Positions 1-64,000 of a stretch of 64,000 bases of DNA are shown here, one piece after another. Source of the stretch: Pristiophorus japonicus (lineage: Eukaryota); contig NC_091984.1 of NCBI RefSeq assembly GCF_044704955.1, positions 211,048,001-211,112,000 on the forward strand, written 5' to 3'. Within the stretch, counting starts at the first letter, position 1. Every line of letters starts with the position of its first letter. A program made the position numbers and the translations under genes. The notes beneath the pieces were generated by a model, which worked only from the letters and a program-made list of their open reading frames with translations, was not told the DNA's origin and searched no databases.

Positions 1-1190
1 TATCCACATTATACTGCATCTGCCATGCATTTGCTCACTCACCTAACCTGTCCAAGTCACCCTGCAGCCTCTTAGCGTCCCCTTCACAGCTCACAGCGCC
101 ACCCAGTTTAGTGTCATCTGCAAACTTGGAGATATTACACTCAATTCCTTCATCCAAATCGTTAATGTATATTGTAAAGAGTTGGTGTCCCAGTACTGAG
201 CCCTGCGGCACTCCACTAGTCACTGCCTGCCATTCTGAAAAGGACCCGTTCATCCCGACTCTCTGCTTCCTGTCTGCCAACCAGTTCGCTATCCACGTCA
301 GTACATTACCCCCAATACCATGCGCTTTGACTTTGCGGGACCTTGTCAAAAGCCTTTTGAAAGTCCAAATACACCACATCCACTGGTTCTCCCTTGTCCA
401 CTCTGCTAGTTACATTCTCAAAAAATTCCAGAAGATTCATCAAACATGATTTCCCTTTCATAAATCTATGCTGACTTGGACCAATCCTGTCACTGCTTTC
501 CAAATGCACTGCTATTTCATCCTTAATGATTGATTCCAACATTTTCCCCACTACTGATGTCAGGCTAACTGGTCTATAATTACCCGTTTTCTCTCTTCCC
601 TCCTTTTTTAAAAAGTGATGTTACATTATCTACCCTCCAGCCCATAGGAACTGATCCAGAATCGATAGACTGTTGGAAAATGATCACCAATGCATCCACT
701 ATTTCTAGGGCCACTTCCTTAAGTACTCTGGGATGCAGAATATCAGGCCCTGGGGATTTATCAGCCTTCAATCCCATCAATTTCCCTAACACAATTTCCC
801 ACCTAATAAGGATAAACTTCAGTTCCTCCTTCTCATTAGACCCTCGGTTCCCTAGTACATTCGGAAGGTTATTCGTGTCTTCCTTCGTGAAGACAGAACC
901 GAAGTATTTGTTCAATTGGTCTGCCATTTCTTTGTTCCCCATTATAAATTCACCCGAATCCGATTGCAAGGACCTACATTTGTCTTCGCTAATCTTTTTC
1001 TCTTCACATATTTATAGCAGCTTTTGCAGTCAGTTTTTATGTTCCCTGCAAGCTTCCTCTCGTAATCTATTTTCCCCCTCTTAATTAAAGCCTTAGTCCT
1101 CCTGTGTTGAATTCTAAATTTCTCCCAGTCCTCAGGTTTGTTACTTATTCTAGCGAATTTATATGCCTCTTCCTTGTTAGCCACAGTTGA
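1..1190 (-). mobile_element. CR1-clade LINE ORF2 fragment (RT region), frameshifted, runs off the window start
   Basis: Minus ORFs 35-379, 306-551, 580-969 and 942-1184 carry [29 protein letters not shown] and KSPGPD; they are collinear with the intact ORF at 2854-5652 but broken by frameshifts. Confidence 0.93.
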
Positions 1191-1224
1191 GCCACCTTCA
1201 CCGTTTTATTTTTACTCCAGACAA

Positions 1225-2575
1225 TTATCCTTAGTGGTGATTGGTCTGCCATACCCAAGCAAATGTGTGACGAGGCCAAGCCTTACATCCGTCGCAAAGA
1301 CGAACTATTCATTGAAGCAGATTGTATATTGTGGTGTAATCGTGTTGTTATGTCCAAGAAAGGCAGAAAGAAATTTGTGTATGATGTACATAGCACACAT
1401 CCCAGTATTGTCATGATGAAAGCCATTGCCAGGTCTCGTGTATGGTGGCCTGGAATTGACTCTGATCTGGAATCATGTGTGCATCATTGCAACACTTGCA
1501 TGCAGCTTAGTAAAGCACCAGCGGAATCGCCACTGAGTCTGTGGTTGTGGCCATCCAAACCATGGTCCAGAATCCACATCGACTTTGCAGGTCCTTTCCT
1601 GGGAAAGATGTTCTTAGTTGTGGTGGATGCTTATTCCAAGTGGATAGAGTGTACAATCATGTTATCCAGTACATCCACAGCTACCATTGAGAGCCTTCGT
1701 GTCATGTTTGCTACGCATGGTCTGCCTGACATCGTTGTAAGCGACAATGGATCTTGCTTCACCAGTATGGAGTTTCAAGAGTTCATGAAACTCAATGGTA
1801 TTAAACATGTGAGGTCAGCATCATGCAAACCCGCATTCATGGACCAGCAGAGCGTGCGGTCCAAACCATCAAGTAGAGTAAGAAACATGTAACTCGAGGT
1901 TCACTGCAAAAGCACTTTTCACGCATATTGCTTAGTTACAGGACAAGACCTTTTACGCTTACCAGGGTCTCCCCTGCTGAACTATTGTTGAAGAGAGGTA
2001 TCAAGACCAGGCTCTCTCTTGTCCACCCTGACTTGAATAATCGTGTTGAATACGGACGTCAAAGTCAGCAAGGGTATCATGATCTCGCTACTGTGTCACG
2101 TGACATTTCTATCAATGATCCTGTGTATGTACTGAATTATGGTCAAGGTCCCAAATGGATCGCCGGTACTGTTACGGCCAAGGAGGATAACTGAGTGTTT
2201 ATCGTTAAGCTCAAGAATGGGCAGACATGCAGGAAACATGTCGATCAGATAAAGCTGCGGCACACGGATGAACCGGAACAGTCTGAGGAAGACACAATCA
2301 GTGACCAACCAACCTACCCTCAGTCATCAGAGGACTCCGCTGTCATCAATGAATCTGGACATTCAATCACTGACATGGTCAATGAATCTGGACTTTCAAT
2401 CCCTGACGTGGTCATTGCCACTTCCATCAGATCGGCTACCCAGTCCCCAGTCATAACAGACTCAGAACGCTTGCCCAAGGCTGGAGTTGAACTGAGACGA
2501 TCAACTCGGGAGCGGAAAGCCCCGGACCGTCTCGATTTGTAAAAAGACCGTTACTAATATCTTAAAGGGGGATAT
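1225..2575 (+). mobile_element. Gypsy/Ty3 LTR retrotransposon internal 3' part (integrase), degenerate
   Basis: ORF 1263-1892 has the HHCC Zn-binding region (HSTHPSI...CVHHCNTC) and the rve core (PWSRIHIDFAGPF, VVVDAYSKW, VSDNG). Downstream frames continue with SPAELL and RKHVDQ, ending LRRSTRERKAPDRLDL. Polypurine tract AAAGGGGGA at about 2564-2572. Confidence 0.92.
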
Positions 2576-2780
2576 TGTCATGTATGTATGCTTGGGTTTA
2601 CTAGCCACCAGGTGGCGCCACTGTCGGAGGTCATTGGGCTGTGCGCACATGTGTGCGGCCCAGTATAAAAGGCCAGCCATCTTGTAATGTTATCACTTTG
2701 GGCCCTAATAAAGTAGAGCCAGGTTTGTACCTGTTCAGAGTTTACAGTATTCAGTCTATTGAGTTATTGCATACACAACA
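2576..2780 (+). repeat. 3' LTR of the Gypsy element (205 bp)
   Basis: Follows the PPT; begins TGTCATGTATG and ends CATACACAACA (imperfect terminal inverted repeat, TG...CA); contains TATAAAA (~2664) and AATAAA (~2707). Confidence 0.85.
2602..2620 (+). promoter_or_regulatory. CTCF-consensus-like motif inside the LTR
   Basis: TAGCCACCAGGTGGCGCCA closely matches the vertebrate CTCF core (TGGCCACCAGGGGGCGCTA). Motif match only. Confidence 0.5.
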
Positions 2781-2848
2781 AAAACTTCACTCAACAGCCA
2801 CCCTGATTGAACTGAAGATATTTGCACATCCACACAGTGACAGCTATT

Positions 2849-5743
2849 GAACTATGTGTCTTAATACAAGGAGTATCCGCAATAAGGTGGATGAATTAAT
2901 TGTGCAAATAGATGTTAATAAATATGATGTGATTGGGATTACGGAGACGTGGCTCCAGGATGATCAGGGCTGGGAACTCAACATTCAGGGGTATTCAACA
3001 TTCAGGAAGGATAGAATAAAAGGAAAAGGAGGTGGGGTAGCATTGTTGGTTAAAGAGGAGATTAATGCAATAGTTAGGAAAGACATTAGCTTGGATGATG
3101 TGGAATCTATATGGGTAGAGCTGCAGAACACCAAAGGGCAAAAAACGTTAGTAGGAGTTGTGTACAGACCTCCAAACAGTAATAGGGATGTTGGGGAGGG
3201 CATCAAACAGGAAATTAGGGGTGCATGCAATAAAGGTGTAGCAGTTATAATGGGTGACTTTAATATGCACATAGATTGGGCTAGCCAAACTGGAAGCAAT
3301 ACGGTGGAGGAGGATTTCCTGGAGTGCATAAGGGATGGTTTTCTAGACCAATATGTTGAGGAACCAACTAGGGGGGAGGCCATCTTAGACTGGGTGTTGT
3401 GTAATGAGAGAGGATTAATTAGCAATCTCATTGTGCGAGGCCCCTTGGGGAAGAGTGACCATAATATGGTGGAATTCTGCATTAGGATGGAGAATGAAAC
3501 AGTAAATTCAGAGACCATGGTCCAGAACTTAAAGAAGGGTAACTTTGAAGGTATGAGGCGTGAATTGGCTAGGATAGATTGGCGAATGATACTTAGGGGG
3601 TTGACTGTGGATGGGCAATGGCAGACATTTAGAGACCGCATGGATAAATTACAACAATTGTACATTCCTGTCTGGCGTAAAAATAAAAAAGGGAAGGTGG
3701 CTCAACCGTGGCTATCTAGGGAAATCAGGGATAGTATTAAAGCCAAGGAAGTGGCATACAAATTGGCCAGAAATAGCAGCGAACCTGGGGACTGGGAGAA
3801 ATTTAGAACTCAGCAAAGGAGGACAAAGGGTTTGATTAGGGCAGGGAAAATGGAGTACGAGAAGAAGCTTGCAGGGAACATTAAGGTGGATTGCAAAAGT
3901 TTCTATAGGTATGTAAAGAGAAAAAGGTTAGTAAAGACAAACGTAGGTCCCCTGCAGTCAGAATCAGGGGAAGTCATAACAGGGAACAAAGAAATGGCAG
4001 ACCAATTGAACAAGTACTTTGGTTCGGTATTCACTAAGGAGGATACAAACAACCTTCCGGATATAAAAGGGGTCAGAGGGTCTAGTAAGGAGGGGGAACT
4101 GAAGGAAATCTTTATTAGTCAGGAAATTGTGTTGGGGAAATTGATGGGATTGAAGGCCGATAAATCCCCAGGGCCTGATGGACTGCATCCCAGAGTACTT
4201 AAGGAGGTGGCCTTGGAAATAGTGGATGCATTGACAGTCATTTTCCAACATTCCATTGACTCTGGATCAGTTCCTATCGAGTGGAGGGTAGCCAATGTAA
4301 CCCCACTTTTTAAAAAAGGAGGGAGAGAGAAAACAGGGAATTATAGACCGGTCAGCCTGACCTCAGTAGTGGGTAAAATGATGGAATCAATTGTTAAGGA
4401 TGTCTTAGCAGTGCATCTGGAAAATGGTGACATGATAGGTCCAAGTCAGCATGGATTTGTGAAAGGGAAATCATGCTTGACAAATCTTCTGGAATTTTTT
4501 GAGGATGTTTCCAGTAAAGTGGACAAAGGAGAACCAGTTGATGTGGTATATTTGGACTTTCAGAAGGCTTTCGACAAGGTCCCACACAAGAGATTAATGT
4601 GCAAAGTTAAAGCACATGGGATTGGGGGTAGTGTGCTGACGTGGATTGAGAACTGGTTGTCAGACAGGAAGCAAAGAGTAGGAGTAAACGGGTACTTTTC
4701 AGAATGGCAGGCAGTGACTAGTGGGGTGCCGCAAGGTTCTGTGCTGGGGCCCCAGCTGTTTACATTGTACATTAATGATTTAGACGAGGGGATTAAATGC
4801 AGTATCTCCAAATTTGCGGATGACACTAAGTTGGGTGGCAGTGTGAGCTGCGAGGAGGATGCTATTAGGCTGCAGAGTGACTTGGATAGGTTAGGTGAGT
4901 GGGCAAATGCATGGCAGGTGAAGTATAATGTGGATAAATGTGAGGTTATCCACTTTGGTGGTAAAAACAGAGAGACAGACTATTATCTGAATGGTGACAG
5001 ATTAGGAAAAGGGAAGGTGCAACGAGACCTGGGTGTCATGGTACATCAGTCATTGAAGGTTAGCATGCAGGTACAGCAGGCGGTTAAGAAAGCAAATGGC
5101 ATGTTGGCCTTCATAGCGAGGGGATTTGAATACAGGGGCAGGGAGGTGTTGCTACAGTTGTACAGGGCCTTGGTGAGGCCACACCTGGAGTATTGTGTAC
5201 AGTTTTGGTCTCCTAACTTGAGGAAGGACGTTCTTGCTATTGAGGGAGTACAGCGAAGATTCACCAGACTGATTCCCGGGATGGCGGGACTGACCTATCA
5301 AGAAAGACTGGATCAACTGGGCTTATATTCACTGGAGTTCAGAAGAATGAGAGGGGACCTCATAGAAACGTTTAAAATTCTGACGGGTTTAGACAGGTTA
5401 GATGCAGGAAGAATGTTCCCAATGTTGGGGAAGTCCAGAACCAGGGGTCACAGTCTGAGGATAAGGGGTAAGCCATTTAGGACCGAGATGAGGAGAAACT
5501 TCTTCACCCAGAGAGTGGTGAACCTGTGGAATTCTCTACCACAGAAAGTAGTTGAGGCCAATTCACTAAATATATTCAAAAGGGAGTTAGATGAAGTCCT
5601 TACTACTCGGGGGATCAAGGGGTATGGCGAGAAAGCAGGAAGGGGGTACTGAAGTTTCATGTTCAGCCATGAACTCATTGAATGGCGGTGCAGGCTAGAA
5701 GGGCTGAATGGCCTGCTCCTGCACCTATTTTCTATGTTTCTAT
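2849..5743 (+). mobile_element. Young 5'-truncated CR1 LINE (ORF2 + 3'UTR, no ORF1)
   Basis: Starts at the ORF2 start with no ORF1 upstream. The short 3'UTR ends in the repeated tail TTCTATGTTTCTATG, abutting Harbinger Myb-gene sequence. Confidence 0.9.
2854..5652 (+). CDS. CR1-clade LINE ORF2 (APE endonuclease + reverse transcriptase), uninterrupted 932 aa
   Basis: APE motifs GITETW, GDFN, LDWVL and SDHN; RT motifs [24 protein letters not shown] and FADD; CR1-type C-terminus RGHSL...RNFFTQRVVNLWNSLP. Confidence 0.96.
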   Translation: MCLNTRSIRNKVDELIVQIDVNKYDVIGITETWLQDDQGWELNIQGYSTFRKDRIKGKGGGVALLVKEEINAIVRKDISLDDVESIWVELQNTKGQKTLVGVVYRPPNSNRDVGEGIKQEIRGACNKGVAVIMGDFNMHIDWASQTGSNTVEEDFLECIRDGFLDQYVEEPTRGEAILDWVLCNERGLISNLIVRGPLGKSDHNMVEFCIRMENETVNSETMVQNLKKGNFEGMRRELARIDWRMILRGLTVDGQWQTFRDRMDKLQQLYIPVWRKNKKGKVAQPWLSREIRDSIKAKEVAYKLARNSSEPGDWEKFRTQQRRTKGLIRAGKMEYEKKLAGNIKVDCKSFYRYVKRKRLVKTNVGPLQSESGEVITGNKEMADQLNKYFGSVFTKEDTNNLPDIKGVRGSSKEGELKEIFISQEIVLGKLMGLKADKSPGPDGLHPRVLKEVALEIVDALTVIFQHSIDSGSVPIEWRVANVTPLFKKGGREKTGNYRPVSLTSVVGKMMESIVKDVLAVHLENGDMIGPSQHGFVKGKSCLTNLLEFFEDVSSKVDKGEPVDVVYLDFQKAFDKVPHKRLMCKVKAHGIGGSVLTWIENWLSDRKQRVGVNGYFSEWQAVTSGVPQGSVLGPQLFTLYINDLDEGIKCSISKFADDTKLGGSVSCEEDAIRLQSDLDRLGEWANAWQVKYNVDKCEVIHFGGKNRETDYYLNGDRLGKGKVQRDLGVMVHQSLKVSMQVQQAVKKANGMLAFIARGFEYRGREVLLQLYRALVRPHLEYCVQFWSPNLRKDVLAIEGVQRRFTRLIPGMAGLTYQERLDQLGLYSLEFRRMRGDLIETFKILTGLDRLDAGRMFPMLGKSRTRGHSLRIRGKPFRTEMRRNFFTQRVVNLWNSLPQKVVEANSLNIFKRELDEVLTTRGIKGYGEKAGRGY

Positions 5744-7119
5744 GGAAGGCCACATGTGGCACAACAGGAGGTGGACCCTTACTGAACCCTTCTTGCGCTT
5801 ATTGCAGGCCTAGCTCGCCTATAATAGACGGTGGCGAGCCGCAGCTGGTGGAGCTCACCGAGGTGGAGCAACAAATGTCGGCCCTCAGGCGAATCCCAGT
5901 TCACACAATGGCCGGGGGCGATGCTGAGCCCCCGTCGGGTAGTGAGGGTATGTGAACGGAACTTGCGACTGATGTGACTTCCTTGACCCCTAACATCAAG
6001 TGGCCTAGCCCCTTTACAGATACATGGCCAATGCCACCTTCCCGCTATCACGCTGCCCCCTCCCATACTGCTAACCACACGTCTGTTGTTTTCTGCTTAC
6101 AGATGACCAGTCAGAAGCACGCCAGCCTTCCTGTGTGCCATTTACATCTGGCCACGGCCTGAACCTCACAGCCCAACAGTTGCACTTTCTGCCAACACAA
6201 CATCTGGGGACGAAGGCGATTTCCCGGGGTTTAAGGACTCTGAGGCTCCTGGCCCCAATGGCCTACAGCATTGCCGAGCAGGAGGGGAAGCTCGGAGGCC
6301 AGCTCCCCGGAGGGTGAGTCAGCACAGTCGTCCTGCTGAAGATCAGGCAGATGTGGACCTGGACTAAGTGGCAATGTCCAGGGAGAACACAGAGATACAC
6401 CTCGAGCTCATGGATGCATTGGGTAGGATCCCCCGGAGCATAGACAAACTTGCTGTGAGTGTTGCCGAGGCCATCTCATGCATTGTCCGTGCATTTGCGG
6501 ACTCCAACGAGGTCACCTTTGCCCACTCACAGAGGCAGTTGGCCTCCAGCAGTGAGAGTGGCGTTCCAGAGTGTGTGGCGTGTGTCATGGCTGATGTCGC
6601 AGCCTCGATCGCATTGCAGGCACAAGCTACACTCCAGCTTGGTGATGTGATGCAGTCGCTGACTGCTGCCATCCTTTCCGTCTTCCCCACTGTCCAAATG
6701 AAGCAGGCCAGCAAGTTGTGGTGACACATCGTGCTCCGGATGCTGAGGTCCAGCCCCGTGTGAGTGTCATTGGGCCCCAGGAAATGTAAGGTGCTGTCCT
6801 TCCTCAGGATGACAGCATTCCGGCTCCCACCACTGACTCGCCCACAATGCACCTAACGTAGTCCACACCCGAGCCATCAGAGACTGCTTCTGCTGGGGCG
6901 CAGCAGTCCATAGCCGGGCCTTCCAGGCCCAGAGCTGGTCCAGGGCGTCCTCCTAGGCCGTCTGCACTGTCTGGCCCACTAACCCTCAAGCAGCCTTGTT
7001 GTAAGCACTGAGGTCTCATTGAGGAGGAACAGCAGGCGTGGGAGGGGATGAAAAGAAGGGGAGGAAAGCTCTGGGCAAGTCCCATTAAGGGGTGGGACAA
7101 CTTTGTGCAAATGCCCTGA
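5744..7119 (+). pseudogene. Harbinger Myb/SANT-like DNA-binding partner gene remnant (intron 5948-6102)
   Basis: KATCGTTGGGP motif; GTATGT donor at 5948; TGCTAACCA branch site and TTACAG acceptor at 6102; helical C-terminal part (MAMSRENTEIHLELMDALG). Boundaries approximate. Confidence 0.65.
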
Positions 7120-7367
7120 TGTATTGTGAAGACGCATATCAATAGTTGATTTTCATTAATCTACTTCATTGTTGTTGTAACTTGCAGCAGAACGCTGTTT
7201 ATTGTTTGGTTTTGTTTTGGTGGCGGGGGAGGAGGGCTGTTTGTTATTTTGTTAGATAAAAATTTCACTTTGACCCTCTGCCATTGGTGTCGTGTGTATC
7301 ATTTCAAAGTTCACCGGAGATGTGCCTTTATGGTGGCATGTAGCATGGCCAGTATTAGCTCCATCCC

Positions 7368-8516
7368 TCAGCTTCTTCCATTCAAGTCCATTATGAGCTG
7401 ACAACGTGCGGCTCTTGCTCCTGCGGCATCTCCACGCGGCCTCCCCCGTGGATGGGATGGCTGTCCAATCGGTGCCTCACTAGACTCCTCTTCCTCCTGA
7501 CGTGGTCCTGCAATCCCCACTGGCAATGCCTGGCCTCTCATGATGGCCAAGTTGTGGAATATGCAGCACACCACAATGAATTCGGAGACCTGTTGAGGGG
7601 AGTATTGAAGGCTGCCTCCAGAGTGGTCCAGGCATCGGAAGTTCTTCCTGAGCACCTCAATTGTCTGTTCGATGATGTTGTGGGTGGCTGCATGGCTCTC
7701 ATTGTAGCGCTGCTTGGATTATTTGATGGGGTTGCGGAGGCTAGTTATGAGCCAGGTGGCTAGGCTGTATCTTTTGTCCCTGACCAGCCAGCTGTGCCTT
7801 TTCCTTTGTCGCTGAAACATTCGTGAGACACTGCTCTCATGCAAGATGAAAGCATCATGTGCGCTCCCTGGATAGCGGGCATTAACTGTGAAGAAGCACT
7901 GCGTGTGGTCATACACCAGCTGGACGTTTAGGGAGTGGTATCCCTTTTGGTTTCTGAATAGTTCTGCATTGTGGAATGGTGCTCGTAAGGCCAAGTGTAT
8001 GCAGTCAATGGCTCCTTGAACCCTCAGGAAGCCTGCAATTCCGCCAAAACCACATGCTCGCTCATTCTGGCTGTCCCTGCTCATTGTGAACTTTAAGAAG
8101 TCCATTCTGCCAGTGTACAGAGCCTTTGTAATGTGGCGAATGCAGCGATGTGCAGCGTATTAAGAGATGTTGCATATGTCCCCTGCTGCTGCCTGGAAGG
8201 AGCCGGAGGCATAGAAGGCCAGCGCCACAGTCACCCTCACTGCGACGGGCAGCGCAATCCTGTTGTCACTGTAAGACTGTAGGTCTGCCTGTAGGAGATG
8301 GCATATCTCTTGTCAGCTTTCTCACACACTGCTCCTTAGAGAACTTGAGGTATGAGCATTGGTGCCTGTAAATCCGTGGGGGGTAAGCCCTCCTCCCCAG
8401 ACATCTTCAGTCTCTCTTCATCCGTGGGCCGACCTGGCTAAGAGCCCTTCTTCTAGCTTGACCTGTCTGGCAATAGCATGGAGCGTGATACACTGGCGAA
8501 CTAGTAATGCCCCCAT
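7368..8516 (-). pseudogene. HARBI1-like DDE transposase, frameshifted
   Basis: VQGAIDCIHLALRAP, NQKGYHSLNVQLV, ARYPGSAHDAFIL, FRCLDHSGGSLQYSP and CCIFHNLA are diagnostic PIF/Harbinger transposase motifs. Confidence 0.92.
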
Positions 8517-10624
8517 TAAATTCTCTCACTGACCTTGTAAGGATCTGTAATGGCAGATAAAACTGCCACTTTCAAGTCGGTGCCTCACGCAGCGTGCTGC
8601 GCGCAACCGTTGCAGTCAATGTGATCTGCGGTGTAGAATCCTTCTCCCTCCATTTAAATACGCTGCCAAGACCGCCTGATGCACCCTGGGAACACCTGGC
8701 TTTTCAGGCATTTCCTGGGGTGGGCGTATAATGAGGCATTAGGGCCTAATTTTGCATCGGGTGCTAGCGCAGCATTGCACGACAATTGTCGTCATGATCT
8801 GTGAAACTAGAGGGCGGGCGGTAAGTTTTTGCGCCGCCACAAATTTGCCGACCGGGCGGTAAAAGCTGGACGCCTGCTGTAACGCCTAGAAACACCCTTT
8901 ACCACGCTTACGGGGCGCAAACAGAGGCGCAAGAAAGTCAAAAATCCAGCCCTTAGTTCCTGGTCAATTTGACTATACATGATTGCCCTCAGAATTTAGT
9001 TAAATTGACACCCTTAGAACATTTTTCCCAAGTTGGAAGATGTATTCTTCCAACAACTGAAAAATAGGATTTTAACACCAAAAATTAATTTATATTATGT
9101 ATTTTAGTTGAAAGTTGTAAGAATATTAAGAAGTTCTTTCAAATTTGCTCTCTTCCGCTTCCAAAGGCCATGACTCGTGCTAGCGTTTAGTTCCATGGAC
9201 TCCAGCAGCTCTCCACTCTCTCACCCAAGTGGCTATTCCACCATGTTTGGGCGATCTGCCATCACAGCTGACCCCAATGCCATCCTCATTTAAAATATAC
9301 ACTTATTGACATCCAACAGAATAGTGATCAGGAATAGGAAACTTGAATGATTTTTACCACGTTCATCTTATTTTTATAAATTGTGCAATTTACGTGCTAT
9401 TATTTGTAAATGGAGAAGCAATATAAGAGGGAAAAAGAGAAGTACAGAGAGAGAATTAGGATAGGAGTCCAAAGGCATGACCCAAAAGAAAGATTTTGAG
9501 GTTTTTAAACAAGGTGGTTTGTGGCAATGCAGCAGGAACCAGACAGGCATTTCCAGAAGACAGTACCAGGGCGCTGAATTGTGGACCGAGGTACAAGACG
9601 TCATCACCATCATAGGCGTTCCCTCGAACAAGGATGATTTACTTCCACAAGAGTTCACAGATGTTTCAATGAAGGACCTGACGGTCCAGTCCTGAACTCT
9701 AATTGAGAGGGTGGAAGATGCCTGTGCGTGGATTTTTTTAACGTGTGGTGACCGTTGCACATCAGCCACCACACGGGTTCAACAGAGCTAGGCCTTTATC
9801 CAGTGACCAGGGTTGAACCAGGATGACTGGAGACCTGCTCTGCTGCACGGGTCTAGTACACACATATCGCAGTGTGGGCCCTCGGCTCTTCTGGGCCCCG
9901 TAACCTCATTCACCGCATCTTTGCCCACAATGTTCCAGGACCAGGTGCTCCAACTCTATTTATAGCCTCGACCTGTGGTGGTGTTCTCACACAGGTCAGG
10001 GCGGCCTACAATGTTCCAGGGTCTGGCGCTCCAGTTCTGTTTATAGCCCCAACCTTCAGTGAGACGTATCTCAATGCTAGTGAAGCAGAGGGTGCATGCA
10101 AGCTGTAAGGCTCAAGGAAATCACTAAGGTGGGTACAGCAAGCATGGAAACATTTGAGAGTAAGGATGAGAAATTTGAAGCTAACTTACTGCTAACTAAC
10201 TTACAGAGCTAGTGCCATTTGGAAAGGATGTTGGTGGTGGAAGTGTGGGACTTTGTGCAGATGAGGAAGCATGCGTTTTGAATGAGTTGTTACCTATGGG
10301 AAGTTGAAATGGGGTCAGCTAGGAGATTTTTTTGGGCAAAAGTCAAGCCTCAAGATGTAAAGCACAGACTAGGGTTTTGAGGTGAAGGGGGGAGATAATT
10401 GTGGAGGTGGGGGAAAGCACTCTTGATAATGGAGGAGATGAAGCTGAATTTGAGTCTTGCATTCCAAGACTCCAGACTGCTTGATCCAGTCTGAAGTGGT
10501 GGCTGGGAATTTGATAGCATACATGCCAGAGGCATGTAAGTGCCAATGAGAGCTGAAGGTGGCTTCACTTTTAGGCTGGCTGAAGGAAATGTTGACTCAT
10601 CCAGGTCTTGACCAGAATGTGCCC

Positions 10625-10992
10625 TGGTTCCAGGCTAAGTGATCCTCAGGTGGGCAGAGGAAACGTTTCAAGGACACCCTCAAAGCCTCCTTGATGAAGT
10701 GCAACATCCCCATCGACACCTGGGAATCCCTGGCCAAAGATCGTCCTAAGTGGAGGAAGAGCATCCGGTAGGTTGCTGAGCACCTCAATTCTCGTCGCCG
10801 AGAGCATTCAGAAAACAAGCGCAGGCAGCGGAAGGAGCGTGCGGCAAACCAGTCCCACCCACCCTTCAACGACTGTCTGTCCCACCTGTGACAGAGACTG
10901 TAATTCCCGAATTGGACTGTACACTTACCTGAGAACTCACTTTGAGAGTGGAAGCAAGTCTTTCTCGATTTCGAGAGACTGTCTATGATGAT
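10625..10992 (+). mobile_element. RTE-clade LINE 3' end
   Basis: GGQRKRFKDTLKASL...WESLAKDRPKWRK, then terminal CPTCDRDCNSRIGLYTYLRTH and a (GAT)n-like tail. A near-identical copy lies at 49086-49561. Confidence 0.8.
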
Positions 10993-12775
10993 AAGATACT
11001 AATAAGATATGCTGGCCTTTTTATGGGTTTTGTGATCCCGACAGCAAAATGTGGTACTCTTAATATAATTCTTGATAAATGCCTATCATTAATGAAGATA
11101 CAAAGGAGGGAAGGTCTGGAAATGTATTTTTTTCTGTGATCAGTGAGTAACGCATGGAGAGTATTGGAGATATATTACACAGGGTGCCTCTGACAGTCTA
11201 GGCGCAGTTTAAGTTGTGAACATTAAATATTTTATTTCCAGGACTACTGAAAAAATAACTGCCATCAAATAAAGAACATTGAGTACTTCTAGTGTAATTT
11301 GTACTGCAGGAACTGTTACTACAGCGGATGACACTGAATTATTCATTAAGACAGAGTAGAAACTAGATACAACTATTTTGGTGCAGAACATGTGAGAACT
11401 ATGGTGGAAGAATTCCTCTATGTGCTAAGTGGAAAAATAATCAAAGACATTTATAAAGGATACATTTACAAATGTATTGCACTTGATTATTTTATTTTCT
11501 GGCTCAAATAGTTGAATGCACCGTAGCAAGGTGCATCATCAGTGAGAATGGTGATTTAAAAACCTCTACCTACCCATAGTGCAAATTAAAAAGTGCAAAA
11601 GAACATCTTAAAACTATGTACAGCAGCTCGAATGTCGTTATTTCAGTCCAGTTTCTAATCCATAAATCCACAGGTCGAACTGTATCCATATAAAGTTTAT
11701 TTTAGTTGGTTTGATTTTGGGAATTAATTTTAGCCATATTTGATGCCTTTTCATCATCCTTCTCAGCCATGATGTTTTTGATCCATTACCACAACCACCT
11801 TCAGTGCTGCCAATCTTTATTCACCAGATATGAGGCTCAATTTTCCCATGATCTGTGCCGTTTTTTTGGCGTGCACTGCTTTTTTTGGCCTAAATTAAAA
11901 TATCCAAGTTTCCCCAAAGATTGTGTGCTAGCATAACTCAGTTAGTAATGATTATATTTAGGTCAGGTTTCTTTTTGCGGCATAAGGAGCGTAACCTGAT
12001 ATCTGCGCCAGTTTTTCACATTTATGCAAGTTTGGCCAACTTTCATTTTTCCAAGGACGGTGTATGTGACCGCTCCCAAAAAACCTTCTGGGCACTTAAG
12101 AAAAAGCAGCACACATAAAAAAAAAATCGCAGCTGAAAGACGCCATTGTTTTTAAGGCGAAGTTTTGGAGGGAGTCAAGAACACATTAAATATGCATCAA
12201 GCTTAATTTTTTTCAAACTTAAAACACAGAAAATGGAAGTCTAATGCAATTCTTTAATTTTGGATTTTTTTCAAAGTGCCACGCCACCACTGAACGTCTC
12301 CAAACCGGGCTCGAGGGTCGGAGCGTTGGTTGGCAGAATCGATCCATCTCCCGGATCCAGGGGCTCGGCTTCAAAAGAAGCCCGGGGGGTGGTGGGGTGG
12401 GCTGGAATCTGAACTGATGCGCTGAGAACCCTTACACTATGCAGCAGAATCAAAAGAAGCCTGGGCGGTGTGTTTTCCGAGCCCGTGTCCGGGTGAGGGA
12501 GCTATTCTGCTGACCGACCCTCAAGTCTGGTGAGGAGACGTTCGGTCGGTGGTGGGGTGGTACTTTGAAAAAAATCTAAAATTGAAGAATTGCATTTGAC
12601 TTAGTTGCCCCAAATGTCCTCATTTGAATGCTTAGTTTCCCGTTCTAAGCAAGCCTATTGCGCATGCGCAGACCTGGGTGTGGTCCATACGAGGACATCA
12701 ACCTTGGGGAGAGACAGAACAAAGAAGCTTGTCCTGCCTGCCATTTTGAGCTTCTTGCAAAGGTACAATTTAATC

Positions 12776-13925
12776 ATAGGGACAATACTGGCAATGCCAT
12801 ACCTCGTGCAAGCCTTCTGCATGATGGTGCTGAACAGGAGACGATTGATTCAATGTCATCGCATGAGGAACCTCAGAGCGCGTAGGATGATGGGCAGGTG
12901 GCCTTACCCACATTGGGTATATCGAGGGAGGCGTTCATACTTGCACCTGAGTGATGCAGACTATGTGCGAAGGCTGTGTTTCCACAAAGAAGTTATAACC
13001 GAGATCTGTGAGTTAGTAAAAGCAGACCTGCAACCTAGAAGCATCAGGAGGACTGCTTTGTCAGTTGAAGTGAAGGTTACAGCTGCACTTTCATTCTATG
13101 CATCTGGATCATTCCAGACCATAACTGGGGATGTGTGCACCATTTCTCAACATGCAACACATATCTGCATTTGGCAGGTGACTGCTGCACTACATGCCCG
13201 GAGCAATGATTACATAAAGTTCCCCATGACCACCCAGGCAATGCATGAAAGGGCTGTGGGCTTCTCCAGGATTGTTGGCTTTCCAAAGGTACAGGGCTGC
13301 ATTGATTGTACCCACATCGCCTTGCGAGCACCTTTGGAGGATTCCGAGATGTACAGGAACAGAAAGGCTTCCACTCAGTTAATGTGCAGCTCATGTATGA
13401 CTATATGCATCGCATCCTGTCAGTTGATGCGATATAGCGCGCTCGCGTAGGATGTATCTGCCATGTTTCAGCAGCAGCCAGAAGGGCAGAGCTGGCTGCT
13501 GGAGAGGCAAAGGGTATGGCCTCGCCACCTGGCTCATGATGCGCCTATGCGTAACCCGGATGGAAGCTGACCAGGAATACAACATGTCGCACATTGCGAC
13601 GTGCAGCATAATAGAGAGGACCATTGGCATCTTGAAACAGCAGCTACTTGCAATACTCCCCTGTGATTGTCGGTCAGTTCACTGTTGTGTGCTGTATGCT
13701 GCATAACTTAGCCATCATGAGGCAGCAGCAGCTGATAGTAGAAGACCCACCTGAGGTGAGAGTGGCTGATGAGGAGGAAGATGCCGATGATGACGAGGAG
13801 GATGTGGAAGCCATGACACTATCTGAACCTGGAGCACGACGGCAGAGAAGGCGGGCCGTCGTGCCCCTTTAACGATTGCTTGAGCCTTGCGCCAGCAGCT
13901 CATCCGTGAACGCTTTGCTGCCTGA
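12776..13925 (+). pseudogene. HARBI1-like DDE transposase with frameshifts/deletions
   Basis: LSVEVKVTAALSFYASGSFQ, GFPKVQGCIDCTHIALRAP, YRNRK, KGYGL, IIERTIGILK, CCMLHNLA and an acidic C-terminal tract. Confidence 0.93.
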
Positions 13926-14259
13926 AGGCTCAGCGGCAACTATTCCAAATGGACTATGTTTACTGTTTGGATCTGTTCTGTAATGTTGTGTTCTGTTAAT
14001 GGAACAAATAATTGAAATGATTCAGTTATAATTTAAAATATATTTTATTCAAAAGTTTAACATTTGTTTGTACTTAATTTAACTTTAAAGTTTGATACAA
14101 GAATATTTTAATTAAAGTTTTCAGTTAAGATCACTTTAAAAACTTTTAAACTTGTAAATTTACATAACTTATAAAAAAACTTTTAATTTGAGAACAGTTA
14201 CAACAGTAACAATAACAACAGCAGCAGCAAAGAAAGGCTGCACCCATCTCTCCTTCACC

Positions 14260-15955
14260 TTATTCTAAGACTGCCTGCTGCGCTTGGTCTTGGAAACTCC
14301 ACCCCTGCCCGCAGGTGGTGGCGCAGCGATCCTCATGTTGGTACCAAGCTTATTCTTCTAAAAATCTTCTTGATGGGGATGGGGGGACGGGGAGCCGGGG
14401 GAGGGGACAGGCAGTAATGTGGCAGGCCCGGCTTGGGCCTCTTCAGAGGCTGGTATGGGGATTGGAGTGGCAGTTAATTCTGTCAATGGGCGCGGGATCT
14501 GGGCGTGTTCCCTTATTTCAGCAGCTAACTCCAACATTTCCTCCCTCATGTTCGCCGACAATGTTTCAACTACCTGCAACACTACCTGCCCCATGTTCAC
14601 TGACAGCGAATCAGCTATCTGCGACATTCCCTCCCTCATGTTCCCAGATAGTGTTCCCATTTCTCGCGAGAGTCTTGTTACTTCTCCCGACAGTCCTGAT
14701 ACCTCATCACCCACCCCACTGATGGTGTCCAAGAACGATCGTGTAAGGTCAATGCTCTCCACACACATTGCCATCATCTTAACCACATTTGTTAGATCCT
14801 GCACCTCAGGAGAGCGCTGTTGAGCTCTCCTTCCCCTCCTCACCCTGGGTGTGGCTCGCTGAATCCCACTGGGACCCGCAGCTTCAGATGGTGGGGCCCT
14901 GGGTATGCCTTGCTGCATCCCACTGGGACTCACAGCCTCAGATAGTGTGGCCCTGGATGTGCCTCGCTGCATCCCATTGAAATCCCCAGCCTCTGGAACC
15001 ATGGAATGTCCCACCAACACTTGTACCACTCAGGAAAAGGCCTGGCATCTCAATGGGTGACACCTACACCTCCGCCAGAGTGAGTACAACAATGTGGGCT
15101 TCATCCATCACCTCCCCCTCCTCCCCCCTCCATGCTCTTGGTCTGGAAGATAGGATTAGAAGATGTTCTCCTCTTTCTCGTCCGTGTCTGAATCCTCTTC
15201 TGCATCGGCTTCAGCCTCGTCAGGGTTGGCCTCAAGTTCTGCAAAATATAACAGAACAGACAAATGGTTAGCAACAGAGGAGGAGGTAGGGTGGCATGAG
15301 TAGGCACACACAGTGCAGGCAGCTTGGCTCATTTGAAGGACCATGATGAATGATAGCACATTGCATCAACCGAAGCGTAGCTGACGGAGACATCCCCATG
15401 AACCGAAGCATGTCTAGCCCGCGCAGTACTTACATTTAGGAAACCCAGACTGTGGAATTTGCAGGACTTGTCGTCTCTCTCTCGAGTGTGGGCTCAGCTG
15501 TGCAGTGGTGGTTGCTTTTCTCCAGACAGGATCCATCAAAGCAGCGACCCTCTCTTCCAAGGGGGGTCAGTGGGTGCAGATTTGCCGGGCCTCCTCCTGT
15601 TCGAGTTCTTTCCCTTTTGTTGTGTGCCACCTTCCTCTGCAAAGATGAAAATATAACTTTTTAAGAGAGGGTATCTTTCTGCTGGGTGGGTCATATCCAG
15701 ATGGTCACATTTACAATTGCAGTTCCATTGAATAAATGAAAATATTACTTCCACCTCCAGACCTCGGTGTGGTCATCATTGCACAGTAATCTTGTGCATG
15801 TTAGTTCGTGTTTCTTCATTTCTTTTGGTGAAACTTTTATGTGACCTCTGCTGGTGTCCAGCTCATGCCATCTGGCCTCAATTACAGTAGCGAGTGCTTC
15901 CACTTCATCCTGTAAGAAATTCTTGCTCCTTGAACCGCATTGCATCTTATATTGC
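14260..15955 (-). pseudogene. Harbinger Myb/SANT-like partner gene (spliced), decayed
   Basis: RSKNFLQDEVEALATVIEARW (SANT-like helix 1); RKVAHNKRERTRTGGGP exon after a TTTGCAG acceptor; acidic exon after TGCTAACCA...TTTTGCAG; coiled-coil C-terminus in ORF 14358-15029. Confidence 0.82.
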
Positions 15956-16381
15956 AGCTCCGATTTTTCCAATGATTCACGCACAACTGGGTCTTTAAAA
16001 TGGCCAAATGCAGACCGGGTGATGGGCATGCGTGCCCATGGCAATCATGTCAAAAACATCCTTTTTTTCCCCTGCGAATGTGAAGAAGGGGGAGCGGGGG
16101 GATTGTTTTTCCGGTGCAGATATTAGGCTCCATCCCCCGAAGCTAAAGGACAGGCAGCACGGCGCCAAATTTGAAAAATAGAACGGGAAAACTTGCTAGT
16201 TATTTTTTTTTGTAGTAGTCAGGGCCAAAAAAAATGGGCGTAACTCTTGCAGTACACCAGAAAACGGCACTGGGGAAAATTGAGTCCATGGACTGCAGTG
16301 CTACCATAATATACCTTGCTGAACATCTTAGAAGCACAAAAATTTCCCAAAGGGAGCAGTTCATTTTTAATTTTCACACAG

Positions 16382-16969
16382 GACTGGTATCTGAATTTGG
16401 CTCTTCTAAAAGCTCCATTGCTACAACCATATTCAAGGGACACCTTTTTGAAATTTCTTGTAAGCCTGTAATAATAATAGCAAATTCCAGAGAAAATTAA
16501 ATGGCAAACTGTTAAATACCAATTTTATGCCTCACAAGGGAAACTGAGTAACTTGCATAGGTCTTTCACTGCAAATTCTACATTCTATGATTCATAATTG
16601 AGTATTCTGCTTGTACTACAAGTAGTTCATCTACAAGTGTAGTGTCAAATATGATGATGGAAGGCTTCATTTGATTTTATGACGATATACATTTTATCTG
16701 GGCTGTATTGATTTATTTATAGCATGCCTTACATAAAACATTATTTATATCACTGTTGCGTGGGATTGCTAAAGAAGACATCAGCATGATTTACACCAAC
16801 TGCTCTGGGAAGGTACGAAAATCTAGAGTTCAATATGATAATAAATCTTATAACTTATGTTGTATACTATCTACTGTACAAAAGTTTTTAGCTGCAGTAC
16901 CACAATCTGTCAGAGGAGGGGATCAGACTGTGCAGAAAGCAGGAAAAGTATTTACTCTGCATTTTGTGA
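16382..16969 (+). other. Candidate three small exons of an unidentified plus-strand gene or pseudogene (16382-16459, 16723-16812, 16892-16969)
   Basis: Canonical AG/GT boundaries, all phase 0, joining to DWYLNLALLKAPLLQPYSRDTFLKFL-HALHKTLFISLLRGIAKEDISMIYTNCSGK-LQYHNLSEEGIRLCRKQEKYLLCIL*. No family recognised. Confidence 0.3.
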
Positions 16970-18939
16970 CCGAGTTTTCCTTGATGGCAATTTTGATCCA
17001 CATTCTGCATCCTCCGATTCCTATGTTCCATTGCACATTTCATTTGCACAATGGACAAATGCTCCTTTAATTAATTGAGTATGTATTCTACAATATACTT
17101 TGCTAGTCCAAGATTTTTTGTTGTTGTTTGTGTATTAAAAAGTACCAGTGATGTTACCAAATATTGATTTAAAATTTTTGCAATTCAGAAATGATTTGTC
17201 CTGCAACATTAGCTGTGATTTAATCCCATAATTGTGGTAATTGTAAGTTTGAGCTTATATTAAATATTATTTTGAAAAAAATAAATATAAATTTATATTG
17301 TGAACTTCCGACATCCCAAACAGGAATTGGGGTTCTAAAATTATTTTGTAGAAATGTTAAAATTATCCAGTCCTTTTAATTTTGTAATGCGAATGTAATA
17401 TATCCTAATTATTTTTAATACTTTATTTCTTTAAAAACTGCTAAATGTAGCTGATCCTACCTCTTTCCAGATCAATTGGAAGAACAGAAATAAAGGTGAT
17501 CACGTCATGTCATTGTTAGTTCTCATCATTACTGCTACATTATTGGTCTGGGACAGCATCAGGCTGCAGGAGATTGGCAACATGCCTGCTTCACCCAGCC
17601 AACTGCACAGCAACATACCAGGCACATGAGCAGCAGTATTACAACCCAAATTCATTCTCTATTGATTTTTATTTGGCAGTTTGTTAGCATCAGAATCACA
17701 ATATTGACAACTGTGGGGATTATAAGTGATTCCACCATCTACAATAGTAAATTAATGAATGCTGTTGCTTGCAATTGCTTTAACGAATCTAGGTACAGTG
17801 CAGTGTCCTTGAAATAGATTATGATGAGAGCATTACTGGAAACGTTCCTGTCACTCCAGTGCAGTACGTGTGTTGGCAAGGAGCCTGGATTGTAATTGAG
17901 TGTTAAATCAGCAGAAATGATTCAGCTGACCGGCAAATATCTCGACCAGTAATTTTCCAACTAATCAATCAAACCAAAGAGCTGCAAAAGCGCTCAACGG
18001 CAAGCCCAAGTCTTTGCTTCCAGTGCACACGTTTTCAGCAGATTTTTTGATCGGGTCCAGTTTTATATGCTAATTTGCTGGATCAGCGGGGAAAAAAGTT
18101 ACACCGCTGAATGCATCACTTTATTGAAAGAAATGTAAAAATAAGGGAAATACTTTGAGTGGAAATTTGTTGAGATATATTAATAAGTAATCTTGCAGAT
18201 CATTTTTCATTCTATATATATTCTCTCAAAAGGACACTAATCTTGTATTGAATTAAAAGTTTAAATATTTATCACACGACACTTGCAAGCTGAGTATATC
18301 TCTCGATATAAATCAGTAGATGATCCATCATTGAACAAATGCTGTCAAGGGAAGCATATTTTGGTATTTCACGCAGTGATGCATGAGAGCTGGGATTTTG
18401 GACACTCATATAGTTCTCTTATAAGTATATGTCAGAAAGGTGATTTTGATCCCAATTGTCTGGGCTGAATCGGAATTGAGGTACCAGAGGGAAAAAAAAC
18501 GAACGGTTCTTTTGAAGTAGGACTAATGCAGATCTGTCAATAATCACTAATTTGCTCAGAGCACCAAAAGAGTTAAGTTTTTTTGGAACACAATGCAAAA
18601 AGCGACTTCTGGACTGAATTACGTCTGTATTAACATTATGCTGATCCTTTTGAATAAGAAACTCCATACACGCAAATGTATTTTAAGAATTAAACATACA
18701 TAAATGATATATGCTGACTTTGCACTGACAGCCCGAGTTCTGGAGCACTCTCTGTGATGTTTAATGTAGTTCCATTCCAAGCTGGAGTTTCCTGCTTGCA
18801 ACATAGCACACCAGGGATTTGGGGAATGGAAGCAGAGAGTAAGGTGCACAATTTTAAAATTAAAAACAATGGACCTCGACAGATGGAAGGAGTGAAGACT
18901 ACACATATATTATAAAGTATAACTTCTAAATATGTGGTG

Positions 18940-19230
18940 CCCAACCTACTCAACCTTTCCTCATAAGACAATCCCCTCATCTCCGGAATCAACCTTGTGA
19001 ACCTTCTCTGAACTGACTCCAAAGCAAGTATATCCTTTCGTAAATATGGAAACCAAAACTGCACGCAGTATTCCAGGTGTGGCCTCACCAATACCTTAGA
19101 TAGCTGGAGCAAGACTTCCCTGATTTTATACTCCATCCCCTTTGCGATGAAGGCCAAGATTTCATTGGCTTTCCTGACCACTTGCTGGACCTGCATACTA
19201 TCCTTGTGTTTTTTGCACAAGTACCCCCAT
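18940..19230 (-). mobile_element. CR1 ORF2 C-terminal fragment
   Basis: MQVQQVVRKANEILAFI...LVRPHLEYCVQFW...QRRFTRLIP. Confidence 0.88.
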
Positions 19231-19632
19231 ATGATTGAATTTTCTTTAAAAGTCAATCTCCCATTACATTGAACGCAGAGGGGTAGATTTTAAACTTTCA
19301 GGGAGCCGATCGGGGTTAGAAGGGGTTGCTACCCATTCCTGTCAGCGGGAGCAGTGTCATTTCCGGGCCTGACCCTGAACTCTACGCCATTAGCAAGCTG
19401 TACGCCCCAAGCAGGCGCCCCGCTGCAGCTCACCAGTTTCGAGCTGGTGCAAAATCAGCCAACTTCGATCCTGTGCTTGGGAATGAAGGTAACTCAGAGG
19501 AGGACGAACCCGAGCCACCAGAAGCCTGCAATATTTTGTGGAGCCAGGAAGAGCTCGACTCGTGCTCTGGAATTTGCGCCATAATCCCTGCCCTCTCTAC
19601 TTTGGTCCCCTCCTTAAAGCCTACGTCTTTTC

Positions 19633-20278
19633 CGTTATGTTTTCAGTACATCATCACAAACACACAGGCTCTAAGATGGCTGATAACTTTCAGCAATTTC
19701 CAGGGGCTCAAGACTGTAATGCTGTTCTAACTCTGCTCAAGAGATGTGTCCTTTGGCTTGACAGGCACAAGCAAATATTTGCTTCAGTTAAGAAAATAGC
19801 CTGTTGTCTTTCCAACACCACCGGTTATAGTGTTCATTATTGGGGACTTCAATGATATTATTTGCGGTGGAAAAACATTTCTAGCCGCTCCATGTACGCT
19901 CCGAAACGTTCACGATCACGTTGAAACTCCCCCAAGCGCTCTATTATTCTCATAGATGTGACTATCTGGACTCTGGCAGTTCAGACAAGTGTGCTTGTAA
20001 TTTACCTTGGATTTTTAGCTGTTAATCAAAACGGAGAAGCTCTCAAAGTCTCTCAGTCAGGTGGCTGAATCATCCAACAACAATTGCAGCTTTGTTATCC
20101 GATGATCCCATTCTCATCACCATTGTTATGTTTTCAGTACGACATCACAAACACACATAGCTTTAAGATGACTGATAACTTCAGGAAGCTCAGTCAGGTG
20201 ACTCTCTATTGTTGTAAACAGCAATGGCTGCAATGCCCCAGTAGTCCACTGGGTGGAGCTATATATACATATATTACA
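19633..20278 (-). mobile_element. Internally deleted Gypsy LTR retrotransposon: 5' LTR (20124-20278), PBS, gag N-terminus, partial 3' LTR
   Basis: Direct repeat of about 65 bp at 19633 and 20124; LTR TGT...ACA; PBS TGGTGATGAGAATGGGAT at 20122-20105; gag-like MRIIERLGEF..ERLEMFF.AN..PVKPKDT..HYSLEPLEIAESY; near-TSD TTTTC/TTTAC. Confidence 0.78.
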
Positions 20279-20419
20279 TTTACCTATCTCATCATCTTAT
20301 TTGGCATGGCGTCCATTTGAGTCTGATTACAGCTTGGTTTTCTACATTAAAAGGTACTATGTAAAGAAAACGAACATGCCTTTCTCAGTCTAGGGACATC
20401 CAGGATAATCCTTATTTTT

Positions 20420-20668
20420 AGTGACACTGATTGAGGGATAAATATTGGCCAGGATACCAGGGATAACGCCCCTGCTCTTCTTTGAAATAGTGCCATGGGA
20501 TCTTTAGCGTTCACCGGAGTGGACAGACGGTTTAACATCTCATCCAAAAGCTGGCACATCACTGCACAGGAGTGTCAGCCTAGATTTTTGTGCTCAAGTC
20601 TATAGAGAGGAACTTGAACCCACAACCTTCTGACTCCGAGGCGTATCCACTGAACCATCGCTGACACT
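20420..20668 (-). mobile_element. tRNA-derived Deu-domain SINE (SacSINE1/AmnSINE1-like)
   Basis: Minus strand has an A-box TGGTTCAGTGG and a B-box GGTTCAAGTTCC, followed by the Deu-type core GGATGAGATGTTAAACC...AAAGATCCCATGGCACTATTTCAAAGAAGAGCAGGGG...CCTGGCCAATATTTATCCCTC. Confidence 0.8.
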
Positions 20669-20704
20669 GTTAAATGTAATGCAAATTGTTGTTTATTTAA
20701 AATT

Positions 20705-21540
20705 AAATTTGGGGGTATGGGCGGCACAGCATTTATTGCCCATCCCAAGTTACCCTCAAGAAGGTGGTGAGCCTCCTTCTTGAACTGCTGCAGTCCATGT
20801 GGTGAATGCACTTCCACAGTGCTGTTGAGTACGGCGTTTCAGGATTTTGATCAGCGATGATAAAGGACAATACATTGATGAAGCAGCTGAAGATAGTTGG
20901 ACCTAGGACACTGCCCTGAGGAACTCCTGAAGCAATGTCCTGGGACTGAGATGATTGGTCTCCAACAACCACAACCATCTTCCTTTGTGCTAGTTATGGC
21001 TCCAGCCACTAGAGAGTTTACTCCCTGGTCCCCATTGACTTTGGTTTTACGAGGGCTCCTTGGTGCCACACTCTTGTCGAATGCTGCTTTGATGTCAAGG
21101 GCAGTCACTCTCACTTCACCTCTGGTGTTCTTGTTTGTACCAAGGCCATAACGAGTTCTGGAGTCGAACTATCCTGGCAAAACGCAACTGAACATTAGGT
21201 TATCAGGGTATTGGTGAGTAAGTGCCACTTGATAGCACTGTTGATGACTCCGTCACTTTGCTGATGATGGAGGTGGATAGGGTGGTAATTGGTTGGGTTG
21301 AATTTGTCCTGCTTTTTGTGGACAGGACACACCCAGGCAATTTTTCACATTGTCAGGTAGATGCCAGTGTTATAGCTGTAGTGAAATAGCTTGGCTAGAC
21401 GTACAGCTATTTCTGGAGCATTGGTCTTCAGCATTAATGCGAGATGTTGTCAGGTCCCGTAGCCTTTGCAGCGTCCAGAGCACTCAGTAGTTTCTGGATA
21501 TCACATGAAGTAAATCGAATTGGCTGAAGACTGACATATG
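20705..21540 (-). mobile_element. CR1/L2-group LINE fragment (RT + 3' end), degenerate
   Basis: ALDIKAAFD and [18 protein letters not shown]. The 3' end (..CAGTTCAAGAAGG..CACCACCTTCT..GGCAATAAATGC) is shared with 33520-33930 and 43875-44295. Confidence 0.8.
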
Positions 21541-23797
21541 TAATGAGCATGGAGCTGGTACACTACACCATTCCACAGACCCAACACCTCTAAATCCTGT
21601 CACATATAATTCACTTCAGTATCTTCTGCAATTTGAACTAAGTTATCTTTTGCAGATTTAATTTTACCTTGGTAAATAAGTGGAAGTTATTTATCAATTT
21701 TTGTTATGGAATTGAAGAATTCAGATCATTTACTAATGTACAGTTGGATAAACAGCTCAGTTAACAACTTACATTTATACAGTGTCTGTCGTATAACAAA
21801 ACATCTTCATCCAGAAATTAATGTCAGAAAATACATTTTATTCCACTTTGAAGAATTGTCAGAAAACCTAACAGTTGAGGTTATGTTTGCGTTGAAGGTT
21901 GGAAAAATGAAAATACTCGGTGCCATTTAACATTAACCCCTAAACTCCTCAAGAGAATATTGAAATAAAACTGAACTTACTCAATTTTAGACTCAGTGCT
22001 GTTAACAGGGTGAAAATGTACAGAATTTAAACTTATTTAGACAATATATTTGATTTGAGTTCAGAATGAAGTATAAATGCATTTATCGGTTTGTGTTCAA
22101 TGCAAAAAATGCCTGTCACTGGCTCAAACAAGAAATATACTAGGTTGATGATCATATAGAATACATATTTAATGTCTTCTTTTACATTACAAAAATGTGG
22201 CTTAATTAAAAATAGAAATTCAGCATTTCATTAATATCCATTGAAACTAAAACATTTGGGAAAAGGCAAATGTAGGAGATCCAATGGACAGACTTTTCAT
22301 GGCTGAACCAGAACAAAATACTCTTGTACAATGAGCGTGTCACGATGAGTGGAACATCCAGTGTGGGGCATCCCTCTCACCAAGAGGGAAAAAAAAGTGA
22401 AATACTATATTGAAGAAGGAATAAAATAAATAAAATATGTGCAACAACAGTTTAAGGCTTGAAATAGTTTGGGAGATTTCTATTAAAAATAATTATGAAT
22501 ACACTAATTATTTTGGGATCAAACATCACCAACTTGGACATCTGGAATGATTTCAGGTTAGCAATTTAACCTCACAAACAAAAACAGAAACGAATAAATC
22601 ACAGACATGTCACTTGGCCATTTAATTCAGAACAGCTTAGAGTCTGTGATATCTTTTGAATATCACTCTGTAGAGATTACACAAACACCAAAGGCATCTG
22701 AGGAACCCTGTAAATGTTCACCTCACACAGTATATACAGACTGAATGCAATGAGCCAAGGTGATCTCCTTTCAACACATTCACTCCGTGGGTTTCCCGGT
22801 TAAGGTTATGCAGAGACCAGATGTGGCAGAGTTTTGCCATTAACCAACCCCCATCTCTACTAGTTTCTGCTGAGAAATTTATGTTGGTAACTTTGAGGAG
22901 TGGGGGCGAGGGGGTTGAGAGGCAAAACGCTACCCTGTAAAATCAGGATTACTCCAAAACAAATTGAAAAAAATGTGGTAGAACAATATTTTTGGCAGTA
23001 CCTATAAGGGATAGTACTTATCTTAAATTTCATTTTCCTTTAATGATATCTGCATTAACAGATAAATTGTATTAAAACATTTCTACAATGTGAATTTTGT
23101 CTGGTTCTTTGTCTATTCATCATTAACTTGTTACATAGGATATGCCAGTGTGCACATAGACCTGTCAAAGGAAGCAAGTAATTTGGCCATTTGATGGTTA
23201 ACTTTCACTACCTGATGATAAAGTGCCAGTGGGTCCTCTCCAAAAAAAGGATTTAACCCCATTAAATATAAATTTACATTTCCGCATCATAACTGTTAAT
23301 GTCTTCCTAAGGCTTCCTTAAAATAGAAATTGATTTGTTTAAATGGTCTTGAAATCAAACAGATGACAGAGTTTTTCATTATTTAGATTGATCTTGGTCA
23401 GCAGCCATCTTGTTTTTGAGTTTCCAATATTTTTTTTGAGTCAAGTGTTATTCTGGTTTGTTGAAGTGTTGGTAATTTTTTTTGGGAGAGGTCACGCATC
23501 AGTCTACATTCTTGCTCTCTTACCTTAACAAGTAAGGACATTGTATTGCTTAAATATCTTCTACTGCACAAGGAAACTGTACATTACCTCTTTGGCACAA
23601 AGTAATCTGAAAAGGTGAAAGTTCACAAGTCAAATAAGTTATTTGTAATGCCCATTAAAAAAATTCCCACTGAAATTAGAATGGATCTGAAAATTAAATA
23701 TTGGTAAGATAAATTATTCATGGAAAATATGGATTAAAAAATAAGGCATACATTTAGATACGATGCAATAACATAGTAGTGTAAGTAGTATCTTGCT

Positions 23798-24376
23798 TTA
23801 AGCAGTTCTCTGGATTTTTGGTTGACTTTCTTCTTCAGGGTCCTCTTCAGATACCCGTTTGCCAGTGGAAAGTTCTACATGATCATTGATTTGTGTGACA
23901 GGATACAGGTGTACATGTGTTGGGGAAGATGACTCAATATTTGAAATGGCCGACTCACTGTCTAAATGGACCTCCACAATTTCAAGTGTTGTCAGACCTG
24001 CAGACCCATTTGATGAATTATCATTAGGCTCAATGAAGGATATGACATTTCCAGAACTAAGGTCCATTTCAGATGTCGCAATCACATCTTGTGTTGTCGT
24101 CATAATCTCATGCTCAGAAGTCATGATTTCATGTGCTGATGTCACTATACTAGTGGGTAGGGTCAGTCTAATGCTGCGACTCCTGGGAGACAAAGTCGTA
24201 ATGCCTACTAATGCTCGTTTGGTTGTACACTCAGTTCCATTCGTGCAATCATCTGTAGAGTCCCGAATAGAATCAGAGCTACCATTAGCATGATGATTTA
24301 ACTTGTTGTACTCCTTTCGTAGCAGTTCCACCTGCCTCTGTAAGAGTTCCCTATGCTGCATCTCCATCTGTTCAAT
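23798..24376 (-). CDS. Terminal coding exon of the unnamed C2H2 zinc-finger/coiled-coil gene (192 aa + TAA)
   Basis: TTTCAG acceptor (AG at 24378-24377), phase 0. Reads IEQMEMQHRELLQRQVELLRKEY (end of coiled coil), an S/T/E-rich tail, and C-terminal KRVSEEDPEEESQPKIQRTA. Confidence 0.88.
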   Translation of the reverse strand: MEQMEMQHRELLQRQVELLRKEYNKLNHHANGSSDSIRDSTDDCTNGTECTTKRALVGITTLSPRSRSIRLTLPTSIVTSAHEIMTSEHEIMTTTQDVIATSEMDLSSGNVISFIEPNDNSSNGSAGLTTLEIVEVHLDSESAISNIESSSPTHVHLYPVTQINDHVELSTGKRVSEEDPEEESQPKIQRTA

Positions 24377-26139
24377 CTGAAAATGAAATAATAAATTACT
24401 TCTAGCACATTTTTTGATACATGAATTGCTCAGTGTATTCTATAAACCAGTCACCTCGTATTACAACATTTAATGTCTCAAATAATTGAAGCCTTTAATC
24501 TCATTCGGGTTTTTGTAATTAAAAAAATATGCAATCATGTGGTGATTCTGTCCATTATTAGAAGTTTTAGTGTGCACCTATCCAAAAATGATTTTTTTTT
24601 TAAACTGATAGCAAAGTATACAGTCAAAGCAAAATTACATTTCAATAATGAATACCTAGGAGAGACTTATAAGATAGTAAAACTGTTCATGACTTCAAAT
24701 GTTATTCCACTTTTCATAATTAATATCCCCGTCTTGTGCAGACATAGCGTGTTTTATCTGTTCAAAAAAGATGTGACTTATGCCATCACTGTGAATCATT
24801 CAAATCTCTGGTGCACCTCCTAAGGGTTACTCAAAACGAATATTGCAGAGGCTGGAGAGTAAGTTGATTCCTGGTTGGAGAATGATTTGCGGTATAAGCA
24901 GAAGTAGAAAGGGAGGGGTAGAGAAAAGGGGAGAAATGCTTGAACATCACTGATGAGATGACTCTGGCATTCAGAAGTCGACAGCAATGAGCTAACTCAC
25001 TGGGTGCTTGGGCTGATTTGCGATGCTAAATGCTGGCTATTTTTTGTGTCAATGTGTGATCTGGTCAATCCAATGATTCATTGAAGTTAAATTACAACGT
25101 TCACTCACCTGATAAGTAGGTTTTGCAGATATTAGCCAATTAGAGACTGATTTGAAATTAGAGATGCTGTTTCAAGTAGAAGAATGGAGGAGTGACAGCA
25201 AAATGAGTAACCAGTTAAGAAAAAGCTAAACTAGAATAACCAAATTCACAAAGTTTAGGATTCAAAAGTAAGGGAAGAACACAACTGGCAGCAGAAAATT
25301 CCTGAACATAATCACGAATATAAATCAAAAGTTTGAGTTTTTTGTAAACTCTCTAGTGGTTGGAGTCATACATATAGGACTGTCTTGACCCAGAATCTGA
25401 TGTTGTATATACTTTAAGGGTTAAGTTTGTCAAATTCTTCCAAAGGAAACTGGACAGATTATTGTCTTAGGATACAAGCTTATTTTCGAGTTGTGACTTT
25501 TTGTTGGGAGGCGGGGTGAGGGGGAAGAAAGAGGTAAGAATAATATTACTAAGATGCATACTAAAAAAAGTGGGCTAATAGCGGATCTTGACATTCTGGC
25601 TCCAAAATGTTACTAAGTAGATAATTTAAGTTGCTATGAAATGTATAATAAATTCCACCATTATGGGGCACTCCAACCACTCATGTTGACATACTTTGTA
25701 AATTCATGATGACATTCCAATGAAACACTTGCTGTACACAAAGCACGGTTAGATGTTCCATTACAGTAGCCCATCTTTGCCGTCAATATTTGTTAGATTT
25801 TTCATGATTCAGAACAGAGCAATCTGGTTGATTTCTCTGCTTTGATCTACCACAAAATGTATTACATGCAAGCACAATCTAATTTTCTGAAATCAGGTTT
25901 GGGAATCATAAATTTTAGATTATTTACCCTAGAGATAGTGTGTACCCCATTCTTTAAAAGAGGAAGACTACACTTAAGGTATGCAATCCAAGCAAATAGG
26001 CCATTTTCCATTGGGACACTGTCCCTTTAAGATTTCTTATCCTCACAGTAGACAAGAGGCACTCTAGGTCAGAGAGAAAAATGCAAAGCTTTGTATTTTG
26101 AAAATGAACTACATGAGGAAGGCAACATCAAAAATAGAT

Positions 26140-26275
26140 AATTTCTGACAAAGGGTCTTCGACCTGAAACATTAACTATGTTTCTTTCTCCACAGATACT
26201 GCCTGACCTGTTGAGATTTCCAGTATTTTCTGTTTTTATTTCAGATTCCAGCATCCACAGTATCTTGCTTTTGTA
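26140..26275 (+). repeat. Penelope-like terminal repeat fragment with decayed minimal hammerhead ribozyme core (26145-26177)
   Basis: CTGACAA-AGGGTC TTC GACCT-GAAAC ATTAACT has the CUGAnGA/stem II/GAAA layout with two CpG-type substitutions. Confidence 0.55.
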
Positions 26276-26957
26276 ATAGATAATTTAACACTCTTCCTTA
26301 CTTGTTCATCCTCCAAACGTAAATGAATTATACCTTAAATTTGAGACCAGCTTGGAGTACAGAAGGGATCAAACAATTGTAATATCTTAGTTTGTTAGTA
26401 AAGACAAATATGCTTCACAAATGCATGCAGGTTACATCTATCTTGCATAGAGTCAACTGAAAACATTCTCACATTGGTCTATAAGCTGGCGACAACACTA
26501 GCAGAACGAGTCTTTACTTTTTGTGATCAATCTCTAAAAGCTAAAGTATAACACAATGAAACATCTAAATGGTACAATGCTTGCTAATGGGTTTACCAAG
26601 CATTTTGTTACCAATTGAGAGCAACACTGCTAAGACAAACGATATCCTTGGTTCTGGTACTATAAAAAGCCATGGCTCAAACCAATAAAATACTTTCTCT
26701 TCATGAACAAAGCATGCGATGCTGGGTAAAACTTAACTAAAACTAATGAAACTGAAAATATTTTAAGCAATACCTTTGAATGTGGTCTTAGGACTGCCCC
26801 ATCCAGGTGCCAAACACTATGGAACAGGTGAACTACCAGGTCACGAAGCTAGCTGGTTTTGCAATAATAAGAGCTAGAAGTAGAATAGTTTTCAAAGCAA
26901 GGAACTTTTCAAAGCTTTCAGATGAATCTCAAACTTGAATACGGTCAGGTGTTACAC

Positions 26958-27365
26958 AAGAACATAAGAAATAGGAGCAGGATTAGGCCTTTTGAGCCTG
27001 CTCTGCAATACAATAAGATCATGGCTGATCTATCTTCTACCCTAACTCCACCTTCCTACACTATCCCCATATCCCCCGATTTCCTTCATATCCAAAATTC
27101 TATCAATCTCTGTTTTGAATATACTCAATAACTGAGCATTCACAGCACTCTGGGGTAGAGAATTCCAAAGATTCACAACTAAGTGAAGAAATTTCTTATC
27201 TCAGTCCTAAATGGCTGACCCCCTTATCCTGAGACTGTGACCCCTAGTTCTAGACTCCCCAGCCAGAGGAAACATCTTCCTAGCATCTACCTGGTCAAGC
27301 CTGTAAGAATTTTACATGTTTCAATGAGATAACCCCTCTTTCTTCTAAATTCTAGGGAATATTCT
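26958..27365 (-). mobile_element. CR1 LINE 3' end (HE1/HER1-type tail)
   Basis: Reverse complement of the 3' ORF2/UTR seen at 5400-5743 and 35100-35431 (tail ..CCTATTTCTTATGTT). Confidence 0.85.
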
Positions 27366-27834
27366 CCCACTTAACTTCCCTAGAGAGGGCAGTAAGATGC
27401 AATAAAATTCAGCGGAACCTTAAGAGATGAGGTGATAAGACTTTGACTAAGCAAGGGCTGTAACTGTAGACAATTCTCAGAATACAAGGAAATGCAAACA
27501 TTTTCTTTGGAGACAAACTGCCGGAGGCATCACTCAAATGTTTTGAACTCAGATGGTATTTTGAGAAGAAAGGTCCATTCATGGGGCTCTGCTCAGGCGC
27601 ACACTAATATTTTATCTGCGATTTCCTGAGCCTACAGAATGCTGAAGTTCTGCCAACAGAATGCAAGATAAATATGGTGTCTCTGCAATGAGCAGAAATG
27701 GACCAGTTTAAGCAGCACATCGCTGTTGTGCGATGGACCAAAGGCTCTGATTGCTTGTGGACCAATTTCCCGAACAGGGTCAACTACATTACTTGTAGTT
27801 CTAGATAAGTTCTGTGGCAAATATCTGCAATTAG

Positions 27835-28165
27835 GACCATACATTGAATCATATAGCACAGAAGGAGGCCACTCAGCCCATTATGCCTGTGCCAACTCTT
27901 TGAAAGGGCTATTCAATTAGTCCCACGCCCCTGCTCTTTCCCTATATCCCTGCAAATGTTTTTCCTTTCAAGTATATATCGAATTGCTTTTTAAAGTTAC
28001 TATTAAATCTGCTTTCACCACCCTTTCCCCCTTCAGGCAGCACATTCCAGATCATAACTTGCAGCGTAAAAATAATTCTCATCTCCCCTCTGGTTCTTTT
28101 GCCAATTATCTTAAATGTGTGTCCCTGCTTATTGATCTTCCTACCAGTGGAAATAGTTTCTCCTG
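27835..28165 (-). mobile_element. Old CR1 3' fragment
   Basis: GHTFKIIGKRTRGEMRIIFT..VMIWNVLPE..FKKQFDIYL, the CR1 C-terminus. Confidence 0.75.
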
Positions 28166-29049
28166 GTAAAAGATCCCCTGAAGATGGGTGCCTCAGCTGA
28201 TGATGGAAATACCCATTGCTAGAATAAGAGATGATGCAGAATTTGCAGGGGCAATTCAATCAAACCATTTGGCTTTAGAGACACAAAGACCATTTGGCTT
28301 TAGAGACATAATTAATGCATAATTCACAATTTACTGGGATTATACAGACTGCTTCAGAAACTCAGTAGAAAGTTCAGCTGCAATGGTGTTGTTACCAAGA
28401 AGATGACTGGATCAATCATCCCCAAGACCTAAGAATAGTGTTATGCTTAAACTCTGAACCAGAGAGGATGGAACATTATGCCTTATGGTCAGGGAGTGAC
28501 ACAATGTCAAGAACTCAATACCTGGAGATATCTAGAAATAAATCACTGCTGAAGGACATATCTGATGCTTGCTATATATTGCTCAATTCATAAGGAATTA
28601 AGAGTTTTCCTAGAATATTCATAGTTTGGAGGGGAATATTGATGAGTCAATTTCCTAAAGGCATACATGAAGATGCTATAATTAAACAAAAAAGTCATTT
28701 TTGTATATTTTGGGTGCTATTATCAAGTTAAATGAGTATTAGCTGACAGGAACATTGTATCCCTAAGGTCTACAGTAGTTGGCTAGACTTTTGGACATAC
28801 CATACATAATGTGCAACAATGCCACCTTGAACCTCTCCTCGTGGATGGACTGAACTGTTCCAAGACCTTTAATTGGACTTGGGGGTCAGAAACCTTTTTA
28901 TCATGCCATCAAAAATCACTAACACTTGAATGGACACGCCCTTATTATTTCTGGCATGTTCAGTGGGTATCGAGTGGTAAGTACTGCAGCTTCATGCCCT
29001 TCATGTATTTGAAGTCCCTCAGCGAGGTACAACACAGCTTGGGGAGGAG

Positions 29050-30120
29050 CAGGCAAATTCCTGATTTCCCCAATTAACTGTGCATGTGTGGATGCTGGAA
29101 GTTGCTGTCCGATTTGCTCCTTAATAACGGCGAGCGCTGATAGCCTTACCATTATTCTTATCGCAAAATCCGAGCCAATATCTAACATTTAAAATTATTT
29201 CCTGTTTTATGCTTCCTAATTTGGACTGTTGCATGTCTCAGAGTGGATTCTTCAATCTGATTGTTTAAAGAGCCTCGCTGTTGCTCGTCTAGCTCACAGA
29301 CGCCATGGATCCCCTGTAGAGGGTGTCGTGCTGGAAAAGACGCTAGATTAGAGGACATCTCTGCTGACAATCCTGCAAAAGGACAGTGGGCAGCTGTCAG
29401 AGAGGTGAACAGTGAGCACTGTTCCTTTGCAGCGGAGGGCGAAATCGGGGCCAATATCTAATAGCCTAAGGTTTCACTTCTACAGAAATTCTTTTGGCTG
29501 ACCTATATATGACCCAGAACGGGTAATAAAACTCTGGTGTGTCAACTGCAGATTACATTCCACAGATATTGGTCTGAGATCAGCAGCAGCAACAGATTGA
29601 AGATTCCACAGAGACATGCAGAGTCCAAATTAGGAAGTATAAACCAGAAAATATAAATTAGATTTAAATGATGTGCAAAACCAAAATAAAGATTGGGAAT
29701 TACAGATGGAATTAAGAGAGAGAGATAAAAGAGACAGAAAAAGTTTCAAAGTTAAAAAAAAATCTCCAAAACTAATTTTCTTCCCAGGGAAGGAGATTTC
29801 ACAGGGAGGTTGTTCAGCAGTAATTATCACTTATCATGCCATTAAAAGCTCACTTACCCGATTGCTCCAGCCCTAACTTTTTCAGCCACTATTAGTGCAG
29901 AACTTTTGGACAAGTACAGCAAGTTCGCGTCATTTCATTCATTTCAGCATTGAGTCTTACAACAATGAAGATTACAACAGCGCACCCTGTGGAGGAACAG
30001 GATATCTCTGACTGCAACTTCTGGATTTCCGTGTTTATCCGCACATGTGCGAACTCCAGAAGTTGCCGTCCTTTATTAGTCCGATAGCGTCACTGTTATT
30101 CTCAACGTAACTTCCGGGCC
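29050..30120. mobile_element. Cluster of Harbinger-type MITE halves in opposite orientations
   Basis: 29050-29175 is the reverse complement of 44998-45125; 29220-29452 matches 45560-45755; 29575-29665 is an inverted copy of 29180-29270. Ends read AAATCCGAGCC, AAATCGGGGCC and CTTCCGGGCC. Confidence 0.65.
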
Positions 30121-30179
30121 ACACTATTTATATACATATAAAATACAAACACAAAAAAGATTAAATATTTCATAATCAC

Positions 30180-30272
30180 CATTTGACTTATTTTGTTCTC
30201 AATATCTTCGGAACATTTATATTGCTTTAGTTCTTCTGCCATTTGCCAATTGGCCTCCATAAGACCTGCAAT
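30180..30272 (-). CDS. Internal exon of the zinc-finger/coiled-coil gene (93 nt)
   Basis: TTTAG|ATT...ATG|GTGATT, phase 0/0; IAGLMEANWQMAEELKQYKCSEDIENKISQM continues the heptad pattern. Confidence 0.85.
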
Positions 30273-30942
30273 CTAAAGCAATTTACATGAACAGTTTTTC
30301 AGCAAGTTACACAAATCATTTTGCACACAAGGAGTGAATTGGAAACTAATTCAAGGCACATCGATCCATTTTTGTTTAACTATTAACTTATTGGCATTGC
30401 TACTGAAGCTAGTATAGGAAGAACAGAGAAAAGAAAAATACAGGCTGAAATCACAAATGAAAATGAGAGAATGCCTGTTTGTTTTTGTCATTAATGACCT
30501 ACTAACAAAATCAATACTGCCAATTTGATGTGTTTGACTTTGTTTGTAATAATTGGCCACTCAATGGGCTCAAAATTGGCCAGAAGTTGCCGGGTTTTTT
30601 TTGGAGCAACTTGATTTTTCTGGAGTATCTTAAAAATCCACATTTTGCACATTCAATTTGCACCAGTGTAAGTGAGTTAGTTAGGATTTTTTTAGTTTCA
30701 TTTTTTTTTTCCCCAAAAGGGAGCGTTACCAGCCACCTACGCCCATTTTGGTCATTTAGGTCACTTTGGCCAGCTAATAGTTACTCCAAGCTAACTTAGG
30801 CCAGCGTATATGGTTACTTGTGAAAATCCTTGTGGAGAATTAAGAAATCAGTGCAGGCAGGTACATCGGAGGCCAGCAGAACTTAATGACTTGACTAAAG
30901 AATGTGAATAGGATCAAACAGCTATACAGGACATCATATGAC

Positions 30943-30994
30943 AAACTTCGCAAAGTTAATTTACTATAAAACTTCGCAAAGTTAATTTACTATA
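30943..30994. repeat. Perfect 26-bp tandem duplication inside the Harbinger-type element
   Basis: AAACTTCGCAAAGTTAATTTACTATA x2. Confidence 0.95.
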
Positions 30995-31109
30995 CAACAG
31001 AAGCATTCATGGAAGCTTAAACTACAAAAATAAAAGTAGTAAAGAGACAAAAATATCCAAATAAAAAAAAAAAAGTCCTACCCTACCTTCTGCTTCAGCC
31101 CGGGAACAT

Positions 31110-31710
31110 TACAGATTACTATAAACACTGACAGCAGCCAATGACAATCAATCAAACCAAATGAAGATCCAGAATGGGGATTGCTGCTGAATGAATCCTC
31201 CCAGCGATGCAGCAAGTCCAGATTCCACTCCCAGGGATCTTCACTTCGGGATCAGCCTCAGGCCGGGGCTGATAAGTTCGAGGATGATTCTCCTTTTTCA
31301 GCAGGGTTTGCTGGGCTGTAACCAGATTTCTTCTCTCCTCCTCTCTTCTTCTACATACCACCACCGATGACCAGAGCAATCAGGGCAATGGCAGCAATCA
31401 CAATTCCAACAATCAAACCAAGATTTGTTCCCTTTAGAGATCCTGGAGTCACTCGGAACGTCCCTTCCTAGTCTCGGTTCTTCACTCCTGTGTTGTCACT
31501 CTGCTCATACTGACAGGAATAGGTGGCTCCATCCTCGGACTCTATCTCAGCCCATCTCGTCAGCTGGTAAGTGTCATCGTCGCTGGGCAGGATGCCACTG
31601 GATTCCGTGTCCATGATCGGCTTGGGATTTCTCAGGAGGGTGACTTCGATATCATAAGGGTAAAAGCCCATGACGAGGCAGGAGAGTTGGGTCGGTTTAA
31701 TATTTGACCA
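31110..31710 (-). pseudogene. Processed (intronless) MHC class I heavy-chain fragment: alpha3 Ig-C1, connecting peptide, TM, cytoplasmic tail, partial 3'UTR
   Basis: One frame reads LSCLVMGFYPYDIEVTLLRN...GILPSDDDTYQLTRWAEI...YSCQYEQ...RD*EG...NLGLIVGIVIAAIALIALVIGGGM*KKRGGEKKSGYSPANPAEKGESSSNLSAPA-TGA(31260-31258). Premature TAGs at 31470-31468 and 31353-31351 fall where class I heavy chains usually have Trp. Confidence 0.9.
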
Positions 31711-32294
31711 CTCGGCCTGGGATAGGGATGGGACGCACATAGATATGCTGGGGGCCAGGAGTTACTGCGCATGCACGCACACTCCAACGCGCATGTGCAG
31801 ACGTCCCAGCACTGTTTTCAGCGCGGGACGCTGGCTCCGCCCCCGATGCGACTGGCCACGCTGCGCGAAGACCTGGGAGAGGCCGGTCAGCGGCCAAAGT
31901 CGGGACGTCTTTATTCGGCGCGCTTGGAAACGTAGAAAAGCTGCACAACTCAGGTGAGTTTGCCAAAAATTGGCATGGGCCAATTTTGAGCCCAATAGGA
32001 AATCAAGTCAGTTCACAATTCTTCTGTTCTCAGTCTGCATAATGCCTGCAGTACTGCTGACTAATTTGTTATGCGTTTCCATTACTTTCAGTTTCTGATT
32101 TCCAAAATTTGTCATCTTTCTTCTTAGACATATCATAAATAAAGTAACTTGTGCAGGTATTTACAGAAACTGTCCCTTTGACAGTTAAATAAAGTCAGTA
32201 AGATTTGCTCCAGTCTGTGAACATTGCCAAAATTTCTAAAACATGTCATACTAGAAATAGGTTAGCACTCACTGGTGGTTGTTGTGTTACATAC

Positions 32295-32432
32295 CTGGTC
32301 CTTTAGTTGTTGGATTTCTATGTGCAGCCTGCGCTCAGTTTCTGCTTTCTCTACCCGAAGCTGCTGATTCTGCTGGTGTAGTTCTAATAGTTGTTTTTCT
32401 ATTAGCAGATTCTGATCCAAAGTTTCATCACT
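32295..32432 (-). CDS. Internal exon of the zinc-finger/coiled-coil gene (138 nt)
   Basis: TCTTTCAG|AGT...CAG|GTATGT, phase 0/0; SDETLDQNLLIEKQLLELHQQNQQLRVEKAETERRLHIEIQQLKDQ (coiled coil). Confidence 0.9.
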
Positions 32433-32795
32433 CTGAAAGATTCAGATAGTAATATATACTTATGTCTAATCTGTATAAAGCACATAATATGAAGGCCTGG
32501 AAGAAAGTTGTAATCTTGGATTTTGTGACTTTATCAAAGGACCACTCCAATACAAATTTTGGTCGAACACCAATTAGCTACCAATCAGCAGAAGTTAGTA
32601 TGCAAATACTTGCTCCTCTCTATCCCAGATTAGTATATTCAAGATAAAAAGTTGTAATCTCTGTTCTACAGACTAATTCAGGGAGGCCTGCCTTCAGGGT
32701 ATCAGATACAAAATGCTGATATCCCTTTGATTGTGAAGTATGCAAGAAATGGAGGTATAGTTCTCAGATCAATCATTTACTGACAATCTTATCTG

Positions 32796-33089
32796 GCACC
32801 CTCGGGATCTGGCCTGTGCCGAATAAAAGATTTTGCCCGATATGGGGAGGTTAGCCGCCTGAGGCCGGGGGGCGCGGGGCAGGGGGAGGTTGGCGCCCTG
32901 GGCAGGCCCGAAGTGTCGGTGCAGCCCCAATGGGTGTCGGCATGCGGCATGGGCCGGGTGTCGGCGCGGGCCCAAAGTCGGAGTGGAGGTTGGCTGTGTT
33001 TTGCGTAAGCGCTCCTGGCCGCCGGAATCATGCCGGATGAGTGGTGGTGCCGGATAAGGGAATCCCGGATAAGAGAGTTCCAACCTGTA
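32796..33089. mobile_element. pogo/Tigger-like MITE (left end eroded)
   Basis: Right end GGATAAGAGAGTTCCAACCTG-TA is essentially the reverse complement of TA-CAGGTTGAACCTCTCTTATCC at 38484 and 39171; the left part matches 38499-38550. Confidence 0.6.
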
Positions 33090-33519
33090 CTACCATATTA
33101 TATAATCATGACCAGATATACAAACATTTCAAAAGTAAAATAAAGATGATTATAATTAAAGGGGCTATTAAGTTGGGTCTCACTTAAGCATTTAAAAAAC
33201 AGAGCAGCAGACACAGGTATTTTAGTGACAAGCATTTTTCAGAATTTGCTGCAAAAATAACGGCAAGTTCACGGTGCACGCCATCATTAATGATTAAAAA
33301 AAACAGCAATTTGTGTCGAGGAAGAGCTACGGTAAGTTGAAAATCGCTACAAATTTCTTTACGATTTGCGCCACTCCACCGTTAGCCTCGCAAAAACCAG
33401 TGCTCACCGCCAACCTACCAGTGAGCTTCAAAGTAAATTTGCTGTAAAAACAAATTAAACTTTCATGCAGAAAGATGGGCTGCTATTTCACGGCTCAAAG
33501 ACCCTGTTAATTTTTTAAA

Positions 33520-33930
33520 TTATTCATTCCTGGGATGTGAGCTACGTTGGCAAGGCCAGCATTTATTGCACAACCCTAATTGCCCGTGAGAAAGTAGTGG
33601 TGACCAACCTTCTTGAATTGCTGTAGTATGTGTGGTGAAGATACTTCCATAGTGCTGTTAGGGAGGGAGTTCCAGGATACGCCACACCACCTAGATAGAC
33701 AAGGGCAGCAGGCACATGGGAATACCATCACCTGCAAGTTCCCTTCGAAGTTACACAACATCATGACTTAAAAGGTCGCCGTTACTTCATTGTCGTTGGG
33801 TCAAATTCCTGGAACTCCCTCCCCAACAACACTGTGGGAGTAACTTCACCACACAGAATGCAGCGGCTCAAGTCGGCGGCTCACTACCACCTTCTAAAGG
33901 GCAATAAATGCTGGCCTTGCCAGCGACCCA
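33520..33930. mobile_element. Two inverted 3'-end copies of a CR1/L2-group LINE
   Basis: GGCAAGGCCAGCATTTATTGC at 33549 versus GCAATAAATGCTGGCCTTGCC at 33901; the arms are complementary over about 120 bp. Confidence 0.75.
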
Positions 33931-33934
33931 CAGG

Positions 33935-35431
33935 GTTGTAATTTACCAAAATTCCCTGGATTCTGGGGAGGTCCCAGCAGATTAGAAAACTGCAAATGTA
34001 ACGTCCCTATTTAAAAAAGGAGGCAGACAAAAAGCAGGAAACTATAGACCCGTTAGCATAACATCTGTGGTTGGGAAAATTTTGGAGTCCATTATTAAAG
34101 AAGCAGTAGCAGGACATTTGGAAAAGCATAATTCAGTCATGGAAGAGTCAGCATGGATTTATGAAAGGGAAGTCATGTTTGACAAATTTACTGCAATTCT
34201 TTGAGGATGTAATGAACAGGGTGGATAAAGGGGAACCAGTGGATGTGGTGCATTTGGACTTCCAGAAGGCATTTGACAAGGTGCCACATAAAAGGTTACT
34301 GCACAAGATTAAAGTTCACGAGGTTGGGGTTAATATATATTAGCATGGATAGAGGATTGGCTAACTAACAGAAAACATAATCGGGATAAATGGTTCATTC
34401 TCAGGTTGGCAATGTAATTAGTGGGGTGCTGGGACCCCAACTATTTACAATCTATATTAACGACCTGGATGAAGGGACTGAGTGTAACATAGCCAAGTTT
34501 GCTGATGATACAAAGATGGGAGAAAAAGCAGTGTGAGGAGGACACAAAAAACCTGCAAAAGGACATAGATGGGCTAAGTGAGTGGGCAAAATTTAGCAGA
34601 TGGCGTGTATAATGTTAGAAAGTGTGAGGTTATGTACTTTGGCAGAAAAAAATTGAAGAGCAAGTTATTATTTAAATGGAGAAAAATTGCAAAGTGCCAC
34701 AGTACAGCAGGACCTGGGGGTACTTGTGCATGAAACACAAAAGGTTAGTATCCAGGTACAACAGGTGATCAGGAAGGCCAATGGAATATTGGCTTTTATT
34801 GCAAAGGGGATGGAGTATAAAAGCAGAGAAGTCTTGCTACAGTTATACAAGGTATTGGTGAGGCCACACCTGGAATACTGCGTACAGTTTTGGTTTCCAT
34901 ATTTACGAAAGGATATATTTGCTTTGGAGGCAGTTCAGAGAAGGTTCACTAGGTTGATTCCGGAGATGAGGGGGTTGACCTATGAGGAAAGGTTGAGTAG
35001 GCTGGGCCTCTACTTATTGGAATTCAGAAGAATGAGAGGTGGTCTTATCGAAACGTACAAGATTATAAGGGGGCTTGACAAGGTGGATGCAAAGAGAATA
35101 TTTCCACTGATGGGGGAGACTAGAACTAGGGGGCATAATCTTAGAATAAGGGGCCGCCCATTTAAAACTGAGATGAGGAGGAATTTCTTCTCTAGGAGGG
35201 TTGTAAATCTGTGGAATTCACTGCCTCAGAGAGCTATGGAAGTTGGGTCATTGAATAAATTTAAGACAGAGATAGACAGTTTCTTAACCGATAAGGGAAT
35301 AAGGAGTTATGGGGAGCGGACAGGGAAGTGGACCCGAGTCATGATCAGCCATGGCCGTATTAAATGGCAGAGCAGGTTCGAGTGGCCATATGGTCCTCTC
35401 CTGCTCCTATTTCTTATGTTCTTATGTTCTT
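33935..35431 (+). mobile_element. 5'-truncated CR1 LINE (RT to 3' tail), frameshifted
   Basis: [22 protein letters not shown], and ORF 34687-35448 with the CR1 C-terminus; tail (TTCTTATG)n. Confidence 0.93.
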
Positions 35432-37841
35432 ATCCCAGGAACGAATAAAAAGCTATTAGAATTCAGGAAGCGAGGAGGGTGCGAGGGAGCTCTGTAGCGG
35501 GGTGAAACCCTGGCAAAGCTGGGGACCCGGAGGTCCTGCCGAATTTAACAGCAGGATCTGATTATATATTTTTTCTGCCCAGCAGCCATGAACACCAGCG
35601 GTAGGAGGAGGCAACTGGGAACCTTTGAGGGGTATGGAGCAAGATATCGAGGCTCAGTTGAAGGTAGAATGGGAAATGCGGCAATTGGGGAAGAGGGAAC
35701 GAGATTTTGCAGTGTTGGTGGGGGGGGGGGGGGGGGGGGAAAGAGAGAAAGAGAGAAAGAGAGAGAGAGAACGCGATCAGCAGAGGGGTGGCCGAAAGCT
35801 TCCAGGGGGAACACTCCTGCTCCATAAGGAGTGCCGAAAGAGGCATTTACCTTCTTGAGCCTTCTAGCTCCTGTCTCCCATTGCTGCCAGGTTTCCCGAG
35901 CGCTGGGAATCCTGACTGGCAACGGTTAAATTTAAATCAGGTTCTCAATTGCACGGTGGAGCCTGATTTAAATAGGTTAATAAATGGTCCAAGCGCAACA
36001 CTCGCATGGAATGCTACCAGACGCCAGATTGGGGGTGTGCTATCCCAGTTTAAATGTTTTTTTAACCCCCAACCCTCTCCCGCCCATTGTGGATATTTAA
36101 TATTGAGGCCATAGGCTTGGTGGTCTGCAAATAGTAGGATGCAGCTGTGCATCTCTGAATAATCACAGAGTTCCTGATTTCAGCCATGCTGTAGGGAGAG
36201 GCATGAAATAGAGGCTTATCACTACCCCACAGAGTGAGGGATTGGGGCAGGTCATGTATGCCCATCTTATTAGTAAATAGTGTCTGACACGGTGACCAAA
36301 AATGAAGGGTGGAAAAAATGGGGGAAGGTGCGAGGGGGGCGGGCTAAGAGGAGAATTATAAAGAAAATAAAAATTAATTCAAGATCACAAACTTGTACAG
36401 CTATCCAGTTTACTATTGGAAAATAATTCATGATATTTTTCATGGTTACTTAAAAATTATTGCACTTTATCTGAATGTTGACAGTGGTGCGAGGGTTGCT
36501 TTAAAAGGGATTTGGACTGTTCTGTAGGAGTGGTGCATTTGAGCAAAGCGTAATAACATTGCATCATTTTAGTCTACGCATTAAAATAGCCATAACCTAC
36601 AGGAAATGCAGCAGCAGTCTAGACTGCTGCAATATCAGACTCCATTTAATCCAGGTCTTCTCACAGCACAATGAAATATTATCTGCCTCAAATAATGTCC
36701 ATGCTGACTCATTGTGGTTTTAAATCAGGCAGTGAGTGAATGTCAAAGCCTTACATCAGAAGGTGACTGATTATCCCTCTCTTATTGGTGGAATTGTTCC
36801 AGAAAAGTGCTCAGAGCCATTACTTCAAAGACAGAAGGATCCAAACGCATTTCTTAAAGAAATGATGGCAGAAGCAAGCCAATTTCCCTCAATCCTTTCC
36901 CACCTAGAATTTGCAGAAATTTCCATAAATTCAAAGTTATTGCTGTGGCAAGAAATAATTAACAAGTAACCACCACTCTACAATTTTCAAAATTATAAGC
37001 ATCACTGTAATGATATTTATTGCAGCTTAGCTGCCTAACTCAAAAGCAGGGCAATTCTGAGGGTAGCACACTGGGTCCCTGACTTACAAAAGGTCAGGAC
37101 TGCTAACATGGGTTTTAGTGACGCAAGAGAAAGAGACCAGTACAGCGGCATTTTAAATACAATATTGTTCATGCATATTTGCTAACCATCTGCTTTTAGA
37201 GCAGATGACGAGTCTTTTTGTTCCCCAAATTTACTGAACTAGCTTTTCTGGCTCTGCTGACTCTTACGCTACAAAGTCACCTCTAAAAGGACTTATTCTA
37301 CCATGCAGATTATTCCACATAAAGATAGCAGCCACTGAATGGGAAGTCTCATCCTCTCCCCATCCCCTGACACCCTCTTTCTCTCAGCCACCGCCCCCTC
37401 CCCACCCTCACGACTCCCATTGTTTCCAGCAGAGCAGTCGGTCCCAGCTCTCTGCGGCAGTGTCGGGAGGGGGGTTTGATTATGTCACCAAGCCGAAGGC
37501 TGTTCTTTGGAGGAGGGGGGCTGATGCCATGGAGTGCGGGGTGGTGCTGTTGCAGCAGGAAATTTAAAGCCTGGAAGATCCATGTCCCATTCCAGGAAAT
37601 TCCCAGGCAAACCAGAAGGCTTGGCAACTTGAATATCAGCTGAAACCAGCGTACACAGCAAACTAGAGACCAAACCTGGAAATTTCCTGGTTTAAATGGC
37701 TCATCTACTCATTGAGACATTAGGAAAACCTCAAAATAAATTTGAACACCATCTTCAACAATCCAACTGAAAATTTGGCCCATTTGGTAAACCACACTAT
37801 AAAGTTATGATAAACATGAAGTAAATGCATTAGAATTTTAC

Positions 37842-37994
37842 CTGATCTGTAATTAGGTTTGTAGTATCATTGTACACAAGCTCTCCATTTTCCCCATCTG
37901 GGTCCATAAGTACCAGAGTCTGATGTCCCACTGCTGATGTAGAACCCATAGTCTCTTCTGCAGCAACCGTGATGCCGTTGGTCAGACTGCTGTC
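37842..37994 (-). CDS. Internal exon of the zinc-finger/coiled-coil gene (153 nt)
   Basis: TTTTCTTTTAAAAAG|GAC...CAG|GTAAAA, phase 0/0; DSSLTNGITVAAEETMGSTSAVGHQTLVLMDPDGENGELVYNDTTNLITDQ. Confidence 0.85.
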
Positions 37995-38483
37995 CTTTTT
38001 AAAAGAAAATTAAAAACAATGGATATTTTGAATAATATTGATCTAAATAAGACCAAGACATTGAGTTACATTTTTTTCTTGAATATTTACTTGAGGGATT
38101 TCCCTGATTTTAACTCCAGGTGGATTCCCCGTTCAGGCTTGAGTTAAAATAACATTAAAATCAATGTCATCGGGCCGCAACATGCATATGTAAAGAAAGA
38201 CCCTGTTGGCTCTGGGCGTGTGTCCTTGCTGCCTGCTCAGGAGAGCAGATTAATATTGCAGATGTTGCGATCTTGACGGCTTTCGGACAGATAAGAGCCA
38301 GGGCAACTTTAAATGCCCACCCGCCAGCTTTCTGCTGATCGAGCAGCGTTAAAATCGCATTGGTAAATTTTAAACTTTTAAGTTGTTGGTAATATATATC
38401 AGAAGTATATTTGAACTTCCATCAGAAGATCTCCTTAAATTTCTAGCATGTTAATCTAATAGCTGCAAAACTGAAACACCTAA

Positions 38484-38760
38484 TACAGGTTGAACCTCTC
38501 TTATCCGGCACCTCGGGACCTGGCCTGTGCCAAATAAGAGGATTTGCCGGACGACGGGAGGTCACGCCAACCCTAGGGTGGTCAGCAACACCCAGTAAGT
38601 TTTTAATGTAATGGCTCATTTCAGGCGGAGACATCAACTCTAGGAGCAGCGGGGTCAATGTGTACCTGTGGGGAACATCAGTGAAGTGCCACCGTGGGCT
38701 GCAGGTCAGCCGAGAAAGATCGGCAGTGTTTACAGCGGAGTATAAATCCTTCCAACTGAT
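38484..38760 (+). mobile_element. pogo/Tigger-like MITE left portion
   Basis: TA-CAGGTTGAACCTCTCTTATCCG terminus; right end not located. Confidence 0.5.
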
Positions 38761-39170
38761 CTTGAGAGTTTGTTTTAGATGAGCAATCTTCATTGTTTTA
38801 AGCATTATGTTCACGGAGTCTGCAATATATCAGCCGACTTTATCCTCTCAACTACAAAAAATGCCTAATCGTCAATATCAGTTTTTAAATTATTTTTTAT
38901 TTGTTTGCTTTCACATTTATTTTATTCCACATGTGCACAGCCATTAGTAAAGCAGTACTTAAACAACTGAAATCCACATGAAAAAGTCATGACATTGCAA
39001 ATATGGAAAGTTAACAGTACTTGGGTTTAGAAATTGAAAGGGTTTTGACAGAAAACATTTTTTGTTTGGAGAGTCAGTTGTAAGACAATGCGAAACATTC
39101 AGGGGAATGAAAGCAAGCATTCCGTCCAGTGAAAAAGATACACAAGATAAAAAGAAGAATGAAAAACTAG

Positions 39171-39362
39171 TACAGGTTGAACCTCCCTTATCCAGAAACA
39201 CGCCTTGTCCGGAATCATTCCCGGCCACCGGGTGGCGCATGCGCAGAACTCCGACATGAAACAAATTGAAGTTCTTCCTCACTGCCGACTCCCGCAATCG
39301 CTGGCCTGACCCGGCAATCCACCGCCACCCGCCCGCCCCCCACCCCCCACCCCCTCGCCCCT
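39171..39362 (+). mobile_element. pogo/Tigger-like MITE left portion
   Basis: TA-CAGGTTGAACCTCCCTTATCC terminus followed by a GC-rich body. Confidence 0.5.
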
Positions 39363-41014
39363 TAGTAATCTTAGTATTCTGTACAATATTAAGATGCTAA
39401 TTTAATCCCATTTTAAAAATAAAATCTAAAAATAAAGGCTACACCAAGTTTTGCAGTCAAAAAATTCCACTGCTGACACTTGTCATCTATGAAGAATGCC
39501 CATTTGGGCTGCTGGTGTCTCTGAAACTCCAAGCAGGAATGAGTACCTTAAGGAATGAAGGGCAGACTATTGGACAAAAAAAATAAAGGCAGCATTCACA
39601 TAATTGCGCCATTTAACAGTGCAATCAGTCTTGTTTCACTGATGAAAAACAATTGAATAACTCAGTAATATTTTCTGTGCTCAGGAATTATATGGCCTCT
39701 CTCATTCAAGAAATTAAACAAATGACAAATGGAAAAATTAAGGATGTGGATGTGAACTCAAGCAAAACCACTTGTGCACATACAGACTCAAAACAAAACC
39801 TTTATACTGTACACATCTGCAATGATGTGATCCATTTTCTACAGGTTATACAAGACACTTTTCTCCTCTCATTTTGTCATTAATTTATCTGCAGCCGGTG
39901 GGAATCAGCTTTCGGTGCGAGTAAGAAGGTAATGAAGAACAATAGTTGTTTGATGTCAGGGATGCAAAAAAATATCAAATGTCAGAGGTGCAAAATTGAT
40001 GATCTAACATCTAAATGTGCAGTTTTTCTTAATGTCATTTTCAGCAAACACAAAATGAACGAGTCTTCCATATGTTGTAATCATTGTAGTTGTATTAAAA
40101 AAATGTGGCACCACACCAGACAAACTTCCCAGCAAAATTGAATACCCTATGTAATAAATAAATGACTCATCCTCGAATTGTTCTCATGTGGTGTAGAGCA
40201 ATGACATGGAGATTAGAATTTCACAATGATAATCAAAAAGTAAAACAATCTGTTAAACAGCAAAATTATTCTGTGCCGTAGATCAGTAGCAACTCAAAAT
40301 AAAGATAAAATTAATATTCTTGCTTCTGTAACATCTAAATGTTATCATTTCGCTAAAGTATGAATAAAAGTTCTTATATTTTGCTATTGACTAAGATTTC
40401 AATGAATGTTCCTACATGTTTTACGTTGAAATAAGGGAGAGAGATCAAATTAAACAAGAAGTGTGAACTATTACTTGAATTAGCTGGAAATTCCCACCTC
40501 CAGCACAAATCCTGGTGAATGATTGGCTGCATTCAATTAGTGGATGTTTTTTTGATGAATCACTAACATTTATTTACTTGCATAATTAAATATAAATATT
40601 TTAGTCTTTCTTTGCTGAGAGTTAAGAATGTTGAATTCTTCTTTTACTGCTTTTTAAGTTATTCTTACAATTTTCTTATGCTAATAGTTTGATGCTGGGA
40701 TTTGTCACCCTGACAGCAAAATGGAGTTCAGTGCATTCCAGATCTCTAATATTGTTAGCTAAATGTGACAGTGTGTCTCATGGTTTTTTTCTTCATGTTG
40801 TCAGCTGTACAAGTGTCCATGCATTTACTAAAACAAGAACATGGCCTTGTGCATCATTCCAGGTTTTATTGGGTTATTTTGTGAATTCATCTTTAGAGAA
40901 CTAATTGTCTTGGTCTGAATTTAAACTCAGAAATATTGGATATAGATGATTCAAAAAGCAAATGAACACAGTAATGCATGCTACAGTAAAATCTTCAATA
41001 AATAGTTGAAACAT

Positions 41015-41360
41015 TTGCTGCTGAAACTTTCAGCCATGCATTTGTCACCTCCACAATGTTATCCTGACTGGCCTGGACACTAAACTGCAGCCTATCCAAA
41101 ACTCTGATGGTTGTATCCTATCCCACACCAAGTCCTGCTCATCCATTACTCCAATCCGCACTGACCTACATTGGCTCCTGCTTACCCAAGCCTCAAATTT
41201 AAATTGCTCACCCTCATATTTAAATCTTGCCTATTTCTGTAATCTCCTGCAGCCCTACAACCCTGCTACAAACTCTCAGTTCCTCCGATTCTGGCCTCTT
41301 GTGCATCACCCTCCCTTTGCCCACCACTGACAGCTATGCCTTCAGCTGTTTAGGCTAATC
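41015..41360 (+). mobile_element. L2-clade LINE 3' fragment
   Basis: Homologous in reverse orientation to 45980-46690; shows the H-I-T-P-I..DLHWL and FKLLTLIFKS pattern typical of the L2 ORF2 C-terminus. Confidence 0.7.
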
Positions 41361-41899
41361 TTTAGAAATACAGGTTGGATCTCTTTGGTCCAGAAACATC
41401 TGTGGTTCGGCATTAGTTGGGTCTATAAAAAAAAAACCAGCGAGTTAATTAATAAATTTAGCTGGGAGATTTCTACAGAGAGGGAGAGAGCGCAAGGCTA
41501 GAGTTTCGCAGCCTGAGAGTTTGAAATGCAATCTCAGTGAGTTTTGCAGTCTGAAGTTATCTGTGCCATCTCAGTGAGTGTTGCAATGTGTTATTTGTGC
41601 AATCAGAGTGCAAGGTGCTGACCGGGGGGCAGTGCCGTGGGTCTGTAACTTTAAACGCCGTTTCAGAAAGCGGGCTCAGTTGCTGCTGTGGTGTGCATGT
41701 GGCGATTGGCTGGGAGCGGCTGTCAGTCAGTGAGTGTGTGCGCGGGTGCTGAGGGAGCTGCCCACAGGGTGCCAGCATGCGCTCATACACACACACACAG
41801 GAGCCCGGGCGCTGTCGACAGGTCTAGGCTCGGTGTGACTTCCTGTGGTTCGGAAAATTCGCTGTTTCGAAAAAATTTTTTTTACATGAAAGATACTAT

Positions 41900-42538
41900 G
41901 GGAGTGAAATTCTGTTGTACCTGTTTAGAGGCGGTAACATCCGGGAGGCGGCACATTTTACATCAGGCGCGGAAGTCCCATCCTGCTCGAAAAATTCAGG
42001 TTACCGCCCCCGAAAGGAAGTGGAACGCAAAGTAACGGGCTCGGTAGTGTGGCATACGGATCTGGAGCGGGACGCAGTGCTACGCACTTGGTCGGGCACT
42101 TGGTTGGGATCTTCCCTTTATTAAAGGGAAGGGCCCAAGTTGCAAACACTGCAGTGAAGAAACGGGCCTCCGTGGACTTCCGGGGAGATGGGGTGCATGG
42201 ACCCAGAGATCGAAGCGTCAATGGGGCATAGAAGTCAGTTTTTTTTTTTAAATGGCCGCCATCTCCCTTTTAAGTATTGCCCCACAAATGGCCTGCAGCC
42301 CGTTTCAAGTCCCCTGAAGCTGTCGCTGGCATTGAGTGGGACGCTCCCCAATTTCTCTTCCGGGACGCTGTGCATGGTGATGACCGGCGCAGTGGAGCGG
42401 GGCGCTATGGGTTACCGCTGCCGCTAAACTCCTGCGGAATTTAGTGGGAGTTGCTAGCGTCGCCGTGCCCAGGCGAAAAGTTATTTGTGCCCCATTAGCA
42501 TCCCCCGAGGAGCTTAAAACGACCCAAATTTCCAGGCC
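41900..42538. mobile_element. GC-rich Harbinger-type MITE
   Basis: Degenerate ends GGGAGTGAAATT / AATTTCCAGGCC; inverted GCGGTAAC/GTTACCGC subterminal motifs; internal hairpin CTTCCCTTTA-T-TAAAGGGAAG. Confidence 0.6.
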
Positions 42539-42834
42539 AATACAAATGCAAAATGATGATGTCAATATTTTTTTTTTAAATGTTACATTTCTGTTGGAAA
42601 TATGTTTGCAGACAACATCAATGTTGCCTGTGACTGAACAGCTTGCCAACACTTACTTTAACAAAGGCCACTTGAATGTACTAGAATGCACCCCAAACAA
42701 AGAATCAATGCTTTCAGGGAGGAGAGGAGGGGAGGGGAATGGAGAAAATTGCTGAGGGTCAAAAATATACATGGCATTTAATTTTGATTCACTTGTAGGG
42801 GAAGTCTAATGTTGCGTTTTCTACACATGAACCA

Positions 42835-43260
42835 GGATAAGAAATAGGAGCAGGAGTAGGCCATTTGGCCCCTTGAGCCTGCTCCGCCATTTAATAATTT
42901 CATGGCTGATCTGATCTTGGCCTCAACTCCACTTCCCTGCCCGCTCCCCATAACCCTTGACTCCCTTATTGTTCAAAAATCTGTCCATCTCCACCTTAAA
43001 TATATTCAATGACCTAGCCACCACAGCTCTCTGGAGTAGAGAATTCCAAAGATTCACGACACTCAGAAGAAATTCCTCCTCATCTCCGTTTTAAATGGGC
43101 GACCCCTTATTCTGAAACTATGCCCCCAGTTCTAGATTCCTACACAAGGGGAAACATCCTCTCTGCATCTACCCTGTCAAGCTCCCTCAGAATCTTATAC
43201 ATTTAATAAGATCACCTCTCCAATGAGTATAGGCCCAATCTGCTCAACCTGTCTTCATAA
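42835..43260 (-). mobile_element. CR1 LINE 3' end
   Basis: Reverse complement of the CR1 C-terminus/3'UTR; the tail reads ATAAGAAATAGGAGCAGGAG on plus. Confidence 0.88.
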
Positions 43261-43524
43261 GGATGAGGTTCTGTTCTCAGGTCTCCACTTATGATGTTAC
43301 TGACTAATAATGATTAAATGTAAAATTCAAACAAACATTAAATGCCAGCTCTCATTGCATATTTTGAGTATAATTCCTTAAAAAAAAATTAGTAAAGTAT
43401 ATTTTAAAAGAGATACTAAATTATTTAATGGTTTAAAAAAAGTCTAGCATTTCATTCAGAAGTGCATCCATATCTAATGAATGAGGTGTTCAATATTCAT
43501 TTTGTGTGTGCTTTCTTGACATAC

Positions 43525-43719
43525 CTTTCCAGCCTGTCCAGTAATATTATCACTTTTTTCTGTGGTGAGGGTCGTGGTTGATGTGGTAATAATGGTTTCT
43601 GTAACAACAGGACTAATTGATGCGATATCCATTGCCCCACCAGAGGTAACTTGGTTGCCTCCATAAGCTTTATGATGAGCTTCCGCACTCTGTTCATAAT
43701 ACTGTCGATTATTTACTTC
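43525..43719 (-). CDS. Internal exon of the zinc-finger/coiled-coil gene (195 nt)
   Basis: CTTTTTTTAG|GAA...AAG|GTATGT, phase 0/0; EVNNRQYYEQSAEAHHKAYGGNQVTSGGAMDIASISPVVTETIITTSTTTLTTEKSDNITGQAGK. Confidence 0.87.
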
Positions 43720-43874
43720 CTAAAAAAAGTGAAAAGTTTTTTGAAAAAATGAGATCGCACACAATATGTTATCACTCTGAAATTGGTAATAGTTTTTAAA
43801 ATACAGTATTTGATTATAAATCAATTCACAAGTTGAATAAATGGGTTTTAAAAATGTTTTTTTTTTTTTTAAAT

Positions 43875-44295
43875 TCGTTCATGGGATGTGGGTGTTTATT
43901 GCCCATCCCGAATTACTCTTGAGAAGGTAGTTGTGAGTCATCTTCTTGAACCGCTGCAGTACTTGTGCTGAAGGTACTCCTCGAGTGCGGTTAGGGAGGG
44001 AGTTCCAGGATTTTGACACAGCGACGATGAAGGAACAGCGATATATTTCTAAGTCAGAACGGTGTGTAACTTGGAGGTGATGGTGTTCCCATGCACCTGC
44101 TGCCCTTGTCCTTCTGGTGGTAGAGGTCGCGGGTTTAAGAGGTGCTGCTGAAGAAGCCTTGGCGAGTTGCTGCAGTGTATCTGGTAGATAGTACACACTG
44201 CAGCCACGGTGCGCTGGTGGTGGAGGGAGAGGTAGATGGGGTGCCAATCAAGCGGACTGTTTTGTCCTGGACAGTGTTGAGCTTCGTTGTTGTTT
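43875..44295 (-). mobile_element. CR1/L2-group LINE 3' fragment
   Basis: SLHHQRTVAAVCTIYQIHC and SKSWNSLP...LQRFKK..HNYLL; same family as 20705-21540. Confidence 0.8.
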
Positions 44296-44997
44296 ATCAA
44301 ATTAGTACCCATAAATATCTAGAACTGCCTGCCCATCTGGGCTGCAGCTGGGGCAGCGCTAGATTTACTAGTTATCCACCCTTACAGAACAAGCATCCAG
44401 GTGTTACATGCTACATTATTCTGTCCTTTTTACCTGTGCACCTATTATCTTGTATTGTATTGGTAGGGACAACCCCGTTGTATCTGTTATTCCACTTTAT
44501 TGGCAAAGTGTTGATGTACCCTTCACTTTTTTCTTCTTCAAAATGTAACAAATATAAGACTTTAAAAAAGAAATTGACAGTGGTCTACATGTACAGCCCC
44601 AACCAGAGAGGAGCAGCCCCTACTGCCTCAGTGTGATATTCCACTTCCCATCCTGTAGCCCTTTTGATTGCCAACTTGATGTTAGTATTCTTCTGTAACC
44701 TATTAGGAGTGGATTGAAATTGCTGAAACTCATTTCACATGTGATCCATACAGCCCGGACTGCATTCCAGAAGTTAAAGGACAGTCTGCTAACTCACTAG
44801 ACCATTCAGCTCCCTGGTAAGCTGGATTTTTTTGACAATACAATAGGACATAGTTCAGAATGTTCTGCTTTCATATCTTTCCTTTAGATTGGTTCCATAC
44901 TGAACATCGGATATAGCAAATGAGCACGTATAAGAGCTGGCATCCTGATCTACCTACACTAATCAGTACAATTACTTATGCAAATGAGATACACATT

Positions 44998-45755
44998 GAC
45001 CCGGATTGTGTGCTAGGAATAATGGTGAGGCTATTCAGTGCTCAGTTATTATGGAGTAAATCGGACAGCAACTTTCAGTGTCTACACATACGCAGTTAAA
45101 CGTTGAAATCAGGAAGTTGGTGTCCGATTTACCCTGCTCCTTCACAAGCTTTGCTACACTGGTACCTCACCAAGAGACTCAGCATTAAAACAAGTGAAGG
45201 GAATGAAGCCATGGTAGTTAGCCAATAGATCCCCACTAAACACACCAGAGTAAGGTAGGGCTTGTCCATTCAAGTCTAAGTGAATTCTTGATGGCATGAT
45301 AAATCTTAATTAAGACAAAACAACCTCTCTGACACTGAATATTTACTTTTACAAGTGTGGAGTCTCATTCCTTCAGATTTTAACCATTGTTGGAAATTTT
45401 TTAAATATTAAAAATTCATTTTTTAAAACCTTTTTCTTTGTCTCTTATCTTTCTCTTTTAATTCTATCTTTCTTTCCCTCCCTTTACTTTGCTTTCTGTA
45501 AATGACTTTGCACTGAATTAAATATCCTAATTTACATTTCCTGTTTTAGACTGCGGACGACAGTAAGGATTCTTCAATTTGATTGGTTGAAGAGATATGC
45601 TGTTGGTTGCGCTGCTCACACAGGTCCCCTGTAGAGGGCGCCACACTGAAGTGGCTCTTTAATAACTGCAAGTTGCCGTGCAAAAGTTCATTAAAAGTCT
45701 GCGGGCAGCTGTAAATGTAATGAGTTCGTTCGCCGCTGACCACAAAATCCAGGCC
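44998..45755. mobile_element. Harbinger-type MITE
   Basis: TIRs GACCCGGATTGTGTG / CACAAAATCCAGGCC (12/15); flanks ATT/AAT; homologous to the pieces at 29050-30120. Confidence 0.7.
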
Positions 45756-45979
45756 AATATGTCTCATCTCTAATACAAGTTATTTTGAAAGGAATGTATT
45801 TCCTGCTTTTCCCCTTTCTTTCCTTCCTACTTCCAAGTCTGTACCAGTGGCATGCAAGGTGTGACAACATAGGTGGAGGTGAATCTACAGAGTCACTCAC
45901 TAGGTGCTGAATCCAAGGCATGATCCACATTCAATCAGTCCACAGTACAGTTTGTCATAGTAATATGGCACCACAAGAG

Positions 45980-46690
45980 CTACTTGCATTTATATAGCAC
46001 CTTTACGTAGTAAAACGTCCCATGGCACTTCACAGGGCCATTATCAAACAAAATTTGACATTGAGCTACATAAGGAGATTAGGGCAGATGACCAAAAGCC
46101 TGATCAAAGAGTTAGGTTTTAAGGAACATCTTAAAATGAGGAAAGAGAGGCGGAGTGGTTTAAGGCACGATTTCCAAAGTTTAGGGCCTTGGTAGCTGAA
46201 GGCATGGCCATCAATTGTGGAGTGAATAAAATCAGGGATGTGCAAGAGACCAGAATTGGGCGAGCGCAAATATCTCAGAGAGATGTCAGGCTGGAGGAGG
46301 TGACAGAGATAGTGAGGAGTGAGGCCATGGCAGGATTTAAAAACAAGGATGAGAATTTTAAAATGGAGACGTTGCTCATCCAATGTAGGTCAGAAAGCAG
46401 AAGGGTTATGGGTGAACGGGACTTGGTGAGAGTTAGGATACAGGCAGCAGTTTTGGATGAGCTCAAGTTTATGGAGGGTGGAAGATGGGAGGTTGACCAG
46501 GAGTGTGTTGGAATAGTCAAGTCCAGAGGTAATAAAGGAATGGATGTGGATTTCAGCAGCGGCGGCGGCGTCGGGCGATGTTACGGAGGAGGAAGTAGAT
46601 GGTCTTAGTGATGGCACAGATTTGTGGTCGGAAGCTCCTCTCAGGGTCAAATACGACACCAAGGTTACGAACAGTCTGTTTCAGCTTCAG
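45980..46690 (-). mobile_element. L2-clade LINE 3' end
   Basis: IHSFITSGLDYSNTLL, LELIQN, SPITLLLSDLHW, FKILILVFK and AFSYQGPKLW; tail GGTGCTATATAAATGCAAG. Confidence 0.85.
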
Positions 46691-46861
46691 ACAACCGCCA
46701 GTGTTATAAAATAATAGCTAATACAACGCACCTTATATAGAACAAATTTAAATAAATAGACTGTACACAGATCATTAACTGCTGTTCTGATACTGATTCT
46801 GTACATCACCTATTAGCAAAGAGTTGTACTAATCCTAATATGTCTGAAGATTGGAAATATT

Positions 46862-47943
46862 GGGCCCAAGTTTCCACATGATTTACACCTGATTTTTAGG
46901 AGCAACTGGTGGAGAACGGACTATCTTAGAAATCGCAATTCTCCACATTTTTTTTTCTGCAGTTCTAGTCAGGTAGAACAGTTCTACTTTGGAACAGAAT
47001 TTTTTCTTCAAAAGGGGGCGTGTCCAGCCACTGATGCCTGATTTCAAAGTTTCCACAGTGAAAACGTACTCCAAACTAAGTTAGAATGGAGCAAGTGAAG
47101 ATTTTTGTAGAACTGAAAAAACCTGTTCTACACATTAAAAAATCAGGCGCAGGTTACAAATTAGGCGTCCAGAACGAGGTGGGGGGGGACGGAAGTCATT
47201 AAATTCTATAATAAATCCTTATTTATACTTCTACAAATATTATACAAATAAATCCAATCTGAATAAACATTTATAAGCAAAGAAAAGATTAAATAAACCA
47301 TCTTCCTACCTGTGTGAAAGTGCTTCAGGCACGGAGAATTCTGCAGTGGGGGGGGGGGGGGGAAAGGAGGCGCCCGTTCTTCCCGCGGTGGGGGGGGGGG
47401 GGCAGAGGAGGCGTTCTTCCCGTGGGGGGGGGGAAAGAGAGAGGAGGCGCCCGTTCTTCCCGCGGGGGGGGGGGGGGGGGGGAGGGAGGGAGGCGCCCGT
47501 TCTTCCCGCGGGGGTGTGTGGGAGAGGAGGCGCTCGTTCTTTCCCGCCGGGGGGGGAGGGGGAAGGAGACAGTGAGAAGGCCCCAAGTGCTGATGGCAAT
47601 GTGCTTTTATTAAAAAAATGTTCAAAAATTAAACAGCTACAAAGAGCTACAAAAATGGCCGAGTGCCAATGTTTCCTTCACATTGCGCGTGCGCGAACGC
47701 TCCAATGCGCACGCGCAGCATTGCCGGCAGGGAAAAAAACTAATTTAAATAGTACCCGCCCCCTCCCACTTACAAAATCGGCGTCAGTGTAGGCTCCGCC
47801 CCCCTGGGCGCCGCGCCAGGCAGACAAGGAGCTGCAGAACGCTCCAGAATCGCGATTTTTTTTTTAGGCGCCGTTTTAGGCGAGAAAAACGGGCGCCCAG
47901 CTCGGAGGGGCGCCCGTTTTTTATCATGTGGAAACTTGGGCCC
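46862..47943. mobile_element. Young Harbinger-type MITE with internal G-rich tandem array
   Basis: Perfect 21-bp TIRs GGGCCCAAGTTTCCACATGAT; TSD ATT (46859-46861 and 47944-47946). Confidence 0.92.
47346..47565 (+). repeat. Tandem array: GGAGGCGCCCGTTCTTCCCGC units separated by poly-G runs
   Basis: About five units read directly; very strong G-quadruplex potential. Confidence 0.9.
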
Positions 47944-48869
47944 ATTATCCCTACTTGTCAGCAGGTGGCAATTAATAGACATATAGCAAAATTAGATGGG
48001 CCTCTTCAAAGGCAGTGGACAGTGGCCCAATATTTTCATTGTGTTGCCTCTTATTACTTGTATTTTTCCCCTTCATATTCATATGCATCCTGGTAATGGG
48101 AAATATAAAAGTGACAATTTCCATCTCTCTTTCCTCTTCCCACCTACAAATTAATAAATATGAATTCATCATCAAATGAACACAAGTCTTTTGACATGGT
48201 AGTTGTAGGTCTATAGCTGAGCTTCAGCTGACATTCATCAAATTTACTTGCTGTCACTCAGTAAGTTCCATCAATCGGGGCTGCTAGGTGAAGCACAGCA
48301 AGAGAAACAAAAACAGGAAAATTCAACAAAAATTATTTCTTTAAACTCCATTTGTAACTTGCATTTTCTTGAAGACTAATTTTAACGCAGAATTGAGGCA
48401 AACATCAATAAGGCAATATCAATTTAAAAATACTTATGTGCTATAATGTATTCAACTACTGATTCTCCCTCCCTAATAACCGCTGTGTAATATCATTGCC
48501 AATAAATGTCCTTCACTCCAAAACATCACTGACATGCAGAAGATTTAGTATCACTGGAGGTAAATTACAGCAGTACTAAATATATATTCATTGCGACAAG
48601 ATTTAATTTCTACGGCTGCTAGTAAAAAGAACTAGAGATACATCATTAGGTACCATTGTAGAAAAGGAAAATAATGTAGGAGTGGGGATATTAAAAATAC
48701 ATTCATGAAATTAAGCTATCCACACTCCACTCATTATTAGCTAACGGCACTCTCACCTCCTAAAGAAATACAACAGCTAACTTGTCATTATAATTTATTG
48801 AAATTACTCAGATTTTTATTTCATTTTTTCTCAACATTTGCAAGATTCCTTAAAGGGAAAGTCGAGGAG

Positions 48870-50050
48870 ATTTACCTTTTGTTCAAAATTGGCAAATAAC
48901 ATTTAACTTAGAAAAGTGCAATGTTATGTATGTGGCCAGATTAAATGCTGAACATGCACACAACTTTCATGGAAAAGAACTAAAGCCGCAGTGAAAGAAA
49001 GAGATTTTGGCATTCACTAAAGATTCATCATCAATGCCGTGAAGCTATAGCTTTAGCAATTAGGATGTTAGGGTGCATTTATAGGTTCTCGATCAGGTCA
49101 ACATCTCCAGCATCGAAACACTGACCACACTCGACCAACTCCGTTGAGCAGGCCACATTGTCCGCATGCCCGACACAAGACTCCCAAAGCAAGCGCTCTA
49201 CTCGGAACTCCTACATGGCAAGCGAGCCCCAGGTGGGCAGAGGAAACGTTTCAAGGACACCATCAAAGCATCCTTGATAAAGTGCAACACATCCCCACCG
49301 ACACCTGGGAATCCCTGGCCAAAGACCGCCCTAAGTGGAGGAAGACATCCAGGAGGGCACTGAGCTCTTCAAGTCTCGTTGCCGAGAGCATGCAGAAAAA
49401 AAGCTCAGGCAACGGAAGGAGCGGCGGCATACCAGACTCTCCACCCACCCTTTCCTTCAACGACTGTCTGTCCCACCTGTGACAGATACTGTAGTCACCT
49501 GAGAACTCACTTTTAGAGTGGAAGCAAGTCTTCCTCGATTTCAAGGTACTGTCTATGATGATTATAGGACAATTAACTATAAAATGATGCATACTATTTT
49601 ATCTTTGTACAAGATGTTGGTTAGGCCTCAGTTAGAACAGTGTCCAATTTTGGTCTCCTCACATGGTGGAATCTTTGGAAAAGGTTCAGAAGAGGGCCAC
49701 AAAATTAATTCCCAGTCTAAAACGTCTAAATTATCCAGATAAGACTCAGAGCTGGGTCTATATACTTTACAGAAGCATAAGCTTTGATCGAGGTTTTGTA
49801 AGATAATGAAAGAACCAGACTGTGTTTGTGTAGACCAATTGTTTCAACTGAATTGGTTAGGGAGGACCAGGGGTCATTCTTACAAATGATGCAAGGGCAG
49901 AATTAGATTGGACGTTAAGAGGTTCTTCTTTCCCCAGAGAATAGTGGACCTGTGAACAGGTTCCCGGCTCGTGCAGTGAACACTGAATTCTTTGAAGCAG
50001 GAGCTGGACCTGTTTTTGGCTGGGGCAGAAATCTCCTCATACAAGGGCTG
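48870..50050 (+). mobile_element. Old CR1 3' fragment interrupted by an RTE insertion
   Basis: CR1-like RMLGCIYR | TINYK..ILSLYKMLVRPQLEQC resumes across the insertion; downstream TRGHSYK and RFFFPQRIVDL. Confidence 0.7.
49086..49561 (+). mobile_element. 5'-truncated RTE-clade LINE with 7-bp TSD
   Basis: MPDTRLPKQALYSELLHGKRAPGGQRKRFKDTIKASL; tail TATGATGA; TTATAGG at 49079-49085 and 49562-49568. Confidence 0.87.
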
Positions 50051-50604
50051 GGTACCTGGTAATAATCAGTGGTTTCCCGGACTAGTTTTGATATGCTAAG
50101 GAGGTCGGAGATGAATGTTCCACATTTTTACCCCCCCAATTGGCCTGGGGTTTTATCTGGTTTTTCACCTATCCCAGGAGATTACATGGCTTCCAGGTGA
50201 CAAGTGTATGTATTGTGATGCACAAGGCAGCACAATTGTATGGGACAGGGTGAATGAATCAGGACATCCTTTCCTGTCTGTCATATTTCATATGGTAAAT
50301 TAGCCCCTCATTTTATGGAAGAAAATTTTGGCTTTCTTTGAAAAAGGTCAGTTTTTTTTTTTACTGGGACCATATTGATTTCAGGAGTCCCCGCTTCCCT
50401 GGCTCAGTACGGATTTAGTACATCATCAGAGCTCTGGGCAACCAGCCACCCCAAAAGTGGGCAAGAGCTGCATGGGACAGGCAGGCTCCGACGATACGCC
50501 CATGATGGCCAGGCTGTCTGCCTACCTCCTGTTAATGTAACTGTGGATTTCCAGGGCCTTTAGAACTACAAATCTCAGTTTAACTACTGAAAGAAAAGAA
50601 AGAA

Positions 50605-51005
50605 CTTGCACTGTGTCTTTCATGTCCTCAGGACATCCAAAAGCACTTGACAGCCAAATAAATACTTTTGAAGTACAGTATGGAAACATGGCAGCCATGA
50701 GATAAATGACTAGACTTTTTGTTTTTGGCAGTGTTATTTGAGGGATAAATGTTGGCCAGGACAGCAGGAGAGATCCCCTGCTCTTCTTCGAATAATGCCA
50801 TGGGATCTTTTATGCCCACCCAAAAAGGAAAGATGGGGCCTCAGTTTAATGTCTTATCTGAAAGAAAACACTGACAACACAACACTCGCTCAGTGTTGCA
50901 CTGAAGTGTCAGCCTAAATTGTGTATTCAAGTCTCTGGATGGGACTTGAACCAACAACTTTCTGAATCAGAAACAAGAGTGGGACCATTGAGCCAAAGCT
51001 GACAC
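50605..51005 (-). mobile_element. tRNA-derived Deu-domain SINE, second copy
   Basis: A-box TGGCTCAATGG, B-box GGTTCAAGTCC, and Deu core AAAAGATCCCATGGCATTATTCGAAGAAGAGCAGGGG...CTGGCCAACATTTATCCCTC. Confidence 0.82.
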
Positions 51006-51107
51006 CTATTTGATTGCCAATGCGCTTATGTATCTGTGTTTGTACCAAAAGAAATTCTCATCAAGTTGTCACTGCCTGTTTGAGTGATGCAATCATACTG
51101 AACTCAC

Positions 51108-51298
51108 CTGAGTAATTTGAATTTGGAAAGTGGTATGAGGGTTGCGGAAATGAGTTTTATAATGCTTGACAGCTTCATCCCGTCTATTGAAACCATTTCG
51201 ACAGCGGTAGCAATGCCAATGTGCACCTTTAAATTTCTTTTCTCCTTTGATAGTTCCAACGATGTCACAGTGGTTACAGCAGCGAAGAATCTTTAAAC
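51108..51298 (-). CDS. Zinc-finger exon of the unnamed gene (191 nt); most 5' exon identified
   Basis: TTTTCATACTTACTAG|GT...CAG|GTGAGT, phase 1/0. LKILRCCNHCDIVGTIKGEKKFKGAHWHCYRCRNGFNRRDEAVKHYKTHFRNPHTTFQIQITQ contains C-x2-C-x3-F-x8-H-x3-H. Confidence 0.9.
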
Positions 51299-52259
51299 CT
51301 AGTAAGTATGAAAAGGGACACCTATTAAACACCCATTCGGAAGCCCTACATAAACTTTAGTAGAATTTGAAGTGAATCACGAAGGTAGGCATGAATTTGT
51401 AAATAAATAACTATTTATTCCAGAAACTGGGCAACATATTCATTTGGATATTGTCCTTTTATCATCATGAAGCTGAGTTTGATTCCAGCCTGGTTGAATG
51501 GGAAGAAAGCCTTATCACTCCACATTTGACAACCTTATCATGTTAATTGAGTTTGATCGCTCTTAATCCAGTTCCTAATGAGGGGGTGGGGTTCAATACA
51601 ACCACAAAATTATCTACAGGTCGGCACAAAGAGCTAACCTCACTCAGAAAGGTCGTAATACTGGCTAGTTTGGGAAATGAAAACCTTTACATTAATGCTG
51701 TTGCAGAGTTTCTTCTGATGTTGGGGCTAGAGTACGTTGCTGACATTGACCAGAAGGAGCTTTAGTCTACACCCGACGTATGCTGTAACTAACCCAGAAG
51801 TGCTTGGAGACTAGATGCCAATAAGTGAAAAGTGTTCTATTCCTCAGGAGCAGATTACATCTTATTTTTTAACTCCATTTTGCAGCGATATTCTTGTCCA
51901 GTTTGTTTCTCTTCCTTTCCCTGTAAAGGAAATCTGTATAATGACAGCAGTTTGCCAAAAGTGGGATCACTGTTAGCAAAGTGGCATCACTATTCAGATT
52001 CACTTTATAGGGTGAAACCCAGATGAAGGGATCTTAAATATATACTCCAAGAAGGCCAGGTGACATATGATATTGATGCTGCCTCAACAAATTGGAGCAA
52101 GTGCATTCATCCCAGAGATTCTCCTAGTTGTGAGCTCTTGATCTCAGTTGGACTATCGGAAGTCTTATGTAAATGCCTTCCAAAAGCAGCACTCCCAGCC
52201 ACCTAAAAGCAGTTCATTTTTATCTGTTTTTTTGCTCTCCCAGGCGATTGCATGGCTCC

Positions 52260-55200
52260 AGGTGGGGAGAGCTCTGCAGTGTGACATCACAGGTGAGGCA
52301 GGTAAGTGATTGGTAGTGATTGTGGGCTAAGTTTTTATTTTAAATTAACATATCGCATATAACTAAATTCTAAAAACTTACCTTTATTTATTTAACTAAT
52401 TTAATAAACCATATAAAAAAAGGTAAATACTTTGATTAACACTAAACTAATTAATTAAATAAAATAATGGGAGAACAGGAGATGTGTTGCTGCTGCAATG
52501 TGAGCTTCTGGACGTTTTGGTCCAGGGCGACTACATCTGCGGTAAGTGTCTGCGGCTCGATGAACTTCGGCTCCGAGTTGAGGAGCTGGAGTCCGAGCTG
52601 CAGACATTGCGAGACATCAGGGAGGGAGAAAGTTACCTGGACCTTTTGCTCAAGGAGGCAGCAACACCCTCTAGAGTAAATACTTTAGAATTGACACGTG
52701 GTCAGGGACAGGATGGTGTGACTGGGAGTGAGGCAGGTATGGGGATCCAGTAGGTAGTATTGCAGGAGCCTCAGTCCCTGTACTTGTCCAATAGATCTGA
52801 GGTTCTTGCAATCCTTGTGGACAAGTGTGCAGACTGTGGGGTGGACGAGCAGATTGACCAAGGCAGCGTGGTGCAGAAAACCATTCAAGTGGGGGGAGTA
52901 AAGAGGAAGGTGGTTGTAGTAGGGGACAGTATAGTTAGGGGGATAGATAGGGTTCTCTGCAGCCAAGAGCGTAGGTTCTGAAGGCTGTGATGCCTACCCG
53001 GTGCCAGAGTAAATGACATCTCCTCCGGGCTGGAGAAGAACGTGGAGTGGGAGGGGGAGGATCCAGTTGTCGTAGTACACGTAGGTACCAATGACATAGG
53101 TAGGACTAAGAAAGCGGTTCTGCTGAGAGAGTTTGAGCAGCAAGGGTCTAAATTGAAAAGCAGAACCACAGAGGTAATAATCTCTGCATTATTACCTGAG
53201 CCACGAGCAAATTGGCATAAGGTCAATAGAATTAGGGAGATGAATGCGTGGCTCAGTGGTTGGTGTGGGTTTCGATTCGTGGGGCACTGGCACCAATACT
53301 TGGGAACGAGAGAGCTGTTCCGTGGGAACGGACTACACCTGAACTATGCTGGGACCAGAGTTCCAGCGAATCGAATAACTAGGGAGGTAGACAGGGCTTT
53401 AAACTAAATAAGGGGGCGGGGGGGAAAGAGGAGGGTCCCAGTGGAGAGAAATCTAGAATGCTAGAGAGAAAAGAAAAAGGAAACAATGCAGAAAAGTGAT
53501 TGTGGTAAGGATAACCAGATTATGTCAGGAAGGGACAGAGCATACAAACAAAAGAGTGCACTTACAAATAAGGTTCAGGTAAGAAAAAAATAGCGATTAA
53601 ACAAATAGGGCTATAGTACAAAATAATGTTAAGATGTCTAATAATGTTAAAAAGACAAATCTAAAAGCACTGTATCTGAATGCACGAAGCATCCGTAGTA
53701 AGGTAGACAAATTAACAGCGCAAATAGATGCAATTACGGAGACAAGGTTGGGAACTGAATATCCAAGGATATTCGATATTTAGGAAGGACAGGCAAAAAG
53801 GAAAAGGGGGTGGTGTGGTGTTGTTAGTAAAGGATGAAATCTGAGCAATAGTGAGAAAGGATACTGGGCTCAGAAAATCAAGATGTAGAATCAGTCTGGG
53901 TAGAGCTAAGGAGCACCAAGGGGCAGAAAACATTGATGGGAGTTGTCTATAGGCCTCCAAACAGTAGTGGTAATGTCGGAGATGGCATCAAACAGGAAAT
54001 TAGAGAAGCGTGTAACAAGGGTATTACAGTAATTGTAGGTGACTAATCTACATATAGGCTGGCCAAACCAAATTAGTAATAATACTGTGGAAGATGAATT
54101 CCTGGAATGTGTACGAGATGTTTTTTTAGACCAGTATGTTGAGGAGCCTACTAGGGAACATGCTATCCTAGATTGGGTATTGTGCAATGAGAAGGGGTTA
54201 ATGAACAGTGTTGTTGTGTGGGGAACTTTAGGGAAGAGTGACCATAACATGATTGAATTCTTTATTAAGATGGAAAGTGAAGTAGTCCAATCCAAAACTA
54301 GGGTCCTAAATCTAAACAAAGGAAACTACAAAGATATGAGGAATGAATTGGCTATGATAGATTGGAAAGATTCATTAAAAGGCATGACGGTGGACAGGCA
54401 ATGGCTACATTTAAGGAACGAATGCATGAATTGCAACAGATATACATTCCTTTCTGGCGCAAAAGCACAAAAGGAAATGTGGCTAGCAAAAGAAATTCAT
54501 GATAGTATTAGATCCAAAGAGGAGTCATACAAAGTTGCCACAAAAAGTAGCAAGCCTGGAGATCGGGAGCAGTTTAGATTTCAGCAAAAAAGGACCAAGA
54601 GATTGATTAAGAGGGAAAAAATAGAGTACGAAAGTAAACTTGCAAGGAACATAAGAACCAACTGCAAAAGTTTCTACAAGTATGTAAAAAGAAAAAGATT
54701 AGTGAAGACAAATATAGGTCCTTTACAGTCAGAAGTGGAAGAATTTATCATGGGGAACAAGGAAATGGCAGAACAACTAAATAAATACTTTGGTTCTGTC
54801 TTCACAAAAGAGGACACAAAAATGCTAGGGAACCAAGGGTCTAGTGAGCAAGAGGAGTTAAAGGAAATTATTATTAATAAGAAAATAGTGCTGGAGAAAC
54901 TAATGGGACTGAAAGCTGATAAATCCCTAGGGCTTGATAATTTGTATCCCAGGGTACTAAAAGAGGTAGCCATGGAAATAGTGGATGCAATGGTTGTCAT
55001 CTTCTAAAATTCTATAGATTATGGAGCAGTTCCTGCAGATTGGAGGGTGGCAAATGTAACCCCACTATTTAAATAAGGAGGGAGGAAGAAAAAATAGGGA
55101 ACTACAGACCAGTTAGCCTAACATCAGTAGTAGGGAAAATGCTAGAGTCTATTATAAAGGATATGATAACGGGACACTTAGATAATATCAACGGGATTAG

Positions 55201-56425
55201 ACAAAGTCAACATGGATTTATGAAAGGAAAATCGTGTTTGACAAACCTACTGGAGTTTTTTTTGAGGATGTAACTGATAGAATAGATAAAAGGGAGAACC
55301 AGTGGATGTAGTGTATTTGGATTTTCAGAAGGCCTTTGATAAAGTCCCACATAAGAGGTTAGTGTGCAAAATTAAAGCACATAGGATTGGGGGTAATATA
55401 CTGGCATGGATTGAAAATTGGTTAACTGACATGAAACAGAGAGTAGGAATAAACGGGTCTTTTTCGGGGTGGCGGGTGTGTGTGTATAAATAAGATTTGG
55501 ATGAGGGAACCAAATGTAATATTTCCAAGTTAGCTGACAACACAAAACTAGGTGAGATTGTGAGTTGTGAGGAGGATGCAAAGACATTGCAAGGCGATTT
55601 AGATAGGTTGAGTGAGTGGGCAAACACATGGCAGATGCAGTATAACATGGATAAATGTGAAGTTATCCACTTTGATAGGAAAAACATAAAGACAAAGTAT
55701 TATTTAAATGGTGATAGCTTGGAAAATGTCAATGTATAAAAGGGACCTAGGTGTTCTTGTACACTAGTCATTGAAAGCAAACATGCAGGTGCAGCAGGCA
55801 GTTAGGAAGGTAAATGGTATGTTGGCCTTCATTGCATGAGGATGAGAGTACAGAAGCAAAGATGTCTTATTACACTTATGTAGAGCCTTGGTGAGACCAC
55901 ACCTGGAGTAGTGTGCGCAGTTTTGGTCTCCTTACCTTGGAAAGAATATACTTGCCATAGAGGGAGTGCCGCGAAGGTTCACCAGACTGATTCCCGGGAT
56001 GGCAGAACTGTCATATGAGGAGAGATTGGGTTGACTAGGCCTGTATTCACTAGAGTTTAGATGAATGAGAGGGGATCTCATTGAAACATATAAAATTCTG
56101 ACTGGGTTGGACAGATTGGATGTGGGGAGGATGTTTCCCCTGGCTGGGAAGTCTAGAACAAGGGGTCATAGCCTCAGGATACAGGGTAGGAAATTTAGGA
56201 CTGAGATGAGGAGAAATTTCTTCACTTAAAGGGTGGTGAACCTGTGGAATTCTCTACCACAGAAGGCCAAGTCACTGAATATATTTAAGAAGGAGATATA
56301 GATTTCTAGAGACAAAAGGCATCAAGGGGTATGGGGAGAAAGCGGGAATATGGTGTTGATATAGATCAGCCATGATCATATAGAATGGCAGTGCAGGGCC
56401 GAATGCCTATTACTGCTTTTTTCTT
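52260..56425 (+). mobile_element. Near full-length CR1 LINE (5'UTR, ORF1, ORF2, 3'UTR), decayed, antisense to the host gene
   Basis: ORF1 remnants from 52467. ORF2 remnants at about 53660-56360 ([41 protein letters not shown]) are collinear with 2854-5652. Outer boundaries approximate. Confidence 0.92.
52467..53407 (+). pseudogene. CR1 ORF1: N-terminal Cys finger + coiled coil + SGNH/GDSL esterase
   Basis: CCCC...ICGKC, LRVEELESELQTL, VVGDSIVRG (block I), LPGARV (II), VHVGTNDI (III), NGLHLN (V); several stops and frameshifts. Confidence 0.88.
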
Positions 56426-57255
56426 GATTCCATTGATCAGACAACGGAGGTTGGTATGAAGAATGGGAAGTACTAAAACAGTGGACAAAAATTATAAAAT
56501 GGGGTTAAACAAATAAAACAGGACACTGTGGCTAACCTGAACTTAAAAATCAAGCCAAGCGAACATTTCAATTCAGCTTTTTAAATTCTTAATCGCAAAC
56601 TGGTACAGCACAATCACTGATATAGTACTACAGGTATAACAAGACTATTTATTGCATAATAAAATGCCATTACCACTATAGCAGCTGCACTGGGCAACAT
56701 TTTGTATCGGATATAATTTTACTACTGTATTACTAACATTGTCTTTTCAAAGTTTGCTTTTCTTATATCTTTAAATCCAATACTCTTCTGGGAATTTGAA
56801 TAATTCACAAATTACATTGTTTCTGTCTGCAGTTATTTTAGGTAAAGGCATGAAATGACTACTTAATACTAATCAAGCAGAAGAACATGCAAAGAAAATC
56901 TGCATGCAAATTTTTCAGACTTAAATCAGCCTTTACGCTGAAACACAGATATTCTAGTCTCTGGAAAATCTTAAAATATGCATCTATCAGGCCATTACTG
57001 CTCCCTTAAAATGCTGTAAAAGGAATTCCAGTTTGATTTCTATGTGTGCACAACACAGTGATGCGCCATTGCAGTGCTCTATTGGCAAGTAGTCAAAGAC
57101 CAACAATTTAAAATCTGCAGTGGTGCAAGATCACTATTTTAGCAGTACTGTCTGCGACTTAGCATATGATGATGATAATGATGATGTTTCGTACATTTAA
57201 GGCAAGAATGAGTTATAACGAAACTAAATGCTGCACCATTCTGCTTTGATATATT

Positions 57256-57815
57256 ATACATACATACATACATACATACATACATACATAGGAACAGGAG
57301 TAGGCCATTTAGCCCCTCAGCCTGTTCCGCTATTCAATGAGATCATGGCTGATCTGTGACCTAACTTCATATATCAACCTTTGGCCCATAATACCTTTGG
57401 TTAACAAAAAAATGTAAAACTAACAATTGATCTAGCATTAATTGCTGTTTGCGGAAGAGAGTTCCAAACTTCTACCACCCTTGTGTAGAAGGGTTTCCTA
57501 ATTTCACTCCTGAAAGATCTGGCTCTAATATTTAGACTATGCCCCCTAGTCCGAAAATCCTCAACCAGTGAAAATAGTTTTTCTCTATCTACCCTATCTG
57601 TTCCTCGTAGTATCTTGAAAACTTCGATCAGATCAGCCCTTAAACTTCTAAATTCTAGGAATACAACGCTAATTTGTGTAATCTCTTCTCATAATTTAAT
57701 TCTTGAAGTTCAGGCATCATTCTGGTAAACCTAAGCTCCAAGGTCAATATACCCTTCCTAAGGTGTGGTGCCCAGAACTGCTCACAGTACTCCAGGTGTG
57801 GTCTAACCAGGGTTT
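57256..57815 (-). mobile_element. CR1 3' fragment with (TATG)n tail
   Basis: LVRPHLEYC..FWAPHLRK and WNSLP on the minus strand; (CATA)n at 57257-57290. Confidence 0.85.
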
Positions 57816-57844
57816 ACATACATAAATATATATGAACTAAATAT

Positions 57845-58087
57845 CAGGACAACCAAAGCCATTGTCTTCGGTCCCCAACACAAACTCTGTTCCCTAGCCT
57901 GAGGATGAACCAGGCCATTCGCAACCTTGGTGTCCTATTTGACACGGAGAGGAGCTTCTAGCCACATATCTGCTCCACCACCAAAACCGTTTACTCCTAC
58001 CTCTAACATTGCGCATCTTCGCCCCTGCCTCAGCTTATCTGCTGCTGAATCCCTCATCCATACCATTGTTACTTCTAGACTCCAATG
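57845..58087 (+). mobile_element. L2 LINE fragment
   Basis: RNLGVLFD..., NIAHLRPCLSLSAAESLIHTIVTSRL. Confidence 0.75.
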
Positions 58088-58522
58088 CAAGAGTCTGACC
58101 AGCAAACAGGAGGGAGGGGGCCCGGCAAAGATCGTGAAGTTGGTGGCCGGTATCAGACCAGCAAACAGGAGGGAGAAACTAACAAAGATCGCGGGGTTGG
58201 TGGGATGGGGTGTAGGCCGATTGCAGCAGAAGATTTGTTTGAAGATCCGGGGGGAGGGAAGCACTTCTGCTCCTCCTGCCACACAAGCAGTGCTCTAAGG
58301 ACTTACCTGCTGGATCTAGCTGCTCCCACCTTCCTTTAGCTGCTGGGTTTTCCAAGTCCTGGGACACCCCCAAACTTACTACGGTTAAGACGGAAGTAGG
58401 TGCGTTCACGACAGGTTATAGTCGAGTTTCACATAATTGCTCATTTATCCCTTCTGCCCTGCCCCGCCCCACTCCCCCCACCAATCTTCTCCCACCTGTC
58501 ATTTGGTGGTAAAATTCACTCC
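58088..58522. mobile_element. Non-autonomous DNA-transposon-like repeat (partial)
   Basis: 58225-58330 is an inverted homologue of 62460-62565; ends GTAAAATTCACTCC. Confidence 0.55.
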
Positions 58523-60899
58523 CTCCAATCTCTGAAATAAAATTTTAAAGAGATTTCCAGGCAGTATTCATGTTGCAGTATGTTGCTGGTCACTGCAGTG
58601 CCACGATCAACAGAATTAATATCCTATATGGCCTTTTTCTACAATCTTGAATCGCAAATGGGACTAACTTAAATCGCAGCTGTGTGCTGACGTACAATTT
58701 TTGTCACTGACTGGAAGCTCACTACCACAAGGAAGAAATAATAAGTGAATTATGTCACCTTGAAAACAAAACCCTACGATGTCACACAGCCAAGGCAATG
58801 TTTTCTGCAATTCATCAAGAGCAACTCTTCTAAATTCATCATTTAAGATTCATTTAGTAGCTGCTTCTCAATGATCATGCAATGTTTTCAGATTATTTTG
58901 TCTAAATAAAACTAACAGCAAGATAATCTTTCTGGGTAAAGTGAATAGGTACTGTAGCTAAAGCAGCGACAGAGTCAGAACATTTGGAGCATTGTGGTTG
59001 ATGAATTCTGAACTTGCTCTTCTATCATTGAAATAGGCATTGTGCGTTCATTTGTCTCATTTCCTCTCAGTTTTCTTTGTAGACCGGAATAACTCCAGTC
59101 TTCCTTTGGGTTTTGCAGTAAAATCAGCACTTTATGATAAAAGGTTTTGCTTTAATACAACCTTGCTGTTATGGTCTACAAATACCAACTTTGAACAAAA
59201 CACAAAATAAAATGAACAATTCCTGGAAACAAAACATCTGGTATATGAGCAGGTACCATGGGTAAGTATTGCAATAAAGATAATAGAACACGCTGGTTTA
59301 TATCGATTTAAATTTATTTTTGAACACTGCTCAAGAATGTCCTTATTTCACCTCCTTCTTTTGAGCCAATAACCTTGACAGTACATCATGTAACATTACC
59401 AAGTGTCATGGTGAGTATGGTGAAGAACAGACAGCAATACCATTATAGATTTTGTCCTTCCAAACTCGAGTCTGAGGAGTGCATTTTGAGCTTTTGACAC
59501 TAGACCAAAGCACTAGTGGTATTAATGGGAACAATTTCACAATATTAAAGTGACTTAGCTTAAGCATATAACACATTGACACCAATACTCTAAATAAACC
59601 TGGTGACAACCTGTTTCATTTGTCAAAAATATAGTCACCACTACCATTGTACTTAATGAACAATTTTCACTGGGACTAGAACAAAAACTATTTTTTTAAA
59701 ATAACACGTCATTAAATGGCTCTCTTCAAAACTGTTCAGTACATTGAAATAATTCATGCATAACATGACTGCCATTTCACTCATGTCTTTTCACTTTTAA
59801 AAGATATTTCTTTGAATCATAGAATGTTACAGCACAGAAAGGCCACTGGCCCATCTTGACTGCACCAATGATTATCTTTTTTTCAACCAGTCATATCTAA
59901 TCCCACTCTATAGCTCACTCCCCACACCCTTTAGAAACCCTCTTTCAAGCAATTATCTAATTTCCTTAAATAAAAATTCAGACTCTGCGGCAGAGAATGA
60001 GACATTCTAATTGACATTTTATTTTCTAATGTCCCTTTAACTCTATAATTCTAATTTTCAGTCCACAGTATATCTTTCCTATAAACAAGCCGAACACTAC
60101 CTGCAGCCGAGATGGCAGGCAACCTTCTCGAAGTCTGCCACCAAAGTCACTCTCTAATTTGGCTATGGTCCACAGAAAGGTGGCTGACAGCTTCCAACAG
60201 CAGCTCAGCTGCAAATGGGAACTGAACTGTGTGGGAGAAATAAAAAAATCCAATCACCCGCTCTGTGGTACTGTGCAGCCATGCTATCTCAAACTTCTAC
60301 AATTTAGTCAGAAAATTTATATTATAAATTACCCATTTTAAACAGTAGAGAAAATTAACAGTATCTGTACTATTATTTGGGTTCCACAATGGGTTGGAAC
60401 AATATCCTTCAAAACTGCCCATTATGAAGTACCAATTGACACTAAAGTGATAGATTTACTCAAAGGATGTATCACTCAAAGGCTGTAAAGCTAGCTGTTG
60501 TGGGAAAAGCAAAAATGGTTATTAGAGTTTCTTGTGAAATGAGTTTGGACATTTTTCTATTAGTCCTTGATCCAACCATCTTCACTTATGCCTCATCAGC
60601 AGCTGCAGTGTAAAATATGATTTCAATTGTGCCAATATATTCCATTGTAGCTGAATGTAACACTAAAAACAGCTTTCCTCTACAGTAGAAAATTTATCTG
60701 AAACTGATGGTCAAATAAAATGGTGTTACTGAAGCTTTCCTCAGCATCAACATTCCCAGCTTGGATTCTCCCATTCCCTTCACTTTAGGTTAGGCAAACC
60801 AACAGACAGGAAAGCAAGTTTCCGTATCAGAAACATCTCAAAACGTTAATCCTCCTCCGACTCACCCCAAAAAAATACCAGGAATATTTGCTTTTTACA

Positions 60900-61580
60900 T
60901 CCGTTCTCTAATGTCTTATGTATGTTCAATTATACACCAATTTGAAAGATGAAAACCAGTTAACAAAATCACATCTTAGCTCATCCATCCAGAAAAACCC
61001 TCAAGTCCTTTCATTGCAGCATCCAATTGGTTCTTAAATGATTGTAGAGTTTATACCTCCACTACTCTCCGATTCCACGTGCTGATCATTCTTTGTGACT
61101 GCTGATATCAGTCCTAAATTTGCCTTTTATTACTTTAAATCAATGACTCCCTTGTTCTACTCTCAACTTAATTTAAAGTAATTTTTCAATTTACCTTTTC
61201 CACACAGCTTAAAATCTTGCACTCCTCTATAAGATCACCAGTTGCATATGTTCTTTCAAGGATGAACAGCCTAAGTTTCTGCAATCTTTTCTCATAACTG
61301 AGACCCCATCTCCCCTACGCCCCCTCACCAAAGACTTGAGATCACCCCGATCTCTGCACTGCCTCCAGTGTTTGCATATCTCACTTGCGTCATGTTGACC
61401 AGAACCAAACACAGGAGTGGCCTAACCAGAGTACTGTACAATTTGATTACCACATCCTTTGACTTGTCATCTACTGTTTTGGCTATATATTTCAATATTC
61501 TATGGACTTTATTGATTGGTGCTCTTCACTGGTTGGATATTTAGAGTGCCATGTCTACTAAGACCCCTAGGTCTCTTTCA
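60900..61580 (-). mobile_element. Old CR1 3' fragment
   Basis: Minus strand shows degenerate DLGV, ANKVH, LYSTLVRPL and RGVIDLK patterns of the CR1 C-terminus. Confidence 0.55.
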
Positions 61581-62164
61581 ATACTTCATAAGTCTCCTTT
61601 AGGATTATAGGATTTCTGGAATCTTTAAAATTCCACTGTGTTTTGAAATATTTATGATAAATAAAAATGGTCTGGCTGTTTGAAGTTTTTATCTCTACAA
61701 AAAAGCGGTGGACTAAGATTCTAAAAACAATGATGGCCCTTTGCTTAAGTGGCCAATCTCCACACGTGAGCTTTGGTAGGTGAGGTTTGGCAAGACAGTC
61801 GAACGTGGAAGACAGCCGAGCCCGCTTCTGTCCTTAAGCAATTTCCACACAAGTTCACTTGTTTGGTATCTAATAATAGCTACTACAGACTAGAAACCAC
61901 AGTCAATTCTTAGCCTCCATAACCCAAGGACATCAAGACCAATTGCCATGGCAATGACTGAAAATGTTGAACTTATAATTGGTCAGAGATTAAACCCATG
62001 GTATATTCTTGGTCTATAAGTCTCAATCATACTATGCAATGCATTTACACAGTGGGTGAACAGGTAAGCCACTTGTGGATGAGTTGCTTTATGGTAGAAT
62101 TCTGATTTTGTATAACAAACTTTGGTAGTAACATGCAATTGAAGAAAATTCAGTACTGGAACTA

Positions 62165-62880
62165 AAGGTGGAATTTAGAGCGCCCCCCCCACCCCACCCA
62201 ACCCAACTCCACAGCAGGCAGGAGAGGGTCGAGGTGTACGAGGGTAAATTGGTAAAAATGTGAAACTTGACTCCCGACCCGCATCTACTTCCAGTTTAAC
62301 TGCGGCAGGTTTGGAGGCATCCAAGTAACCCGCTATGGAGAGGCGGGTCAGTGACTATAAATAAAGCTCAGTTCCTCAGATTTTGGAAACCATTTGAATT
62401 TAATGGTTGTGGGCTTGGTTTCCCACGGCTTGGGAAACCCGGTAAGCTAAGGGATCACCGGAGCTGCCAGATCCAGCAGGCAAGTGCTTTTCCAGCACTA
62501 CTAATAGGCCAGGAGGAGCAGGCGTGCTTCTACCCCCTGGCCCCTTAAGCAAATCTTCTGCCGTGATCTCTCCCTCCCAGTGATCAGCTGACCACCTCCC
62601 ATCGCGATCTCGTCTTTCCTGATCTTTCCCTCCCGATCTTTCTCTCCCTCTCTCCTCACAGCTACGCTCCAAGCCGCCACACCGTACCCCGATCTTCTCC
62701 GATTGTTGCCGACCGTTCTCGGCTGTGGCCTTCAACTGCTGATTTACTGCTATGAAATGGAGTAAAAAATGTTGAGATGCTGCCATTAAATTCGCCAGGA
62801 CCTCTGCGTTTCTGGTAATTCTGGGTTTCCCGACTGCAAACATGCGCCCCTGCTCCTCCCGATAAATATCCGGGGCCCCA
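62165..62880. mobile_element. GC-rich non-autonomous DNA-transposon-like repeat
   Basis: Shares an internal block with 58225-58330; ends GGTGGAATTT / AAATATCCGGGGCCCC. Confidence 0.55.
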
Positions 62881-63957
62881 AGTGTGTGTAAATGGAGCTA
62901 GAATTATTTTTGCCACATTATTTATTCAGGTTGCACACCAGCACTATGTCAGACTCGTGAAACGTCTCAAACAGCAACAATGGGATATTCATTCAAATGT
63001 AAATAATTTCAAAGCACTTTAACAGCAAAATTGTTAGTAGCAGCACTCAATGTTTGACAAATTATTTTTTTTAAATGTTGCGGGAAAGATCTTCAAAGCA
63101 ATTACACGAGTTTTAATGGGCGAGTATCTGGTAAACCAAATTCTGATAATAAACTGCCAACACGGATTCAGGATGGGAAAGTTATATTTAACAACTTTTT
63201 GCCATTCTTTTAATAAAAGGTATCTTGCTGTCATTAAAGTCAAGGAAATGCAGTGAATGGTAAACACCCGCATTTTGATTTTAAAACAAGTTTGAGAAGA
63301 TCTTCATTAGGTAAAGCCAAGGAATAAGCAGTAGAAAATTGCCTTAAAAACAGGAAACAGCTGTGTCATAACCAGTAACAGGATGGAAAGGGTGTGCAAT
63401 TGGGGTACCAGAAGAGTCTTTCTTGGGAAATTCCCTATTTCTAATTGCAGTGGTGCGGATAATGAGAGTTTGAAAAGGTTATTAAAGTTGAAAAGCAAAT
63501 AATGAAGAATGTGGTTAGAGTAAGGAACAGTGCTTTCAAAAACTCGATGGCAATTAAAAATTAGACATACAAATAAAGAGAGAATTCAGAAAGCATAATC
63601 TCACACAACAGGTAATAATATATTAAATAAATTACCAGATAAAGCCATTGAAACAAATACTATAAAAGTGGGTCTAAAGAGAACCAGAAAGGTTTGAGGG
63701 GAAAAGGGACAGAAGGATATGGTGAGAAAACAGAAAGGTATTCAACAAAATAGGGGAAATTTGAGCCAAAAATTTCAAGACACAGACAGACACTGACTAC
63801 TTTCCAAAGCTGGTCGCAAAGGTAAAAAGACAATGCTCTAACCCACTTGCACCTAGTCCCTTGAAGATTGGTGAAGATACTGTAGAAAGCTATTAAATGT
63901 TGTGCTGAGAGATAATTCACATGATAAAAACTGAACAACAGGGTTATCTGAAATAAT

Positions 63958-64000
63958 GGGCTCAATTTTCCACAATGCCATTTTTTGCCGTATTTGAAGA
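63958..64000. mobile_element. Left TIR of another Harbinger-family element running off the window
   Basis: AAT|GGGCTCAATTTTCC, the same TIR type as 11833-16287. Confidence 0.65.

Follow-up and report, generated by a model that had tools for sequence, protein, structure and literature searches.

How an intron-free fragment of an MHC class I sequence came to lie in the middle of a DNA transposon is the question raised by a 1428 bp unit in the sawshark Pristiophorus japonicus. The unit occupies positions 30566-31993 of the window, which is the whole stretch of 64,000 nt of contig NC_091984.1 that was analysed. It had initially been annotated as a Harbinger-like element that had captured a spliced class I mRNA. 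In all probability it is a Pack-type element with terminal inverted repeats (TIRs) and a dead class I filler. The source of the filler is a separate matter, and genomic DNA and cDNA are weighed below as its template.

Structure of the element

The class I segment, referred to here as the cargo, is flanked by two arms (Table 1). The perfect 16 bp TIRs and the AAT target site duplication (TSD) that the initial annotation described are both present. The repeat search returns a TIR pair of 17 nt rather than the 16 nt of the TIR proper because the edges of the TSD are complementary. An A-run at 31063-31074 had been said to be on the wrong strand for a poly(A) tail of the cargo; it is indeed arm sequence, within the left arm, and its strand is opposite to that of the cargo. 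A search of the element against Rfam gave no match.

Table 1. Features of the Pack-type element and of the intron that holds it (positions in the window)
Feature	Position	Strand	Basis
Host intron, 2022 nt, holds the whole element	30273-32294	-	RNA-run joints
TSD, left copy, AAT	30563-30565	.	Direct reading; identical to 31994-31996
Left TIR, GGGCTCAAAATTGGCC	30566-30581	+	100% complementary to 31978-31993
Left arm, non-autonomous element	30566-31106	+	Contig depth; likeness to elements at 46862 and 11833
Private 2 x 26-nt perfect tandem duplication in left arm	30943-30994	+	Repeat search, family D1
Cargo, intron-free MHC class I fragment, 602 nt, truncated at both ends, replaces ~27 nt	31107-31708	-	Cargo-less joins; ends of class I contigs
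Class I 3'UTR, first 151 nt, cut within the UTR	31107-31257	-	RNA contig
Cytoplasmic tail GGEKKSGYSPANPAEKGESSSNLSAPA and the gene's own TGA stop (31260-31258)	31258-31341	-	27/30 identical to P0159
Connecting peptide and TM segment, EGTFRV...LIVGIVIAAIALIALVIGGGM*KKR	31342-31466	-	30/38 identical to sawshark P0160 cluster
Second in-frame TAG, Trp in relatives	31351-31353	-	Frame reading
Partial alpha3 (Ig C1-set), SNIKPTQLSC to KNRD*, without the first 12 exon codons	31467-31707	-	Pfam PF07654, E 1.7e-12
In-frame TAG at the conserved Trp ending alpha3	31468-31470	-	Relatives have TGG
Right arm, GC-rich, GCGCATGCGC-like and GC-box-like blocks	31709-31993	+	Depth; blocks conserved with element at 46862
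Right TIR	31978-31993	-	Pairs with 30566-30581, 16/16
TSD, right copy, AAT	31994-31996	.	Direct reading

The arms belong to a family that is very abundant in P. japonicus and undetected in the related species compared. Summed contig depths, which are rough figures, amount to 3e4-2e5 for the left arm in the DNA run, against 10-25 in the unique flank, and reach 1.2e5 for the right arm. In the related species the left arm has a depth of 0 to ~6, with at most one contig, and the right arm is absent. Members of the family that carry no cargo are found in both the DNA and the RNA runs. In these, 26-27 other letters separate 31106 from 31709 (from 31708 in the RNA run); canonical members have ~27 nt at the slot that holds the 602 nt cargo in the copy at 30566-31993. 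The canonical backbone is a MITE of ~830-850 bp.

Relatives within the window are distant. When the element is compared with the window by blastn at default scoring, the self-match is the sole hit; looser scoring is needed to reveal the likeness of 61-63% between its left arm and the left ends of two other elements, at 46862 and 11833. The arms had been considered homologous to those of the element at 46862-47943; the homology holds in this remote form, with 61% identity across a 297-nt part of the left arm (E 9e-14) and conserved blocks in the right arm. The same element had also been taken as cargo-free, which it is not, since its middle contains a G-rich tandem array. Pfam searches of the 4.45-kb relative at 11833-16287 detected neither a transposase nor a Myb domain.

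Superfamily placement

In the PHIS superfamily, PIF/Harbinger elements have the TSD TWA, and ANT is the TSD of the Pangu group, whose TIRs have GG or AG as their first letters (Han et al. 2015, Mob DNA 6:12, PMC4482050). The TSDs read in the window are AAT at the element under study, ATT at 46862/47943, ATG at 11833/16287 and a further AAT, and the TIRs start with GGGC or AGGC. The TWA motif of PIF/Harbinger proper is thus not found. The two AAT duplications and ATT agree with ANT, and ATG does so incompletely. Because of its TIRs and 3-bp ANT-like TSD, the MITE family can be placed in the PHIS superfamily, where it would be Harbinger-like in the broad sense, and the Pangu group appears to be a better fit than Harbinger proper.

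As in other PHIS MITEs, a 3-bp A/T-rich TSD and GG/AG TIR starts are accompanied by an open reading frame of the DDE_Tnp_4 type in the window. This Harbinger-type transposase frame (Pfam, E 1.4e-15) lies at 7722-8159 on the minus strand. It accounts for one part of the earlier statement that Harbinger transposase and Myb genes with related TIRs occur in the window. The other parts were not recovered: no Myb domain was detected among window open reading frames of at least 85 aa, and a search for TIRs like those of the MITE around the 7722-8159 frame found none. The sawshark element differs from the PHIS systems in that no autonomous partner with matching TIRs has been identified.

The MHC class I cargo

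The cargo is a fragment of the class I family and not a gene. Its limits were originally estimated as ~31110-31710 on the minus strand; the strand is correct and the limits are now refined to those in Table 1. The alignments of class I contigs end at 31105 and 31708. As the arm ends at 31106 and the class I alignment begins at 31105, the two overlap by 2 nt (AA) at one junction. On the other side, the first 12 codons of the alpha3 exon are absent from the cargo, and a splice-site origin of its 5' end is thereby ruled out.

One continuous frame of alpha3, connecting peptide, TM and tail had been proposed. The order of the domains and the frame are confirmed by alignment with shark class I proteins as far as their C-terminus, but the frame is not open, being interrupted by TAG at 31470-31468 and at 31353-31351. 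At 31469, 12 DNA contigs and the RNA contigs have C, which restores TGG, and the T of the window has a depth of 16.5, about single copy. All contigs compared at 31352 have C and hence TGG. The alpha3 portion matches many class I chains in the PDB. The limits given for the connecting peptide/TM exon derive from differences between Heterodontus isoforms. The tail terminates at the same residue as in full-length class I proteins.

The 3'UTR, put at ~150 nt in the initial annotation, measures 151 nt. Its end lies inside the UTR, because class I RNA contigs continue beyond the 3' end of the cargo; a 663-nt RNA contig (depth 936) spans 31105-31635 and then has at least 134 nt of unrelated letters past 31105. 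At the opposite end, the first 11 residues of the open reading frame (MCVPSLSQAEW) are encoded by the arm. A length-limited protein search with the 90-aa frame formed by this arm-coded start and alpha3 found no short protein.

The closest proteins in UniRef are class I proteins of P. japonicus itself. The alpha3 portion is identical to sawshark P0159 at 65 of 79 residues. Over the connecting peptide and TM, the P0160 cluster is nearer than P0159 (30/38 versus 25/38 identical residues). Whole-cargo identities by tblastn are 76% to P0159, 70% to P0160 and 67% to Squalus acanthias Q8HWH7. Nurse shark UAA (PDB 6LUP type, P0169) is much more distant, with 36/79 in alpha3. The predicted resemblance to shark class I is well founded, in that the alpha3 and tail motifs of the cargo recur in its nearest proteins, all of them shark class I. 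Against the two sawshark protein types the cargo looks mosaic, with alpha3 and tail nearer to P0159 and the connecting peptide/TM nearer to the P0160 cluster; neither type is clearly the parent. Although alpha3, connecting peptide/TM and tail are colinear with P0159, the P0160 cluster and Q8HWH7, the leader, alpha1, alpha2 and the first 12 alpha3 codons of the full-length sawshark and Squalus proteins are lacking and two stops are present. The set that makes up a class I gene, i.e., leader, alpha1, alpha2, alpha3, TM and tail in an open frame, is accordingly incomplete.

The cargo is ~90% like the dominant class I mRNA. Among the differences listed, the best supported number 29 in the cargo versus one in the arms, and the arms look younger than the cargo; 1358 contigs are at least 99% alike. 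The 29 comprise 16 GC>AT transitions and 2 AT>GC. Strand-specific (APOBEC-like) editing is rejected as an explanation of the TGG>TAG stops, as GC>AT changes are on both strands (9 and 7). With two nonsense codons and GC>AT-rich decay, the class I fragment is dead; it has no evident function.

Origin of the cargo

Capture of genes by Pack-type DNA transposons is well documented in plants. The sawshark unit shares with plant Pack-MULEs and animal Pack-TIRs the plan of a non-autonomous element whose TIRs and TSD are intact and whose middle derives from a host gene. Its TIRs match at 16 of 16 positions and the TSD is AAT on both sides. The middle has C1-set/class I homology, and the same arms occur without it in cargo-less members. 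The parental sequence is present elsewhere without TIRs, as class I RNA and DNA contigs pass 31105 and 31708 into non-arm sequence. The initial reading, a TIR transposon with a host-gene fragment as its middle, is upheld in these respects.

Formation of animal Pack-TIRs by gap filling has been documented (Tan et al. 2021, Nat Commun 12:4280, PMC8277862). The survey reports 370 cases in 100 genomes, most of them single-copy, and intron-free cargos were deliberately excluded to avoid retrocopies (PMC8277862). Further points in common with animal Pack-TIRs are a parent located elsewhere without TIRs, features expected of repair by gap filling or by a switch of template, with minimal microhomology, and a position within an intron of a host gene. 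The sawshark case differs in that its cargo is intron-free, a class discarded by the survey (PMC8277862), and in having an MHC class I cargo in a shark host. In addition, several loci may exist, in contrast to the mostly single-copy cases of the survey. Window-type letters at 31478-31498 have a depth of 150-220, versus 10-25 for unique sequence.

A full account, to which about an even chance may be given, is that of a Pack-type MITE whose middle was filled by repair from an intron-free class I template, with genomic DNA favoured. A break would have occurred in the middle of a MITE copy. Repair with filler DNA would then have cost ~27 nt of the canonical middle and brought in 602 nt, copied from an MHC class I template that had no introns; the copied part begins within alpha3 and stops within the 3'UTR. 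Genomic DNA is the most likely template, in preference to newly made cDNA; it would have been that of a class I copy lacking introns or of an earlier, already decayed version of the chimera. The process would be the ordinary gap filling or template switching of Pack-TIRs. The anatomy of the element, the abundance of its family, the existence of cargo-less members, the limits and decay of the cargo and the splicing of the host gene are observed, and from there on the repair mechanism, the use of DNA over cDNA and the mobility of the chimera are inferred.

A different source for the filler is possible, if rather doubtful: a spliced class I mRNA, reverse-transcribed (with cDNA or RNA as template), may have been used directly to fill the break, after which the chimera transposed. 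No intron interrupts the cargo at the alpha3/connecting peptide boundary or at two tail-exon junctions deduced from Heterodontus isoforms. Its sequence is colinear with that of a strongly expressed mRNA contig, whose depth in the RNA runs is 936-1248; class I transcripts are plentiful, and a LINE reverse transcriptase frame is present in the window. Moreover, two DNA contigs stop 4-7 nt short of the predicted alpha3/connecting peptide boundary, as an exon of an intron-bearing gene would.

The initial annotation had argued that an intronless cargo implies cDNA capture. This does not hold as stated, since other contigs also cross the alpha3/connecting peptide boundary without an intron. A 632-nt DNA contig that aligns with 31179-31560 does so with 55 differences and unrelated ends, and another DNA contig runs 20 nt past the end of alpha3 without an intron; neither represents the locus under study. 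A further DNA contig, with a depth of ~198 and the letters of the dominant mRNA, spans ~31438-31529 as estimated from distances to the contig ends. Because intron-free class I DNA is found elsewhere in the same genome, loss of introns is not diagnostic of mRNA capture. Three DNA contigs that end near the boundary do not prove an intron-bearing parent: one of them is the contig that continues for 20 nt beyond the exon end, and a cluster of mismatches at 31464-31498 could also have halted the alignments.

The combination of ~90% likeness to the mRNA with consensus-like arms is more easily reconciled with copying from DNA that was already old and decayed than with a recently made cDNA. A DNA template is favoured, with cDNA as a possibility; should the true parent have an intron between alpha3 and the connecting peptide, the template was cDNA. 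It had been allowed from the outset that a parent with fused exons would mean capture of DNA, and this may apply here.

Insertion of cDNA or other filler at double-strand breaks and endonuclease-independent LINE insertion both leave a truncated, transcript-like insert without poly(A) or TSD, together with a small target deletion. The cargo resembles these products in its truncation, in having neither poly(A) nor a TSD of its own and in the small deletion of target sequence. It differs from the products of break capture in that an intron-free DNA template was available, so that reverse transcription need not have made the sawshark copy.

A broader proposal is that the middle of the MITE family is a preferred slot that repeatedly takes up reverse-transcribed mRNAs of immune genes, and that the class I version was spread by transposition. 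This is unlikely on present data. If true, cDNA pieces from genes of adaptive immunity would be carried about by a vertebrate DNA transposon. Should several loci share the same junctions, they would constitute a multi-locus Pack element of a shark that carries alpha3, TM and tail of an MHC class I sequence, and would offer a clean system for the origin of the chimera, from a DNA or a cDNA template, and for its spread. As it is known, the single copy at 30566-31993 is a dead intronic fragment with no sign of use, and its worth is that of one data point.

It is very unlikely that the cargo is an ordinary LINE-made processed pseudogene that landed by chance inside a MITE. The class I sequence is intron-free and 5'-truncated, as such pseudogenes are, and LINE open reading frames lie nearby. 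On the other hand, neither a poly(A) or LINE tail at the 3' end nor a flanking duplication is found at the cargo, whose end falls inside the 3'UTR, at least 134 nt before the end of the mRNA contig, and ~27 nt of the target were deleted instead. The initial annotation had recorded the absence of poly(A) and of a cargo TSD and had set a LINE-style retrocopy aside; both points stand, and the missing ~27 nt of canonical sequence are in keeping with replacement by filler DNA.

The host intron and expression

The host gene, which is expressed, encodes a coiled-coil protein, and the entire element resides in one of its introns. In two contigs of the RNA run, 3431 and 3081 nt long, 30272 is followed directly by 32295, a joint not seen in the DNA run. 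The skipped segment ends in CT..AC, which is GT..AG on the minus strand, with a GTATGT donor and a TTTAG acceptor. The observed RNA joint skips the whole element.

Use of the class I piece, either by exonisation into the coiled-coil gene or by expression of a truncated Ig-TM protein from the element, is highly improbable. The cargo and the host gene are on the same strand, and an acceptor-like pyrimidine tract with AG is found in the arm ~18 nt upstream of the cargo. Nevertheless, the cargo has two in-frame stops, and the sole host splice joint seen bypasses the element. Window-type letters are nearly absent from RNA (6.5 of a depth of 942), and the RNA-run contigs contain no reads that join the host exon at 32295 to arm or cargo.

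That the assembly fused a class I read to MITE arms by mistake is the least credible explanation of all: none of the contigs listed spans either arm-cargo junction by at least 31 nt, but private letters of the cargo, such as T at 31469, are present in the DNA run at a single-copy depth of 14-17, and near-perfect contigs cover both flank-TIR junctions. Within the left arm, parts of the 30943-30994 duplication are missing from one RNA-run contig.

Structure of the element and limits of the cargo

The 1428-bp element at 30566-31993 is bounded by perfect 16-nt terminal inverted repeats (TIRs), GGGCTCAAAATTGGCC at 30566-30581 and its complement at 31978-31993. The repeat finder gives a 17-nt TIR; the edges of the target site duplication (TSD) happen to be complementary. 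By our estimate, chance alone would give a perfect 16-nt inverted pair within 2 kb only ~5e-4 times, and the ends are therefore considered real. The TIRs and TSD of the initial annotation are thus borne out by direct reading and by repeat search.

Read evidence comes from contigs, whose depths are rough. Run X4 behaves as genomic DNA and X7 represents DNA from a related species; X5 and X6 are taken as RNA because a host splice joint is present there and missing in X4. No N runs were met. In X4, the arms (30566-31106 and 31709-31993) have a summed contig depth of 3e4-2e5, versus 10-25 in the unique flanks, and so represent a highly abundant family. X7 has little or no arm sequence (depth 0 to ~6), and the flanks are present there with ~85-90% likeness. 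The right arm displays promoter-like blocks at 31709-31960 (+), a GCGCATGCAC/GCGCATGTGC pair and a GGCTCCGCCCC GC-box, which are conserved in the element at 46862 and are followed near the TIR by CAG/GTGAGT. From its sequence, this arm looks like a promoter with an outward-facing splice donor.

In contigs of cargo-less family members, both DNA and RNA, 26-27 other letters separate 31106 from 31709 (from 31708 in the RNA run), which defines the cargo as 31107-31708 (602 nt, minus strand), replacing ~27 nt. Class I contigs align from 31105 onward and so share 2 nt (AA) with the arm. The minus-strand middle encodes an Ig C1-set domain (Pfam E 1.7e-12) that matches alpha3 domains of class I, MR1 and CD1 in the PDB. 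The same frame continues through a connecting peptide, transmembrane segment (together CP/TM), cytoplasmic tail and TGA. Cargo-encoded sequence begins with SNIKPTQLSC, 12 codons into the alpha3 exon, the first 11 residues of the open reading frame being arm-encoded, and its colinearity with shark class I proteins extends to their last residue. The continuous class I frame initially described holds as to this order and phase, but two in-frame TAG codons (31470-68 and 31353-51) stand in place of Trp and the frame is not open. The dominant class I RNA contig (663 nt, depth 936, ~90% alike to the cargo) extends at least 134 nt past the cargo 3′ end. The cargo thus ends inside the 3′UTR and not at a poly(A) site, in agreement with the reported lack of poly(A) there.

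Features in the window and contigs aligned to it
Feature	Position	Strand	TSD	Details
Studied element	30566-31993		AAT, both flanks	
Distant relative	46862-47943		ATT	21-nt TIRs
Related element, 4.45 kb	11833-16287		ATG	termini AGGCTCAATTTTCCC / GGACTCAATTTTCCCC
Another element of the group	63958 onward		AAT, one side only	start GGGCTCAATTTTCCACA; runs off window end at 64000
Coiled-coil exons	32295-32436 and ~30180-30272	minus		LIEKQLLELHQQNQQLRVEKAETERRLHIEIQQLKDQ / IAGLMEANWQMAEELKQYK, joined in RNA contigs
DDE_Tnp_4 ORF	7722-8159	minus		E 1.4e-15
Harbinger/PIF-type transposase remnant	7371-8159	minus		DDE_Tnp_4 + Plant_tran, split over two ORFs
LINE ORF2	2854-5652	plus		932 aa, intact-looking; endonuclease + reverse transcriptase
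Integrase ORF of LTR element	1263-1892	plus		rve + H2C2
ORF with GDSL-lipase/OSK-like domain	52991-53404	plus		E 3e-6; as in some LINE ORF1 proteins
Record 5 (X4 contig)	31179-31560			55 differences; intron-free class I piece, flanked on either side by unrelated sequence
Record 6 (X4 contig)				reaches 20 nt beyond alpha3 end
X4 contig, depth ~198	~31438-31529, from distances to contig ends			dominant-mRNA letters SGQAGVKTRDW, P0159 type

Relatives and decay of the cargo

The proteins closest to the cargo are Pristiophorus japonicus UniRef entries, followed by those of Heptranchias and Squalus; sequences of the nurse shark UAA type are much less similar (36/79). One sawshark protein, P0159, matches in alpha3 (65/79) and the tail (27/30), and a cluster of six near-identical proteins around P0160 matches in CP/TM (30/38). 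The cargo is a mosaic of the two sawshark types, neither of which is clearly the parent.

Both stop positions are TGG in every relative. The window letters at private positions 31469 (first stop), 31625 and 31670 have a depth of 14-17, as for a single copy. Among the 29 cargo differences listed, 16 are GC>AT transitions versus 2 AT>GC, on both strands, a pattern of ordinary neutral decay. The arms (826 nt) show one position (31847) among the best-supported differences listed, 1358 contigs are at least 99% alike, and TIRs and TSD are perfect, whereas the cargo carries the minority letter at at least 17 positions and is ~90% like its best relative. This age mismatch, which hinges on which differences were listed, is consistent with a cargo that was passed on or copied from an older copy, either chimeric or decayed. 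Transposition or ectopic gap repair between members of the family could have brought it in. At 31478-31498, window-type letters reach a depth of 150-220, with an expressed share of 6.5/942; the depth suggests that ~10 other genomic copies, almost unexpressed, may share this derived motif.

Template of the cargo

Judging from Heterodontus isoforms, the related gene of that shark has one exon each for alpha3 and CP/TM and two for the tail, and the cargo is without all introns so implied. The loss is informative only if the template had those introns. Other class-I-like contigs in X4 cross the alpha3-CP junction without an intron, and record 5, a different genomic locus with its own breakpoints, indicates that several independent intron-free class I fragments exist in the genome. 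Records 3 and 4 end 4-7 nt before the predicted alpha3-CP boundary, which could reflect an intron-bearing gene or a mismatch cluster. The template is concluded to have been intron-free, as the initial annotation had it; the spliced cDNA proposed there is not implied, given the intron-free class I DNA elsewhere in X4. We lean toward a DNA template, with about an even chance of being correct, and regard a cDNA template as the less likely alternative.

In animals, 370 Pack-TIRs were found in 100 genomes; single-copy forms are attributed to gap filling and multicopy forms to fork switching plus transposition (PMC8277862). The present element is a further animal Pack-TIR, unusual in cargo and host. 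It differs from those surveyed in its intron-free cargo, a class that the survey left out (PMC8277862).

Host gene

In RNA contigs of 3.1-3.4 kb, 30272 is spliced to 32295; the stretch left out is bounded by CT..AC, or GT..AG on the minus strand. The element thus lies inside a 2022-nt intron of an expressed coiled-coil gene and shares the strand of this host gene. No splice joint into arm or cargo was seen in contigs of the runs examined, and fusion of the host coiled-coil protein to the Ig domain is unsupported in these runs. No working function of the element is indicated.

Classification

TWA duplications mark PIF/Harbinger proper; ANT duplications and GG/AG termini mark the Pangu group, which belongs to the same PHIS superfamily (PMC4482050). 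TIRs of the related elements in the window begin with GG or AG. Harbinger-like is acceptable in a broad sense; Pangu-like is the better fit. Harbinger transposase and Myb genes with related TIRs had been proposed in the window. The DDE_Tnp_4 ORF is present, but matching (GGGCYCAA-type) TIRs were not found around the transposase remnant, nor was a Myb domain by Pfam in ORFs of at least 85 aa. The 4.45-kb element resembles the studied one at the left end (63% to its left arm) and showed neither transposase nor Myb in ORFs of that size. The distant relative, formerly considered cargo-free, does not have an empty middle: it contains a G-rich array of tandem repeats with periods 46 and 77 (47346-47514), which points to a generally variable middle in this group of elements.
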